DNA from: Cyanobacteriota bacterium
Lineage (GTDB): Bacteria > Cyanobacteriota > Cyanobacteriia > Cyanobacteriales > Nostocaceae
Assembly: GCA_046045965.1 (NCBI GenBank)
Contig: JBJOKS010000019.1
Location: 51,361 to 115,360, forward strand
Direction of reading: 5' to 3'
Length of the DNA stretch: 64,000 nt
Shown here: positions 1-64,000 of the stretch, one piece after another
How the letters are laid out: each line of letters opens with the position of its first letter
Position numbering within the stretch: the stretch's first letter is position 1
The notes under the pieces: model-generated
Database searches by the model: none
What the model was told of the DNA's origin: nothing
The model's input: the letters and a program-made list of their open reading frames with translations, nothing else
Made by a program: the position numbers and the translations under genes

Positions 1-194
1 AATCAAAAAGGACACCGTAGAGGGTTTATTAGTTTGGAAACCTTGACGACTGTGAAGCATATTATCCAGGGAAATGGACGGTTTTAAAACAGGTGACAGG
101 GAACAGGTGATATTTCAGTAAATACGCTAAAGCAAGCGATGTCAAATATATTGCGCTTTAGAAAAACTATGCTACTGTTAGTATAGTTGCTTTA

Positions 195-1208
195 GTGCTA
201 TATATGACTAAACCTAATACGACCGGGCTGAGTAACGAAACGTCAAAAAAATTCAACTGGCCTGTCTGGTTTCCCTATCCTAGTTCTTGGTTAAAAGCCA
301 TTATTCTGGCTTTATTTTTAAGAGTTATTTCATTTGTATTTACTAATACGGGAGAGTTAGGCTTTAAAATTGCTAATTTTACCAATAGCCCAGAATTATT
401 TATTATATTTTCAATCTTGGCAATCATATCTCCTATTTTTGTCATCACTTTTACCCATCACATATTTCATATCATTATTAGTCAATTTTTCCCTAGTATA
501 CAAGCCCCAGAAATAGGAAAACCCAAAGGATTTATACCAGGAATAGTAAGCATTTGGGAAGGGTTATATGGTTGGATGGCTATTTGGTTATCAGGACTAA
601 TATCATTTTTAATTTTGATTATTTTCTTTCCCATACTTGATATAAATTTTTCTAAATCAGTTGAGTTTTATACAGATTTTGAAGAGGCTATAATAGTTAT
701 ATTTGGAAGTATTTGGATTATCAATGTAGCTTTATTTTACCAAATAGATTTTTTATTTAAAAGACGGCTATTAACCATATCATCAGAAACTGATAAATCA
801 ACAAATGAATTACCATCACCGCAAAATGTCAAGCATAAAGAAAAAGCTGATCATGCCAATTTTGTAGATTTAGAAATGGATAGATTGCGTGGTAGTATGG
901 GATTAACTCAAATGAAAGGTAAGAAAAAATCACCTCCCAACGCTCAATCATCTAACGAAGTTACAAAAGAAGATAACTTTCAAATAGCTGTTAAATTAGC
1001 CAAGAATGCAGCCCAAATAACGCGAACTGCAAAAACCAAAACCGAATGGTATCAAGTAGGTAGAGAGTGGCAAAAAACCATAGAAATGCTCAAAACAGTA
1101 CCAGTTTCTCATCCTAATTATGCAGTAGCACAAGAAAAGATTATTGATTATCAAAAATATATTAACTACGCTCAAAAAATAGTTAATGGCAAACACATCA
1201 ACAATTAA
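195..1208 (+). CDS. Hypothetical membrane protein with C-terminal helical-bundle domain
   Basis: 337-aa ORF. About 4 hydrophobic segments in the N-terminal half, a low-complexity linker, then a helical C-terminus (EWYQVGREWQKTIEMLK...AQEKIIDYQ). Start may be ATG at 204. Confidence 0.7.
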   Translation: MLYMTKPNTTGLSNETSKKFNWPVWFPYPSSWLKAIILALFLRVISFVFTNTGELGFKIANFTNSPELFIIFSILAIISPIFVITFTHHIFHIIISQFFPSIQAPEIGKPKGFIPGIVSIWEGLYGWMAIWLSGLISFLILIIFFPILDINFSKSVEFYTDFEEAIIVIFGSIWIINVALFYQIDFLFKRRLLTISSETDKSTNELPSPQNVKHKEKADHANFVDLEMDRLRGSMGLTQMKGKKKSPPNAQSSNEVTKEDNFQIAVKLAKNAAQITRTAKTKTEWYQVGREWQKTIEMLKTVPVSHPNYAVAQEKIIDYQKYINYAQKIVNGKHINN

Positions 1209-1240
1209 AGTAAACCTTAACTTCCCTATCTTTGTGCCTC

Positions 1241-1725
1241 ATTTCCAGGATTTAAGGATGAATAGGATTTGATTTTTTGCTACTTGGGGTGATAATTGAA
1301 TATTAAATTTTGTCAGAATCCGGATTTCCAGGATTTAAAGATGAACAGGATTTGACTTTTTTAATTTGGGGTGAGAATTAAATATTAAATTTTGTCAGAA
1401 TCAGGATTTCCAGGATTTAAGGATGAAGAGGATTTGATTTTTTGTAATTGCTTGAATTGAAGGTAAGTCTTGTATATTTTATATATTTTTAATAATAAAA
1501 CCGCTATATTTTGTTAATATTCCACCCCTCTATCCTTTTATTCTTTATATTTTATTATTTATTGATTATCAAATCCCGAAAATCAAAACAATAACCAACA
1601 TCCTGTAAATCCTCAAATCCTGGATATCCTGATTCTGACAACTTCAAAATTATCAAATCCCGAAAATCAAAACAATAACCAACATCCTGTAAATCCTCAA
1701 ATCCTGGATATCCTGATTCTGACAA
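1241..1725. repeat. Cluster of dispersed 'TGTCAGAATCAGGAT..CCAGGATTT' repeats: 3 direct copies plus 2 inverted copies
   Basis: Direct copies at about 1241-1275 (partial), 1309-1355 and 1391-1437, period about 82 bp. An exact 77-bp duplication in the opposite orientation lies at 1565-1641 and 1649-1725. Confidence 0.9.
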
Positions 1726-1733
1726 ACTCAAAT

Positions 1734-1759
1734 AAAAAAAGCCCGCACCTGCGGACTTT
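1734..1759 (-). terminator. Rho-independent terminator of desB
   Basis: Minus strand reads AAAGTCCGCAGGTGCGGGCTTTTTTT, about 25 nt after the desB stop. Confidence 0.75.
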
Positions 1760-1782
1760 ATAAATCTCAACCTATCTAGGAA

Positions 1783-2859
1783 TTACTTAACATTCTCATG
1801 ATGATAAGTGTGATAAACCTTAGCACCCTCATCTGGGACAAAACGGCAAACCTTAGCAGAATGCAATAATGCCTTCCAAATAGGAACTTCAGACTTGTAG
1901 TAATAATCGCCTAAAATTGGTTTAATTGCCTCAGTTGCTTTCAACAAATTGTAATGAGGCATATTCAAAAAGATGTGATGGGCAACATGAGTACCGATAT
2001 CATGATGGATATGGTTAAAAATGCCATAATCTCTATCAATGGTCGAAATTGCACCCTTTAAAAAAGTCCAGTTATCACCACGATACCAAGGTAATTCCTG
2101 TTCTGTGTGATGTAAATAAGTTACTAAATCCAACCAAATCACAAACACAATGTAAGGAACAGCGTAGTATTTCAGCAACCACATCCAACCCCATTGATAA
2201 GTGAAGAAACTTAGCAAACCTACCATGCAAATCCAAAGGGTAGTGCTAGTGATAATATCCCATTTTTCTGAAGGTTTAAAAAGGGGACTTCTGGGGTCAA
2301 AATGTGAACCTTCCTTACCAGGAGAACGCTTAAACAAATAAATTGGATAAGCTAACAAGAACACATAGAAACGCCCTATTTTTTGTAATAAGGGCATTTT
2401 ATTGTATTCAGATTCAGACACAGGATACCAGCTTTCATCATTTTCCAAACTGCCAGTATTTTTGTGGTGAGTTCTGTGGCTAATTCTCCAACCGTGATAA
2501 GGAACAAGAATGAAAGTATGAGTGATATGACCAACCAAATCATTTAGCCATTTATGCTTAGAAAAAGATTGGTGTCCGCAGTCATGACCAACCACAAACA
2601 AAGCCCAAAACATTGTTCCTTGCAATACCCAGAAAATTGGCCAGAAATACCAAGAATCTAGATAATGTGCAACTGCATATAAAGCAGCGACAATGGCAAC
2701 ATCACGGAAAAAGTAATAGAGTGATTTAACCACACTAGGCTGAAAACATTCAGCAGGAATAGCAGCTTTTAAATCTTGGAGAGTAAACGGAAGTTTATCT
2801 TCACCTTGAGATGATTCCAAGCTAGGACTTTGGTTGAACTGAACTGTATCTAATTGCAC
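1783..2859 (-). CDS. desB: Omega-3 (delta-15) acyl-lipid desaturase
   Basis: Histidine boxes HDCGH, HRTHH and HVAHH. Probable GTG start at 2859 gives 358 aa (ORF track extends to 2919). Confidence 0.92.
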   Translation of the reverse strand: MQLDTVQFNQSPSLESSQGEDKLPFTLQDLKAAIPAECFQPSVVKSLYYFFRDVAIVAALYAVAHYLDSWYFWPIFWVLQGTMFWALFVVGHDCGHQSFSKHKWLNDLVGHITHTFILVPYHGWRISHRTHHKNTGSLENDESWYPVSESEYNKMPLLQKIGRFYVFLLAYPIYLFKRSPGKEGSHFDPRSPLFKPSEKWDIITSTTLWICMVGLLSFFTYQWGWMWLLKYYAVPYIVFVIWLDLVTYLHHTEQELPWYRGDNWTFLKGAISTIDRDYGIFNHIHHDIGTHVAHHIFLNMPHYNLLKATEAIKPILGDYYYKSEVPIWKALLHSAKVCRFVPDEGAKVYHTYHHENVK

Positions 2860-3006
2860 TGGATTTGGTGATGTTAAAAAAATCAAGTTCGGGTAGACAA
2901 TGTTCACTAAATATCGCAAACATTGAAATTTAGAAACTAAAATGATTTAATAAATTTTGATTAATTAAATCATTTTGTCATTGGTGGAATTATTAGCTAG
3001 AGACTT

Positions 3007-4065
3007 TTATCTCTGGGCGTAATATTCGTCAAAAGTTGTATAACCAATGTCAGTTTTATAAAGTTGACATTCGTTAGTGATTAGTTTCATTAAATCCCAA
3101 GAGAACTTATATTCCTCATGGAGATATGGTTGCCAATTTTGTTTGATGCTGTCGTAAGCTAACCGCAAATTGTAGGAAGGAATAGCGGTAGAAATATGAT
3201 GGGGAACGTGAACGTTAATATCATGACAAAGGATTTCTACCCAACGAGGATAATCACAATGAACTGTACCGAATAACTGTGCCATAGCCTCGTTCCACTT
3301 GTCAGCAGTTTTAAAAGGAACATCTGGAAGAGTGTGGTGAACAATAGTGAAGGTACTCATCCAGAAATGGTAAACCATCCAAGGGATAAACCAGAACTTA
3401 ATAAATCCCCAAACACCAGTGGTAATAATCAACGTTGGAAAAACAATAGCTGCAAAAGCTACCACCACACCAACAGAAAGCTTAACATTAGCTCTATCTT
3501 TTGGCTGAAATTTTCGCGCATCAAAATGCACAACTGCCCAATGTCCAATAGAACCTACCCACCACAGACGCTTCTGCATAAAAAATTGAAATGCAGACTG
3601 TCTGGTTTTATTCCAACTTTCAAAAACCTCTGGTCTGATGGGATGCCATGCGTTATCCTCATCTAATTTATTTGTATGTTTATGGTGATGATTATGTTTA
3701 ATTCTCCAGCTGTGAAAAGGGTAAATTAGAAACATCATGAAAAAATGACCAACCAAATCATTTACCCAACGACGTTTAGCAAAAGAACGATGTCCGCAGT
3801 CATGTCCAATAACAAAAAATCCTGTTAAAGCAGTTCCTGTAAAAATCCATGCTATGGGTAGAAGAAACCAGGGAGAAATTGCTATAAAATAATAGCCTAA
3901 TGCAGCCATAGATAGACTGAGAACTACAGTAGTCCAAGCTTTGCGGCTATTTTGTTGGAAACATTCCTTGGGCAGACTTTTGATAATATGTTTTAGTTTG
4001 ATTTCGTCTTTACCAAGGCTTGTGGAGACGAAAGTTTCCTGGTTTTTGATGATTGATGTAGTCAT
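3007..4065 (-). CDS. desA: Delta-12 acyl-lipid desaturase
   Basis: Histidine boxes HDCGH, HNHHH and HVPHH. Probable ATG at 4065 (MTTSII). Confidence 0.92.
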   Translation of the reverse strand: MTTSIIKNQETFVSTSLGKDEIKLKHIIKSLPKECFQQNSRKAWTTVVLSLSMAALGYYFIAISPWFLLPIAWIFTGTALTGFFVIGHDCGHRSFAKRRWVNDLVGHFFMMFLIYPFHSWRIKHNHHHKHTNKLDEDNAWHPIRPEVFESWNKTRQSAFQFFMQKRLWWVGSIGHWAVVHFDARKFQPKDRANVKLSVGVVVAFAAIVFPTLIITTGVWGFIKFWFIPWMVYHFWMSTFTIVHHTLPDVPFKTADKWNEAMAQLFGTVHCDYPRWVEILCHDINVHVPHHISTAIPSYNLRLAYDSIKQNWQPYLHEEYKFSWDLMKLITNECQLYKTDIGYTTFDEYYAQR

Positions 4066-4250
4066 GAATACCTGAAAAACAGCAAGTCCTCCTGCAAAAT
4101 CACTAGAAAAATGAGCTTGCAGCAAAGTTTTGTAACATTAATTTCTGAGATTATAGCAACCTAAGAGTAACTTAGGGTAGGTAATCAGCAATTAAAATTA
4201 AAAATTAAAAATTAAAAATTAAAAATTTTAATCGCTGTAGTTGTACGCAA

Positions 4251-4299
4251 AAAGTCAATAGTTTAGCGTCCAAATTTTGAACATAAAACTATTGACTTT
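4251..4299. terminator. 14-bp inverted repeat (stem-loop) 3' of desC
   Basis: AAAGTCAATAGTTT (4251-4264) and AAACTATTGACTTT (4286-4299). Confidence 0.55.
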
Positions 4300-4315
4300 C
4301 AAGATAAACTATGCG

Positions 4316-5134
4316 TTATGCTTTTTTCTCTGCCAGCTTGACATTTGTCGCTAGACCTAGCAGTTGGAGTAATTGAATAGTCATCCAAGTCATATCAATT
4401 TCCCACCATTCCAAGCCATGACGGGCAGAATACTGAAAAGCATGGTGATTATTGTGCCAGCCTTCACCAAATACCAGAATCGCCACCCACCAACAATTAG
4501 TGGAATTGTCACCAGATTCTGGATATGTGCGATAGCCGAACTTATGGGTAGCACTGTTGACCAACCAAGTACAGTGGTAAACCCAGATAATCCGCACAAA
4601 AATTCCCCAAACGACAAAAGACCAGCCGCCTAAGAAAAAGAGTAGTAGTCCCAGGGCAATTTGTAAGAAAATGAAATTTTTCTGTAAAAACTGATAAACT
4701 GGGTCATCAATAATGTCTTTTGTGAAGCGAGGAACTTGTTCGTGAGCGGGGGCAAAATGAATCATCCAGCCCATGTGACTCCACCAGAAACCTTGATTGG
4801 AATCATGGGGATCATTTTCTGTATCTGAGTGTAAATGATGGATACGGTGTGTACCTACCCACTCAATAGGTCCGCCTTCACAGGATAAAGTCCCGAAAAT
4901 AACTAGGAGATACTCCAGCCATTTGGGAGTTTGAAAACTGCGGTGGGTGACAAGACGGTGATAACCAAGGGTAATCCCTAAACCACCAGTTACCCAGTAA
5001 AGAAATAAAGCCACACCGACAGCTTTCCAGCTAAAGTTACTAGGAACTAAAGCGAACATAGCTCCAATGTGTAATGCAACGAAAAATAGGGTGTTAACCC
5101 AGTTAATTTGAGGTTTAGAAGTAGCAATTGTCAT
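4316..5134 (-). CDS. desC: Delta-9 acyl-lipid desaturase
   Basis: Motifs GYHRLVTHRSF, HRIHH and GEGWHNNHH; 272 aa. Confidence 0.93.
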   Translation of the reverse strand: MTIATSKPQINWVNTLFFVALHIGAMFALVPSNFSWKAVGVALFLYWVTGGLGITLGYHRLVTHRSFQTPKWLEYLLVIFGTLSCEGGPIEWVGTHRIHHLHSDTENDPHDSNQGFWWSHMGWMIHFAPAHEQVPRFTKDIIDDPVYQFLQKNFIFLQIALGLLLFFLGGWSFVVWGIFVRIIWVYHCTWLVNSATHKFGYRTYPESGDNSTNCWWVAILVFGEGWHNNHHAFQYSARHGLEWWEIDMTWMTIQLLQLLGLATNVKLAEKKA

Positions 5135-5228
5135 GCAGTATCCTGAATAGAAATTTGTTCAGCCTAATCTGCGCGATTTTTCGAGTAGCTAGGCGCTACG
5201 CGCCATAAATCCGCATATCTATATTTTT

Positions 5229-6473
5229 TTGAATGAGGAAACAATGAACAGCATAGAAAAGCTACGGCAAGCAGAACAGGCACTATTAGAGATTTTTTCT
5301 GGTATTGACGCTCAGGTCAAGCATAATCTGAAACGGGTACTCGATGCTTTTCGTAATCACCGTGTAGGATCACACCATTTTGCGGGTGTAAGTGGTTATG
5401 GACACGATGATTTAGGAAGAGAAACCTTAGATAAAGTATTTGCCGAAGTGATGGGTGCCGAGGCTGCGGTGGTGCGAGTGCAGATTGTTTCGGGAACTCA
5501 TGCGATCGCCTGTGCGCTGTATGGTGTGCTTCGTCCTGGGGATGAAATGTTAGCAGTAGTCGGTTCTCCCTACGATACATTGGAAGAGGTAATTGGCTTG
5601 CGAGGGCAAAACCAAGGTTCCCTTATTGAGTTTGGCATAAAATACCGCCAATTGGAACTAACCCAAGAAGGAAAAGTAGATTGGTCAGCTTTAAGCACCG
5701 CCATCACCGAAAATACCCGTTTAGTCCTCATTCAGCGTTCCTGTGGATACTCATGGCGGCCAAGCCTATCTATAGCTGAGATTGAAAAAATAGTTCACAT
5801 CGTCAAACAACAAAACCCCAACACCGTTTGTTTTGTAGACAACTGCTACGGCGAATTTATTGACACCCAAGAACCAACCCACGTAGGTGCTGACTTGATG
5901 GCCGGGTCATTGATTAAAAACCCTGGTGGTACACTTGTTACAGCCGGTGGTTACATAGCCGGAAAAGCTGACCTAGTAGAAGCAGCAGCTTGTAGACTTA
6001 CCGCCCCGGGTATTGGTAGTGCGGGAGGTGCAACCTTTGATCAAAACCGCTTATTATTCCAAGGGTTATTTTTAGCACCCCAGATAGTCGGGGAAGCTAT
6101 GAAAGGAACATACCTCACAGGTTACGTATTTGATAAACTCGGATATCCCGTTAACCCCGCACCTTTAGCACCACGGGGGGACGTTATCCAAGCCATCAAA
6201 CTCGGTTCAGCCAAAAAGCTAATCGCCTTCTGTAAAGCCATCCAACAGTATTCACCCATAGGATCTTATCTCGACCCCGTTCCCGATGATATGCCAGGGT
6301 ACGAAAGCCAAGTAGTCATGGCTGGGGGGACATTTATTGAAGGTAGCACCTTGGAATTATCAGCCGATGGACCATTACGTGAGCCTTATGTTGTGTATTG
6401 TCAGGGCGGGACACATTGGACTCATGTATCTTTGGCGTTACAGGCAGCTATTGAGGCTGTAGGAGAAGTATAA
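5229..6473 (+). CDS. PLP-dependent methionine gamma-lyase-like / aluminium resistance (YnbB) family protein
   Basis: Motifs SGYGHDDLGR, VSGTHAI, FVDNCYGEF, GSLIKNPGG and GSTLELSADGP. Confidence 0.88.
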   Translation: MNEETMNSIEKLRQAEQALLEIFSGIDAQVKHNLKRVLDAFRNHRVGSHHFAGVSGYGHDDLGRETLDKVFAEVMGAEAAVVRVQIVSGTHAIACALYGVLRPGDEMLAVVGSPYDTLEEVIGLRGQNQGSLIEFGIKYRQLELTQEGKVDWSALSTAITENTRLVLIQRSCGYSWRPSLSIAEIEKIVHIVKQQNPNTVCFVDNCYGEFIDTQEPTHVGADLMAGSLIKNPGGTLVTAGGYIAGKADLVEAAACRLTAPGIGSAGGATFDQNRLLFQGLFLAPQIVGEAMKGTYLTGYVFDKLGYPVNPAPLAPRGDVIQAIKLGSAKKLIAFCKAIQQYSPIGSYLDPVPDDMPGYESQVVMAGGTFIEGSTLELSADGPLREPYVVYCQGGTHWTHVSLALQAAIEAVGEV

Positions 6474-6478
6474 GAAGA

Positions 6479-6985
6479 GTTTCGCGCAAAGACGCTAAGG
6501 AGCAAAGGCGCGAAGGAAGAGAAGGAAGAGAAGGAGGAGTTTAAAGTTTGTTAGCTATGCGTTTGATACCGTCTTTGATGAGGACTTCACCAAAGTTGAT
6601 GAGTAGGCCAAGGCGTTTATTGGCAAGGGTGAGATAGGTAATGAGTTGTTTTTTGTGGACGGGGTGTAGGGTGTCTAAGGATTTAATTTCAATGATGACT
6701 TTGTTTTCAACTATGATGTCTGCCCTAAAACCTTCCTGTAAATGAACACTCTCATAAACTACAGGTATTGGTTGTTGCCTTGCTACCTGTAAACCTCTAC
6801 TCTCCAACTCCTAGGCCAAAATAGTCTCATACACAGATTCAAACAACCCAGGTCCTCACCTAGTATGAATCTTGTACGCAGCATCAACAATCTGAGTTGC
6901 TATTTCATTCTCCGTCATCTTCATATCCTTCTTCTTACTTTGTATCTTCTTCTTACCTTTGCTCCTCTGCGCCTTTGCGCGAAAC
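6479..6985. mobile_element. Putative cassette: GxxExxY pseudogene bounded by 30-bp inverted repeats
   Basis: Left GTTTCGCGCAAAGACGCTAAGGAGCAAAGG (6479-6508); reverse complement of right (6956-6985) is GTTTCGCGCAAAGGCGCAGAGGAGCAAAGG, 27/30 identical. Mobility is inferred, not shown. Confidence 0.5.
6541..6918 (-). pseudogene. GxxExxY family (PD-(D/E)XK-like nuclease) pseudogene
   Basis: From ATG 6918: MTENEIATQIVDAAYKIHTR*GPGLFESVYETILA*ELESRG...FRADIIVENKVIIEIKS...GLLINFG. In-frame stops are TGA (6856-6858) and TAG (6811-6813). Confidence 0.88.
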
Positions 6986-6986
6986 C

Positions 6987-8186
6987 TTATTCCGGTAATT
7001 TATACTGCGCTACGATCCGCTTGGCAAATTCTGGTACATGATCTGCCAATTTCTCTGGATGATTCCGTTTAACATATAAGTAATTTCTTGTAAAGTGGGA
7101 ATCCATCGAAAATTTCCCATATTCCAGTCCTTGTGGTCCGATTTTATCTATGACGACTCCCATTAATTTTGCTACCCACATGGGTAAGGTGACGGCTTTA
7201 TCGTAGGCTTCTATTCCTTGTTGTACGGCGGCTTTTCTGTCTCCTTTGGACATCACTGGTTGGGTGTGGAGTTGGTCTTTTACCAGTTCGAGCATTTCTT
7301 TCCCGGTATCATTTCTCACTACTATCCATTGCCAGTTGAAAGGTGCGCCCATGTATCCTACTACTATGTCTGCTAGGGAGTTGACGTAATCAAAGCAACT
7401 CATACATGATGGGGCGAAGATGTCTTTTAGTACGTTGGTTTTTAAGCCAAAGAAGGGTACTTTTTCTTCTGATCCATCTTCATGTTTAAAATGTACCCGG
7501 AAGTCTTGCATAAATTCGTAACTAACTACGGTTTCGGGGGATCTGCTGGTGGTTTCTAGGAATTTTTGCAGTCCGGCGCGGGTAACGTTATCTACGCATG
7601 GTGTACCCAGGACATAGAGTTTTTCTAGTCCGAGTTTTTTCTCAACAGCGCGTAATGCTTGGATTTGACACCCTACTCCGATGACTAATAACCGCTTCAT
7701 TCCCGATTTTTCGATTTCTTCTAATACGGAAAGGTTGGGGGATAGGGTAGGTTTGTTTACTTTGGCAGCTAGTATTTCTTCGGGGGTGCGGGCGATGATG
7801 GGCATGGGTTGAAAGCGGTCTTCTTTGGTGTTTTGGACACAGACTACGCCTTCGACTAAGCCCCGGTTGAGCATTTCTATGGCGATGGTGCTGACTATTC
7901 CTGTCCATTGTGCGCCTTCTATGGGTTGTTGTTTTCTGGCGGCTATCATTTCTTGATGTACGCCAAAATAAAGTTCGTTGTCGTCTTCTAGGTTGCGGGG
8001 GCGGTTATGGGTGGTGGTTTCTAGTTCGTCTATTCTTTGGGTGATGAAGGCGCACGCTTCTTTGACGTAGTGGATATAGTAGGTGTCGCATAGTCCGCAT
8101 TCGCTACAAAGTTCTTTGGCGGGGCGCACGCTTCCGGGTTTGAGGGCTTTGGCTTTTTTGTGTTTGCTAGAATCTATGGTAGTCAT
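6987..8186 (-). CDS. cvrA: Ferredoxin-dependent 3,8-divinyl (proto)chlorophyllide 8-vinyl reductase (FrhB-like family)
   Basis: Motifs CSECGLCDT, GAQWTGIV, GVGCQIQALR, GTPCVDN and SCMSCFDY, typical of CvrA/BciB. Confidence 0.85.
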   Translation of the reverse strand: MTTIDSSKHKKAKALKPGSVRPAKELCSECGLCDTYYIHYVKEACAFITQRIDELETTTHNRPRNLEDDNELYFGVHQEMIAARKQQPIEGAQWTGIVSTIAIEMLNRGLVEGVVCVQNTKEDRFQPMPIIARTPEEILAAKVNKPTLSPNLSVLEEIEKSGMKRLLVIGVGCQIQALRAVEKKLGLEKLYVLGTPCVDNVTRAGLQKFLETTSRSPETVVSYEFMQDFRVHFKHEDGSEEKVPFFGLKTNVLKDIFAPSCMSCFDYVNSLADIVVGYMGAPFNWQWIVVRNDTGKEMLELVKDQLHTQPVMSKGDRKAAVQQGIEAYDKAVTLPMWVAKLMGVVIDKIGPQGLEYGKFSMDSHFTRNYLYVKRNHPEKLADHVPEFAKRIVAQYKLPE

Positions 8187-8240
8187 ATATTTTGTTTGTT
8201 TTACTCAAATATTGCTTTTATTACCTTACCGTTACAAGCT

Positions 8241-8447
8241 ATGAACTTGAAGATTGAGATTGAACAAGAGGAAGACGGGCGTTTTATTGCTGAGGTGATT
8301 GATATTCCCGGTGTTTTGGCCTATGGAAATACAAGACAGGAAGCAGTAGCCAAGGTTCAGGCTTTGGCTTTGCGAGTATTAGCGGATAAATTGGAACATG
8401 GTGAAGTACACTCAGATTTATTTAGTGTTTCTTTTGCAGCAGCATGA
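8241..8447 (+). CDS. hicB: HicB-family antitoxin
   Basis: ATG 8241: IEIEQEEDGRFIAEVIDIPGVLAYGNTRQEA. Stop overlaps the next start (ATGA). Confidence 0.85.
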   Translation: MNLKIEIEQEEDGRFIAEVIDIPGVLAYGNTRQEAVAKVQALALRVLADKLEHGEVHSDLFSVSFAAA

Positions 8448-8656
8448 GTCAATGGTCTAGTCAAAAAGCAAAGCGTGTTTTAGCCGCCTTGTTGCGTATT
8501 GGATGGGAAATCAAACGTCAATCAGGTTCACACAAAATTCTGTCACGTCCTGATTGGGATGATTTCATTTTTGCATTTCATGATAATGAAGAGATAGGTC
8601 CGAGAATGTTAGCAAGAATCAGTAAACTTACTGGTTTAACTCCTGATGATTTGTGA
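8444..8656 (+). CDS. hicA: HicA-family toxin
   Basis: LLRIGWEIKRQSGSHKIL (GSH motif) and FAFHDNEEIG; 70 aa. Confidence 0.85.
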   Translation: MSQWSSQKAKRVLAALLRIGWEIKRQSGSHKILSRPDWDDFIFAFHDNEEIGPRMLARISKLTGLTPDDL

Positions 8657-8766
8657 TGTGGATTCCTTTATAATTTTCTGTATTTTATAGTTTATTGATA
8701 AAGGAATTGACATTTTCAAGCCTTTTAACTTAGAATTTAGCTTGTTATTTTATTAACCTCTTACAC

Positions 8767-9033
8767 ATGAAAGATAACATTTTTGACTTTCTGAAGAGAT
8801 ACAGTGCAGAAGATATTAGTGAAACCATTTCCATGTACAAGTTATTTGGCGGATTTTTGTTTGTATTTGCACTTTATTCTGCGGCATTTTGGTTAGTTCC
8901 TCAGTCAGAAATACTAAATGAACTTGTTTTTGGGATAAAGGTCACTAATGCATTAGGTACTTTTATTCTATCAACTATAACTTTTCTTTTCATAATTCTA
9001 TTTGTCGGTAAGAAGAACCCGTCTAATCTGTAA
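8767..9033 (+). CDS. Small hypothetical membrane protein (2 TM)
   Basis: 88-aa ORF with two hydrophobic segments, followed by a terminator. Confidence 0.5.
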   Translation: MKDNIFDFLKRYSAEDISETISMYKLFGGFLFVFALYSAAFWLVPQSEILNELVFGIKVTNALGTFILSTITFLFIILFVGKKNPSNL

Positions 9034-9064
9034 AATTTATCCACTTATGAATTTTTGCTTAATC

Positions 9065-9095
9065 AACCCTTCGATTAATTTATCGAGGGTTTTTT
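9065..9095 (+). terminator. Rho-independent terminator
   Basis: AACCCTTCGAT-TAATTT-ATCGAGGGTT followed by a T tract. Confidence 0.65.
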
Positions 9096-9172
9096 GCTGT
9101 TAAAATACATCTTTCATTATCCCACAAAACCGCCTGATAATTAATTCTCATAATGATCGCTGTTTCAAAAAA

Positions 9173-9190
9173 TATGCTATATTTAGCATA
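9173..9190. promoter_or_regulatory. Palindromic operator overlapping an extended -10 of the toxin-antitoxin operon
   Basis: Perfect TATGCTA-TATT-TAGCATA, containing TGCTATATT, 21 nt before the toxin start. Confidence 0.6.
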
Positions 9191-9211
9191 ATCAGGATAT
9201 AAGTCAGACAA

Positions 9212-9577
9212 TTGCAAACAGAACCTATAAAACCACTGCAATGGGTAGGAAGTTCTCTAGAAGACCTCAAAAAATTTCCTGAAGAGGTACAAGGAGAAAT
9301 AGGATATGCGTTATATTTAGCCCAAATGGGTGAAAAACATCCTCATACTAAACCCTTAAAAGGATTTAAAGGAGCAAGTGTATTAGAAGTTGTAGAAGAT
9401 TTTGATGGAGATACCTATAGAGCTATTTATACTGTGAAATTAGCAAAAGCAGTTTATGTTCTTCATGTTTTTCAGAAAAAATCAAAACATGGTATTGCTA
9501 CACCAAAACAAGATATTGATTTGATTGAAGCAAGACTGAAAAAAGCTAAAGAACATCATGATCAAATAAATCAATAA
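9212..9577 (+). CDS. RelE/ParE superfamily toxin (HigB/Gp49-like)
   Basis: KPLQWVGSSLEDL, KPLKGF, DTYRAIYTV, VYVLHVFQKKS; toxin-first order. Confidence 0.88.
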   Translation: MQTEPIKPLQWVGSSLEDLKKFPEEVQGEIGYALYLAQMGEKHPHTKPLKGFKGASVLEVVEDFDGDTYRAIYTVKLAKAVYVLHVFQKKSKHGIATPKQDIDLIEARLKKAKEHHDQINQ

Positions 9578-9591
9578 AACCCAGGAGAATT

Positions 9592-9909
9592 ATGTCAGAA
9601 AATATCGAAATTAAACCCAGTAGTGGTAATGTATTTGCTGATTTAGGATTACCAAATGCTGATGAAATGTTAGTAAAAGCAGAACTAGCTCGGAAAATTA
9701 GTCAAGCTATTACCGCACGGGGATTAACTCAAGTTGAAGCTGCGGAATTATTAGGAATTGATCAACCAAAAGTTTCTGCTTTAATCAGAGGAAGATTAAC
9801 AGGTTTTTCTTTAGAAAGAATGTTTAAATTTCTCAATGCTTTTGATAGTGATATAGAAATTATAGTAAAACCTAAATCTAGTCATAATGCACGGATTATT
9901 GTTAAGTAA
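9592..9909 (+). CDS. XRE-family HTH antitoxin (HigA-like)
   Basis: SSGNVFADLG...LTQVEAAELLGIDQPKVSALIRG..FSLERM. Confidence 0.88.
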   Translation: MSENIEIKPSSGNVFADLGLPNADEMLVKAELARKISQAITARGLTQVEAAELLGIDQPKVSALIRGRLTGFSLERMFKFLNAFDSDIEIIVKPKSSHNARIIVK

Positions 9910-9989
9910 TTTTAGGAAGGAAATCTTTATTGAAATTTGTGATAAAATTAATCTAATTGAATGTTTATTGATATCAACAATACAAACCA

Positions 9990-10193
9990 ATGCAAGCTGA
10001 TAAATATCCATTTGCTGAAGAATTAATTACTGATATTGAAGGTAATATCAGAAAAGTAGTCATGGATTTTCAAGAATACTTACGGTTGCTAGAAGCACTA
10101 GAAGATGAAGGACTTATTTTAGCAATGAAAGAAGTAGAAAATGAAACTCCTTTAAATTTTGATGAAGCATTAGCAGAATTAGAAAAAGAGTGA
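9990..10193 (+). CDS. Putative acidic antitoxin
   Basis: 67 aa, strongly acidic (EYLRLLEALED...FDEALAEL); GTGA overlap with the RelE gene. Confidence 0.75.
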   Translation: MQADKYPFAEELITDIEGNIRKVVMDFQEYLRLLEALEDEGLILAMKEVENETPLNFDEALAELEKE

Positions 10194-10462
10194 ATACCCA
10201 GTATCTACCTAGTTTTATTAAAGACCTAAAAGCACTCAAAAGTACACCTTACTATGAGTCTATTAAAAAGTTTGCTTTTGAAGAAATAATTGAAATATCA
10301 AGTTTTGCAGAAATCACCAATATCAAAAAGCTGCAAGGATATGATAATGCTTATCGTGTTCGTATAGGTGATTATCGTATTGGTGTTATTTTTGATGGTG
10401 AGACATTAATTTTTGAAAGAGTTTTACACCGTAAAGAAATCTATCGTTATTTTCCCAAATAG
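10190..10462 (+). CDS. RelE/StbE family toxin
   Basis: IKKLQG...YRVRIGDYRIG...VLHRKEIYR. Confidence 0.88.
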   Translation: MNTQYLPSFIKDLKALKSTPYYESIKKFAFEEIIEISSFAEITNIKKLQGYDNAYRVRIGDYRIGVIFDGETLIFERVLHRKEIYRYFPK

Positions 10463-10487
10463 ATGCTTTTGTAATAACAGTAAAATT

Positions 10488-11048
10488 ATGAAATTTAAAC
10501 TAATTACACCTCTGAGCTTTTTATTAACAGCTACTCTCGCTTTATTCACATCTATCCACACTCCCAAAGTTACAGCACAACCAGCAACTTTTAATGTTGA
10601 TAATCTTCTCAAATGTGCAGAATATTGTCGTCAACTTCCTACAGATTATAAATATCGAAAGCTTAAAATTACACAAAAACTAATTAATCAATTACCCAAA
10701 TGGAATAATATCTGTCAAAAATTGACAGGTAAGGGTTTATGTGCTGTTGCTAAATCTTATCAGTTTAAAGATGGTCTAATTTATTTAAAAATTCAGGGTA
10801 CTGAGTCTTTTTCCACAGATATTAAGTTTAATTCTGGTATCAGTTCACAACAAGCTGTAAATATTGCCAAACAATCTTTTAATAATGGTGAGTCTTTCCC
10901 AAAAACAGAAAGGTTAAAAAATAGAACTGTTTTATATAGTAATCCCATTGATAATGGTGGAGAGACATTTTATTTACAAGAAACTTACTTGATTTTAAAT
11001 TCCCGAAATCAAGTAAATAGAATAGTTTCAGTATCTACAACTCCTTGA
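10488..11048 (+). CDS. Secreted hypothetical protein
   Basis: ATG 10488 (MKFKLITPLSFLLTATLALF...TAQP signal peptide); 4 Cys in the mature part. Confidence 0.65.
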   Translation: MKFKLITPLSFLLTATLALFTSIHTPKVTAQPATFNVDNLLKCAEYCRQLPTDYKYRKLKITQKLINQLPKWNNICQKLTGKGLCAVAKSYQFKDGLIYLKIQGTESFSTDIKFNSGISSQQAVNIAKQSFNNGESFPKTERLKNRTVLYSNPIDNGGETFYLQETYLILNSRNQVNRIVSVSTTP

Positions 11049-11106
11049 TTTTTTGGGGTTTATGAAGACTAGAGTGAATTTTGATTATCATACTAACAGA
11101 AATTTC

Positions 11107-11883
11107 TCAACTTCCCACCTTTTCCAATAACCATTTTACCGCACTTTCCACATCTGCAACTTGTTCCCCTGGTGGTATAGGTGGACGTTTCACCATCACT
11201 ACTTTTATTCCCATTTCTCGCGCTGCAATAATTTTCGGATAAGTAGCATTTCCCCCGCTATTTTTACTCACAATAGTATCAATATGATAATCTGTTAAAA
11301 TTTCCCTTTCATCCTCTAAAGAAAAGGGTCCTCTATCAAATAACATTAAACCAGGAGGTATCACCACATCAGCATTTGGTGGGTCTATCATTCGCATTAA
11401 AAACCACATTTCCTGTAAATGAGAAAAAGCAGATATTTCTTGTCTACCAATAGTTAAAAAAACCCGTTTTGTTTGATGTTTGAAAAGTTGATTTTCTAAC
11501 GCTTGATTTTCTAAAGCCGTGGCTGCTTCTGTATTATTTTTTACCTCAATCCAAATATCACCCGCTTGTTTTTCCCAAGGGGAACGATTTACTAATAATC
11601 TAGGAATACCCGTTTCCGTTGCTGCTGCTGCTGCATTCCAGGAGATATGATTAGCAAAGGGATGAGTAGCATCAATTAACACATCTATTTTTTGATGTTT
11701 TAAATATTCAACCAAACCCGTAACACCACCAAAACCGCCAATGCGAACATTACCAACAGGTGCAACAGGTTCACGGGTACGACCGGCTAAAGATGCGATC
11801 GCCTCAACTCCAGTAATTTTGCTTATTCTTGCTGTCAATTCTGCTGCATCACCAGTACCACCGAGAATCAAAACGCGCAACAT
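11107..11883 (-). CDS. cobK: Precorrin-6A / cobalt-precorrin-6A reductase
   Basis: Motifs ILGGTGDA, SLAGRT, GGFGG, IDATHPFA and VSKNSGG. Confidence 0.93.
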   Translation of the reverse strand: MLRVLILGGTGDAAELTARISKITGVEAIASLAGRTREPVAPVGNVRIGGFGGVTGLVEYLKHQKIDVLIDATHPFANHISWNAAAAATETGIPRLLVNRSPWEKQAGDIWIEVKNNTEAATALENQALENQLFKHQTKRVFLTIGRQEISAFSHLQEMWFLMRMIDPPNADVVIPPGLMLFDRGPFSLEDEREILTDYHIDTIVSKNSGGNATYPKIIAAREMGIKVVMVKRPPIPPGEQVADVESAVKWLLEKVGS

Positions 11884-11947
11884 AGCAATTTTGGATTTTA
11901 GATTTTAGATTATGAATTATAAAACATATCTAAATTAGATAAAACTC

Positions 11948-11974
11948 TTGTGGGGTGGGCATCTTGCCCGCCCT
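11948..11974. repeat. REP-like short palindrome (related copy at about 49093-49120)
   Basis: AAAACTCTTGTGGGGTGGGCATCTTGCCCGCCC here and AAAACTCTTGTGGGATAAGCATCTTGCCTGTCCC at 49087. Confidence 0.65.
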
Positions 11975-11982
11975 AAGCTGAT

Positions 11983-12375
11983 TTAATTAACTGATAAAGA
12001 CGGAATTCTGGCTAAAATTCCCTTTTTCAAAGGTTCAGGACGTTCTGACCAAGGTAAAACACCATCAGGCTTATTGTAGTATTTACTTGCACATTCCAGC
12101 ACAGCTTCAGCACAACCCTCAACCGGCAAATCACCAAATAAATAAGTTAACTTCCCTTGACCAGCAAAAGCTACCACACAAGAACGGTTACAAGCACTCA
12201 TACATTCAACTTCTTGGATGGGGAACTGATCCCGTAAATGCCAATTTTGCGCGACTTGTTGAATTTCTTGTAAAAGTTTTTGACCACCACTTTCACCGAC
12301 ACGCTTACCATCTTGCCAAACACTAGCGCAGGTTTTACACACAAATAAACTATGAGCAGTTACATCAGTAGTCAT
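11983..12375 (-). CDS. DUF1636 family metal-binding protein (thioredoxin-like)
   Basis: LFVCKTC...VECMSACNRSCVVAF...KLTYLFGDL...PWSERPEPLKKGILARIP. Confidence 0.8.
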   Translation of the reverse strand: MTTDVTAHSLFVCKTCASVWQDGKRVGESGGQKLLQEIQQVAQNWHLRDQFPIQEVECMSACNRSCVVAFAGQGKLTYLFGDLPVEGCAEAVLECASKYYNKPDGVLPWSERPEPLKKGILARIPSLSVN

Positions 12376-12516
12376 CCCTATCCTCGCAGATTTTCACAAT
12401 TTTCTATTATAAATCCCCAACTGCTTTGAGAAGTCGATATTTACCCATCACCAATTACCAATTACCAATTACCCGCCAAACAGATATGATAGCTATACAA
12501 ACAAACATGATATGAG

Positions 12517-13011
12517 TTAAAATCTTAAACCCACACCACCCTGCAAAGATAAAGCCGTACCTCCACCATTACGATAAGCATCAAAAGCAATAATAGCGTT
12601 ACCAAAAATCACCGTATTACTATTAGGAACAACATAATCAATTCCTGGTTGCAAAGCAAAACTTATTTTATTACCTACAGGGGAAGGAGTATCACCACTG
12701 GTTAATACTATTCCAGCACCCAAATAAACATCAGTTTGCCAGTTGAGGGGCAGATCATAAGAAACGGTAGGTACTACTGCTGTAGCTTGACCAATTAAAG
12801 CTTGAGCGCGGAAAGATACAGGACTTTCTAGTAACTTGTAGCGAACAGCTAAAACTCCCCCAAGTTGAGTACCTTCACTTAGTCCAACCGCCGGACCAAT
12901 ACCTACATAGCTACCATAAGCGACTTGAGCCTGTGCAGGTTGACTATTGATAAACAAACTTAAAACCGCACCAGTCCCCAGAACTGCAACTAAATATTGA
13001 ATAAGCTTCAT
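12517..13011 (-). CDS. Small outer-membrane beta-barrel-like protein
   Basis: Signal peptide (PAQA), amphipathic beta strands and C-terminal GGVGLRF. Confidence 0.7.
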   Translation of the reverse strand: MKLIQYLVAVLGTGAVLSLFINSQPAQAQVAYGSYVGIGPAVGLSEGTQLGGVLAVRYKLLESPVSFRAQALIGQATAVVPTVSYDLPLNWQTDVYLGAGIVLTSGDTPSPVGNKISFALQPGIDYVVPNSNTVIFGNAIIAFDAYRNGGGTALSLQGGVGLRF

Positions 13012-13059
13012 TACCCTACTCCTGACACCATCTAAATAAATATGTTACCAATATTGCTG

Positions 13060-13188
13060 ATTGGTAATTGGTAATTGGTAATTGGTAATTGGTAATTGGT
13101 AATTGGTAATAAATTCATTCTTCCCAGTCCCCAGTCCCCAGTCCCCAGTCCCCAGTCCCCAGTCCCCAGTCCCCAGTCCCCAGTCCCC
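13060..13188. repeat. STRR heptamer arrays (ATTGGTA)n and (CCCCAGT)n
   Basis: About 7 copies at 13060-13110 and about 9 copies at 13123-13188. An inverse (CCAATTA)n lies at 12450-12473. Confidence 0.95.
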
Positions 13189-13191
13189 TAA

Positions 13192-15312
13192 CTATGGACA
13201 ACGGGAATGAATACCACCCTTAGTACAAATGAAAGCTAATTGCTGGGCATCTAAATTCTTAGCATTGCTAAAATCTACACCTTGAACTATAGCTGCTTGT
13301 GAACCGAGATCGGAAGTTTCCACAAACCTATCTCCGGGATCTTGCTTACCAGGAAAGAGAATAGTACCTTGAAAATCAGCACCATCCAAATTTGCTCCCC
13401 GTAAGTCTGCACGACTAATATCAGCATTCCGCAGGTTGGCGTTTTTCATGTTGGCCGAGCGTAAAACAGCACCAGCAAGACGAGCTGCACTGAAGTTAGC
13501 ATTGCTGAGATTAGCATTATTCAAATAAGCTTCAGATAAATCTGCTCCTTGCCAGTTGGTATTAATTAAATTGGCATGAGATAATTGTGTACCTATAGCA
13601 GAAACTCTAGCTAACTGAGCAGCATACAAATCTGCTTCTATTAAATTTGCGTCGCTAATATCTGCCCCTGTTAAAATCGCATCTTCCAAAATTGCCTTTT
13701 GTAAATCGCTACCTATGAGTTGGGTACTGCTGAGGTTAGCACCCACTAACCGAGCATTAGATAAGTTAGCTTTGTTCAGGGTGGCGCGGCTTAAATCGCT
13801 GCGGTTCATCATCACACGACTGAGATTTGTCTCACTGAGATTGGCTTGCTTGAGTTCAGTTTTACTTAAATCGGCGATGACATCATCATAGGTATCCCAA
13901 CGCCCATCTTCACCTGCACTGCGGAAGCGACTAGCTTTGAGACTGGCTTGGTTGAGATTGGCAGATTTAAACAGAACGCCTGATAAATCTGCATTTTCTA
14001 GTACCAAGTTAAATACAGAACTTTCCTCAGCATTTTTTGGACCGAGTTGGATGCTACTTAAATCAATGTTATTAATTTTGCCGCTATAAACAGTCAAAAT
14101 TTTGTTTATTGCCTGTTGGTTAAGGTTTAACTGTTGTTGTCGAATATTGCGAACACTACCACCTGATTCCAGTTCTCCTGTGAGAAACTGATTCATACGT
14201 TTTAATTCTGGTAAAGCTTGGGGTCCGATATTTGACAATGCCTGTTGAATAGTATCGAGGATGCTGGGGTCAGTTTCCTTCACCAGTAAATCTACTAAAT
14301 ATTTGATGGACTGTGTATCATTAATTCCCCCCAAGGCGAGAATTGCCCTTTGGCGTTCTTCGTTGGAGACACCAGAGTTGGGATTAATTTCTTTGACGAG
14401 TTCGAGAAACTTTTGACTGTTGATCAGCTGTGTTTTCCGTAGGCTTTCTTGGTTTTGGATGTAAATTTGTGTGCCTACTAAAGTTGACAACACAGCGATC
14501 ATACTTGTTACCCCAACTACAGACAAAGTGAAATTGGGGTTGCTGAATATTTTCAGTTTGGGGATTGACCACTGACTAGATGTAGTTAGCTGTTGCTCAT
14601 TTTCTGGTTGTGGTTGCTCGCTGGTATTTTCTACAGGTGTTTTTATCGGTTTGTTGATGTCTTTGACATCTATGGTGTATGTACCTGCTAATTGATCATG
14701 GAAAGCACGACGACGCTTTTGGGAAGTCCAGCCCATGCCTTCACCTAACACCAGCACTAGAGCTAAAAATGTAAATAGACCTAAATTGGGAAAAGCAAAG
14801 CTGTAGCGCCACAGGATATAAGCAATGGACACTGGAGCAGTCCAGCGTCCTAGCCCTTCACGAACTACAGCAGCCCTTAAACCAGGGGCTTGACCTTCCT
14901 CATCAACTACCCGCACCCCAAACCAACGCTTGGGAATGGTGCTGCCTGTTTTACCCAGTAAATACAACTGCCAACCGGAGAGGGTGAGAGGTGTTAAGAG
15001 GGCGATAGTCCATAAAAAATTAGTGGGACTGGCAACATTCCGAATGCCATAACTAACTGGTAGTGCTAAAGGCCTAGCGATCGCTCTTTCTGTGAGTACC
15101 AGCACTGGGTTGAGGGGTACTCTTTGAATATCGCTGCGAGAATTGGCATAAACACCGATGCCAAAGGGAATTAACCCACTGGCTACTACTAATGTGATTT
15201 CTGCTGCCCAAGCGGCTAAACGCCTTGTTCCCAAGGGCAAAGATTTAGCTTTTTGCGGTTTTTGGGACTTGCTAGATTGATCAATATTTCTCCTCACAGT
15301 TGGGGTCGTCAT
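13192..15312 (-). CDS. hglK: RDD-domain membrane protein with pentapeptide repeats, HglK-like (heterocyst glycolipid localisation)
   Basis: N-terminal RRLAAWAAE/RDD-like TM region, a HEAT-like segment, and a long A(D/N)LxxA pentapeptide tract; 706 aa. Confidence 0.7.
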   Translation of the reverse strand: MTTPTVRRNIDQSSKSQKPQKAKSLPLGTRRLAAWAAEITLVVASGLIPFGIGVYANSRSDIQRVPLNPVLVLTERAIARPLALPVSYGIRNVASPTNFLWTIALLTPLTLSGWQLYLLGKTGSTIPKRWFGVRVVDEEGQAPGLRAAVVREGLGRWTAPVSIAYILWRYSFAFPNLGLFTFLALVLVLGEGMGWTSQKRRRAFHDQLAGTYTIDVKDINKPIKTPVENTSEQPQPENEQQLTTSSQWSIPKLKIFSNPNFTLSVVGVTSMIAVLSTLVGTQIYIQNQESLRKTQLINSQKFLELVKEINPNSGVSNEERQRAILALGGINDTQSIKYLVDLLVKETDPSILDTIQQALSNIGPQALPELKRMNQFLTGELESGGSVRNIRQQQLNLNQQAINKILTVYSGKINNIDLSSIQLGPKNAEESSVFNLVLENADLSGVLFKSANLNQASLKASRFRSAGEDGRWDTYDDVIADLSKTELKQANLSETNLSRVMMNRSDLSRATLNKANLSNARLVGANLSSTQLIGSDLQKAILEDAILTGADISDANLIEADLYAAQLARVSAIGTQLSHANLINTNWQGADLSEAYLNNANLSNANFSAARLAGAVLRSANMKNANLRNADISRADLRGANLDGADFQGTILFPGKQDPGDRFVETSDLGSQAAIVQGVDFSNAKNLDAQQLAFICTKGGIHSRCP

Positions 15313-15497
15313 TGCATCATTTCCCTTTGATTCTATGTTTACGCCAATCTCGGCGCGGTTAAAATAAATGTAAGCATTCAGCTATCAGCCATCAGCAGTC
15401 AGCTTTTTCCGGCTTACGCCAAAAATACCTATTTGATAATTAACCAATTTCTCAAACATTCTGACTCCTGACTCCTGAATTCTTACAAATAAATAGG

Positions 15498-15842
15498 CTA
15501 TTGCTTACGTTGCAAGCTGTTAGACACCAAAAATTTGTATCCAAGATACACTAACCCTGCCAATAGTGCCAGACTGATCACAGATGCTACCAGTCTAAAT
15601 ACTGTTTGCAGTACCAATATGCCCAAAACTATTACTACACTGGCAACGGCAAGTTTTTTCATTCCTGATAACCCTTGAAACCAAATTTGCGATCGCTCTA
15701 AATGCCGATTTAATTTGGCAAAAACACTCTGATTTGTCTGTTTTTGCGTCTCTGGTTGGTTGAGGTTTGGGCTAAATGAATTCATTTCCGCCTCTAATTG
15801 TTGGAGGCGACGTTGCAAGTCTTCTTCAGGTTGAGAATTCAT
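15498..15842 (-). CDS. Conserved-type hypothetical membrane protein
   Basis: N-terminal coiled coil (EDLQRRLQQLEAE), two C-terminal TM helices, GAGG SD. Confidence 0.7.
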   Translation of the reverse strand: MNSQPEEDLQRRLQQLEAEMNSFSPNLNQPETQKQTNQSVFAKLNRHLERSQIWFQGLSGMKKLAVASVVIVLGILVLQTVFRLVASVISLALLAGLVYLGYKFLVSNSLQRKQ

Positions 15843-16311
15843 GATTTTTTACCTCATCTCTAACGCTGGTTCTACAACCGACTAACTATATATAGCAGGT
15901 GACAGGTGACAGGTGACAGAGTTGAAAGCCTTTTTGTGTTTAGCTTTTATAAAGAAATCGAGCGAACCAAAACCTCCGAGATCAAGTATCGGAGCGTGGT
16001 GGAGATATTTTATCGTGCTTTAGACGGTGGATGTAGGCGAGCGCAAAGCCCTACTTATCTATCTCTAAACGTCTGTAAGGAAGGAAAATAATGTATCTTG
16101 ACCTATAGCCAGAATTTTCTACTTATCCAGTGTCACTTCAGGATCTTTTCATCCTGAGTTATAAATTTACACAATTCCCAAATCAGAATTAAATAAAAAT
16201 CCCTAAAAATTTATACTTCTAACTTGGGAACAAAAACCCTTTCTCTGGTTCTAATAATCCAGAATATATATCACTTTATTTATCTATCAAAAGCTGGGAG
16301 CATGAATAAAA

Positions 16312-16743
16312 ATGAAGACATTAAAACTACTGACTTTTGTTCCCGCAACTTTACTAATGAGTTTGTTATTTAACCAACCTATTTTGGCACAGACTCCATT
16401 TATCCCAATTAATAACCAACTCCCGACAGATCCACTTGTTGTCAATGGCACATCTGGGGGAACAGTCCAGAGTAATTGCGGGAATATTACCACTCAACCT
16501 AGTCAAGTTCTTCAGGTACAAGAATCTTTACCTTATTTACGCTTAACAGTTGAGGGACAGGGACAGCCTACAATGTTGATTGATGGACCTGGAGGGCGCT
16601 TTTGTGTGTTGGCAGATAACTACTCTGCAAATAAACCCGAACTTGCTGGTTTCTGGCAACTTGGCAACTACTTGGTCTATGTAGGCAATTTATCGCCAGG
16701 ACAGTATAATTATACTCTTTCTATTTCCCAACAAAAGAAGTGA
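16312..16743 (+). CDS. Secreted hypothetical protein (beta-sandwich/PPC-like)
   Basis: Signal peptide; CG...PTMLIDGPGGRFC...GNYLVYVG...YTLSISQ. Confidence 0.7.
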   Translation: MKTLKLLTFVPATLLMSLLFNQPILAQTPFIPINNQLPTDPLVVNGTSGGTVQSNCGNITTQPSQVLQVQESLPYLRLTVEGQGQPTMLIDGPGGRFCVLADNYSANKPELAGFWQLGNYLVYVGNLSPGQYNYTLSISQQKK

Positions 16744-16811
16744 GGTGATTGGGGACCCTTGACTGGGGACTGGTGATAGGTGGCAGGATCTTCCCGTCTT
16801 CCCACACTCTA

Positions 16812-17567
16812 TTAAAACAATGCCATGACCGCAGCGGGAGAACCTGAACCACCACGCAGTCTGAGAATACCAATTACTAGGGTAGCGCCTTGGGGTGGTA
16901 GTTGATCCAAATTGGTGAGGTTTTCTAAGACAATACGTGGTTTTGCTAATACCAAACGATTAGTAGTAAAATTTGTATCTTGTCCAGAGTCTACGCCGTG
17001 GGTATCAATTCCCACTCCAGCAATTTTTCTTTCTGTAATTAAAAACTGGGTTGCATCATTGCCAAACCCTGGAAAGTGCATATTTCCATCTGCATCTTGA
17101 TTCAAAAATGCGTTTTTATCCAGCCATTTAGTTTGCCAACCCGTATAAAGTAATACGATACATTCAGCGGAAATAGTCCCAAATTCTGCTTCCCATGCCA
17201 AAATATCAGCTACAGTTAAAAGATAATCAGCATTCTCTGTTGCTTGTTGAGAAATATCTATAACTACCGCAGGTACTACCAAAGACTGAGCGGAATATTC
17301 GTCAATGCTAATACCGTTACCGTGAAAACTATTAGGGGCATTGATATGAGTAGCACTATGTTCCCCTAAAGAAAAACGTCGCAGATAATAGCCATCATCT
17401 TGTAGTTCAGCGACAGTAGTAAATTTAACGGTTGGATCACCTGGCCATTGTGGTATACCTATGTCAATTAAATGACTCAGGTGGATAACACGGGAGTAGG
17501 CGATATTGTTTGGCTGCTGGTTGTGTATAATAGCTTTCCTCACTTGTTGGGGTACTGCTATTATCAT
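16812..17567 (-). CDS. Cyclase family protein (kynurenine formamidase-like metal-dependent hydrolase)
   Basis: GEHSATHINAP, HFPGF, GVGIDT, ENLTNL and GSGSPA. Probable ATG 17567 with a GGGGA SD. Confidence 0.85.
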   Translation of the reverse strand: MIIAVPQQVRKAIIHNQQPNNIAYSRVIHLSHLIDIGIPQWPGDPTVKFTTVAELQDDGYYLRRFSLGEHSATHINAPNSFHGNGISIDEYSAQSLVVPAVVIDISQQATENADYLLTVADILAWEAEFGTISAECIVLLYTGWQTKWLDKNAFLNQDADGNMHFPGFGNDATQFLITERKIAGVGIDTHGVDSGQDTNFTTNRLVLAKPRIVLENLTNLDQLPPQGATLVIGILRLRGGSGSPAAVMALF

Positions 17568-17659
17568 AAAATAATCCCCCAATTCCTGTAAATACCAGGT
17601 CAGTTGGGGGTTTAAAATGTTGCAGCAAAAAGTGAATTTAACCTTAGTTAACACCTGAA

Positions 17660-17700
17660 AGGTTAACTTTTGACAAGCATTAGGTTAAGCTTAGGTAAAA
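17660..17700 (-). promoter_or_regulatory. Candidate Pho box (SphR/PhoB site)
   Basis: Minus strand TTTTACCT-aag-CTTAACCT-aat-gcttgtca-aaa-GTTAACCT, units in 11-bp phase. Confidence 0.5.
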
Positions 17701-17751
17701 ACATACGCACATTAGTCATTGGTCATTAGTAAAATTCTTATCTGTCACCTA

Positions 17752-18735
17752 TTACCTATGTTCAATCATGGGAAATTTTTCAAAGTTGCGTTTTACCCAA
17801 TCCATACCTATTTCGTTATTTAATTTTATATGTTGAGGAATGTTGGGATAAAGTTTACCTAAAATATCAACATCTTGTTCAACGATTACTTCTGCTAGAC
17901 GGACAAAGTTTTTCTTGATTAAATGGGCAATAGGATTTTTAACTTTACCATAAACTAAAACATAGGTGCGTGTATGGGTTGCTGATTCGGGAACAAAGAA
18001 ATGAATTTGTTTAACACTAGCAACAGGACTTTCACCATGTACAACAACAAAACTAGGAAAGAAATTTTCTAAATGGGCGTTTATTGTGTTGGGAATTGCT
18101 AACAGTCCAGGATTTTTGAGTAGGTCATTTAATTTGTGTTTTTTTCTGATTAAATCAAAGTAAGCATGGGCGTGATGTCCGTTATCAATAAATTGTTTAA
18201 AGTCTACTTTCTCAATTTCAAATAATGGACGATGTGTACCATTTTGATGATCGTAATCGTGCATATTTAATAGCATTGTCAGCAGTTCGGTTTTAACGCT
18301 GAAGTTTTTTGTATGTCCCAAAAATTCATATTCGGCGGCAAAATCTTTTAGAATTGTGGGGATGTTAATTTTCGGTTCATATCCACCATAAGTCCAGATA
18401 AAATCCCCTTGAATAATTAACTCTAATGGTTGGAGTAAGGGTTTTGTTTGTTTATTACTATTTGGTAAAACTGTACAACCTGTGCTATCAAATTCTAAAG
18501 CATGAAATGGACAAACTACTGTACTACTACCATCGGACTTTGTCACACACCAACCTTCTGAAAGCATTGCACCTAAATGGGGACAGGCATTAGGTAAACA
18601 ACTAATTTTACCTGTTTGATCTTGCCAGATGACGTAATCTTTCCCATACAGGGAAATTTTAAAGGGCTGATTTGGTTGCAGCATGGAACGATGAGCCAAT
18701 AACCAAGGTGCGCCTTGTAACATGGTCATAAACAA
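17752..18735 (-). CDS. Rieske [2Fe-2S] non-heme iron oxygenase
   Basis: CPHLG...CPFH Rieske ligands; NMHDYDHQNGTH mononuclear iron motif. Confidence 0.88.
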   Translation of the reverse strand: MFMTMLQGAPWLLAHRSMLQPNQPFKISLYGKDYVIWQDQTGKISCLPNACPHLGAMLSEGWCVTKSDGSSTVVCPFHALEFDSTGCTVLPNSNKQTKPLLQPLELIIQGDFIWTYGGYEPKINIPTILKDFAAEYEFLGHTKNFSVKTELLTMLLNMHDYDHQNGTHRPLFEIEKVDFKQFIDNGHHAHAYFDLIRKKHKLNDLLKNPGLLAIPNTINAHLENFFPSFVVVHGESPVASVKQIHFFVPESATHTRTYVLVYGKVKNPIAHLIKKNFVRLAEVIVEQDVDILGKLYPNIPQHIKLNNEIGMDWVKRNFEKFPMIEHR

Positions 18736-18748
18736 CCTCTAATTTAAT

Positions 18749-18766
18749 TAACTAATTTTTTAGTTA
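18749..18766. promoter_or_regulatory. Putative TetR operator
   Basis: Perfect TAACTAA-TTTT-TTAGTTA in the 94-bp divergent gap between the Rieske and TetR genes. Confidence 0.6.
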
Positions 18767-18829
18767 GTTTAACAATAGAGTGAGATTGCTGTCAACTATT
18801 GTTAGGATGTAGGAGTAATAGATAACAAA

Positions 18830-19483
18830 ATGGTGGTGAAATCTGTGAGAAATAGGGGAGGAGTTAAATCGGTGCGTCAGGTGCGTGATGCGGAGGTGAC
18901 ACAGCAGCAGATTTTAGATGCAGCAGAGATTGAGTTTGCTAAAGATGGGTTAAAAGGGGCGCGGTTGAGTGCGATCGCGGATCGTGCGAAAATTACGACA
19001 GCGATGATTCATTATTATTTTGAGAATAAAGAAGGTTTGTATAAAGCAGTTTTGCAGCGTCCGATCAATGAAGCGTTATCAGTGGTAAATCAGTTAGATT
19101 TAGAAAAGTTACATCCCCAGGAAGCATTAAAGCAAATTATTCGCAGTGCGATCGCCTATGAAGCAGCTTATCCCCATCGTCAAATGTTGTGGTTTCAAGA
19201 AGCGAGTCAAAATCAGGGTTTGTACTTTAAAGAAATTAACCCCATGAATTTATATGCACCACTATTGAAGGTTTTAGAAAGGGGGATAAATGAAGGATAT
19301 TTTCGGTCTGTAGATCCATTTTTGACCTTAACTCATATTATTAGTGTGTGTATTTTTTATTTTGTAGTTCAAGAAAACTGGAAACATTTGACACCTGACA
19401 TAGATCGCCTCAGTCCAGAGATGGTAGAGAAACATACTGAAAGTGCGATCGCTCTTATTTTAGGTGGTTTGTTGATTAATTAA
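18830..19483 (+). CDS. TetR/AcrR family transcriptional regulator
   Basis: ILDAAEIEFAKDGLKGARLSAIADRAKITTAMIHYYFENKEGLY. Confidence 0.92.
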   Translation: MVVKSVRNRGGVKSVRQVRDAEVTQQQILDAAEIEFAKDGLKGARLSAIADRAKITTAMIHYYFENKEGLYKAVLQRPINEALSVVNQLDLEKLHPQEALKQIIRSAIAYEAAYPHRQMLWFQEASQNQGLYFKEINPMNLYAPLLKVLERGINEGYFRSVDPFLTLTHIISVCIFYFVVQENWKHLTPDIDRLSPEMVEKHTESAIALILGGLLIN

Positions 19484-19637
19484 GGGAACAGGGAACAGGG
19501 AACAGAAGGCAAGAGTTTATTCTTCCCATTCCCCAATCACCAATCACCAGTCCCCACTCCCAGTTGCATAAAAAGTGGAGGTTTTCATTTTTTGTGCTAT
19601 AACCCACACATAAAATGATTTTAGACAGAAGCGACTA

Positions 19638-22196
19638 ATGGAACCAGACAAACTAACCAGGTTTAAAGAGTACGGTGAGTTTATCCTCCGCAAAATTGAC
19701 TCTGTACCGCAACATCCCTCCCAACAAGAAGATTGGGTCCCTACTAGCCTGGATGACTGTCTAATGCGCTTGCGAGAAGCTGCACAAAAGACTGTGGAAA
19801 TGGCCACTTCACCTGTGAAAATTGGTGTGATGGGTGAATTTAGCAGTGGTAAAAGTTTGCTGTTAGGAAGTTTAATTGGTTATGCGGATGCCTTACCTGT
19901 GAGTGAAAATCCGACTACAGGAAATGTGACTGCAATTCATATCAAACCACAGGAAGGTTTTGCTACTACTCACATAGATAATTACACTGTTGAGTATTTA
20001 TCTCATGAAGGGGTAAATGAGTGTTTACACTTCATGTTAGCAGAAGCAAACCGTCGTGCTGTAGCTGCTGGTTTACCACCTTTACAAGTTTCTAAAATTA
20101 AAACTGGTAAAGATATTTCTACTTGGTGTGAAGAAGCTTGGAAGAGTTCCAATAATTTAGAATTACGCTATCTTTTACGGGAATTAGTGTTATTTTTGCG
20201 GGCTTATCAAGCCTATGGAGAAGCTTTATGTGGTAAGCATTATCACATTGATGCAGAAACAGCAAAGGAAGGTTTACAATTAATTGAATTGCCGATGGCG
20301 ATTCAAACGTTAAGATTTGATGATTTACCGCCGGCACATATTCGTTTACCGAGTGCGCCCCAAGTTCTCCAAACTCAATTATTACAAAATAGTTTTCACC
20401 TGATTCGTAGAGTTGATATTGAAGTCAAAATATCAAGGGAAATTTGGGATTTATCTGGTGCGGAAGAATTTGTATTATTAGATTTTCCCGGTTTAGGTGC
20501 GGCTAATTCTGGTGCGCGAGATACATTTTTATCATTAAGAGAATTGGCACAGGTGCAAACAATTTTAGTGTTATTAAATGGTAAATCACCGGGGAGCGAT
20601 CGCGCCAACAAAATATTTACCATGATGCAGCAACAACGCCCCGGACAAGATTTAAAAGATTTAATTCTGGTAGGTGTGGGACGTTTTGATCAACTACCTT
20701 TAGATAGTGAAGGTGGGGAAAGAATTTTAGATTTTTTAATTGCAGATCATCCTAACGCCCAACCTTTACAAACAGACGTAGTTTTTCAGAAATTAAAAGT
20801 TCTGCAAACTATCATTGATGGTGCAGAGGCTTTTACTACCCAAAAAGACCGCATCGTTTTATTATCACCATTGTTAGGGTTAGCAGAATTAGCCAAACGT
20901 TCGACTACAGTTAAAGCCGGTTCCGAAGAATTTTTAGCTAATTTAGATTATCCTGATTATCTAGAACGTTCCAAGAAATTACAACATAAATGGGGTAAAT
21001 TAAGCGAAAAATTATTAACAACTGAACCGCGTAATTCTCTAGGTAGACAGTTAGGTTATTTTGCCCAAGATGGGGGTGTTAGTAAACTGCGGGAATTGAT
21101 TCAAAATCATGTAGCTACTCATGGTTTAAAACAATTATATGAAGATACCCGCAGGGCGGCTGATCTTATTCATCAACAACAAGAACAACTGAAATATATC
21201 ATCGCTGAAATTCACGAACAAGGCATACCTACGGCTGATAGTCCGGCGTTAATTGAGTTACGTTTAGCTATTGAAAGTTTAGATAAAACTTACAGAAACT
21301 TTCAAAAAGACTTGGGTAAAGAACCACTCAAAGATAGACGGGGACTGGTCGTTAGCGATGTGATCAAAGATGAATTAACCTATAGAATTCTCAATTGGAA
21401 TCAATGGACTTTACTATTTAATAAATGTCAAAATGGGACAATTGCTTTAGCAGAATCTAAAGGTGCTGCGGGGAAATTATTTGACAGAGGAAATAGAGTT
21501 AATAATTCCCTACCTACTAAGAGTGATGACTTTTATCCAGAGTTTGAAAAGACAGTTAAAGAACTAGAAGATTTTGCTCGCGATCGCATTCGTCAAGCTG
21601 TGGTAGACTTGTTGAATAAATTAGCCCATCAAGTAGTGCTAGAACGGGAGAAATTACAAGCAATTCTTAATCCTGAAATGGAACAATTTATTGAAGATAC
21701 ATTTGGAGTTGAAGCCGCAGATTTATTTTATAAACTCCTGTTAGGATGTGATCCAAACCAATGGAAAGAAGCGATTATTGTGGAAATAAATAATCAAGAT
21801 AAATCAATCTCTCCTGAAATTATGTTTCCCCTAGCACGACGGGATGAAAAACACAGTATTGGACAAATATTTGATTGGTCTCCAGAGAGAAATCAATCTT
21901 CATCTCGTGCAGCAAATCATCAACTTTTTGTTTTACGACTGCGAGATGAAATTACAGCTAGTGCTAGTCTGCACCTTGTCCAATATATCAGCGAAGTTAA
22001 TCAACAAGTGAATGCAGAATTAGAAGGAATTTTAGATCAAATAATTCCCAGTTTACAAAACTTGTCTAAAAAAGAAGAACTTCTCAGATATATTGCTGCT
22101 GGAGACTCAACCCCAGAATTAGCAATTCCTAATTGGTTAGAAATTCTTGCAGATATTGCATCAATTAATGAGAGTGATATTTATGAGTATTTTTAA
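19638..22196 (+). CDS. Dynamin-like / SrfC-like P-loop GTPase
   Basis: G1 GEFSSGKS, G2 NPTTG, G3 LLDFPGLG, G4-like GRFD; helical C-terminal half; 852 aa. Confidence 0.75.
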   Translation: MEPDKLTRFKEYGEFILRKIDSVPQHPSQQEDWVPTSLDDCLMRLREAAQKTVEMATSPVKIGVMGEFSSGKSLLLGSLIGYADALPVSENPTTGNVTAIHIKPQEGFATTHIDNYTVEYLSHEGVNECLHFMLAEANRRAVAAGLPPLQVSKIKTGKDISTWCEEAWKSSNNLELRYLLRELVLFLRAYQAYGEALCGKHYHIDAETAKEGLQLIELPMAIQTLRFDDLPPAHIRLPSAPQVLQTQLLQNSFHLIRRVDIEVKISREIWDLSGAEEFVLLDFPGLGAANSGARDTFLSLRELAQVQTILVLLNGKSPGSDRANKIFTMMQQQRPGQDLKDLILVGVGRFDQLPLDSEGGERILDFLIADHPNAQPLQTDVVFQKLKVLQTIIDGAEAFTTQKDRIVLLSPLLGLAELAKRSTTVKAGSEEFLANLDYPDYLERSKKLQHKWGKLSEKLLTTEPRNSLGRQLGYFAQDGGVSKLRELIQNHVATHGLKQLYEDTRRAADLIHQQQEQLKYIIAEIHEQGIPTADSPALIELRLAIESLDKTYRNFQKDLGKEPLKDRRGLVVSDVIKDELTYRILNWNQWTLLFNKCQNGTIALAESKGAAGKLFDRGNRVNNSLPTKSDDFYPEFEKTVKELEDFARDRIRQAVVDLLNKLAHQVVLEREKLQAILNPEMEQFIEDTFGVEAADLFYKLLLGCDPNQWKEAIIVEINNQDKSISPEIMFPLARRDEKHSIGQIFDWSPERNQSSSRAANHQLFVLRLRDEITASASLHLVQYISEVNQQVNAELEGILDQIIPSLQNLSKKEELLRYIAAGDSTPELAIPNWLEILADIASINESDIYEYF

Positions 22197-22254
22197 AGGA
22201 AGAAGGGAACAGGGAACAGTAAATAGGTATTAGTCTTAGGTTTTTTCCGCGTCT

Positions 22255-22328
22255 ACCAATTACCAATTAGCAATTACCCATTACCCATTACCCATTACCC
22301 ATTACCCATTACCCATTACCCATTACCA
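22255..22328. repeat. STRR heptamer array (TTACCCA/TTACCAA)n
   Basis: About 10 tandem units ending just before the ATG at 22339. Confidence 0.95.
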
Positions 22329-22338
22329 AACTTAAATT

Positions 22339-25300
22339 ATGCCTGTGGAAATTAATCTTCCACCCAAATATCAACTGAAAGTTAAAGAAAATCAAAGTTT
22401 GGATTTACCAGCTATCCAAATTGTCGCTACAAATAGTAATATTCCTCATATTTCTAGTATTACTTGTAGCGTTAAAGGAACACCCACAGAATTAGCAACG
22501 GAAATTCAACAAACTTATAAACACTTTAACTCTGCTACACCGCAAAAAATCTCTAACTTATGTCAATTAGGACAATATCCTTATCAGTTAGAGAACCCTT
22601 TAAGCGAAACAGTCAACTGTAATTTACAAGTGATTGTGGAGTATTTTGATTCTGATGCTACAGGAAAACCAATATTATCTATTAAGAAAAATATGGGTGT
22701 TTCCTGTAATCTTTGGTTTACACCTGATTTTGAAACAACAACAAATAAACCTATGAATCCTTTTGAATTAGATACCTATCTCAATAAATTAAGTCAACAA
22801 TTAAGTGAAAAACTCAACGAAAAACCTCAGAAAAGATTTCCTGGTTGGTTCGCGGTAGATTTTGGGACTTCTAACTCTACAGTCACACTTTTTGACCCTA
22901 TTGAAGTACCCATTGCGGAAGTTTTACCCAGAGAACAAGAATTAAGATTACGTCAAAGGTTAGCAGAATGGTTAAATTCTCCTGCTGCTTCAGCTTTACC
23001 AGATATAGGTGTAAATGAGTGGGAAAAGTTTATTGCTAATATTAGTAAAAACTTAGAAATTGAACCAGAACAATTAAGCGAAGTTTTTGAAAGTGATAAT
23101 AAAGAAATCTTTTTAGAAGCAATTCGCCAAATTGAATTATGTTTAGGAAATAGTGAGAGATTTCGCCGCGCTGTTAGCAAAAAACTTTATCAAATATATC
23201 ACGAAGTTTTTAGAGTTCCCACTTTAGAATCACAAAATTTGATTCCTGTAGTTTTAGATATTGACAGACGGGAAACAGAAATTCCCAGCGAAATGGAAGT
23301 ATCACAAATAGAACCCTTAAAATTGCAGATGGGTAGAGAAGCAAGGGATAATAGAAAAAAAGCCATTGCCCAAGGTACAATTACTTCTGTTAAGGATATA
23401 ATTAGCAGATTTCATCATTCACCTAAACGTTATTTTGGACAAAATCGTACCTTTCCAGTGATATTAAATGAGGAAGAAAACAACATTCAAGTTAATCAAT
23501 TAATTCAAGCAGCATGGGCGCATTTAATTGAATTAACAGAAGATTATCGTCAACGTGCTAGGAGGAGATTTTCTGAAGGAGATTTATTAACAGGAGTTTT
23601 CACCTATCCTACAGTTGCACCTCCAGTAGTGAGAAAAGAAATTAAAGCATTAGTAGAAGAATTAGGAATTGATGATGTCCAAACAGCTTATGATGAAGCG
23701 GTTTCTGTAGCTATCTTTTTCTTATGGCGAGAATTTGGTGGGAATTTAAATATTGGTATTGAATCATTTAAAACTCGTTGTCGTCAAGAAAAAAATAAAT
23801 GGTCACAAAATGTTTTAGTTTTAGATATCGGTGGTGGAACTACAGACTTAGCATTAATTGAATTGACATTAGAAGATAAAACTCCATTTTTTGCAGATCA
23901 TGAAGATCGGGGTTTAGGTGGACGTTATTATAAACTGACACCGAAATTATTAGGTTCTTCTGGACATTTACAGTTAGGTGGTGAGTTAATTACCCTACGC
24001 ATTTTTAGACTTTTAAAAGTTGCTATTGCCGATTTTCTTTTAACAGCAATAACCAACGGAGACATAGAAAGCGACAAATTAGAAGATTTAATCAACTCAG
24101 AATTAAACGAACGCTTTTTAGAAGATGGCAAATTTAAAAGTGGCAGTTTATTAAAGTGTGTAGACAAAGAAAACCCCGAAGGTGACGTAGCTTTCAAAGA
24201 TGCTTTAGATACAGCCGAAAAAGTATTACCTACCCGATGGCAACAAGCACCCCAACGTCTACAAACATTTTACACCCTGTGGGATCATGCGGAATCTGCA
24301 AAATTAAAATTAGGGCAAAAATCACCCGCAGATGGTTCTTTATTCACCTTCACCCTTTCCGAACAACAAATTAGTGAACTCCTTGCCCAAAGTGCAGTTA
24401 AATTTCAAATAATTATCCCTGATGCTATCTCCATAACCATAGACAGTCAACAATTTGAACGGGCGGCAATTTCCGCAATTAAAGAAGCAATAGGTATTGC
24501 CAAAGGCTTGATGGAAAGCCGTTTAAATGCAGACAATAAACAAAAAGTAGACTGGTTAATTCTCTCGGGTAAAACCTGCAATTTGGATTTAGTACAAAAA
24601 CAAATCTACCAAGAATTTAGCAAATCTCCCTATTTTGTTTGGAACCCAGAACGCATTACCTTCGTTTTAGAATTTACCAAATTAGCAACTTCCGCAGGTG
24701 CTTGTTACGCCGAAAAATTAAGAAGATTAAGATTTGATCCCGAAGAATCTAAAAGCTTACTGCGTAAAGGTGCAAACCAGCTAGAAATAGATGTCAAAAA
24801 CCTATTTTATTACCTACCTTGCAACTTCAAACGCAAAACCCAAAGTAGCGAATTATTATCTATATTCAACGCGGGACAAGAACTTTATCAACTTGCAGCG
24901 TGGGAAAGTGTAGCTAAAGTGCGGACAAATTGGCAAGGTATCCAATTAACAAACATTATCTATCGTCAAGACTATGAAGATGGAGAATTGCGTTTATGGG
25001 GTAGCTTTGATGGTAAAAATTTACTAGAGAAATTAGGGATGGAAGAACCAGAATTTCTCAAAAAAATTAAAGTGCAATTTGAAATAGATCAAACCTTACA
25101 ATTTAGCGTTTTACTATGTCAAGGTAATCCCCATTATTTAATAGATGATCAGGGAATTAACATCAATTATGTCATATCCGCAAATTCAGAACCAGCCGAT
25201 TTATTTACTGATGAACAATTAAAATGGAATATCGCCATTGAACAACCCCGTAAAGACTTAACCGATGGTGATATCGCCATCAATGTATTAGAATCAGCAA

Positions 25301-25737
25301 CAGTTGATCAACCAGATGCTTATCATTTAGTATTTGCAGTTGATAGCAATCAAAATCAATCTTTACAAACATTTCACTATTTACAAGATGGTGTTAACGA
25401 ACCAGGAAAAGGGTTAATTAGTAATCCTTTACCTCCCTTCCCACAAAATGGTCAACACACTTTTTATATTTATCAAACAGATAGCGAAACCAATACCAAA
25501 AAATGGATACGTATCGGCGCACTTAGTAAACCAGATATCACCACAGATTATCCCTGTCAATATCATGTCACACTTGATAATAAAGGTATATTAAGAATGC
25601 ACGCAGGTGAAGTACCTTATTGGACATCACATAATCAAGAATGTCTGAAACAAGAAGGATGTGTTTATCGTGCAGAATTAGAATTACAACCCAATGAAAT
25701 TGATAAAGAACGCGATCCTTTTTGCGGAATACATTAA
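22339..25737 (+). CDS. Large Hsp70/actin-fold ATPase (SrfB-like), not canonical DnaK
   Basis: Phosphate-1 AVDFGTSNS, HHSPKRY, TYP, DEAVSVA, phosphate-2 VLDIGGGTTD, LGGELIT, AESAKLKL, adenosine-like ILSGKTCNL; 1132 aa. Confidence 0.78.
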   Translation: MPVEINLPPKYQLKVKENQSLDLPAIQIVATNSNIPHISSITCSVKGTPTELATEIQQTYKHFNSATPQKISNLCQLGQYPYQLENPLSETVNCNLQVIVEYFDSDATGKPILSIKKNMGVSCNLWFTPDFETTTNKPMNPFELDTYLNKLSQQLSEKLNEKPQKRFPGWFAVDFGTSNSTVTLFDPIEVPIAEVLPREQELRLRQRLAEWLNSPAASALPDIGVNEWEKFIANISKNLEIEPEQLSEVFESDNKEIFLEAIRQIELCLGNSERFRRAVSKKLYQIYHEVFRVPTLESQNLIPVVLDIDRRETEIPSEMEVSQIEPLKLQMGREARDNRKKAIAQGTITSVKDIISRFHHSPKRYFGQNRTFPVILNEEENNIQVNQLIQAAWAHLIELTEDYRQRARRRFSEGDLLTGVFTYPTVAPPVVRKEIKALVEELGIDDVQTAYDEAVSVAIFFLWREFGGNLNIGIESFKTRCRQEKNKWSQNVLVLDIGGGTTDLALIELTLEDKTPFFADHEDRGLGGRYYKLTPKLLGSSGHLQLGGELITLRIFRLLKVAIADFLLTAITNGDIESDKLEDLINSELNERFLEDGKFKSGSLLKCVDKENPEGDVAFKDALDTAEKVLPTRWQQAPQRLQTFYTLWDHAESAKLKLGQKSPADGSLFTFTLSEQQISELLAQSAVKFQIIIPDAISITIDSQQFERAAISAIKEAIGIAKGLMESRLNADNKQKVDWLILSGKTCNLDLVQKQIYQEFSKSPYFVWNPERITFVLEFTKLATSAGACYAEKLRRLRFDPEESKSLLRKGANQLEIDVKNLFYYLPCNFKRKTQSSELLSIFNAGQELYQLAAWESVAKVRTNWQGIQLTNIIYRQDYEDGELRLWGSFDGKNLLEKLGMEEPEFLKKIKVQFEIDQTLQFSVLLCQGNPHYLIDDQGININYVISANSEPADLFTDEQLKWNIAIEQPRKDLTDGDIAINVLESATVDQPDAYHLVFAVDSNQNQSLQTFHYLQDGVNEPGKGLISNPLPPFPQNGQHTFYIYQTDSETNTKKWIRIGALSKPDITTDYPCQYHVTLDNKGILRMHAGEVPYWTSHNQECLKQEGCVYRAELELQPNEIDKERDPFCGIH

Positions 25738-25768
25738 ATGAGTTAACAGTTGTCAGAAAAATGCACCA

Positions 25769-25885
25769 GCGATTAGAAATCGCGGCTATACTATACAGAC
25801 AAAACCCACCTCCGTGGGTTCTATCTAAATTTTTAATTAGTCCACGCAGGTGGGCTTAGTTTGTGTAGTAGCGATTTCTAATCGC
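25769..25885. mobile_element. MITE/REPIN-like palindromic element
   Basis: Termini GCGATTAGAAATCGC...GCGATTTCTAATCGC; inner arms also pair (TACAGACAAAACCCACC / GGTGGGCTTAGTTTGTGTA). Confidence 0.7.
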
Positions 25886-25908
25886 CCTTTTAAAATATCC
25901 TCTTTCCT

Positions 25909-27039
25909 ATGATCCAACATTTACAGCAATTATTAGCAACAGAAAATTCTCAAATCTCTCAATTATTAAAATTGCACTTATACGGACTAGAAGCAATTTT
26001 AAATCAAGCCCAGATAGAGTATCTAAATGATCCAGGTAATGATTTATGTGAAAAGGTAATACTAGAAATTCACAACCTTTTACAACCTCAACTAATTCCC
26101 GAAAATATAGAAACTGTAGAACCTGTAGAAAATGTAGTTATTGATGAATCTCAACCTGATCAATTATTAAATGAACTCAGAGAAGTTTTTCATACAGATT
26201 TAGAATTAAATTTTTATTTAGGAGATACACCATTACAAAGTCAAAATGATGCTGATTTATGGAATGAAATTCACCGTAAATTGTTACGAGTTCCTGAAGA
26301 TTTAGCCACATCTTGGCGAAAATATGCTTTAGAAATGGCGAAAAAAATTGGCGCAACAGAAGATTATGTAAATCTTGTTCACCTACCTTTTGTGCGGGAT
26401 GAAATTATTTATCCTGGTTTAAATGGTACTATCCAAGCTAGAGGTTTATGTTTGTCAAAAAAAGCCCTTCTCAAATCAGATATTGGACAATTATATAATT
26501 CGGAAGATTTGCATTTATTAGCAGGATTTTTACTTTTATATACTAAATTTATAGAGATAGAACCTGATTTACATCATGCTTTAAAAAGTGTGTTTAGCTT
26601 TGATGTTGTTTCCTTGCATTCCCAACCAGAACAACGTCAGCTTTATCTGCAAACATTGAGCGATCGCTTACAACGTACCCAAAAAACTGAGGAAAATACT
26701 GATCCGATTTACAATCTACGTGCTTGGCTTGACATAGATGAAGCCATACATTCCCTAGTATTCCTTCCTCCAGCCGAGCGTTATTCCTGGTGGGGTAAGT
26801 TACAACAAGAATCAAGACGTATTATTAAAAAAGTAGCCAATAAAGCGATAAAAGCCGGTTATGATGTGCGAATTAGACAATTATCAGGACTTTATGCTGA
26901 TATTTGTGCTTATTCCAAAGATGATCTACAATTAGAGCATGGTGGAACACCTGGAGAAGTATTAACCTGTTTGCGTTTATATGCACGAATAAATCAAGAA
27001 GAAAATCCGGGGAGGGTGCTATTTCGGTCTTTACGGTGA
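25909..27039 (+). CDS. Hypothetical protein, possible GrpE-like C-terminus
   Basis: 376 aa, mostly helical; ends GGTPGEVLTCLRLYARINQEENPGRVLF. Confidence 0.75.
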   Translation: MIQHLQQLLATENSQISQLLKLHLYGLEAILNQAQIEYLNDPGNDLCEKVILEIHNLLQPQLIPENIETVEPVENVVIDESQPDQLLNELREVFHTDLELNFYLGDTPLQSQNDADLWNEIHRKLLRVPEDLATSWRKYALEMAKKIGATEDYVNLVHLPFVRDEIIYPGLNGTIQARGLCLSKKALLKSDIGQLYNSEDLHLLAGFLLLYTKFIEIEPDLHHALKSVFSFDVVSLHSQPEQRQLYLQTLSDRLQRTQKTEENTDPIYNLRAWLDIDEAIHSLVFLPPAERYSWWGKLQQESRRIIKKVANKAIKAGYDVRIRQLSGLYADICAYSKDDLQLEHGGTPGEVLTCLRLYARINQEENPGRVLFRSLR

Positions 27040-27059
27040 AAACCCCATTGCGGTTTTCC
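27038..27059. terminator. Hairpin between convergent genes
   Basis: GAAAACC-CCATTGC-GGTTTTC. Confidence 0.45.
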
Positions 27060-27072
27060 CTGCTCATCTATG

Positions 27073-27279
27073 CTACATACCAGGAGTATTAGGAGGTGTA
27101 GGACGGGGAGTAGTAGGAGGTGTTGTAGGACGATCTTCTGGTTTACGTTCAGCCTCAGCTTCAGGAGTTTGAGCAAATATAGTGTGTTGTGTGTTCGTAG
27201 CTTGAAGGTCTTTGGGTATGGCCGCAACAGCAACGGTTCCTAAAAATGCTAGTAAAGCCACGGGTGCTAAAAGTCTCAT
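27073..27279 (-). CDS. Small secreted Pro/Thr-rich protein
   Basis: AAGGA SD; signal-like MRLLAPVALLAFLGTVAVA; PTTPP-rich tail; 68 aa. Confidence 0.6.
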   Translation of the reverse strand: MRLLAPVALLAFLGTVAVAAIPKDLQATNTQHTIFAQTPEAEAERKPEDRPTTPPTTPRPTPPNTPGM

Positions 27280-27479
27280 ATTGTTATTCCTTTGAAGACT
27301 TACGTAACCCTATTTTGAACAATCTGCAAATTCTATATATCTCGCTTTAGGTAGTCTTGCTTATGTTACTTAAGTTATAGAAACTCATTTCCAAAAAATT
27401 CTAAATTTGTTGTTTCAGGAAGATGTAAAGAGGGAAGGTTGGGTTTATCTAATAACAAATTTATCCTCAATTTCTCCAC

Positions 27480-28205
27480 TTATTCACCACCAGCAAAAAA
27501 CAGCGGTAACACAAAAGCAGCTACAATTCCCAACAAAACAAACACCTCAATAATTCTCAAACCCAAATTCTTCTGCATTAACTGATTAATTTCAGCACTC
27601 AAATTATTAGGAAAATTATGCCACCAACCAGAAAAACGACTATACCAATTTCTAGGACTATCTTCTGTTCTAAATTTCCATGAAAACATTGATAATAACA
27701 AAGGCGTACCACCCACCTTAGCAGACATTAGAAGATGAATGGCTAAACAGCAAATCATAATCAACCAAGCTATCAAATGAAAATAATACCAAATATGATC
27801 AAGTTCCCCTATTGGTAGCCATTCTTCCTTCATCATTCTGCCAGATACCACCGCTAAAACTGAAGCAATTAGCATCAAAGTATTTGCTAAACGTTGCAGA
27901 CTCACCCACCAAATTGGTTTATTAAATTGTGAGAGTTTTTCGATAGAATCTGCTTGTAATAAACGCCTTTCACCAGCATGAAAACTATATAATGCGAAAG
28001 CTGGTAATAACAGTAAAAAGAATAAACCCGCAGTTCCGTGAATATCCTGAATCGGATCAATTTTGGGAATGGGAAGTTTACCGAATCTTTTGTCAAAAGT
28101 ATTGTAAACTAAAAACCCGGTGATAATAGCCGCAATGACTAAAATTCCGCTGATACCGTGTAAAATCCGTAATAACAAAGGTTGATAAGGTGCTGAACCA
28201 GTCAT
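27480..28205 (-). CDS. Cytochrome b/b6-like (Ni-hydrogenase cyt b type) membrane protein
   Basis: YQPLLLRILHG, IHGT, YYFHL and AIHL: four His residues in TM helices. Confidence 0.8.
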   Translation of the reverse strand: MTGSAPYQPLLLRILHGISGILVIAAIITGFLVYNTFDKRFGKLPIPKIDPIQDIHGTAGLFFLLLLPAFALYSFHAGERRLLQADSIEKLSQFNKPIWWVSLQRLANTLMLIASVLAVVSGRMMKEEWLPIGELDHIWYYFHLIAWLIMICCLAIHLLMSAKVGGTPLLLSMFSWKFRTEDSPRNWYSRFSGWWHNFPNNLSAEINQLMQKNLGLRIIEVFVLLGIVAAFVLPLFFAGGE

Positions 28206-28404
28206 GGTAACAATTTTTAATTTTCATAATGTATAATTTTAAAATATTCGAGTGCTAATCGCAATCTAATCTGATTGATGAATATTTTTTGATGAACGAA
28301 CCGCAAAGAACGCAAAGGACACGAAGGAGGAAAAAAAAGAATATAAGAAATTTTCAAGTAAATCAAAATTCAAAAGTTAGCAGTTAGCAAATTGTATATA
28401 TTTT

Positions 28405-29211
28405 ATGATTAAAACTCCTCTCCGTTATCCTGGTGGTAAATCAAGAGCGATCAAACAAATAGCCCAACATTTACCAGCAAACTTTACCGAATTTAGAGAA
28501 CCATTAGTTGGTGGTGGTTCTGTTTTTATTTATCTTAAACAAACCTACCCTAACTTAAAAGTTTGGATCAATGATTTAAACAGAGAACTATATTTATTTT
28601 GGTATATTGCCCAAGAAAATTTATCTAAATTAGTTTCCGAAATTCTCTATATCAAAGAAACCCAAAAAGATGGAAAAAAGCTATTTACAGAATTAACCAA
28701 TATAGAAGATATTAATAAATTAACAGACTTAGAAAGAGCAGTTCGTTTTTTTGTCCTAAACAGAATTACCTTTTCAGGTACAATAGAATCAGGCGGATTT
28801 TCCTTGGAAGCATTTCATAAACGTTTCACCGATTCATCAATAGAAAGATTAGAAAAATTAGCAGAAATTTTAACACCAGATATCAGAATTACAAACCTAG
28901 ATTACAGTGAACTATTACAAGCAGCAGGAAAAGATGTATTTATATTTCTAGATCCCCCTTATTTGGGCAATAAAAATTCCAAACTATATGGAAAAGATGG
29001 AGACTTACATACAAAATTTGATCATCAAAAATTTGCAGATCATTTAAAAACCTGTCCTCACAAATGGTTAGTCACCTACGACAACTCAGAACAAGTACAT
29101 CAAAACTTTACCTGGGCGAAAATTGCCCAATGGGAACTACAATATGGCATGAACAATTATAAACAGAAAACAGCAGAAAAAGGACAAGAACTTTTTATTA
29201 CTGGATCTTAA
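28405..29211 (+). CDS. Dam-family (D12 class) DNA adenine methyltransferase, probably GATC-specific orphan
   Basis: LRYPGGKS, EPLVGGGSV, NRITFSG, FLDPPY; no adjacent endonuclease. Confidence 0.88.
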   Translation: MIKTPLRYPGGKSRAIKQIAQHLPANFTEFREPLVGGGSVFIYLKQTYPNLKVWINDLNRELYLFWYIAQENLSKLVSEILYIKETQKDGKKLFTELTNIEDINKLTDLERAVRFFVLNRITFSGTIESGGFSLEAFHKRFTDSSIERLEKLAEILTPDIRITNLDYSELLQAAGKDVFIFLDPPYLGNKNSKLYGKDGDLHTKFDHQKFADHLKTCPHKWLVTYDNSEQVHQNFTWAKIAQWELQYGMNNYKQKTAEKGQELFITGS

Positions 29212-29257
29212 ACTAAGAATGACTACATTTATCAAGTAAATATAAAGACTAGGAAAT

Positions 29258-30271
29258 ATGTTAAACTATTTAGAAAATCTCAAGCATTCTACCTTGAAAC
29301 TACGGAAATATCTGAGTATTTTTTTTATTAGTACCTATTTACTATTTGCTTGTCATACTTCGACACCAACAGAATTAAAACGCCCTCCCTTGAAAATACC
29401 ATCTGGATATTTTGTTGGGGAGTATCCAGGCATCATTGCTCAAGAAAAAGGATTCTTCAAAGCCCAAGGGGTCGATGTGAAACTAATTCATAAACAGTAT
29501 ATCCAATTGGTACAAGCAAATTTTAATGCGGGTAAGTATGATGGCATTATATCTTCTTTGGGAAGTTTTATGATCTTGAGTGCCACAAATCCAGATATAC
29601 AAGGTGTGATGGTTGTAGATGAATCAACAGGAGCAGATGCAGTAGTCGCCCAATCAGAAATTAAAACCGTTGCTGACTTGAAAGGTAAAAAGCTGGGTAC
29701 AAATATAGGCGGTTTTAGCGAAGTTTTCGTGACTGAAATGTTGAAAAAAGCTAACTTAACCAGGGATGACGTGAACTTGGTTAAATTAGAGGCTTCAGAA
29801 ATTCCTCAAAGCCTAAAAAATAATGTTATTCAAGCCGGAAACACTTGGGAACCCCATATTTCTAAAGCTATAAAATCAGGGGGACATATTTTATTTACCA
29901 GCAAACAAACCCCAGGCTTGATTTTAGATCTGATGGTCTTTCGCAAAGAGATAATCCGCGATCGCCCCGAAGATGTGCATGCATTTTTGCGAGCATGGCT
30001 GCAAGCAGTAAACTACTGGAAAGCAAATGTTCAAGAAGGAAACGCTATCATCAGCAAAGTGTTAAAAATTCCTAGCAATACAATCTCTCTTGAGGGAGTA
30101 AATCTAACTGATTTAGCAGAAAATCAAAAATTCTTTCAATCTACGAACCCTAACTCCATCTACAAAACGGCCAAGATATATGCAGACTTTTTTATTCGCG
30201 CTGGAAACATAACGCGCCTTCCTGAGTTAAAAAGTTTGTTCAATTCTTCTTTCTTGAATCCTATCTCCTAG
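29258..30271 (+). CDS. SsuA/NMT1-type periplasmic substrate-binding lipoprotein
   Basis: Lipobox-like LFAC; IAQEKGFF, DESTGADAVV, ADLKGKK, TWEP. Confidence 0.85.
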   Translation: MLNYLENLKHSTLKLRKYLSIFFISTYLLFACHTSTPTELKRPPLKIPSGYFVGEYPGIIAQEKGFFKAQGVDVKLIHKQYIQLVQANFNAGKYDGIISSLGSFMILSATNPDIQGVMVVDESTGADAVVAQSEIKTVADLKGKKLGTNIGGFSEVFVTEMLKKANLTRDDVNLVKLEASEIPQSLKNNVIQAGNTWEPHISKAIKSGGHILFTSKQTPGLILDLMVFRKEIIRDRPEDVHAFLRAWLQAVNYWKANVQEGNAIISKVLKIPSNTISLEGVNLTDLAENQKFFQSTNPNSIYKTAKIYADFFIRAGNITRLPELKSLFNSSFLNPIS

Positions 30272-30280
30272 TATAAAGCC

Positions 30281-32059
30281 ATGCAGCAGACTTTTTTGGG
30301 TGGAATTCGTAGAAAGTTGATCGCCTCATTTCTAATTGTTGCTTTAATTCCGTTGCTGTTATTGGCATCTATTAACAAACAAACAACAGAAAACGCACTT
30401 ACTGAAAATGCAAAACAGGCTTTATCTGCGGCGGCTAAGGAAACAACTAACAAAATAGATGCTTTTATTGATGCCAATCTCAATGCTGTGCGCGTAGAGG
30501 CAATTTTACCAGGTTTGGCACGTTACCTTAGCCTCACTCCACAACAGCGAAATGATAGCCCCGAAATGCAATTGGCAACAGAAACATTAAGCCGTCTTAG
30601 TCGCAAAGATATGTTCAACATTCTCTCATACTCCTTGCTCGATTTAAACGGGAAAAATGTATTGGATACGAAAACATCAAATATTGGCAAAGACGAATCA
30701 GCAACAGATTATTTTCAACAAACTCTGCATACTGGCTTATCTTTTGTTTCTAGCATGAAGCGATCACCAAAAATTCCTGATCTGGTTACTCTCTTTTTTA
30801 GTAGTCCAGTTCGCAATGTCAAGGGCGATATATTGGGTGTATTGCGAGTTTCTTACAATGCGACTGTTGTGCAGCAATTAGTAACTAGAGAAACTGAGAA
30901 AGCTGGGGCTAAATCTTTTGCTATTCTTTTGGATGAAAATAATATTTATCTCGCACATAGTACAGCACCAGAGCTAGTTTTTAAATCAATTGTGCCTCTG
31001 CCTTTGGCTGTTGTAAATCAACTGCAAAAAGAAGATCGTTTACCTAATTCTCCTATTAAAGAATTGGCAACTAATGAGCCAAAACTCAAGCAAGCATTAG
31101 ATAATAAACAATCGTATTTAATTACATCTTTGGCAGCAACAGAGAAGCAGGTAAATCTGATTGCGATCGCTCATTTAAAATATAAACCTTGGTCTGTGTT
31201 ATTTGCACAACCCCTTAGTGTTGCCCTAGCACCTGTAGAAAAGCAAATTCGTGACGCAATGTTTCTATTTACAATTATCGCTTCAGTAGTGACAATTATT
31301 GCTTTTGCTATTGGGCAACTGCTAACAAAGCCAATAATTTACCTTACAAATATAGTGTCCCAGTTTACCGCAGGTAATTTAGATATCCGCGCCAAAGTTG
31401 GTTCAAAAGATGAAATAGGTCAACTTGCAAAATCGTTTAACAACATGGCACTTGAATTACAAATATCTTTGGAAACTTTGGAACAAAGGGTACAGGAAAG
31501 AACAACAGAATTAGTAATTGCAAATCAGAAACTAGAACAACTGGTAAATCTCGATGGTTTGACTCAAGTGGCTAACCGTCGCTGCTTCAATGAACGACTG
31601 CAAGCAGAATGGACTCGCCTTGCACGAGAACAACAACCCCTAGCACTGATTTTATTTGATGTTGATAAATTCAAACTTTACAACGACTATTATGGTCATC
31701 TTGGAGGCGATGATTGTCTAGTCAGAGTAGCTCAAACAGTGCAAAAAACAGTTTATCGTCCGGCTGATCTCGTAGCACGTTACGGTGGAGAAGAATTTTC
31801 CATACTCCTTCCTAATACTGACTTAGCGGGAGCAATTCAAGTAGCAAAAAATATTCAGCAAGCAATTCACGATCTAGCCCTTCCCCATGCCAAGTCTGAT
31901 GTCAAGGATATTGTTACCGTTAGTATGGGAATTTGCTCACTCATACCCTCTGTGGACATAAAGCCAGATATACTCATCAGTTCAGCCGATCAAGCATTGT
32001 ACAATGCCAAACAACAGGGGCGCGATCGCTATTGTTACTCATCAGATCAGATGACGTAG
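30281..32059 (+). CDS. Membrane diguanylate cyclase (Cache-HAMP-GGDEF)
   Basis: Two TMs flank a periplasmic domain; HAMP (DEIGQLAKSFNNM); DGLTQVANRR; RPAD I-site with GGEEF. Confidence 0.92.
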   Translation: MQQTFLGGIRRKLIASFLIVALIPLLLLASINKQTTENALTENAKQALSAAAKETTNKIDAFIDANLNAVRVEAILPGLARYLSLTPQQRNDSPEMQLATETLSRLSRKDMFNILSYSLLDLNGKNVLDTKTSNIGKDESATDYFQQTLHTGLSFVSSMKRSPKIPDLVTLFFSSPVRNVKGDILGVLRVSYNATVVQQLVTRETEKAGAKSFAILLDENNIYLAHSTAPELVFKSIVPLPLAVVNQLQKEDRLPNSPIKELATNEPKLKQALDNKQSYLITSLAATEKQVNLIAIAHLKYKPWSVLFAQPLSVALAPVEKQIRDAMFLFTIIASVVTIIAFAIGQLLTKPIIYLTNIVSQFTAGNLDIRAKVGSKDEIGQLAKSFNNMALELQISLETLEQRVQERTTELVIANQKLEQLVNLDGLTQVANRRCFNERLQAEWTRLAREQQPLALILFDVDKFKLYNDYYGHLGGDDCLVRVAQTVQKTVYRPADLVARYGGEEFSILLPNTDLAGAIQVAKNIQQAIHDLALPHAKSDVKDIVTVSMGICSLIPSVDIKPDILISSADQALYNAKQQGRDRYCYSSDQMT

Positions 32060-32138
32060 ATATAGCCTAGCTGTGAAGGGTTTTACTCCAGACTCCTGCT
32101 ATATTTAGGCTTGCTGAGAAAATTACTTTACTTCTTAC

Positions 32139-32174
32139 TTTGCGCCTTTGCTCCTTAGCGCCTTTGCGCGAAAC
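32139..32174 (-). repeat. Solo copy of the GxxExxY-flanking repeat
   Basis: Reverse complement GTTTCGCGCAAAGGCGCTAAGGAGCAAAGGCGCAAA nearly matches 6479-6514. Confidence 0.85.
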
Positions 32175-32251
32175 AAAAAACCTACAACTCAAACAAAAAA
32201 ACCCGCATTTTTCGGTAGGATCACACACAGCCTAATTACAGAACTCCCAAA

Positions 32252-33307
32252 ATGACAAACTTACCAGATCCTAATATTTGGTCAAACCTACTCAAACAAT
32301 TATTAGAAAACCAATCATTATCCCGCACCCAAGCAGCCGAACTGATGCAAGGATGGATCAACGAAACCATCCCCCCAGAACTATCAGGAGCAATATTAAC
32401 AGCACTTCACTTTAAAGGAGTTTCTGCCGAAGAACTCACAGGAATGGCAGAAATATTAAAATCTTTATCTGTTCAGACTACACACGACAACAGCCAAAAC
32501 CCCATTCCCCTAGTTGACACCTGTGGAACTGGTGGAGACGGTGCATCAACCTTTAACATCTCCACCGCCGTAGCCTTTGTCACTGCTGCTGCGGGTGTAC
32601 CAGTCGCTAAACATGGCAGTCGTTCCGCCTCCAGCTTAACCGGTAGCGCCGACGTTTTAGAAGCTTTAGGTGTCAACCTCAACGCCCCCAGCGAAAAAGT
32701 ACAAGCAGCAGTGGAAGCAGTGGGAATTACCTTTTTATTTGCCCCTGGATGGCATCCTGCACTTAAAGCCGTTGCCCCATTGCGGAGAAATTTAAAAGTT
32801 AGGACAGTATTTAACCTACTCGGACCCTTAGTAAACCCCATGCGCCCCACAGGGCAAGTAATAGGTGTATTTGATCCCAAACTGATTGAAACCATCGCCC
32901 AAGCATTAAATAATTTGGGAACAGAAAAAGCAATAGTATTGCATGGTAGAGAAAAATTAGATGAAGCCGGGTTAGGGGATATAACAGATTTGGCAGTATT
33001 ATCTGAAGGGAAAGTACAGTTAACCACCGTCAACCCGGAAGCAGCAGGAGTTACACCCGCACCGATCACAGCCTTAAAAGGTGGGAATGTGCAAGAAAAT
33101 GCCGAAATTTTAACCAACGTCCTCAAAGGGAAGGGAACTCCAGCCCAACAGGATGCAGTCGCGCTAAATGCCTCCTTAGCGTTACAGGTTGCGGGTGCAG
33201 TTCCCCTATTAAATCATGGTCAAGGTGTGACACTCGCTAAGGAAATTCTACAAAGCGGTAGCCCCTGGAAAAAGTTGGAACAGTTAGTTGAATTCCTGGG
33301 GGATTAG
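32252..33307 (+). CDS. trpD: Anthranilate phosphoribosyltransferase
   Basis: [41 protein letters not shown]. Confidence 0.96.
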
Positions 33308-34283
33308 TATGTGAGTGAGTTTGGGGACGAAATTCCACAACATTGCGTTTGATAGTAACGTCATAATTACCAAAAAAGTCATGTCCTAACAATCCCGTTT
33401 CCAGTTCTTCACCAGCGATCGCCACAGGAACCTGACTGACAGTTACCCCGCCAACTTCCATCGAATTCAGGTAAGCAACGGGAAATTCCACATCTTTGGA
33501 ACTCACAGTGTTAGCTTTAGCAATCCCCACAGGTACTACACCTAAAGCCTGTGCTACTTGTTGAGTAATCACAGTGCCACTAGCGCCTGTATCCACAATC
33601 ATCTCAAAACGCTGCCTACCATTAAAGGTAACTTCCACAATGGGAGTACCACCCACTCGCCGCTTAATGGGTACTATAAAGACCTGATTATTGTAGGCGA
33701 GGGTTTCCGATGAAGGTAAAATCGGTTCTGGTGGTGGTAGTGGTTGTACTGTTCTCCCAGGCGTGGGACTTGAATAACGTTGTAGTTTCGGTTTTGGTTT
33801 GGGAACTGCAACAACTACCTGTTGATCCGGTACTACAGGAGATGCTAAGGTACTGGGGTTAGCTTTCTGTTTAGCTACTTTGATTTGACCTTGGTATTCG
33901 CCAATCTTTCTTTGAGCAAAGGGAAAATTAGGACTGTCTCGCCGCACTTGTTTCATGAGGGCGATCGCATCCTCAAACCTACTCGCTACCAAATTCCAAT
34001 CATCAGGAGATTGGGCAGATTGACTGATACTCACAGCAGCAGCAGCTTGATCCAGCGCCAATTCTAAAGCACTTGGTTCTGTTACCGATGGTTCTACTTT
34101 TGGTTGTGGGTTGGCTGGTTTCTTCGCAGGCGGCTGTATCGCTGCCAAATTGCCAATAGGCACAGAAGGCTGACTACCGCCAGTCCCCTGTGTCTGTTTG
34201 TTGTCACTGCAAGCAATAGTCAAAACCGCCAAACTACCGGACAAAAAAAATAGGGTTGCGCGGGATAAAAAAGACTCAAGCAT
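33237..34283 (-). CDS. Retropepsin-like (clan AA) aspartic protease lipoprotein
   Basis: Lipobox [13 protein letters not shown] and GLLGHDFF. Probable ATG 34283. The 3' end overlaps trpD by 71 bp. Confidence 0.85.
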
Positions 34284-34546
34284 AGTTACTTTCAGGTTAA
34301 CCGCCCTGGGTCTCTCCAAGTGTAGCGTCCCCACAGAATTAAAGATGCTTCAAGCTTGACTACTTAATTGATGATTTAATAAATAAGGGATTGGTGATTG
34401 GGGAAAAAGTGATTCAATTTTGGATTTTGGATTTTGGATTGTTTTTCTCAACTCCAATCTAAAATCTAAAATCTAAAATTATTCTGCCTCCTGCCTCCTG
34501 AACTCCTGTAACTCCTGAACTCCTAAACTCCTATTCGATATTACTT

Positions 34547-35704
34547 ATGTCTTTATCTGACCCAATACCCGCTTTACTTGTCCTAGCAGATGGAACTGCT
34601 TATCACGGTTGCTCCTTTGGTGCGATGGGAACAACCATCGGTGAAGTAGTATTTAACACTGGAATGACTGGATATCAAGAAGTATTAACAGACCCCAGTT
34701 ATACAGGTCAAATTGTCATTTTTACCTATCCAGAATTAGGAAATACAGGTGTTAATCCCGAAGATGAGGAATCAACAAAACCTCATGTCAGAGGTGCGAT
34801 CGCTCGCAACATCTGTCAAAAACCCAGTAACTGGCGATCAACACAATCTTTACCAGACTACCTGAAACAACACCAAATCCCCGGAATCTTCGGTATTGAC
34901 ACCCGCGCCCTCACCCGCAAAATTAGAATGTATGGCGCTATGAATGGTGGTATTTCTACATCTATACTAGATGAGGCTGAATTATTAGAACTGGTGCAAG
35001 CTGCTCCCAACATGGCAGGATTAAATCTGGTGCGCGAAGTCACCACCCCAGCAGTTTATGAATGGTCAGAGGCTACTACAGAAGCCTGGGAATTTAACCC
35101 AGAGGCTGTAGCTAAAATTGGGGAAACCTTCACCGTTGTGGCTCTGGATTTTGGTGTAAAACGCAATATATTACGTCGCTTGGCCAGTTATGGCTGTCGG
35201 GTAATAGTTGTTCCTGCCAATACACCAGCAGATGAAATTCTCAAATACAATCCAGATGGGATATTTCTTTCCAACGGACCTGGTGATCCAGCCGCAGTCA
35301 CAGAAGGTATTAGCACTGCTACAACACTACTAGAAAGTCAAAAACCCATATTTGGCATTTGTATGGGACACCAAATTTTAGGTCATGCTTTGGGAGCAGA
35401 AACCTTTAAACTGAAATTTGGACATCGGGGTTTAAATCAACCTGCGGGTTTACAACAACGGGTAGAAATTACCAGCCAAAACCACAGTTTTGCTATTGAT
35501 CCGGATTCATTACCATCAGCAGTGGTAGAGGTTAGTCATCTGAACTTAAACGATCGCACTGTTGCTGGGGTACGTCACAAATCTCTACCTGTCTTTTCTG
35601 TACAGTATCACCCAGAGGCTAGTCCAGGACCCCACGATGCTGATTACCTGTTTGAGCAATTTGTGTTAGAAATGCAAACAGCACGTCAAACAGCGATCGC
35701 TTAA
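34547..35704 (+). CDS. carA: Carbamoyl-phosphate synthase small subunit
   Basis: [41 protein letters not shown]. Confidence 0.97.
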
Positions 35705-35722
35705 GTTAATCAAAAGTAAAAA

Positions 35723-35837
35723 TAGGTAATAGGTAATTGGTAATCGGTAATGGGTAATTGGTAATGGGTAATTGGTAATGGGTAAAAGTCTTTCCCAGTC
35801 CCCAGTCCCCAGTAAAGAGTCCCCAGTCCCCATCCCC
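35723..35837. repeat. STRR arrays (GGTAAT[T/G])n and (CCCCAGT)n
   Basis: Tandem heptamers 3' of carA. Confidence 0.9.
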
Positions 35838-35918
35838 TAATTTCCAACCTAGACAACTTACGTCAAAACCATCTATACTTGAGCGTTTACTTTCAGTTAA
35901 GAGGACGAGGAGGGAGTT

Positions 35919-36281
35919 ATTGCTGAACCACTGAATCTAACCGTGAGCCTGAGAGGTACTCGCGAAGTCCGGGATAACTGCCAGCTATTCCGCCTCACAG
36001 GTTTGTTAGATGCTTTTTCTGAGCCGACATTTCGCAAGGTGTTGTCTGGTAAGATTGAGGAAGGTCCAAAGCATATAATTCTGGATCTCTCACAAATCGA
36101 CTTTGTTGATAGCTCTGGTTTGGGTGCGCTGGTACAACTAGCCAAGCTGGCTCAAACCGCCGAAGGCACTTTGCAAATTGTCACCAATGCCCGCGTTACT
36201 CAAACGGTCAAGCTCGTTCGCTTGGAGAAGTTTCTCTCCCTGCAAACTACAGTTGAAACCGCTCTAGAGAACATTAAGTAG
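35919..36281 (+). CDS. STAS-domain anti-sigma factor antagonist
   Basis: ILDLSQIDFVDSSGLGALV. Start is either GTG 35943 or in-frame ATT 35919 behind a strong SD. Confidence 0.88.
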   Translation: MAEPLNLTVSLRGTREVRDNCQLFRLTGLLDAFSEPTFRKVLSGKIEEGPKHIILDLSQIDFVDSSGLGALVQLAKLAQTAEGTLQIVTNARVTQTVKLVRLEKFLSLQTTVETALENIK

Positions 36282-36543
36282 TCTGAATTGCTTGATCACA
36301 GAAAATTAAGTTGGCTATCTCAATGATCAAGAGGAAGATGAGGAAGGTGAAGAGTATATCATTTCTCCATCTTCCTCATCTGCCCAAACTCCCCAATCTA
36401 CCCAATCAGGAATATATATATAGTTTCAGTAATATTTGTTAGTTTTCAATATGCTAGGTATGTTATGATGGCATACTGCACAAAAAATAAATGTTCGTAA
36501 AGATAATCTTCCCAATGTTAGTAGGTCAAGGAATGATGAACAG

Positions 36544-37023
36544 GTGAACCCCCAGGAGGAAGAGGCTAAAAATGCAGGAGATGAAACTGTAATACACAAT
36601 TCATCTGACATTCCAGCATTGTTGGTAAACACAAAGCAAATACCCCAACCAATATCCCAGGCACAAGTACAACAAATTTCTCCTTCTGCCTTAGCTTACT
36701 TGGGGGACGCAATTTACGAACTGTATGTTAGAATGTTTTTTCTGTGGCCACAGCAAAGGCCAGAAATTTACCATCGTTTGGTAGTGGCGCAGGTCAGAGC
36801 AGAAACACAAGCCTTACATTTGCGATCGCTGACTCCGCATTTAAGGAGTAACGAGTTAGAAATTGTCCGCCGGGGTCGCAATGCTGCCACAGGCCGCCCC
36901 AAGCGACTCAATCCCGAAATTTATCAACAGGCAACTAGTCTAGAAACTTTAGTTGGCTATCTATATCTTACCGATTACCCCCGTTTAACAGAACTGTTGC
37001 AAAAACTCCATCTAGAGAAATAG
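36544..37023 (+). CDS. mrnC: Mini-ribonuclease III
   Basis: ALAYLGDAIYELYVR, RRGRNA, YQQATSLETLVGYLYL; directly upstream of rlmB. Confidence 0.88.
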   Translation: MNPQEEEAKNAGDETVIHNSSDIPALLVNTKQIPQPISQAQVQQISPSALAYLGDAIYELYVRMFFLWPQQRPEIYHRLVVAQVRAETQALHLRSLTPHLRSNELEIVRRGRNAATGRPKRLNPEIYQQATSLETLVGYLYLTDYPRLTELLQKLHLEK

Positions 37024-37119
37024 TAAGTAGCTCAATCTCCCGATAGGAAAATCAGTTGTAACAGTTCATTAAATTGAGGGAATCTCGATGCTCACTTATT
37101 TACTAAATTCAATAATCCC

Positions 37120-38097
37120 ATGACTAACCAACCAAGAAAAATCAATCACACTGGCGAACCAAAACGTGGGCAACCCATCAAAATCAAGGGTAAGCGCGTT
37201 ATTACCAATCCTATTCGTCATCAAAGCAAGGCAGAAGTCAAACCCATCTCTCGTAAACCACGCCCATCTCACCATTCTTCCCAGCCAGTCTTAGATATCC
37301 AAGCCACAGAAGAAAGCGAAAGCGATCTCATCTACGGTCGTCATCCAGTATTAAGCGCATTAGAAAATCAACGCAATCTCAATCGTCTTTGGATTACTGC
37401 TCGTCTGCGCTACGATCCTCGATTTCATCATCTAATTCTCCAAGCCAAGGATAATGGCACAGTTATAGATGAAGTTGAACCCAAGCGTTTAGACCAAATC
37501 ACTAACGGAGCAAATCACCAAGGTATAGCAGCCCAAACTGCTCCTTATGCTTACATGGAATTAGATGATTTGATTACTAAGGCAAAATCAGTCAATGATC
37601 CAGTTATTGTTGTTGCTGATGGGATCACTGATCCTCACAACTTGGGAGCAATTATTCGCACAGCTGAAGCAATAGGCGCTCAAGGTTTAGTGATTCCCCA
37701 AAGAAGGGCTTCGGGGATCACTTCAACTGTGGTTAAGGTGGCTGCGGGTGCTTTAGAAAACTTTTCTGTAGCTAGAGTCGTTAACCTCAGCCGCTCTTTA
37801 GAACAACTCAAAGAAGCTGGTTTTTGGATTTATGGAACAGCTGCTACAGGTAGTGAACCTCTACATACAGTCAAATTCAGTGGACCTGTCGTTTTGGTAA
37901 TTGGTGCTGAAGGTGAAGGTCTGAGTATGTTGACACAACGATCCTGTGATGTTTTAGTCTCAATCCCCTTACAGGGTAAGACTCCTAGCCTAAATGCCTC
38001 AGTAGCAGCAGGGATGGGACTTTATGAAATTTATCGTCAACGTTCGTTAAATACCCATTATCTTGATAAATTACACACATTTTCTTTGAAAAAATAA
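37120..38097 (+). CDS. rlmB: 23S rRNA (guanosine-2251-2'-O)-methyltransferase
   Basis: [38 protein letters not shown] (SPOUT fold). Confidence 0.93.
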
Positions 38098-38185
38098 AAC
38101 TAAAAGAGTATAAAGAAATGTAAAACAGAATCAATCCAACATATTCTTTAACACCCGATAACACGTTTATAAATTTGTCAAAACC

Positions 38186-38488
38186 ATGAAAACTATTTGG
38201 CATAACCTTAAAGAAGGGCTGATTAGCGTATCTAACGGTCTAGGCTTGGCTTGGTGGGTAGAGATTGTCACCCAAAATCCTCGTTGCACCTACTACTTTG
38301 GTCCGTTTTTAAGCTCGGTGGAAGCCACATCTGCCAGTAAGGGCTACGTAGAAGATTTAGAAATCGAAGGAGCGCAAGGAATTATTGTCAATGTCAAGCG
38401 GTGCAAACCTTATGTTTTAACCATTGCCGAAGACCTGGGGGAAAGGATTGACCGTAAAGTAAAGCCTGCCTTTAGCGGTCAAATGTAG
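38186..38488 (+). CDS. DUF1816 family protein
   Basis: WWVEIVTQNPRCTYYFGPF...GYVEDL..EGA. Confidence 0.8.
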   Translation: MKTIWHNLKEGLISVSNGLGLAWWVEIVTQNPRCTYYFGPFLSSVEATSASKGYVEDLEIEGAQGIIVNVKRCKPYVLTIAEDLGERIDRKVKPAFSGQM

Positions 38489-38622
38489 TACAAATCCATA
38501 GGCTGTCATCGTTCCTGGGTTAATTCTGGGAACGCTGGCCAACATCCCAACCCTTCGGGAAGTCAAAAGTCAAAAGTCAAAAGTCAAAAAGTTTTTGAAC
38601 TAATGACTACTGATTTCCTTTT

Positions 38623-39450
38623 TTAATCTTGAATTACCTGTGGATGTGCTTCTAACCAATGATCAATATCCCATAGTAGCTGCTGGGGAATTTCCCAGGG
38701 GAAAAGATGGGCTGTATTGGGGTAACATTGCCATTGAGAATTTTTGAGATGCCGTGCTGTTTCTAAACTAGAATCAGCAGTAATATGGCGGTCTTCAGAT
38801 CCAGCGAGTACGAAACTAGGACATTGTATTTTTTCCAAGTCCGGAAGTCGATTATAACCAGCTTTTATGGCGTTATAGAGAGCGCGAGTAGCATGGGGAG
38901 AAGTCTGTAAATAAGCTTGTACGGCTTCCCTGGCAATGTAACCGTAAGCTGTAGGTGTATGTTGTTGGATTAAATAGCGAAAGAGCGATCGCTTACCAAA
39001 AGTTTCAATATTCCAAGACCAAGCTGGTTTTATATAGTTCAATATTCCCGCTACACCAGTATAAACATTATCCTGCCAAGAGATAGGCGGATGATTTCCC
39101 CAAGGTCTAGCTGAGGTTGCTACTAAAATCAGCCCTGTGACTCGCTGTGGTAAACGCAGTGCTAATTCCATCGCCAAAATTCCCCCCAGTGACCATCCCA
39201 ATACTAAACATTTTTCAATCTCAAAGCGGTCTAGGAGTGCTTCTAAGTCATCTAAATGGTCTTGCATGGCAAAATTGCTATTACATCGGCTTTTACCGTA
39301 TCCGCGCAAATCTGGGGCAATGGTTTGGAAGCGTTTTGATAAATGATCAGTGAAAACAGAAAGATTGCGACCAGTACCAGGATGACCGTGTAACCCTAAA
39401 ATGGGAAATCCTTGACCTTGGATGTAGACGTTAAGAGGTTTATAATTCAT
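38623..39450 (-). CDS. Alpha/beta hydrolase
   Basis: LHGHPG, PDLRGYG, GWSLGG nucleophile elbow, AHLFPWE. Confidence 0.9.
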   Translation of the reverse strand: MNYKPLNVYIQGQGFPILGLHGHPGTGRNLSVFTDHLSKRFQTIAPDLRGYGKSRCNSNFAMQDHLDDLEALLDRFEIEKCLVLGWSLGGILAMELALRLPQRVTGLILVATSARPWGNHPPISWQDNVYTGVAGILNYIKPAWSWNIETFGKRSLFRYLIQQHTPTAYGYIAREAVQAYLQTSPHATRALYNAIKAGYNRLPDLEKIQCPSFVLAGSEDRHITADSSLETARHLKNSQWQCYPNTAHLFPWEIPQQLLWDIDHWLEAHPQVIQD

Positions 39451-39554
39451 AATTCATTATTCATAGTTGGGAATAGGGAATAGGGAATAGGGAATAGGTA
39501 ATTATTAATTGGTAATTGGGTTATTAACCTTACCAGTTCCTAGTCCCCAGTCCC

Positions 39555-40301
39555 CTATTTTTCTCTCTCCAAAATACTTTCAATTTCTGATAACTGCACT
39601 GGTCCAGAAACATTTTTGCTACTGATAATAAAAGAAGGTGTACCAGAAAGACCTAATTTATAAGCCATTTGTAGGTCTTGTTGAATTGCTTTATCAGCCA
39701 AATTGCTATCGCGTTGAAACTTTGTTAAATCCAACTTGAGATTTTTAGCAATATCTAAATATAAACTTTCACCCAGTTGTTTTTGATTAGTAAAAAGAGC
39801 ATCATGATATGGCCAAAATTTACCTTGTTGATATGCAGACCAAGCAGCTTTGGCCGCAGGTAATGCTTGGTCATGAATTTGCACCAGAGGGAAATGTTTA
39901 TAAACTAAAGTGAATTGATTTGGATATTTTGCTAATAAGTCTTTGAGAGTTTTTTGTGCTTCTGCACAATAAGGACATTCAAAATCAGAAAACTCTATTA
40001 AAACAGTCTTTAATTGCGTCGAACCTGTGGTGGGAGATTCCCCAATTATAGCTTTGGGATTTGTTCTTAAATTCTGTAAAAAGTCCTGTCTTGTTTGCTG
40101 AACTTTTTGTTGCTGTTCTTCCTGATATGCTTGCACACTTTCGATAATTGCTTTGGGATTTTGGCGGATAATTTGTAATACTTGCTGTTCGAGTTGAGGG
40201 TCAATTTTAGTGTTAGCTTGTGCTGGGAGTGACCACAGAAGACACAAACAGAGTAAGCTAAGAATTGCCCAGATACGTAGGTTTGGAAGAATTTTGAGCA
40301 T
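39555..40301 (-). CDS. DsbA family periplasmic thiol-disulfide oxidoreductase
   Basis: Signal peptide; EFSDFECPYC; GTPSF. Confidence 0.9.
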   Translation of the reverse strand: MLKILPNLRIWAILSLLCLCLLWSLPAQANTKIDPQLEQQVLQIIRQNPKAIIESVQAYQEEQQQKVQQTRQDFLQNLRTNPKAIIGESPTTGSTQLKTVLIEFSDFECPYCAEAQKTLKDLLAKYPNQFTLVYKHFPLVQIHDQALPAAKAAWSAYQQGKFWPYHDALFTNQKQLGESLYLDIAKNLKLDLTKFQRDSNLADKAIQQDLQMAYKLGLSGTPSFIISSKNVSGPVQLSEIESILEREK

Positions 40302-40414
40302 GATAAAAGACTAGATCCGTTAATAGGTGATAAGTCAAGAAAAAAACCCCACAACACAGGTGGGGAATAACAAAAAACACAGCTTGGATAAATAAGAAAT
40401 GCTGGGAAAGTAGA

Positions 40415-42394
40415 TTAATTCCCGTTCAAAAATCCAATCAATACTATTCCCAGGATAATCGATCCGCCACCGAGTACAAATGACCAAAAGCGATGATAGC
40501 TATTGACAATTGTGCCACTTTCGCCTTCTAGTTGAATTAAATCCATCCACGGCATTATACCGCGACGGAACCAACCAACAGTTCTTACTTGTTGACTCAA
40601 CAAGCTTTGTACCCGTTTCATGCCAAATAAGAAATTACCAATGGGTCCAAAACGGGAGGCGTAATGTAAATAAAGCATTCCGCTTGGGTCTTGGAGTTTG
40701 AGGTCAGAACCAAATTGATAACCAGCGTCACCACGGCCAATTAATTCTCCTTGTAGCATGGCTGGTTTTCCCCGTAAAGGACTGGCATAGGGGTCTGACA
40801 TTAAAGTAAGGATGTCGGTGGGTGCAGCTTTTGAATAGTCGGGGAACATGACAAAGGCTTTAACTAAAATTCCCACTCCTAAACCAATAAATGGCGCACC
40901 AAGTATTAAGCTGGGGTTGCTGGAAGTGGACAACATGAATAGGCCGATAATTAAACCCAGGACGAAACCAATGGTTTCTGCACCGTAAAGGACGACATCT
41001 AAAAAGAAATTGCCATAAAGCTTACTTTTATTGAGGGTTTTACCTTCACCAATGACTCTTCCCATGTCAAACTCTGTAGTTAAACCCAGTTGTTCTGCAT
41101 AGGTGCTAAGAGCGCGGACTCGTTTACCTGTGAGGGGATGGGTAGAGTGTAATTCCATCCACCAACCCCAAGGGTTAAACATATCCCATAAAAACACGCG
41201 ACCGATTTTTTGCGGGTCAGAAGCGATGCGGTAAGCTGTACCTGTAGAAGTTGCGGCTTTGTGGTCATAAATGCCTAAAGCGCGAGTTCCTTCTATTAAG
41301 CGGCTGGGTTCTTGGGAACGTGAACCTTCTTCAACTATGCCATAGGCAATTTTCACTAAGGCACGAGAAAGTCCGTTAGGGTTGCCTGTGGTTTCCGCTG
41401 CAAAGTGGTCTGCAAAGTATTCTCTGGTGCGAGAGAGATATAAAAGCAAGTAAGTACCGATAATATAAAAGATGTAAGCAACCATACTGGCTGTTTGCAA
41501 AGCATCTTTGAGTTTGTTGTCTCCACCTCCACGGGTAAATCTTCTGGCGGTGCTGTAAACTAGGTAGCAAATCTGTACTAAGGTAGAAGCTACGGTCATA
41601 ACGGCAAAGTCCCAGTGGACGATGTGACCTAGTTCGTGGGCGTAAACGGTAGCAACTTCATCATCATCGAGATAGGTGAAAAGTCCTTGGCTGACGACTA
41701 ACCGCGCACTGTTAGGTAAAGAACCATAGGTAAAAGCTGTGGGGTTTTGGTCGTCAATTATTCCCAGTCTGGGAATTGTAATGTTTTTTTGTTGACAAAC
41801 TTGGCGAATGATTTTTCCTGTTTCTGGACTGAGGTGTTCAATTTCTGCTAAGTTTACCCAACGAGTTTGGTAAAGCCAGCTTTGGCTAAGATCCATCAAG
41901 AAGGGTGAAAGGAAAAAAGCGGCTAGATTGAATACTAAAGTAATACCAATGGCGATCGCTAAACCTGTGAGCGGATCGTTGCTGGTGAGAATTAATACTA
42001 GGCTTAAACCTAAAACGAACACCATGCCAAATAATAAAGCAATGGTAACACCTGATGCTAGAGCTAAACTACCACCTACGCCTCCCATTGCCAAGCTGAC
42101 ACCCGTGGTTAATGCACGTCCCGCTTTGGACTTGGAGACTGATGAGAAAAATGGACGGTCTTGTTCTGCCCATTCTCGCACCTGTGGGTTATCACTATTA
42201 ATTAACTTTTGCCACAGAATTCTGGCTTGTTCGGTGTCGCCTGTTTTTTGATAAGCTTTCATTAGCCACATTTGGGCTGTGAGATAATCTGGAGAATTCA
42301 ATTCTAAAGAATTTGCGGAAAATTCCTCCAGCAAATAAATTGCGTCTTGATAGCGTCCCTGTTGAAAGGCATCTAAGCCTGATTGTAATGACAT
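40415..42394 (-). CDS. M48 (HtpX-like) zinc metalloprotease with N-terminal TPR-like helices
   Basis: PTAFTYG, AHELGH, SRTREYFAD, STHP; multiple TMs; probable ATG 42394. Confidence 0.88.
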   Translation of the reverse strand: MSLQSGLDAFQQGRYQDAIYLLEEFSANSLELNSPDYLTAQMWLMKAYQKTGDTEQARILWQKLINSDNPQVREWAEQDRPFFSSVSKSKAGRALTTGVSLAMGGVGGSLALASGVTIALLFGMVFVLGLSLVLILTSNDPLTGLAIAIGITLVFNLAAFFLSPFLMDLSQSWLYQTRWVNLAEIEHLSPETGKIIRQVCQQKNITIPRLGIIDDQNPTAFTYGSLPNSARLVVSQGLFTYLDDDEVATVYAHELGHIVHWDFAVMTVASTLVQICYLVYSTARRFTRGGGDNKLKDALQTASMVAYIFYIIGTYLLLYLSRTREYFADHFAAETTGNPNGLSRALVKIAYGIVEEGSRSQEPSRLIEGTRALGIYDHKAATSTGTAYRIASDPQKIGRVFLWDMFNPWGWWMELHSTHPLTGKRVRALSTYAEQLGLTTEFDMGRVIGEGKTLNKSKLYGNFFLDVVLYGAETIGFVLGLIIGLFMLSTSSNPSLILGAPFIGLGVGILVKAFVMFPDYSKAAPTDILTLMSDPYASPLRGKPAMLQGELIGRGDAGYQFGSDLKLQDPSGMLYLHYASRFGPIGNFLFGMKRVQSLLSQQVRTVGWFRRGIMPWMDLIQLEGESGTIVNSYHRFWSFVLGGGSIILGIVLIGFLNGN

Positions 42395-42735
42395 GATGAT
42401 ATCCCTGATCAAAAGGGTGTTATTTTTTAAGAATTCAGGAGTCAGGAGTCAGGAGTCAGAATATTTGATAAGTCGGTAGATGATCAAAGAATGATTTTTG
42501 ACGTAACATAACCGTTAAAAAGCTGACTACTGACAGATTATCGCTAAATTTTTACATTCTTTTCATTTATGAATACTCAATAAATACGGGATTTGTCATC
42601 ATTAGTTCGCAAAAGTTAAAGAATTAGGGAACAGGGAACTCTTAACAGGGAACAGGAGGTGATGTTTACTAATGACTAATGACTAATGACTAATGACTAA
42701 TATTAAGATTGTTATATTGTGAATTTAAGGTTGTG

Positions 42736-44043
42736 ATGACTACAGTACAAGTTGCTTCTGCTTTAACTGAAATTGCCCAAAAAACCCGTTTAGCTGCTAG
42801 TAAGTTAGGGGTGCTTTCCACTGAGGAGAAAAATCAAGCTATTGATGCGATCGCTCAAGCTTTAGAATCTGCAAAACAGGAAATTATACAGGCAAATGTG
42901 GCAGATTGTCAAGCGGCGATGGATGAAGGAATCGCTAAACCTCTTTATAAACGTTTGCAGTTAGATGAACATAAGTTAAGAGATGCGATCGCTGGTGTGC
43001 GTGATGTAGGAAAGTTAGATGATCCTGTTGGTAAGGTCCAAATTCATCGAGAAATTGATACTGGTTTAATTCTCAAACGTATTACTTGTCCTTTGGGTGT
43101 TTTAGGAATTATTTTTGAAGCTCGTCCTGAAGCAGCTATTCAAATTGTTTCTTTAGCTATTAAATCAGGTAATGGTGTCATTCTCAAAGGTGGAAAAGAG
43201 GCTTTACGTTCTTGTGAAGCGATAGTTAAAGCCATTAAAAAAGGATTATCTGATACTGCTGTTAACCCGGATGCGGTGCAATTGTTAACCACTAGATCAG
43301 AAATTTTAGAACTTTTAAAATTAGATAAATATGTAGATTTAATTATTCCCAGAGGTTCCAATTCTTTTGTGAGGTTTGTCCAAGAAAATACGCGCATTCC
43401 TGTACTTGGTCATGCCGATGGCATTTGTCATCTTTATGTAGATAAAGAGGCTGATATTGAGAAAGCAATTAATATTACTGTAGATTCTAAAACTCAATAT
43501 CCTGCGGCTTGTAATGCTATTGAAACTTTATTAGTTCATAGCAGTATTGCTGGGGATTTTTTACCCAAAGTTGCTGAATCTTTGCAAGCACAAAATGTAG
43601 AATTAAGAGGTGATGAACGCACTTTAAAAATTTTACATAATATTGATTTAGCAACAGAAATAGACTGGGAAACAGAATATAGTGATTTGATTTTAGCAAT
43701 TAAAATTGTTGATTCGTTAGAAGATGCTATATCTCACATTAGTGAATATGGGTCTCGTCATACAGAAGCAATTGTGACAGAAGATTTAACAGCAGCCAAA
43801 ACTTTTCAAGCCTTAGTAAATGCAGCGGGAGTTTATCATAATTGTTCTACTCGTTTTGCTGATGGTTTCCGTTATGGTTTTGGTGCAGAAGTGGGAATTA
43901 GTACCCAACAAATGCCACCTCGCGGACCTGTGGGTTTAGAAGGGTTAGTAACTTATAAATATCAAATGTGTGGTGATGGACATATTGTGAAAACCTACAC
44001 AGGTGCTAATGCTAAATCATTTACACATCGAGATTTAGAATAA
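42736..44043 (+). CDS. proA: Gamma-glutamyl phosphate reductase
   Basis: [55 protein letters not shown]. Confidence 0.96.
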
Positions 44044-44055
44044 TATATAATCACT

Positions 44056-44865
44056 TCATTTTCTAGCTTTTACAAAGAAGGTTGTGGTATCTTCCCAAAC
44101 TCCTTGATCAGTTACGAGTTTTTCGATTTCTGATTTGTATTCAACTTGTAACTGATCTAATTGTTCTGGTGATATTTCTGCTAACAAAGGATGAGCTTTA
44201 AATATTAAATTTAGCAATTTCTCAGATAATTTTCTATTACTGAAATTGCCGTAACTTCCTCTGGGTTCAATTTCCATCTTGATATCTGTAAAACCTGCTT
44301 GTTGTAGCAAATTATGGCACTTTTCAGGAGTACCAAGTGTGGCAAGAATATGTGGTAGTTCAACACCGAAAAATTTAGCACAAATAGTTGTGTAAACAGA
44401 TGCCATATAAGCAGTTTCAGGAGGACAAGTAAATGCAACATATCCTCCTGGTTTTAGGAAGCGATACAACTTTTGTAAACTGGCAGGAATATCAATAAAG
44501 TATACAATTGCTGAACAACAGAAGATGACATCAAAACTACCATCATTAAAATTTATGTGTTCTGCATCTTCTTCAATAAATTCGATATTTTTTAACCCTG
44601 CTGCTGTAACTTTTTCTCTTGCTTGATCTAGCATTCCCGGAGAGATATCTACACCAATAACATAACCTTCTAAACCAACTTTTAAAGCTGCGGGAATGGC
44701 AACTAAACCTGTACCAGTAGCAATATCTAATATTTTTTGTCCTTGCTGAAGGGGTATAGATTCAAGTAACAAAATGGCTTCACGCGGATGGTGAGAACCT
44801 TTTTCTTGATCATAGGCAGTTCTAGAATTGAAAATTTCTATTATCTGCTGTTTGTAATTATCCAT
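44056..44865 (-). CDS. Class I SAM-dependent methyltransferase
   Basis: ILDIATGTG, GVDISPGML, SFDVIFC, LKPGG. Confidence 0.9.
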   Translation of the reverse strand: MDNYKQQIIEIFNSRTAYDQEKGSHHPREAILLLESIPLQQGQKILDIATGTGLVAIPAALKVGLEGYVIGVDISPGMLDQAREKVTAAGLKNIEFIEEDAEHINFNDGSFDVIFCCSAIVYFIDIPASLQKLYRFLKPGGYVAFTCPPETAYMASVYTTICAKFFGVELPHILATLGTPEKCHNLLQQAGFTDIKMEIEPRGSYGNFSNRKLSEKLLNLIFKAHPLLAEISPEQLDQLQVEYKSEIEKLVTDQGVWEDTTTFFVKARK

Positions 44866-45024
44866 AAAATCTACGCAAGAACCATAAATAATCCCATTTC
44901 ACAGCATCAAAACGACATTTCTTCACCCCTGCTAGAAAGCACCCTGCTACCCTGCTATCAAAACGATGGGGTGTTTTTTATTTGGAAGTCCCTGATTCGG
45001 AAGTACCTTAGCACTCAGGACTCA

Positions 45025-45231
45025 TTAAAGAAATTCTCGTAAAAACTCAAAAGGATTATCTTCCCAACATGGTTCAGGTACTAACCACACCAGTTTACTT
45101 TTGATTTCCGCTTCTATTTCATCACTGTCGTCTCTGTCAAACAGTAATATTAAGGCTTCCCAGTCCCGTTGTTTCAGGGTGCTGTATGAGGAAATGTTTA
45201 CCTGTAGATTATCGGAGTAATTCACAAGCAC
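45025..45231 (-). CDS. Small acidic hypothetical protein
   Basis: 68 aa with protein-like composition (RDWEALILLFDRDD...WEDNPFEFLREFL). Confidence 0.5.
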   Translation of the reverse strand: MLVNYSDNLQVNISSYSTLKQRDWEALILLFDRDDSDEIEAEIKSKLVWLVPEPCWEDNPFEFLREFL

Positions 45232-45480
45232 GATTTTAGTTGATTTTACACTAAGTGAGCATATTTGCTGGCAAACGTAATCATCTTAGCCTAAATACTG
45301 TGATTTAAAAGTGACGTGGATCATAATCTTACCAGAAAATTTAGGGAATTTTTCCAGAGTTTTACTGGTATCACATATACAGGATTTAAGTTCAAACCAG
45401 TATAAAATCTAGTTACAAAGACTTTGCTCCATAAAGGTTTTATTGCTGTTAGCTTAAACTGATTACTGAAATATACTGTA

Positions 45481-46167
45481 TCATTCCTGCGGAAACTCAA
45501 CTAATTCTACGCCAAAAACCTCAGTGAAGCACTGAGTTATACAAGAACGTACTTCTAAACATTTGATACCGGGAATCCATTCCGCTAAACTGCCGACGGA
45601 CTTATCTGTAATACCACAGGGTACAATGCGCTCAAAGCCTGTCATATCAGGACAAACATTTAAGGAAAAACCGTGCATAGTCACCCAACGACTAACTTTA
45701 ATGCCGATAGCTGCCACCTTTTTTCCTTCTAACCACACACCCGTAAAACCGGAGATGCGTTCTCCTTGTAAACCATAATTTGCTAATACGCGAATTAACA
45801 CTTCCTCAAGTTGGCGCAAATACCAATGCAAGTCTTGACGATAACGATGCAGATTTAAGATTGGATACCCCACCAGTTGTCCAGGACAATGATAAGTAAC
45901 TTCGCCACCCCTTTCAACTCGATGCACATTATACCCACTTTTGTCAAGGTCAAATTTGAGAAATTCCGGGTTTGCACCTTGCCCCAAAGTGTAGACAGGG
46001 GGATGTTCCAGCAAAATGAGTACATCTTCAAGATTGGGGTTGTTGATGCGTTCTGTGAGTAGCGATCGCTGCCATTGAAGAGCATCTAGATACGGCATTA
46101 ATCCTTTGTTATATAATAAACATCGGTATTGGATGGGTGCATTACTATGGATCATGCCAAAAATCAA
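45481..46167 (-). CDS. lipB: Lipoyl(octanoyl) transferase
   Basis: [46 protein letters not shown]. Start may be ATG 46155. Confidence 0.95.
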
Positions 46168-46588
46168 TGGTGTAAATGATCAAATATATTTCAAAAAAGC
46201 AAGAATTGAGTCAACAAATGTCAAGCTATGCAAAGGATTTTAAAGGAACGTCAACGAAATAAACTTTATCAACAAGAAAGTGCTACTTTGAATATATAAC
46301 CTCAATGGTGTTGGGAGGAATTATCTGCAATAAGCATCACGCCAAAACAAGAGAAAGGGAATGGCTGATGGTATCTTCAGAAGTTGTTTAAATCTATCAG
46401 AATCAAAACTTCTATCCAGGCTTGCATGATTATATAGATATAGAAAGAGCGAGCCAAAAGCAGAAGCACAACAGCCATACATCAAAAGCAGTTTACAATT
46501 TGTATTGGCGGCAGTGATAGACCTTACCGCAATCTCCGTTCATACAAAAACCATTCACATCAAATAAATATTAAGCGGGAGAGTTTAC

Positions 46589-47224
46589 ATGAAGCTTGTC
46601 ATCCACGGCAAAAATATTGAAATAACCGATGCAATTCGCGAATATGTGCATCAAAAAATTGAAAAAGCAGTTAATCACTTTCAGAACATCACCAACGAAG
46701 TGGATGTCCATTTGAGCGTAGCTCGCAATCCCCGAATTAGTACAAAACAAGCAGCGGAAGTAACTATTTATGCTAATGGTAGCATTATCCGTGCCGAGGA
46801 AAGCAGCGAGAACCTATATGCCAGTATTGACTTGGTTGCAGATAAAATAGCCCGTCAACTGCGTAAATACAAAGAACGACGACAAGACCACAAAACCCAG
46901 CCTATACCAACTAATGAAGCAGTAGTTCCCGAACCAGTAACAGATTTAATAGGCGATCGCACTCCCGAACTACCAGGAGAAGTCGTCCGCACCAAGTATT
47001 TTTCCATGCCCCCCATGACCCTTGCAGAAGCGCAAGAACAACTGCAACTTGTGGGACACGACTTTTATATGTTCCGTAACGCCGAAACAGGAGAGATAAA
47101 CGTCATTTACGAACGTAACCACGGCGGTTATGGTGTGATTCAACCCCGCAACGGTAATGGTCAAACTAACGGAAAAAACGGCAAAACCGCTAATGTTGCA
47201 GTACCAGAAAAGTCTAAAGCTTAA
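46589..47224 (+). CDS. hpf: Ribosome hibernation promoting factor, long HPF (LrtA)
   Basis: [35 protein letters not shown]-terminal [12 protein letters not shown]...[13 protein letters not shown]. Confidence 0.95.
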
Positions 47225-47229
47225 GTGAT

Positions 47230-47360
47230 GGGGACTGGGGACTGGAGACTGGGGACTGGGGACTGGGAAGATGAGGAAAATAACCTCCTGCCTCCTGCCT
47301 CCTGCCTCCTGCCTCCTGCCTCCTGCCTCCTGCCTCCTGCCTCCTGCCTCCTGCCTCCTG
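47230..47360. repeat. STRR arrays (GGGGACT)n and (CCTCCTG)n
   Basis: Tandem heptamers between convergent hpf and peroxiredoxin genes. Confidence 0.95.
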
Positions 47361-47364
47361 ACTG

Positions 47365-47826
47365 TTACCTTGCAGCCAATTGTTGCAACGTTTTCAAGGT
47401 TTCCTCAACGTGACCTTTAAAGTTCAACATGGAATCAAACACATATTGAACAATGCCGTTTTGGTCAATTACATAAGTCACCCGGCCGGGGATAAAACCA
47501 AAAGCGGTAGTTGCACCGTATAGCTTACGCACTTGATCACCTTTATCACTCAAAAGTGTAAAAGGTAAATTGTGCTTGGCTGCAAATTGCTGGTGAGATT
47601 CTGTAGAATCACCACTTACGCCAATAACTTCTGCACCAGCGGCTTTAAATACTTCATATTGATCCCGAAAAGCGCAAGATTCCATAGTGCATCCGGGTGT
47701 ATCGTCCTTGGGATAAAAATAAAGGACGACAGACTTTTGACCACGAAAATCTCTCAGGCTAACATTTACACCGTTTTGGGCGGGTAGGCTAAAATCAGGC
47801 GCAGTATCTCCAACTTTGATAGACAT
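47365..47826 (-). CDS. Peroxiredoxin Q / BCP
   Basis: [23 protein letters not shown]; probable ATG 47826. Confidence 0.92.
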
Positions 47827-47953
47827 ATTAAAAAATTCAAAATTCAAACACTACTTAATAAAATTTTACCTTGTAACCTAGTCTATAGATTTTCCTTGAT
47901 CACGTGCATCAAGCGGGGTAGGGTAGATAGTCATAATATAAACTACTCTGCTT

Positions 47954-49084
47954 ATGCGCCTGACTTCACTCGATGTTTTTCGCGGTATCACCATCGCGGG
48001 TATGATTCTTGTCAACATGGTGGGAGTCGCAGATGATAAATATCCCCTTTTAGACCATGCTGAATGGAACGGTTGTACACCCACTGATTTAGTATTTCCG
48101 TTTTTTCTGTTCATTGTTGGTGTAGCAATGACTTTCTCTTTATCAAAGTACACCGCAGACAATAAACCCACCAAAGAAGTTTACTTACGTATTCTGCGCC
48201 GCGCTGCAATTCTCTTTGTATTAGGATTACTACTTAACGGCTTTTGGAATAAAGGTGTTTGGACTTTTGATTTTAGTAGTCTTCGTTTGATGGGAGTATT
48301 ACAAAGGATTAGCTTAAGTTACCTTTTTGCATCTTTAATAGTTTTAAAACTACCGCGTAAAAGTCAATGGATATTAGCAGGGGTTTTACTTATTGGTTAC
48401 TGGTTAACAATGATGTATGTTCCAGTTCCCGGTTATGGTGTGGGAGTGCTGACACGGGAAGGTAACTTTGGCGCGTTTATTGATAGGTTAATTATTCCCA
48501 AAGCACATTTATATAAAGGTGATGGGTTTAATTTTCTGGGAGATCCAGAAGGATTATATAGTACAATTCCGGCGATAGTTAGTGTTTTGGCTGGTTATTT
48601 TGCTGGGGAATGGATCAGAGATAAAAAACAGACTAATTCACAAACTAGCATGGATTTAGTATTGTTTGGTTTGTGTTGTTTAGTAATTGGGATTATTTGG
48701 GATGTAGCATTTCCCATTAATAAGAAACTTTGGACAAGTTCCTATGTTTTGTTTACCAGTGGTTGGGCGTTAATGTTATTAGCAGCTTGTTATGAATTGA
48801 TAGAAGTGAGGGTAATAAAACGCTGGAGTAAACCTTTTGAGATCATGGGATTAAATGCGATCGCTCTTTTTGTCGCATCTGTTTTGTTAATCAAAATCAC
48901 AGCTAGAACCCAAATTGGCACAGGTGAAACCGCTGTTAGTATCTACAATTGGATTTACCAAAATATCTTTGCATCTTGGGCGGGAAATGCCAACGGTTCA
49001 TTTTTATTTGGGGTTGTCACCGTGTTTTTGTGGTATGGTGTGGCGGTTTTAATGTATCGGAATCGTTGGTTTATTACAGTGTAA
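47954..49084 (+). CDS. Membrane acyltransferase, HGSNAT/NagX-like family
   Basis: RLTSLDVFRG, HAEWNG..PTDLVFPFFLFIVG, GVLQRI, DPEG, PINKKLWTSSY. Confidence 0.85.
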   Translation: MRLTSLDVFRGITIAGMILVNMVGVADDKYPLLDHAEWNGCTPTDLVFPFFLFIVGVAMTFSLSKYTADNKPTKEVYLRILRRAAILFVLGLLLNGFWNKGVWTFDFSSLRLMGVLQRISLSYLFASLIVLKLPRKSQWILAGVLLIGYWLTMMYVPVPGYGVGVLTREGNFGAFIDRLIIPKAHLYKGDGFNFLGDPEGLYSTIPAIVSVLAGYFAGEWIRDKKQTNSQTSMDLVLFGLCCLVIGIIWDVAFPINKKLWTSSYVLFTSGWALMLLAACYELIEVRVIKRWSKPFEIMGLNAIALFVASVLLIKITARTQIGTGETAVSIYNWIYQNIFASWAGNANGSFLFGVVTVFLWYGVAVLMYRNRWFITV

Positions 49085-49172
49085 ATAAAACTCTTGTGGG
49101 ATAAGCATCTTGCCTGTCCCAACTCTGCAAATTATTTACTCGTTACATTCCTCTACAAAACTACCCCATAAA

Positions 49173-50240
<1,068 letters not shown>

Positions 50241-50309
50241 TTATTAATTATAAGTTTTTCATTAAATTCCTCACTCTTTACTTGTAACTCAATCCTCAGC
50301 ACTCAGCAC

Positions 50310-50969
50310 TTAAATATATGGTGAAATATCCTCACCGCAGTCATCAGCAAGGTAGGAAAGAGCGCGAAAGCGTAAACCTACTAACTGTTCATACAATGGG
50401 TTAATTTTGCACATCGGCGGAATGTGTACTATTTTCCGTCCGAATAAAGTCACATCTCTTTCAAAGGGACACTGGGAAGGAATCATTTTACACAAAAATC
50501 TGGCAACTCTGGGATCATGAATTTCTAACCCATCTAACCAGTCCCGCATCGGATGAAGTATATCTGGTGGCTGTAAAGTAAGGTCTTGTCCTTGTTCTGT
50601 ATCTTCTATGGTGTGACTTAGGACTGTTAGAGCTTTTGTGTCTAGTTCCAAAACTTGACAAAACCGTTGCAAAATCTCTTCTTCGCTGGGAGAATATATT
50701 CCATCTGCGATCGCCACCATCACTGCTGTCCGCAAGAAATTTTCCGCTGCTGGTGTACCTTTACCCAATACAGCAACTAATTCCTCTGGTGTAATTATTT
50801 CTAAAGAATTCCAGTCAATACCAGGGGCTAATTCATCCTTGGTAATGCTGTTAATTAACTCCTGTTCTTGGGCATCAAAATTACCATCAGCCCAAGCAAT
50901 AGTTAGTAGTCCACGTAACCAAACTGCTATTTGTTCGCTACTGTAAGGGTTTTGAACACCACTTGTCAT
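50310..50969 (-). CDS. TerB-like plus 'Mo-dependent nitrogenase C-terminal' domain protein
   Basis: IAWADG/VAIADG TerB-like motifs; IPSQCPFERD...IPPMCKINPLYEQLVGLRFRAL. Confidence 0.85.
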   Translation of the reverse strand: MTSGVQNPYSSEQIAVWLRGLLTIAWADGNFDAQEQELINSITKDELAPGIDWNSLEIITPEELVAVLGKGTPAAENFLRTAVMVAIADGIYSPSEEEILQRFCQVLELDTKALTVLSHTIEDTEQGQDLTLQPPDILHPMRDWLDGLEIHDPRVARFLCKMIPSQCPFERDVTLFGRKIVHIPPMCKINPLYEQLVGLRFRALSYLADDCGEDISPYI

Positions 50970-51079
50970 AAAAACTCACGCCTCAAAATTTTCTCAATCA
51001 TTACTAAACTACCTTAATCGTCCGTTTTGCGTTAGAATCCGTCTGAAGAGGATTATTGAGAATTCTTTCTATTTACGAT

Positions 51080-52180
51080 ATGTTTTTTTTTGGAATTGAA
51101 CATGAAGTTGCTTTCCTTAACCATGAAGGAAAATTTGCTGATTTCTCTTGTACAAAGTTTACAGATTTTCAGCAAATAGTTGACAAATTACCTCTATACC
51201 CCAATGATTACCCACAATTAAGGGTTGGTGATGCTGGCATTAAAAAGAAGCGATGGTATATTGAGGGATTTGAAAGATTTGCTGATTCAGAAGAGGTAAT
51301 TGATTGTTTAGCTAAAGGCATCGAAATTAGGACTACTATACATTCTACTATTCAAGGTGCAATTGATGAATTAACAGCCAGTTTTTCTTTACTGCGTGAC
51401 GTAGCTGCTAGTTGGGGATTTTCACCTGTTTTAGTGAGCTTTAATCCCTATACTGGCGTTTTTGAACCCCAACCACCATTAAACGATTTTGAAATTAGGC
51501 AATTACAAGCTTATCCAGATGAACAAACTGCTTATATTTACATGGTTTCCTATGGACCAGATTTAAATATTTCTGTAGCAGATTTACCTATTGAAAATGT
51601 AATTGATATTGGTAAAAAATTGACTTATTACAGTCCTTTTATTGTTCCTTTTAGTTACAGTTCTCCGTTTTATAATGGGAGTATCTGGGAAGGTTTGTCA
51701 GTCAGGACATTTATCAGAACTGGAAAAAGATCAGCAACATTAGTATTTGTAGAAAAACCAAAACAACTAATTAAAAGTGTACCTTCATTAACAAAAATTG
51801 CCCGCATTCCAGCCGAAGTAGGAAGAATCGAATTTAAAGCCTGTGATAGTTGTGATGATTTTGCGATTTATGCAGGGTTATTGGCATTATTAAAAGGTCT
51901 GGCTTTAGATACAACTTTAGAGGGTAGAGCTATTGTACCTGATGCAGCTTTACACCAAATTTCAGCCCGATCAGGATTTGATAATGACGAGATTTTCCTG
52001 AAAGCAAACAAGGTTTTACAAGCTGCTGAAGATGCCCTAAAAAATGACCCAGACATTGTATTTTTAGACCCATTAAAAGTAATTCTGGAACATCGAAAAA
52101 CTAAATCTCATCAACTAATTGAAATGTTTGAAAATCTAGGTTCAATTGAAGAAACACTCAAAAGAACTTATGGTAGGTAA
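51080..52180 (+). CDS. Glutamate--cysteine ligase family 2 (GCS2)-like carboxylate-amine ligase
   Basis: FGIEHEVAF, IEIRT, SSPFYNG...LSVR, RIEFKACD; probable ATG 51080. Confidence 0.7.
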   Translation: MFFFGIEHEVAFLNHEGKFADFSCTKFTDFQQIVDKLPLYPNDYPQLRVGDAGIKKKRWYIEGFERFADSEEVIDCLAKGIEIRTTIHSTIQGAIDELTASFSLLRDVAASWGFSPVLVSFNPYTGVFEPQPPLNDFEIRQLQAYPDEQTAYIYMVSYGPDLNISVADLPIENVIDIGKKLTYYSPFIVPFSYSSPFYNGSIWEGLSVRTFIRTGKRSATLVFVEKPKQLIKSVPSLTKIARIPAEVGRIEFKACDSCDDFAIYAGLLALLKGLALDTTLEGRAIVPDAALHQISARSGFDNDEIFLKANKVLQAAEDALKNDPDIVFLDPLKVILEHRKTKSHQLIEMFENLGSIEETLKRTYGR

Positions 52181-52311
52181 TTGGTAATTGGTAATTGGTA
52201 ATTGGTAATTGGTAATTGGTAATTGGTAGAATTTCTCTCCATATTCCCATATCCCCAGTCCCCAGTCCCCAGTCCCCAGTCCCCAGTCACTTGTCACTTG
52301 TCACCTGTCAC
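52176..52311. repeat. STRR arrays (GGTAATT)n, (CCCCAGT)n and (TGTCACY)n
   Basis: Tandem heptamers between convergent genes, running into the ftsI 3' end (VTGDK). Confidence 0.93.
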
Positions 52312-54123
52312 CTTCTGACTCGGTGGAATTTTTTGCATTGGTATAAGCACTTCCATCACAGATTTAACAATGGGTGCGGTAACAGTTCCACCATAGGCAT
52401 TTGCGCCTTTCGGTTCATCTACAATTGCCAAAACCACATAACGGGGAGCTTCTGCTGGAACAATACCCACAAAGCTAGTAATTCTCGCACCTGGAATATA
52501 TCCACCTTGAGGACTGGCTTTTTGGGCTGTTCCTGTTTTACCAGCAATACCGTATCCGTTGATTTTTGAGGCTTTACCACTACCCTGAGAAACAACAGTT
52601 TCCATCATATCCACTACCTTTTGGGTAGTTGTGGGTGAAAAAATTTGGCGTGGTGCGGGTAGGGTAGGTGAATAATGAATTTTACCTTGACTATCAATCA
52701 AACCTTGAACTACATGAGGTGTTACCAGTTTACCGCCATTAGCCAAAGCGCCGTGCATTTGCACTAGTTGTAAAGGTGTCAGAGAAAAACCTTGACCAAA
52801 AGAAGTGGTTGCTGGTTCTATAGTTGAGGATAGAAATTCTTCTTGACTTTTGAGACGACCACCGACTTCAAAAGGCAAATCTGTATCAACTTTTTGCCCT
52901 AGTCCCAGTTTTTCTAACCAATTGTAGTATAACGTGGGCTTCATGCGTTGAATGATTTGTACCATACCAACGTTGCTAGAAGTTTGTAAAATTTGAGCAA
53001 TATTAAGTCGTCTGTAAGCGTTTCTTTCAGCGTTTTTGATAGTGCGGTCAGCAACTTTAATGGTTCCGGGGTCATTAAATACATCATCTGGTTTGATGAC
53101 ACCATTTTCCAGAGCGATCGCCACAATTAAAGGCTTAAAAGTGGAACCTGGTTCATAAAGATCAGCAACCGTCCAATTTTTAAACAGTGAAATATCAGAT
53201 TTGGAATATTCATTGGCATTATAGGTAGGTTGAGAAACCAAAGCCAACAATGAACCATCCGTAGCATCCATCACAATGACTGCACCGCGTTTAGCTTGGA
53301 ACTTGTCTATCTGTTCTTTGAGCGCAGTCCGGGCAGCCCGTTGCAAGCGGTTATCAAGAGTAATTTGCAGTTTTAAATCATCAAAATGCAAAAATCCTTC
53401 TGGAGCGTGATCTGGCATCAGTGCGCCGTTACCAGCCCGACTGAGACGTACCGTTTGTCCAGAGCGTTCTAGTAGTTTCTCCTGACTATATTCAACCCCA
53501 GCCTGACCGCGACGGTCAAGGTTAACATAGCCCACCACATTAGCAACTAAATCTTCTTGTGGGTAGAAACGGGAATATTTTTGTATAAACTCTAAGCCAT
53601 TCAAGCGGAATGAAATCAAGCGATCGGCAATATTTTCGGAAACACTATGAGAAAGCAGAATACCGCTTTTTTTGCTTTGAAATATATTTACTAACTTAGC
53701 AGCATCTTTGTTAAGAATGGGTGCAATCTGCTGCGCTATTTCCTCATTAGACTTATCAAATAGCTTGGGATGGGCGTACAAAGTATATACCGGACGATCA
53801 ATGGCCAATATATTGTTATTGCGATCAACCACTGGACGACGGGGCATAAAAGGGCGTAAATTTACCATCTGCTGGTTTCTTGCCCTTTGAGTGAGTTTTG
53901 CACCATCGATAATTTGCAGACGATACAAATTGAAAGTCAACCCCACCCCAGCAGCGAGTAGAATACCCCAAACTATCAACAGTCGAGATTTAAGGTTTGG
54001 TGCTTGGGCTTGAGTTTTAGGAGAACCATTCCCTGGTACAGCTGGTTTGGAAAACTTCCGCTGTCTTGTGAATTCTAAATTCTGCAAATTTCTAAATTTC
54101 GTTCTACTTGGTGACTTCTGCAT
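52294..54123 (-). CDS. ftsI: Class B penicillin-binding protein (FtsI/PBP3)
   Basis: Single TM; RRPVVDRN, YEPGSTFK (SxxK), SSNVG (SxN), GKTGTAQK. Confidence 0.88.
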   Translation of the reverse strand: MQKSPSRTKFRNLQNLEFTRQRKFSKPAVPGNGSPKTQAQAPNLKSRLLIVWGILLAAGVGLTFNLYRLQIIDGAKLTQRARNQQMVNLRPFMPRRPVVDRNNNILAIDRPVYTLYAHPKLFDKSNEEIAQQIAPILNKDAAKLVNIFQSKKSGILLSHSVSENIADRLISFRLNGLEFIQKYSRFYPQEDLVANVVGYVNLDRRGQAGVEYSQEKLLERSGQTVRLSRAGNGALMPDHAPEGFLHFDDLKLQITLDNRLQRAARTALKEQIDKFQAKRGAVIVMDATDGSLLALVSQPTYNANEYSKSDISLFKNWTVADLYEPGSTFKPLIVAIALENGVIKPDDVFNDPGTIKVADRTIKNAERNAYRRLNIAQILQTSSNVGMVQIIQRMKPTLYYNWLEKLGLGQKVDTDLPFEVGGRLKSQEEFLSSTIEPATTSFGQGFSLTPLQLVQMHGALANGGKLVTPHVVQGLIDSQGKIHYSPTLPAPRQIFSPTTTQKVVDMMETVVSQGSGKASKINGYGIAGKTGTAQKASPQGGYIPGARITSFVGIVPAEAPRYVVLAIVDEPKGANAYGGTVTAPIVKSVMEVLIPMQKIPPSQKVTGDK

Positions 54124-54147
54124 TAGGGTTTTTTTGTGTCATTAGTC

Positions 54148-54258
54148 ATTGGTAATTGGTAATTGGTAATTGGTAATTGGTAATTGGTAATTGGTAATTG
54201 GGTTATTAAGCTCCCCTGCTCCCCTGCTCCCCTGCTCCCCTGCTCCCTGCTCCCTGCC
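54148..54258. repeat. STRR (ATTGGTA)n and octamer (CTCCCCTG)n arrays
   Basis: Tandem repeats upstream of ftsI. Confidence 0.93.
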
Positions 54259-54281
54259 CTCAGTCTCCATCACTTTTTATC

Positions 54282-54947
54282 TTAATATCCTAGTGGTGAA
54301 GAAGTTTGGGTCTGTGCTTCTAAATTGGAAATTGTAGTTGAGGATGCTGAATTAGGACTATGGGATGTTGGTGGCAAGAAAATTGTCCCTCCTGGAGTTG
54401 GTGATACCAGTCCTGCTCCTGGTTCTTCTGCCTCCTTAGCCATTTTACTGGTCAGTGTGGCATTTGTTGTAGTTAACTGACGCTCATTACGTTGTAAACT
54501 TTGCAGCGTGCGGTAAGCTTGACTCCAAAGCTCTTGGGAATAGACAGTCCAACCATAAACCATCAATGTTGCAGCCACAAACAAAAATGCCGTCACCGAA
54601 GAATAACGATAGACACTGTGCAAGCGTAATAACCACAGAGGTGCAGCCGCAGTAGTAGACATCATGGGTAAGTGTTCATGGGACTGTCTTTGAATCTTTA
54701 AGGATGGTTTTTGTCCAGACTCTTTCTGCAAGGTCGATATTACTGCCTCATTGACCAGGGCAGTTGATAAATTTTTGGTATAATTGCTTTTTCTTCTAGG
54801 GCGCACCACTGTGGATGCACTGGCCATAGAGGTGGTTTGCATATTTGTTGACAGGCTCCTAGAGCGACGCTGACCCAAAGGTGGGGTAGAATTTCGTCTG
54901 AACCAAGAACTTTTTGTAGACACAGCTGATTTGCGGACAGCAGCCAT
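54282..54947 (-). CDS. Bitopic membrane protein with periplasmic coiled coil, FtsL-like by position
   Basis: Basic disordered N-terminus, one TM (TAFLFVAATLMVYGWTVY), heptad LQSLQRNERQLTTTNATL; immediately upstream of ftsI. Confidence 0.7.
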   Translation of the reverse strand: MAAVRKSAVSTKSSWFRRNSTPPLGQRRSRSLSTNMQTTSMASASTVVRPRRKSNYTKNLSTALVNEAVISTLQKESGQKPSLKIQRQSHEHLPMMSTTAAAPLWLLRLHSVYRYSSVTAFLFVAATLMVYGWTVYSQELWSQAYRTLQSLQRNERQLTTTNATLTSKMAKEAEEPGAGLVSPTPGGTIFLPPTSHSPNSASSTTISNLEAQTQTSSPLGY

Positions 54948-55134
54948 AATTGTTGCAAATGATAGACATCCTCTTCAGCTTAATAGGTGATCTGCAAGAC
55001 ATCAATGTAAATAATCTGAAAAATCGGGTGAAAATTTCTCATCTCAAAGCATTTAACAAAAATCGACAAATAAGCTATCGTATTCAACAGGAGCAATCTT
55101 TGGTATTGCCTTTATTATTGGTGAAAGAGGAGTT

Positions 55135-55404
55135 ATGAAAACAAAAATCTTTGGTTTGGCTCTCATGTTAAGTCTGGCTACCATGCTCGGAGCTTGTGAA
55201 GGTGGTGGCGGTCCTGCTGGTACTACAACTACTCCTGCTACTACACCAGCAGCTGGTGAGCCGGCGGACACTGGTACTACTCCTGCTGCGGCTACTACAG
55301 CACCAGCAGCTACTCCTGCGGCTACTACAGCACCAGAAGCCACTCCTGCGGCTACTACAGCACCAACAGCTACCCCTACAGCTACTCCGACTCAGACTCC
55401 TTAA
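55135..55404 (+). CDS. Small Ala/Thr/Pro-rich lipoprotein
   Basis: GAGGAG SD; MKTK...LATMLGAC lipobox; TPAATTAP repeats. Confidence 0.8.
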   Translation: MKTKIFGLALMLSLATMLGACEGGGGPAGTTTTPATTPAAGEPADTGTTPAAATTAPAATPAATTAPEATPAATTAPTATPTATPTQTP

Positions 55405-55688
55405 TCTAGTTAGAATAGCGATCCTATCTACATCGCTATCACATACTTTTATCAGGCATCGACTCGAATTAATATTCCTCTGAGAAGGGGAACTTGACTC
55501 CATAGCCTTCTTAGCAGGACAATCAGACCTAAAGCGGAGCGACTCGACTATTATCAGATCGAATCGATCCGCTTGCGGTTTTGAAAGATTGGTCCCAGAA
55601 GCAGAAAAATGGTTTACACCGCATTTTAGTATTAAAATACTAATCTTTATAAGCCAAAAAACATTGTCTTTACTCGGAAAGTAGCTTT

Positions 55689-56360
55689 ATGTTGCTACTG
55701 CAATTCAGTACATCTCACTATTGTCGCAAAGCCCGTCTGGCGCTAGGTTATAAGCGAATTGATTACAAGGTAGAAAATCTTAATCCTGGCTTGCACATCC
55801 TCAAAGTGAAGCCATTAACCGGTTTAACCACCCTGCCTGTGTTATTGCCCCAAATTGAAGGACAACCGCAAGCGATTGGCGACTCTACCCAAATTTTAAA
55901 ATTCTTAGAATCTTATCAACCAGAACCTTCATTATTTTTAACCAACCAAGAACAACAAACTGAAGCTTTGATGCTCGAAGACTGGTTAGATGAAAGCATT
56001 GGTACAGCTACAAGGTTTGTATATTACCACTTTCGGGCTGGTGAAGGCAAACAAATAGATCCCTCATTATCCAGTCAGATAGTAATTGGTGTAGTCAGGA
56101 AACAGTATGGTATCAATGATGCTACTGTAGAATTAGCTACTAAAAGGCTAGTAATTGCTCTGAAAGAATTATCTCACCGCTGGCAAAAAAGTGAGTATTT
56201 GGTGGGTGGAGTTTTAAGCGTAGCAGATATTAGCGCAGCTGCCTTGCTGAGTCCCCTAGCACTTATTCCTCAATACCGTCAGGGATATCCTTGGTTGTTT
56301 GAGCGCATTGTCCAGATTCATCAATTATGTGGTGAAGCATTACCACCAGGACTAAACTGA
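55689..56360 (+). CDS. Glutathione S-transferase family protein
   Basis: SHYCRKARLAL, TLPVL, IGDSTQI, YLVG..LSVADI. Confidence 0.9.
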   Translation: MLLLQFSTSHYCRKARLALGYKRIDYKVENLNPGLHILKVKPLTGLTTLPVLLPQIEGQPQAIGDSTQILKFLESYQPEPSLFLTNQEQQTEALMLEDWLDESIGTATRFVYYHFRAGEGKQIDPSLSSQIVIGVVRKQYGINDATVELATKRLVIALKELSHRWQKSEYLVGGVLSVADISAAALLSPLALIPQYRQGYPWLFERIVQIHQLCGEALPPGLN

Positions 56361-56415
56361 GATGGGGAGCAGGGGAAGCAGGGGAAGCAGGGGAAGCAGG
56401 GGGAGCAAGGGGAGA

Positions 56416-56739
56416 ATGAAAAAACGAAAAGTAATATTATTGACAATTTTGAGTATTAGCACCGCTATTTTAGTGGTGGTTGGTAGCTATTGGGGAACAA
56501 AGGTGATGGCATTACCACCTGTAGAGGATATACCAGAGGAGATATTGCGGACAGAGATTATTACTATTGGGCGATCGCCCATTGATGGTAAACTCTTAAC
56601 CGCTGCTGAATACGCAGAACTACAAGCGCATCTGCAAACGAGTCCCCCACCAAAACTTAATGCACAAATCAGAGAACAAGTATTCCTGCTAAAGTTACGT
56701 AAAGCATTACTACAGATTTTTCCGTTTTTAGGTATTTAG
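56416..56739 (+). CDS. Conserved-type hypothetical protein
   Basis: ALPPVEDIPEEILRTEIIT.GRSPIDG. Real start probably ATG 56416; the upstream SRG repeats are a 9-mer tandem repeat. Confidence 0.7.
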   Translation: MKKRKVILLTILSISTAILVVVGSYWGTKVMALPPVEDIPEEILRTEIITIGRSPIDGKLLTAAEYAELQAHLQTSPPPKLNAQIREQVFLLKLRKALLQIFPFLGI

Positions 56740-56921
56740 TCATTGGTCATTAGTCGTTAGTTATTGGTAGATTTTGTCCCAATCCCCAATCCCTATTCCC
56801 CAAGAAGATACATTCTGATGTAGGATAACCGTGACGACAAAAATGCAAATAAATGTAAAGAATATATATAGTTCTTAAAAACTGAATTTAGTTAATCACC
56901 TTATTTCACGTAGGTAGCTTC

Positions 56922-59213
56922 ATGTCCATCAGCACGATTGCCCCTGAGCAGGTTAACCGCATCGTTTGGAATCAGCATCATGATCCGTTTGAGGTACTAG
57001 GTTCACATCTTATAGAATGGGAAGGTAAGAACGTCTGGGCTGTGCGAGCCTACCTACCAAATGCCAGCGCAGCTTATGTAGTAGTTCCTGGAGAACGCAA
57101 AGAATACCCGATGCACACAGTGCATGATCCCCACTTTTTTGAATGCACCATAGAAACAGCAGAACTTAACAACTATCAATTGCGGATCAAAGAAGGGGAA
57201 CACGAGCGCGTCACTTATGACCCTTACGCCTTTCGTTCTGCTGGTTTAACTGAATTTGACTTGCACTTGTTCGCAGAAGGAAACCATCACCGGATCTATG
57301 AGAAACTGGGAGCGCACCTAACAGAAGTAGATGGAGTTAAAGGTGTTTATTTTGCAGTTTGGGCCCCCAACGCTCGCAACGTTTCTGTTTTAGGAAACTT
57401 TAACTACTGGGATGGACGCAAACACCAGATGCGGAAAGGACATACCGGCGTTTGGGAACTATTTATCCCGGAAATCGGTGTAGGAGAACATTACAAATAT
57501 GAAATCAAAAATTTTGAAGGACATATTTACGAAAAATCCGATCCCTACGGTTTCCAGCAAGAACCACGTCCCAAAACAGCATCTATTGTCACCGACTTAA
57601 CTACTTATAGTTGGAAAGATGAAAATTGGATGGAAACAAGGAGACACACAGATCCCCTTACCCAACCAATTTCCGTTTATGAAGTCCATTTAGGTTCTTG
57701 GTTACACGCTGCTAGTGAAGAACCAGCTAAATTACCTCATGGGGAAACTGAACCAGTAGTTATTGTTTCCGAACTCAAACCCGGTGCGCGTTTTCTGACA
57801 TATCGAGAATTAGCTGCAAAACTGATCCCCTATGTCAAAGACTTGGGATATACCCATATAGAATTGCTACCAATTGCCGAGCATCCCTTTGATGGTTCTT
57901 GGGGTTATCAAGTCACAGGTTACTATGCTCCCACTTCTCGCTTTGGTACTCCTGAAGACTTCATGTACTTTGTTGACCAATGTCACGAAAATGGCATAGG
58001 TGTACTGGTAGATTGGGTTCCTGGCCACTTCCCCAAAGATGGACATGGTTTAGCTTTCTTTGATGGCACTCATCTGTATGAACACGCTGACCCCCGCAAA
58101 GGCGAACATAAGGAATGGGGAACTTTAGTATTTAACTATTCCCGTAACGAAGTTAGAAACTTCTTAGTAGCTAATGCTTTATTCTGGTTTGATAAATACC
58201 ACATTGACGGGATTCGAGTGGATGCGGTGGCTTCCATGCTTTACAATGACTATTGCCGTAAAGAAGGGGAATGGTTGCCTAACCAATACGGTGGTAGAGA
58301 AAATTTAGAAGCTGCTGATTTCCTGCGTCAAGTAAATCACAACATCTTTAGTTATTTTCCCGGTGTGCTTTCCATTGCGGAAGAGTCTACTTCTTGGCCT
58401 ATGGTATCTTGGCCTACCTATACAGGTGGTCTAGGCTTTAACCTGAAGTGGAACATGGGTTGGATGCACGATATGTTGGACTACTTCAGCATGGACCCTT
58501 GGTTCCGTCAATTCCATCAAAACAATGTGACTTTTAGTATGTGGTATAACCACAGTGAAAACTTCATGTTGGCATTGTCTCACGATGAAGTTGTACATGG
58601 TAAAAGCAATATCATCGGTAAAATGCCTGGTGATAAATGGCAGAAGTTAGCTAACGTCCGGGCTTTATTCGCTTATATGTTTGCTCACCCTGGTAAGAAA
58701 ACCATGTTTATGAGTATGGAGTTTGGCCAGTGGAGTGAGTGGAATGTTTGGGCAGATTTGGAATGGCAACTACATGAGTTTGAACCACATCAACAGTTAA
58801 AAACTTTTTTCAAAGATGTTAATTATATTTACCGTTCTGAACCTGCTTTGTATACTCAGGATTTTGCGCGGGAAGGATTTGAATGGATTGATTGTAGCGA
58901 TAACCGTCACAGTGTAGTTGCTTTTGTGCGTCGTGCTAAGGATTCTGATGAGTTTTTGGTTGTGGTTTGTAATTTTACACCTCAACCCCATTCTCACTAT
59001 CGCATCGGTGTACCTGAGAAGGGATTTTATACTGAGTTGTTCAATAGTGATGCTCGTCAGTATGGCGGTAGCAATATGGGCAATTTAGGCGGTAAGTGGA
59101 CTGATGATTGGTCTTTACATAATCGTCCTTATTCGTTGGATTTGTGTTTACCACCTTTGGGGGTTTTGATTCTCAAGTTGGATAAAGTGAAGACTGCGGA
59201 AGCGATGAAGTAA
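56922..59213 (+). CDS. glgB: 1,4-alpha-glucan branching enzyme
   Basis: [56 protein letters not shown]. Confidence 0.98.
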
Positions 59214-59244
59214 GGGTTTAATTTATTCAGATAAATTAGGAATT

Positions 59245-59274
59245 TGTAGGGGTACAGCGTTGCTGTATCCTTAT
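59245..59274. repeat. REP-like GTAG palindrome (related copy at about 63632-63659)
   Basis: GTAGGGGTACAGC-GTT-GCTGTATCCTTA; also TAGGGATTTAGCAGTACTAAACCCCTA. Confidence 0.6.
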
Positions 59275-59279
59275 TTTTA

Positions 59280-59638
59280 TTGTCTGAATCAGGATTTTAT
59301 TTTACTATAAGTAAATACGCTTAGTAAAGAATTTTGTCAGAATCAGGATATCCAGGATTTGAGGATTTACAGGATTTTTGCTAGTATCTGGATTTTCATG
59401 ATTTGATGATTTCAAAAATTGTCTGAATCAGGATTTACAGGATTTGTGTTCTCATCTAGATTTTCATGATTTGATGATTTCAAGAATTAATTGTGTGTTT
59501 CTCAAAAATAGTTCATCCAGAAAATAATTGTTATCTTCAGTGACAGAATTAGCAGAATAACATAATTTCGTAGGTATCAAAAATATTTAATCTCTTCATC
59601 CTGAAAATCCTGAAATCCTGGATATCCTGATTCAGACA
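59280..59638. repeat. Second cluster of the 'TGTCAGAATCAGGAT' repeat family
   Basis: Direct copies at about 59280, 59334 and 59419; inverted copy at 59597-59638. 59334-59375 is identical over 42 bp to the reverse complement of the copies ending at 1641 and 1725. Confidence 0.9.
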
Positions 59639-59644
59639 TTTTCA

Positions 59645-59995
59645 CTATTTCCCAGATTCCAATTTAACAACCCGCTTTGCTAAATCATTAACTTGTTGCT
59701 TTAATTCAACCACTAAAGTTGATAATCTATCAAACATTTTATCCCGTTCCGACTGTGATAAATTCCGTCTAGAACTTGGAGTTTTTACGGGAATCTCAGG
59801 AATTCTAGAGGATGGAATCTGGGGATTTTGACGCAGTAATAATTCTATTTGATTCAACCGCAACTCTACACGACGCAAATCAGATTCTAGGTTATTAACA
59901 CGAAAATCTACTTGCTGTGAAGAAGCAGGATGAGATAAAATACTACTCCACAGAATTATCACTACAACCCCAGCAAACAATAATTTTTTCAACAT
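59645..59995 (-). CDS. Secreted coiled-coil hypothetical protein
   Basis: Signal-like N-terminus; RVNNLESDL; MFDRLSTLVVELKQQV. Confidence 0.7.
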   Translation of the reverse strand: MLKKLLFAGVVVIILWSSILSHPASSQQVDFRVNNLESDLRRVELRLNQIELLLRQNPQIPSSRIPEIPVKTPSSRRNLSQSERDKMFDRLSTLVVELKQQVNDLAKRVVKLESGK

Positions 59996-60018
59996 TTTAT
60001 TGATTGGTTCGCTACCAA

Positions 60019-61503
60019 TTATTTATCAGGTTGTAAACTAGAAAATAACTGTTCCCAATTGATAGAGTTAACATCATTTTCTCCCTGTTTGACTTCCAAA
60101 GTTATATTACGTGCTTTTGGTTGTTTGAGAGATTGAACGCAAAGTTCAGCAATATCATTACGGCTAATTTTACCTCTGATATTATCACCTTGCTCAAATA
60201 TTAACTCTTTTCCTCCTGTTTCTTCAGTTAAAGCACAAGGTCTAATAATCGTATAAGGTATTCCACTGCTTCTTAAACTATCTTCTCCTTTTAATTTCCA
60301 AGTTAAAATCCCTCCCAATTGGTCATTTAATCTCACTGCTGGAGGTTCTTCATCTAAATTAATTCCTGGTCTTCCGGGACGAGTTACACCCGCAGAACTA
60401 ACTAGTACAAATTGAGGTAAACCTGCACCACCATAAGCTTTGATAGATTCTATTTCTAATGCAAAACCACCAGGAGTAAATTTAGGATTTAAAGCACCAT
60501 CATACTCAAATTTGCTCAACATTAATTGAAATGAACAAACTTTACTTTTATCTATTTCTGGAGAATCTTTCACAGTTTTTGCTCTAAAAACAGGTGTTAA
60601 ATTAACAAAGGGAATGTTCACATCTATCCATGAATTAGCTACAGTATCAAAGGAATAACTGTAACCCACACCATCCCATGCTGATTCAGTTCTTAAAAAG
60701 ATTTTATAACGTTGTCCATCACCTTTAACTCGTAATCTCACACCTGTAAAACCAGATAAATTAATTGCTGGTGAAAAATTCTTAGTTCTTACAGATGCAA
60801 AACCTCCTGAATTTGCAGTGGAAACATTACCAGCAAATAAAGCAGTTTTTTCTAAGATGTGAAAATTGCTGGAACTGACACCACCCATTACCACATCATC
60901 CAAAGCACCCCAGATATTTTTTAATTCCTGTGATGGTTGGGTAAAGTCAAATATGGTTTTTTCACCAGTGTTTGATAAATATCTTCTTGCAGCTTCTACT
61001 AAATTTTTCACACCTTTGTATTCTACATTTTCTGGTGTATCACCAACAATTTCAGGTAAATAAAATTTCACACCTTGATTATATTTAGCTCTATCAGGTG
61101 TGTCTCCTTCTACTGGTTGAACACGCACTGCTGTACAACAAACAACACCTTGAATATTACTCATAACCAAATCATTCAAAGTTTCCGGTTTGGTAATATC
61201 TCCCACCACTAAGTCAACATCATTACCAAGAATTGACCGCGCTTTATCAATATCTCTGACTAAACAGCGGACTTTTTCACCTTGCGCTGATAATTTTTGT
61301 ACGACTCGTTTACCAACTCCACCAGTTGCACCCGCTACTAGAATGACACCCATTTGTATTCCCTCATTTGGTTGATTTTGATTAGTTTCAGGACGACTTT
61401 GAAAGATATTTTGTACCCAATTGAGAGCAGGAAATACCTCAAAGTATGTTAAGGTTTTGATGAATCTGCACAAATCCCATTGAGAACGATTTTTTTCAGT
61501 CAT
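60019..61503 (-). CDS. NAD(P)-binding Rossmann protein with inserted CIA30 domain
   Basis: VAGATGGVG; WGALDDVVMGGVS, NSGGFASVR, GDGQRYK; WKLKGED, YTIIRPCAL. Confidence 0.88.
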   Translation of the reverse strand: MTEKNRSQWDLCRFIKTLTYFEVFPALNWVQNIFQSRPETNQNQPNEGIQMGVILVAGATGGVGKRVVQKLSAQGEKVRCLVRDIDKARSILGNDVDLVVGDITKPETLNDLVMSNIQGVVCCTAVRVQPVEGDTPDRAKYNQGVKFYLPEIVGDTPENVEYKGVKNLVEAARRYLSNTGEKTIFDFTQPSQELKNIWGALDDVVMGGVSSSNFHILEKTALFAGNVSTANSGGFASVRTKNFSPAINLSGFTGVRLRVKGDGQRYKIFLRTESAWDGVGYSYSFDTVANSWIDVNIPFVNLTPVFRAKTVKDSPEIDKSKVCSFQLMLSKFEYDGALNPKFTPGGFALEIESIKAYGGAGLPQFVLVSSAGVTRPGRPGINLDEEPPAVRLNDQLGGILTWKLKGEDSLRSSGIPYTIIRPCALTEETGGKELIFEQGDNIRGKISRNDIAELCVQSLKQPKARNITLEVKQGENDVNSINWEQLFSSLQPDK

Positions 61504-61718
61504 AATTATTTACTATTATTTACTCACTCATTTAGTGTACAATATTTTAATTGTAGCAAATTTATATAGCTATCCTCAACGAAATATGAATATCTCTGAT
61601 TTCTCTACCTCTGTGTCCTCTGGGTCTCTGCGGTTTGTTGAAAAAACAGTTTATAACTCAAATAACATTACCATATTATGATAATATAGATGCAAAACCA
61701 ACCATTAATTAACTTGTT

Positions 61719-62225
61719 ATGAGTCAATTTGAAAAAATCCAAGCAGAGTATGAGAAATTTACTCAAGAATTTGCCAGCATCATTATTAGTACAGTCGATA
61801 AAAAAGGAATCCCCAATGCTAGTTATACTCCTTTTGTGATGGATGAATTTAATAACATCTACATTTATGTTAGTGGTTTAGCTGTTCACACTGCTAATAT
61901 TCAAGTTCATCCTTATGTAAGTGTTTTATTTATTGAAGATGAAGCTAAAGCTGATAATATCTTTGCTCGTCGTCGGTTGAATTTTGATTGTACAGCGAGT
62001 TTAATTGACAGGGAAACTGAGAAATGGAATCAAATTGTCAATCAATTCCAAGAACGTTTTGGAGAAATTATTGAAATGCTACGTAGTTTAGCTGATTTTA
62101 GAATTTTTCAACTTACTCCCACTCAAGGACGTTTTGTAGTTGGGTTTGGTGCAGCTTATAATATTAGTGGTGATAATCTCAATCAAATTGAGCATCTGAA
62201 TAAAGATAATCTTCCTAATTCTTAA
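61719..62225 (+). CDS. HugZ/HutZ-like pyridoxamine 5'-phosphate oxidase family (heme utilisation) protein
   Basis: PNASYTPF, YVSGLAVHTANI, FIEDE, FARRRL, GRFVVGFGAAY. Confidence 0.85.
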   Translation: MSQFEKIQAEYEKFTQEFASIIISTVDKKGIPNASYTPFVMDEFNNIYIYVSGLAVHTANIQVHPYVSVLFIEDEAKADNIFARRRLNFDCTASLIDRETEKWNQIVNQFQERFGEIIEMLRSLADFRIFQLTPTQGRFVVGFGAAYNISGDNLNQIEHLNKDNLPNS

Positions 62226-62239
62226 TTGATATATTTGTT

Positions 62240-63124
62240 ATGTTGAAATTTCAACCTCCTGGTTTTGGTCAAAAAATTGTTAAGACTTCTTTGGGTTCAA
62301 TGGTTTATTATACCCAAATTAGTGAACCTTGGGATATTTCTGAACTTGAAAAATTACCACCTTTGTTATTTTTACATAATTTTGGGGGTGGTGCATCTGC
62401 TTATGAGTGGTCTAAAGTTTATCCAGCTTTTGCAAATGAATACCGCATTTTAGCACCTGATTTAATTGGTTGGGGAGAGTCTGAACATCCGGTACGAGAT
62501 TATCAAATTCAAGATTATTTGACTACTATTAGTGAGTTTATCCAGCAAACTTGTAATCAACCTGTAACGGTGGTAGCTTCTTCTTTAACTGCTGCTTTTA
62601 CTATTCGTCTTGCTATTTCTCAACCGGAAATATTTAAAGAATTGTATTTAGTTTCTCCTTCTGGTTTTGATGATTTTGGCCAAGGTGCGGGAAGGAGATT
62701 ACCGCTTTCGGTGATTAATATACCTTTTTTGGATAATTTAATTTATGGTTTGGGTGCGGAAAATGAAATTGCTGTTAGTAATTTTTTACAAAGCTTTCTT
62801 TTTGCTAAGTCTGAAAGATTGACTCAAGAAATTGTGGAAGCTTATTTATATTCTGCACAAAAACCTAACGCGAAGTTTTCAGCTTTAGCATTTTTACGAG
62901 GTGATCTTTATTTTGATTTGAGTTTATATATTCAACAATTGAAAGTTTCTACTGTGTTTTTCTGGGGTGAAGAAGCACAATTTACTAATATTAATTTGGG
63001 AAGGAGATTAGCTAGTTTAAATAAAAGTGCGATTAGGGATTTTCAAACTATAGGGGATACTGGTATTTTACCACATTTGGAAACGCCTGGGGTTTTTATT
63101 GGTTTGTTATCTAAGTATTTTTAA
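62240..63124 (+). CDS. Alpha/beta-fold hydrolase-like protein
   Basis: FLHNFGGGAS, APDLIGWGES, GILPHLE; atypical elbow ASSLT. Confidence 0.82.
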   Translation: MLKFQPPGFGQKIVKTSLGSMVYYTQISEPWDISELEKLPPLLFLHNFGGGASAYEWSKVYPAFANEYRILAPDLIGWGESEHPVRDYQIQDYLTTISEFIQQTCNQPVTVVASSLTAAFTIRLAISQPEIFKELYLVSPSGFDDFGQGAGRRLPLSVINIPFLDNLIYGLGAENEIAVSNFLQSFLFAKSERLTQEIVEAYLYSAQKPNAKFSALAFLRGDLYFDLSLYIQQLKVSTVFFWGEEAQFTNINLGRRLASLNKSAIRDFQTIGDTGILPHLETPGVFIGLLSKYF

Positions 63125-63130
63125 TAATCA

Positions 63131-63608
63131 AACGCAGATGCACGCAGATTAACGCAGATAAAGAAGGATGATGGAAAGATGAATAAAACTGTCACTTATG
63201 AGGGTGGTTGTCACTGTGGAGCGGTACGTTTTCGGGTTGTGGTTGATCATCATAAAGTTGATGATTGTAATTGTTCAATTTGCTCTAAAAAGGGATTTTT
63301 ACATTTAATAGTTACTAAAGACAAATTTACTTTATTAAAAGGTGAAGATGTTTTGACAACCTATCAATTTAATACGGGTGTTGCAAAACATAAATTTTGT
63401 CAAATTTGTGGAATTCATGCTTTTTATATTCCTCGCAGTCATCCTGACTGTATTGATGTGAATGTGCGGTGTTTAGATGGGGATGTGATAGGTAATTTTG
63501 AAATTGTACCTTTTGATGGTGCAAATTGGGAGGATAATATTCACAAGTTAATTAATTGATGTTAAATTCATGCTTTTTCATCTGCGTTAATCTGCGTGCA
63601 TCTGCGTT
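63131..63608. repeat. Perfect 29-bp inverted repeat pair enclosing the GFA gene
   Basis: AACGCAGATGCACGCAGATTAACGCAGAT (63131-63159) and its exact reverse complement (63580-63608). Confidence 0.92.
63179..63559 (+). CDS. GFA / CENP-V family zinc-binding protein
   Basis: GGCHCGAVRF, CNCSICSKKG, HKFCQICG, PRSHP, VNVRCL. Confidence 0.92.
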   Translation: MNKTVTYEGGCHCGAVRFRVVVDHHKVDDCNCSICSKKGFLHLIVTKDKFTLLKGEDVLTTYQFNTGVAKHKFCQICGIHAFYIPRSHPDCIDVNVRCLDGDVIGNFEIVPFDGANWEDNIHKLIN

Positions 63609-63699
63609 GAATTTATATCCTCAATAATATTAGGGATTTAGCAGTACTAAACCCCTATATCAATTAGATAAATTGTGAATTATCTACTATTCCAAAAAC

Positions 63700-64000
63700 C
63701 TAACCTAACAATTCCAGATTAGAGAAAAGAAACTCTTGGATAGAGACATTTCCATTTGTCTCAGTGCGAATTTCTCGACGGTTGAGAATGTAATAATTCC
63801 CTACCTTTTCATATTCATCTGTAAACTCACTCCGACCACCTTTTTGAACATTGGTTTTGGGGTCATGATATACAGCATCATAGGTGTGAGATAAATATCC
63901 TTCGCTAGTTTCGTGAATGCTGAAAGTGTTAATAGTCACAACAACTCCATGAATATGACGATGAACAAGAGTAACTACATCATTACGAACTTTATATTTA
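63700..64000 (-). CDS. C-terminal part of a hypothetical protein (DUF3386-like), truncated by the window edge
   Basis: Frame is open to the window end: ...VTLVHRHIHGVVVTINT...FTDEYEKVGNYYILNRR. Confidence 0.65.
   Translation of the reverse strand, partial: KYKVRNDVVTLVHRHIHGVVVTINTFSIHETSEGYLSHTYDAVYHDPKTNVQKGGRSEFTDEYEKVGNYYILNRREIRTETNGNVSIQEFLFSNLELLG

Follow-up and report, generated by a model that had tools for sequence, protein, structure and literature searches.

Of three adjacent genes that are near-universal in heterocyst-forming cyanobacteria, the first encodes a dynamin-like GTPase, the second a giant Hsp70-type ATPase, and the third a protein that we consider, from modelled structures, quite probably the nucleotide-exchange factor of that ATPase. 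The window (by which we mean the whole 64,000-nt stretch of DNA analysed) holds them as genuine open reading frames, all on the + strand: ORF1 (19638..22196, 852 aa), ORF2 (22339..25737, 1132 aa), and ORF3 (25909..27039, 376 aa). The initial annotation had described three large co-oriented ORFs with repeat-filled gaps, and our coordinates and repeats agree with it: the 142-nt gap between ORF1 and ORF2 carries a heptamer tandem repeat array (22254..22330, + strand), which we take to be of the STRR type, and the 171-nt gap between ORF2 and ORF3 a nested inverted-repeat element (25768..25885), both of which we regard as incidental. The neighbouring genes are of TetR, Rieske, cytochrome b, and Dam-type methylase types. 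What is new here is the modelled GrpE-like C-terminal fold of ORF3, together with its predicted binding at the GrpE site of ORF2.

The trio behaves as a co-conserved unit. Of 150 genomes from the window's family, 144 contain ORF1 and ORF3 and the same six contain neither; ORF2 was found in 36 of 37 family genomes compared with 0 of 263 sampled genomes from other families of the phylum. With ORF1 and ORF3 at most 8 kb apart in 120 of 136 family genomes and gene order fixed, the gene-neighbourhood survey bears out the co-conservation anticipated at the outset. The module is also present in Kamptonema, Okeania, and Symploca, which are filamentous cyanobacteria that do not form heterocysts, and recurs in the same order in Actinomycetota and Planctomycetota (three marginal actinomycete matches, with E of about 6e-4, were left out of the count). 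Among 13 high-GC loci found through an ORF3 motif, 12 have all three genes in order, at least eight of them with overlapping stop and start codons. Carriers are mostly filamentous organisms; outside the heterocyst-forming cyanobacteria, the module has a sparse, patchy distribution among multicellular or complex bacteria, and no ORF2 relatives turned up in the plasmids, phages, or viral contigs searched. The sequences themselves show co-occurrence, fixed gene order, intact motifs in the GTPase and the ATPase, and strong purifying selection.

The three genes are probably also co-transcribed. Their likely orthologues in Nostoc PCC 7120 (alr1146 for ORF1, alr1147 for ORF2, and alr1148 for ORF3) form one transcription unit; the assignment rests on size, order, family-restricted distribution, and promoter spacing, all of which agree (PMC4365693, PMC2823733, PMC3141674, PMC10287535). 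A conserved extended -10 promoter element (19595..19602, + strand) precedes the start of ORF1 by 43 nt; TG[CT]TATAA occurs at this position in 21/21 upstream regions of the window's clade and 0/20 of a second clade, and its spacing fits the 29-nt 5' UTR of TU00731 in PCC 7120. Because ORF1 has this promoter element of its own, the upstream TetR gene was kept out of the unit. A promoter scan gave fewer sites than shuffled sequences. Two RNA-library contigs, X1 and X2, contain parts of all three genes plus flanking stretches, and provide no evidence on co-transcription because no listed piece spans a junction.

The same four sources catalogue alr1146-alr1148 as unknown proteins. The initial annotation had supposed that such genes were uncharacterised in cyanobacteria, which holds insofar as no functional test was found, but both the first two genes as a pair (PMC5827413) and the trio (PMC4365693) had already been catalogued. 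No account of the function of the trio, or of a GrpE-like third gene, appeared in the literature covered by our search, which extended to neither bioRxiv supplements nor most subscription papers. Jilly et al. 2018 (PMC5827413) describe "chaperone clade" dynamin-like genes followed by a DnaK-domain gene, with all 11 listed rows from heterocyst-forming taxa; that order, those taxa, and the downstream gene labels all match the present locus and the ORF2 homologues. In contrast, that paper names two genes, with no third gene, exchange factor, or function test, and ORF1 departs from its extended P-loop for cyanobacterial dynamin-like proteins (DLPs), GxxxxGKS/TxL/INALL/I, by having L-G-S where N-A-L is expected, so that the N is absent. 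Our alignment A5 includes a homologue from Mastigocoleus testarum BC008 (P0435, 50% identity), and the likeness to the chaperone clade is one of gene labels and context.

ORF1 matches Pfam Dynamin_N above its cut-off (E = 1.6e-8), and in a profile search of the PDB it matches Campylobacter DLPs and SynDLP. The G1-G4-like GTPase motifs reported initially were recovered and are conserved across 87 homologues: G1 GEFSSGKS at residues 66-73 (K72 in 86/87), G2 T94 (86/87), G3 DFPG at 282-285 (D282 in 87/87, and the whole of DFPG in 86/87), and a G4-like RF[D/N] at 349-351. The best 19-residue hydropathy of ORF1 is 1.1 in the window copy and exceeds 1.8 in 1/87 homologues; by this measure no transmembrane-strength segment is present in the window's ORF1, ORF2, or ORF3, and ORF1 there has neither the hydrophobic paddle nor the transmembrane segment of BDLP1-type membrane-inserting dynamins. 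PADLOC, proposed at the outset as a check, gave only a P-loop match, to residues 46-102 of the 559 of LeoA (E = 4.4e-5); we ruled out membership of Eleos (LeoABC), given that the full-length LeoA and LeoB/C models went unmatched. DynA of B. subtilis confers phage resistance (PMC8844932). ORF1 has a dynamin-type G domain in common with DynA, Eleos/LeoABC, IniA/IniC, and SynDLP, but its likeness to them is confined to the P-loop region, and it differs in being a single GTPase and not a tandem pair, in lacking the paddle, and in having obligatory Hsp70 and GrpE-like partners. The resistance due to DynA is said to work via delayed lysis.

ORF2 comprises a dispensable N-terminal domain (about 1-130), an ATPase domain (166-800) with large insertions, and a beta-rich C-terminal region (about 810-1132). 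Its profile matches the DnaK ATPase domain with a probability of 97% (E = 5.8e-11), although Pfam HSP70 stays below its gathering threshold (13.4 versus 20.6 bits). All Hsp70/DnaK ATPase motifs are present (phosphate-1, catalytic Lys and Glu, phosphate-2, and adenosine), and the phosphate motifs are intact, as first noted: among 68 homologues, D174 of phosphate-1 is kept in 66, and K363, E453, D496, and GGTTD at 498-503 are each kept in all 68. Every catalytic residue of Hsp70 is retained in ORF2. Its C-terminus, initially stated to be unlike DnaK, may not be entirely so, since residues 800-940 align in register, if weakly, with the DnaK substrate-binding beta domain (P = 0.013, probability 3%); for 935-1132 P is 0.12, and an Atlas search of 812-1132 gave a best score of 0.83 (DUF5716_C, a lead only) and none of 0.9 or above. 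The single-sequence model of ORF2 has a pLDDT of 34. Compared with DnaK, ORF2 has 110 residues inserted in lobe I and more insertions in lobe II, begins with an additional domain at the N-terminus, and shows no recognised helical lid.

The model of ORF3 has a pLDDT of 94, and six of the first 11 Foldseek rows are GrpE structures, led by 1dkg_A (probability 0.91, E = 0.026). Residues 319-376 (26863..27036, + strand) are modelled as a GrpE-like beta domain, which VIA-align superposes on 9bls_B (Z = 6.4, rmsd 2.6, 57 aligned) and 1dkg_B (Z = 6.0, rmsd 2.8, 56 aligned); the four GrpE entries 1dkg, 9bls, 9blt, and 4ani align to 319-376 or to 265-374/376 (Z 5.7-6.4, rmsd 2.6-3.9), and, as in GrpE, two short helices precede the C-terminal beta domain. 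With that Foldseek E value and Z of about 6, the fold evidence from the model is modest. The possible GrpE-like partner of the initial annotation is upheld by structure and not by sequence: Pfam GrpE has no match in 13 ORF3 family members, and sequence-profile tests against 29 cyanobacterial GrpEs (hhalign, hmmsearch) were not significant. Two further ideas about the family were set aside, namely that ORF3 arose as a pseudo-dimer by internal duplication, which was weakly supported (P = 0.076; mean score 0.35, compared with -1.2 when shuffled and -0.5 when reversed), and that a GrpE-like motif seen by eye lies at the N-terminus of P0437 (1.7 bits, against a shuffle top of 4.3).

The predicted ORF2-ORF3 complex scored 0.78 compared with 0.00 for the best control, under a mark that was reached by 116/157 solved pairs and 2/215 mismatched pairs; because solved DnaK-GrpE complexes exist, the pass may reflect likeness to them. 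Prediction runs agreed in at least 91% of contacts, with partner pLDDT of at least 80. The predicted contacts on ORF2 (308-311, 334-345, and 641-649) correspond to DnaK 29-32, about 53-61, and the helix of IIB that precedes the AEKAK motif, matching the region described for GrpE on DnaK (PMC10803776, PMC2940730), and the docked ORF3 would span the nucleotide cleft across subdomains IB and IIB, as GrpE does on the Hsp70 ATPase domain. The likeness to the DnaK-GrpE system extends to the catalytic ATPase residues, the GrpE-like beta domain, and the predicted contact, but ORF3 is twice as large as GrpE, its modelled helical bundle is intramolecular, it would contact IIB through an extra loop (227-232), and the locus holds no J-domain gene. 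GrpE itself dimerises by way of a long N-terminal coiled coil.

Extra copies of the module point to biological conflict. Five of the seven fetched carry N-terminal additions of 210-360 aa on ORF1, including a TIR_2 domain (E = 1.4e-19), and P0461 has an NB-ARC fusion. Two extra copies directly follow EAD1-iSTAND, MoxR, and vWA genes, and one adjoins a caspase gene; in genomes G020 and G416 the adjacent genes match iSTAND (E = 2e-24 and 2e-20), EAD1, AAA, and VWA_CoxE, which is the arrangement of iSTAND-MoxR-vWA systems (Kaur et al. 2020, PMC7159879), with the trio in the effector position. The window copy, unlike these, has no adjacent iSTAND, MoxR, or vWA genes. Loci L023, L024, and L112 have PP2C, vWA, kinase-like, or cNMP-binding neighbours; no conflict neighbours were found at seven Actinomadura/Spirillospora loci or at L029. 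The dN/dS is 0.44-0.47 for extra copies (three pairs) versus 0.07-0.10 for core ORF2 (five pairs). Conflict-context copies form one nested clade in the tree, which may mean that a housekeeping module was recruited just once, and conflict systems are described as borrowing modules from ordinary subsystems (PMC7159879). The same source describes GAP1-N2 systems that also combine GTPase, Hsp70, and GrpE in multicellular bacteria, and DO-GTPase systems, which depend on GAP1 and a Walker B glutamate and hardly occur in cyanobacteria; the words "dynamin" and "SrfB" do not occur in its main text and two text supplements. DO-GTPase/GAP1 membership was ruled out by the DFPG form of G3 and by the lack of any GAP1 Pfam row for the three ORFs.

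The initial proposal of a dedicated NTP-driven machine gains from co-conservation, probable co-transcription, dynamin-, Hsp70-, and GrpE-like parts, and contextual links to conflict systems, with membrane remodelling a part that we infer. We think it quite possible, if somewhat short of probable, that the trio is a switchable machine that shields the filament from membrane damage or infection. ORF3 would dock over the nucleotide cleft of ORF2 and free ADP, as GrpE does for DnaK; through this cycle ORF2 would alternately hold and let go of a single dedicated client, in all likelihood ORF1, whose oligomers it may load or strip at the membrane; and ORF1 would seal or constrict damaged membrane, limiting how far damage or phage can travel along the filament. 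Near-universal retention and a dN/dS below 0.1, unlike typical defence systems, count against such protection. More doubtful is the wider idea that multicellular bacteria have a hitherto undescribed machine of three parts for immunity or damage containment, its dynamin-like effector gated by a giant private Hsp70 together with a GrpE mimic made of one chain. Such a machine would move like a plug-in between actinomycetes, planctomycetes, and the TIR and iSTAND conflict systems of cyanobacteria, and in heterocyst-forming cyanobacteria it would have become a fixed core function, sealing filaments to stop infection from spreading.

It is rather unlikely, in our estimate, that the trio is instead developmental, remodelling membrane or septum when heterocysts, hormogonia, or akinetes differentiate or filaments break, with the conflict copies as later borrowings. 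The near-perfect family restriction, the low core dN/dS, the nested position of the conflict copies, and the listing of alr1146-48 as part of the heterocyst core genome (Table 6 of PMC4365693) all favour this, as does a rise of 9.1-, 2.5-, and 8.7-fold in the three transcripts 12 h after nitrogen step-down; a second RNA-seq study, however, gave log2 changes of only 0.99 (9 h) and -0.07 (24 h), the upstream regions have no DIF1 or NtcA consensus at a shared position, and the three non-heterocystous genera have the module too. Gene content likewise cuts both ways. The ORF2 frameshift in G409, one of two nif-less genomes checked, fits a heterocyst link, but the trio is intact in the other, G329 (no nifD-family match found), five genomes in which nifD is matched lack it, and in two more it is decayed; therefore, the trio is not a part of nitrogen fixation. 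A nifH survey (123/150) was dropped as a test of this because four of five rechecked genomes without a nifH row had nifD.

An SrfABC-like general stress chaperone or secretion helper, with ORF2 and ORF3 serving several clients and ORF1 accessory, seems improbable. Homologues of ORF2 are labelled "virulence factor SrfB" or "molecular chaperone", and its possible substrate-binding beta domain would suit such a role, but the SrfB/SrfC membership suggested initially fails: the SrfB match (E = 1.6e-5) reaches 23.6 bits against a Pfam cut-off of 27.1 and covers 70 of 992 positions, and no SrfC row appears at E 0.1. The srfABC gene order, going by the gene names, is opposite to that of the trio. What is shared with SrfB/SrfC of srfABC (PMC6950479) is an actin-like ATPase beside a P-loop protein and the phosphate-2 region, with SrfA, like SrfC, unmatched. 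Transcript levels are also low (RPKM 0.1-7), the genome already codes four canonical DnaK-length genes and a canonical GrpE, and a J-domain gene is missing from the locus. Still less credible is a cytoskeleton-like polymer, in which ORF2 and the GTPase co-assemble to shape or divide cells and ORF3 sets the nucleotide state. The actin/Hsp70 fold of ORF2 with its large surface insertions and the mostly filamentous carriers would be in keeping with it, but in the PDB profile search ORF2 is nearer Hsp70 (DnaK, E = 1.6e-6, the best match) than MreB (E = 0.025), and the trio is lost in six family genomes and decayed in two.

The contrast between a conserved core and fast-evolving TIR- or iSTAND-linked copies is a suitable case for studying the exchange of parts between defence and housekeeping in multicellular bacteria. 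If the mechanism proposed here is real, bacterial dynamins would be regulated in a new way, by a dedicated Hsp70 that has a divergent exchange factor to itself, and three genes that rank with the most conserved unknown ones in heterocyst-forming cyanobacteria would gain a concrete, testable mechanism in a genetically tractable strain.

The three large ORFs reported in the initial annotation are present on the forward strand of the window: ORF1 (19638-22196, 852 aa), a dynamin-like GTPase; ORF2 (22339-25737, 1132 aa); and ORF3 (25909-27039, 376 aa). As had been described, ORF1 carries GTPase motifs (Dynamin_N scores above cut-off, and the G1, G2, and G3 residues are near-invariant among 87 homologues from several phyla), and the Hsp70-type motifs of ORF2 are intact, with K363, E453, D496, and GGTTD present in 68/68 homologues. 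Because a profile match also aligns it with the DnaK ATPase domain (97% probability), ORF2 is, judged by sequence, an Hsp70-class ATPase of the active type that carries large insertions. Its N-terminal ~130 residues (window 22339-22730), which gave no family match, are absent from many Nostoc homologues (forms of ~990 aa) and longer in planctomycete ones. None of the window's three proteins has a membrane-spanning segment, so any membrane binding would be peripheral. Converging on ORF3 is a short ORF-like stretch (27070-27280, reverse strand; <90 aa) that begins like a signal peptide and contains Pro/Thr-rich repeats, and an orphan D12-class adenine methylase gene lies at 28405-29211, with a similar gene near the trio in two other genomes (G323 and G017).

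ORF3 had been proposed as a possible GrpE-like partner; its modelled structure bears this out in the beta domain, whereas sequence tests against GrpE were negative, and Pfam, NCBIfam, and PADLOC returned no family match. A profile search gave 252 relatives at 50% clustering, 104 of which entered the alignment for a structure model with pLDDT 94. GrpE structures make up 6 of the 11 top Foldseek rows, none reaching E 0.001. By VIA-align, residues 319-376 resemble the GrpE beta domain (Z 6.4, rmsd 2.6 over 57 residues; Z 6.0, rmsd 2.8 over 56) and residues 265-374 resemble 4ani_B (Z 5.7, rmsd 3.9 over 88); the rows ranking above GrpE are generic helical bundles. A predicted complex of ORF2 166-800 with ORF3 12-376 scored 0.78 (best control, 0.00), passing a mark reached by 116/157 solved pairs and 2/215 mismatched pairs, with at least 91% of contacts agreeing between runs and partner pLDDT of at least 80; because DnaK–GrpE structures are already solved, this pass speaks for likeness rather than binding. 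On DnaK, the contacted ORF2 residues correspond to 29-32, ~53-61, and the IIB helix (the lobe I part of this mapping is weak, P 0.03), a region described as the surface for GrpE and other exchange factors (PMC10803776, PMC2940730). D649 of ORF2 occupies the position at which DnaK has an acidic residue bridging to GrpE; 56/68 homologues have D or E there. The models thus portray ORF3 as GrpE-like and ORF2 as its predicted binding partner. The window's genome also holds, apart from its canonical dnaK-grpE locus, a cluster of three Hsp70-family matches and one GrpE-family match (G000:C1:97359-103184).

The initial annotation knew of no characterisation in cyanobacteria, which, in the literature searched, stands for function; the genes themselves form a real operon that is partly catalogued in print. 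Jilly et al. 2018 (PMC5827413) delineate a "chaperone clade" among dynamin-like proteins, marked by a downstream gene that encodes a DnaK domain; its 11 rows are heterocyst-forming taxa throughout. Simm et al. 2015 (PMC4365693) include alr1146-48 of Nostoc PCC 7120 in the heterocyst core genome as genes of no assigned role, and Gupta and Mathews list alr1146 as a signature protein of 847 aa. Published lengths of alr1146-48 (2644, 3487, and 1195 nt) match the sizes of ORF1-ORF3 if a 100-nt pad is removed. Their RPKM values of 0.8, 1.5, and 0.15 climb to 7.2, 3.7, and 1.3 once nitrogen has been absent for 12 h; in a later data set the three genes form a single transcription unit whose 5' UTR measures 29 nt and whose level is up twofold at 9 h and at baseline again by 24 h. 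An extended -10 element lies 43-45 nt 5' of ORF1 in 21/21 regions of the window's clade, the spacing that such a UTR needs; no DIF1 or NtcA site occupies a common position among these regions. From lengths, transcription unit, and promoter spacing, the trio is likely orthologous to alr1146-48. A second conserved element, GTTG-CA/TA-like (19560-19570; in most of the 21 regions it sits some 28 nt ahead of the -10 box), is possibly a regulator site.

Since the closest named proteins come from Anabaena, Sphaerospermopsis, and Nostoc, we infer that the sampled family is heterocyst-forming Nostocaceae. The expected co-conservation holds across 150 family genomes (counts include kin and are not independent): ORF1 and ORF3 each occur in 144, and the same six lack both. 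ORF2 was matched in 36/37 family genomes and 0/263 others of the phylum (in a smaller sample, 22/24 and 1/16). Of the genomes without ORF1 and ORF3, four were searched for ORF2: G016 and G021 yielded none in the first survey, and by profile search no full match turned up in these two, G327, or G343; the other two are G328 and G341. In the 136 family genomes tallied, no more than 8 kb separates ORF1 from ORF3 in 120 and no more than 13 kb in 125; in five the two are far apart, and in six they are on separate contigs. Genes unrelated to the trio sit between its members at three loci, namely an NB-ARC-TPR gene (L132:8416-11742), an Rpn-like gene judged by eye (L131:8852-9649), and an NRAMP transporter gene (L122:12597-13934), which means that in cyanobacteria the unit can be interrupted. 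Among the named homologues are also proteins from non-heterocystous filamentous cyanobacteria, Gemmataceae, Verrucomicrobiales, Frankia, and Dactylosporangium. A GTDB motif scan for ORF3, built for high-GC codons, found 13 loci (12 Actinomycetota and one Fimbriiglobus), all encoding ORF3, 12 with the three genes in order and at least eight in which stop and start codons overlap. The module is rare beyond the family, with at least six strong matches among 400 other Actinomycetes (four candidates scored per genome) and none in 300 other Planctomycetota.

Additional copies link the module to conflict systems. Among seven extra copies fetched from family genomes, five carry 210-360 added N-terminal residues on ORF1, all retaining G1-G3; those of G424 and G379 have no addition. 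The addition is a TIR domain in G359; in G005 (ORF2 split, adjoining a caspase gene) and in the second G020 copy, just upstream of that genome's cassette, it is a domain without a family name. One G020 copy and the G416 copy stand directly behind EAD1-iSTAND, MoxR, and vWA genes, and in the cassettes of this kind at L124:264-5868 and L125:2391-11515 the dynamin-like GTPase is fused to the subsequent module; L125 additionally has an EAD1-trypsin gene, with ORF3 upstream of the cassette. Such iSTAND-MoxR-vWA ternary systems were described by Kaur et al. 2020 (PMC7159879), whose main text and two text supplements do not mention dynamin. In a quick, midpoint-rooted tree, the ORF2s of the extended copies form one supported clade within the cyanobacterial branch. 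Pairwise dN/dS (the window sequence being common to core pairs) is 0.44-0.47 for extra-copy ORF2 (3 pairs). Core genes give lower values, 0.07-0.10 in 5 pairs of ORF2 and 0.17-0.26 in 4 pairs of ORF3; by these values extra-copy ORF2s evolve faster than core ORF2.

Directly upstream of 5/6 actinomycete trios fetched lies a DUF4407 gene whose product has 2-4 hydrophobic segments and is a candidate membrane anchor. Other loci have an NB-ARC fusion, a GTPase to which a second Hsp70 is joined, or neighbours of PP2C, vWA, kinase-like, and cNMP-binding type; 8 of the 13 motif-scan loci show none of these. Within such limits, genomic context points to conflict. Beside one actinomycete trio (L112:13483-19364) is a second module, in which two tandem dynamin-like genes precede an Hsp70-WD40 fusion. 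In L023:2195-5716, which also has ORF2, and in P0446, an ordinary-type Hsp70 ATPase domain is fused at the N-terminus of an ORF1 homologue; a GrpE-like motif seen by eye ahead of another ORF1 homologue (P0437, residues 200-255) was not significant against shuffles.

Motifs, gene order, co-occurrence, and selection are observed directly. The models predict that ORF3 opens the nucleotide cleft of ORF2, and we propose that ORF2 may cycle on ORF1, controlling its assembly at membranes, with an output that may be protective. This protective reading, to which the conflict neighbourhoods pertain, is the one we favour, tentatively. A developmental role, to be set beside the heterocyst-core listing and the transient rise without nitrogen on one side and the non-heterocystous homologues on the other, seems possible but rather doubtful. 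We regard a general chaperone or secretion role as improbable; a cytoskeletal role appears very unlikely.

The trio is not a part of nitrogen fixation, as mismatches with nifD across family genomes reveal. Of the six family genomes lacking the trio, the five tested for nifD (all but G343) have matches, and in G323 and G011 nifD is intact, yet all three trio genes are broken or partial. Conversely, G329 (95% complete) has all three genes intact and one PfaA-type locus, with no nifD-family match. G409, without nif genes, cuts the other way: ORF1 and ORF3 are intact, but ORF2 is frameshifted. Relative to the published record, our analysis adds three points: the third gene is GrpE-like and predicted to bind ORF2, paralogues have been recruited into TIR and iSTAND systems, and the trio is uncoupled from nif.
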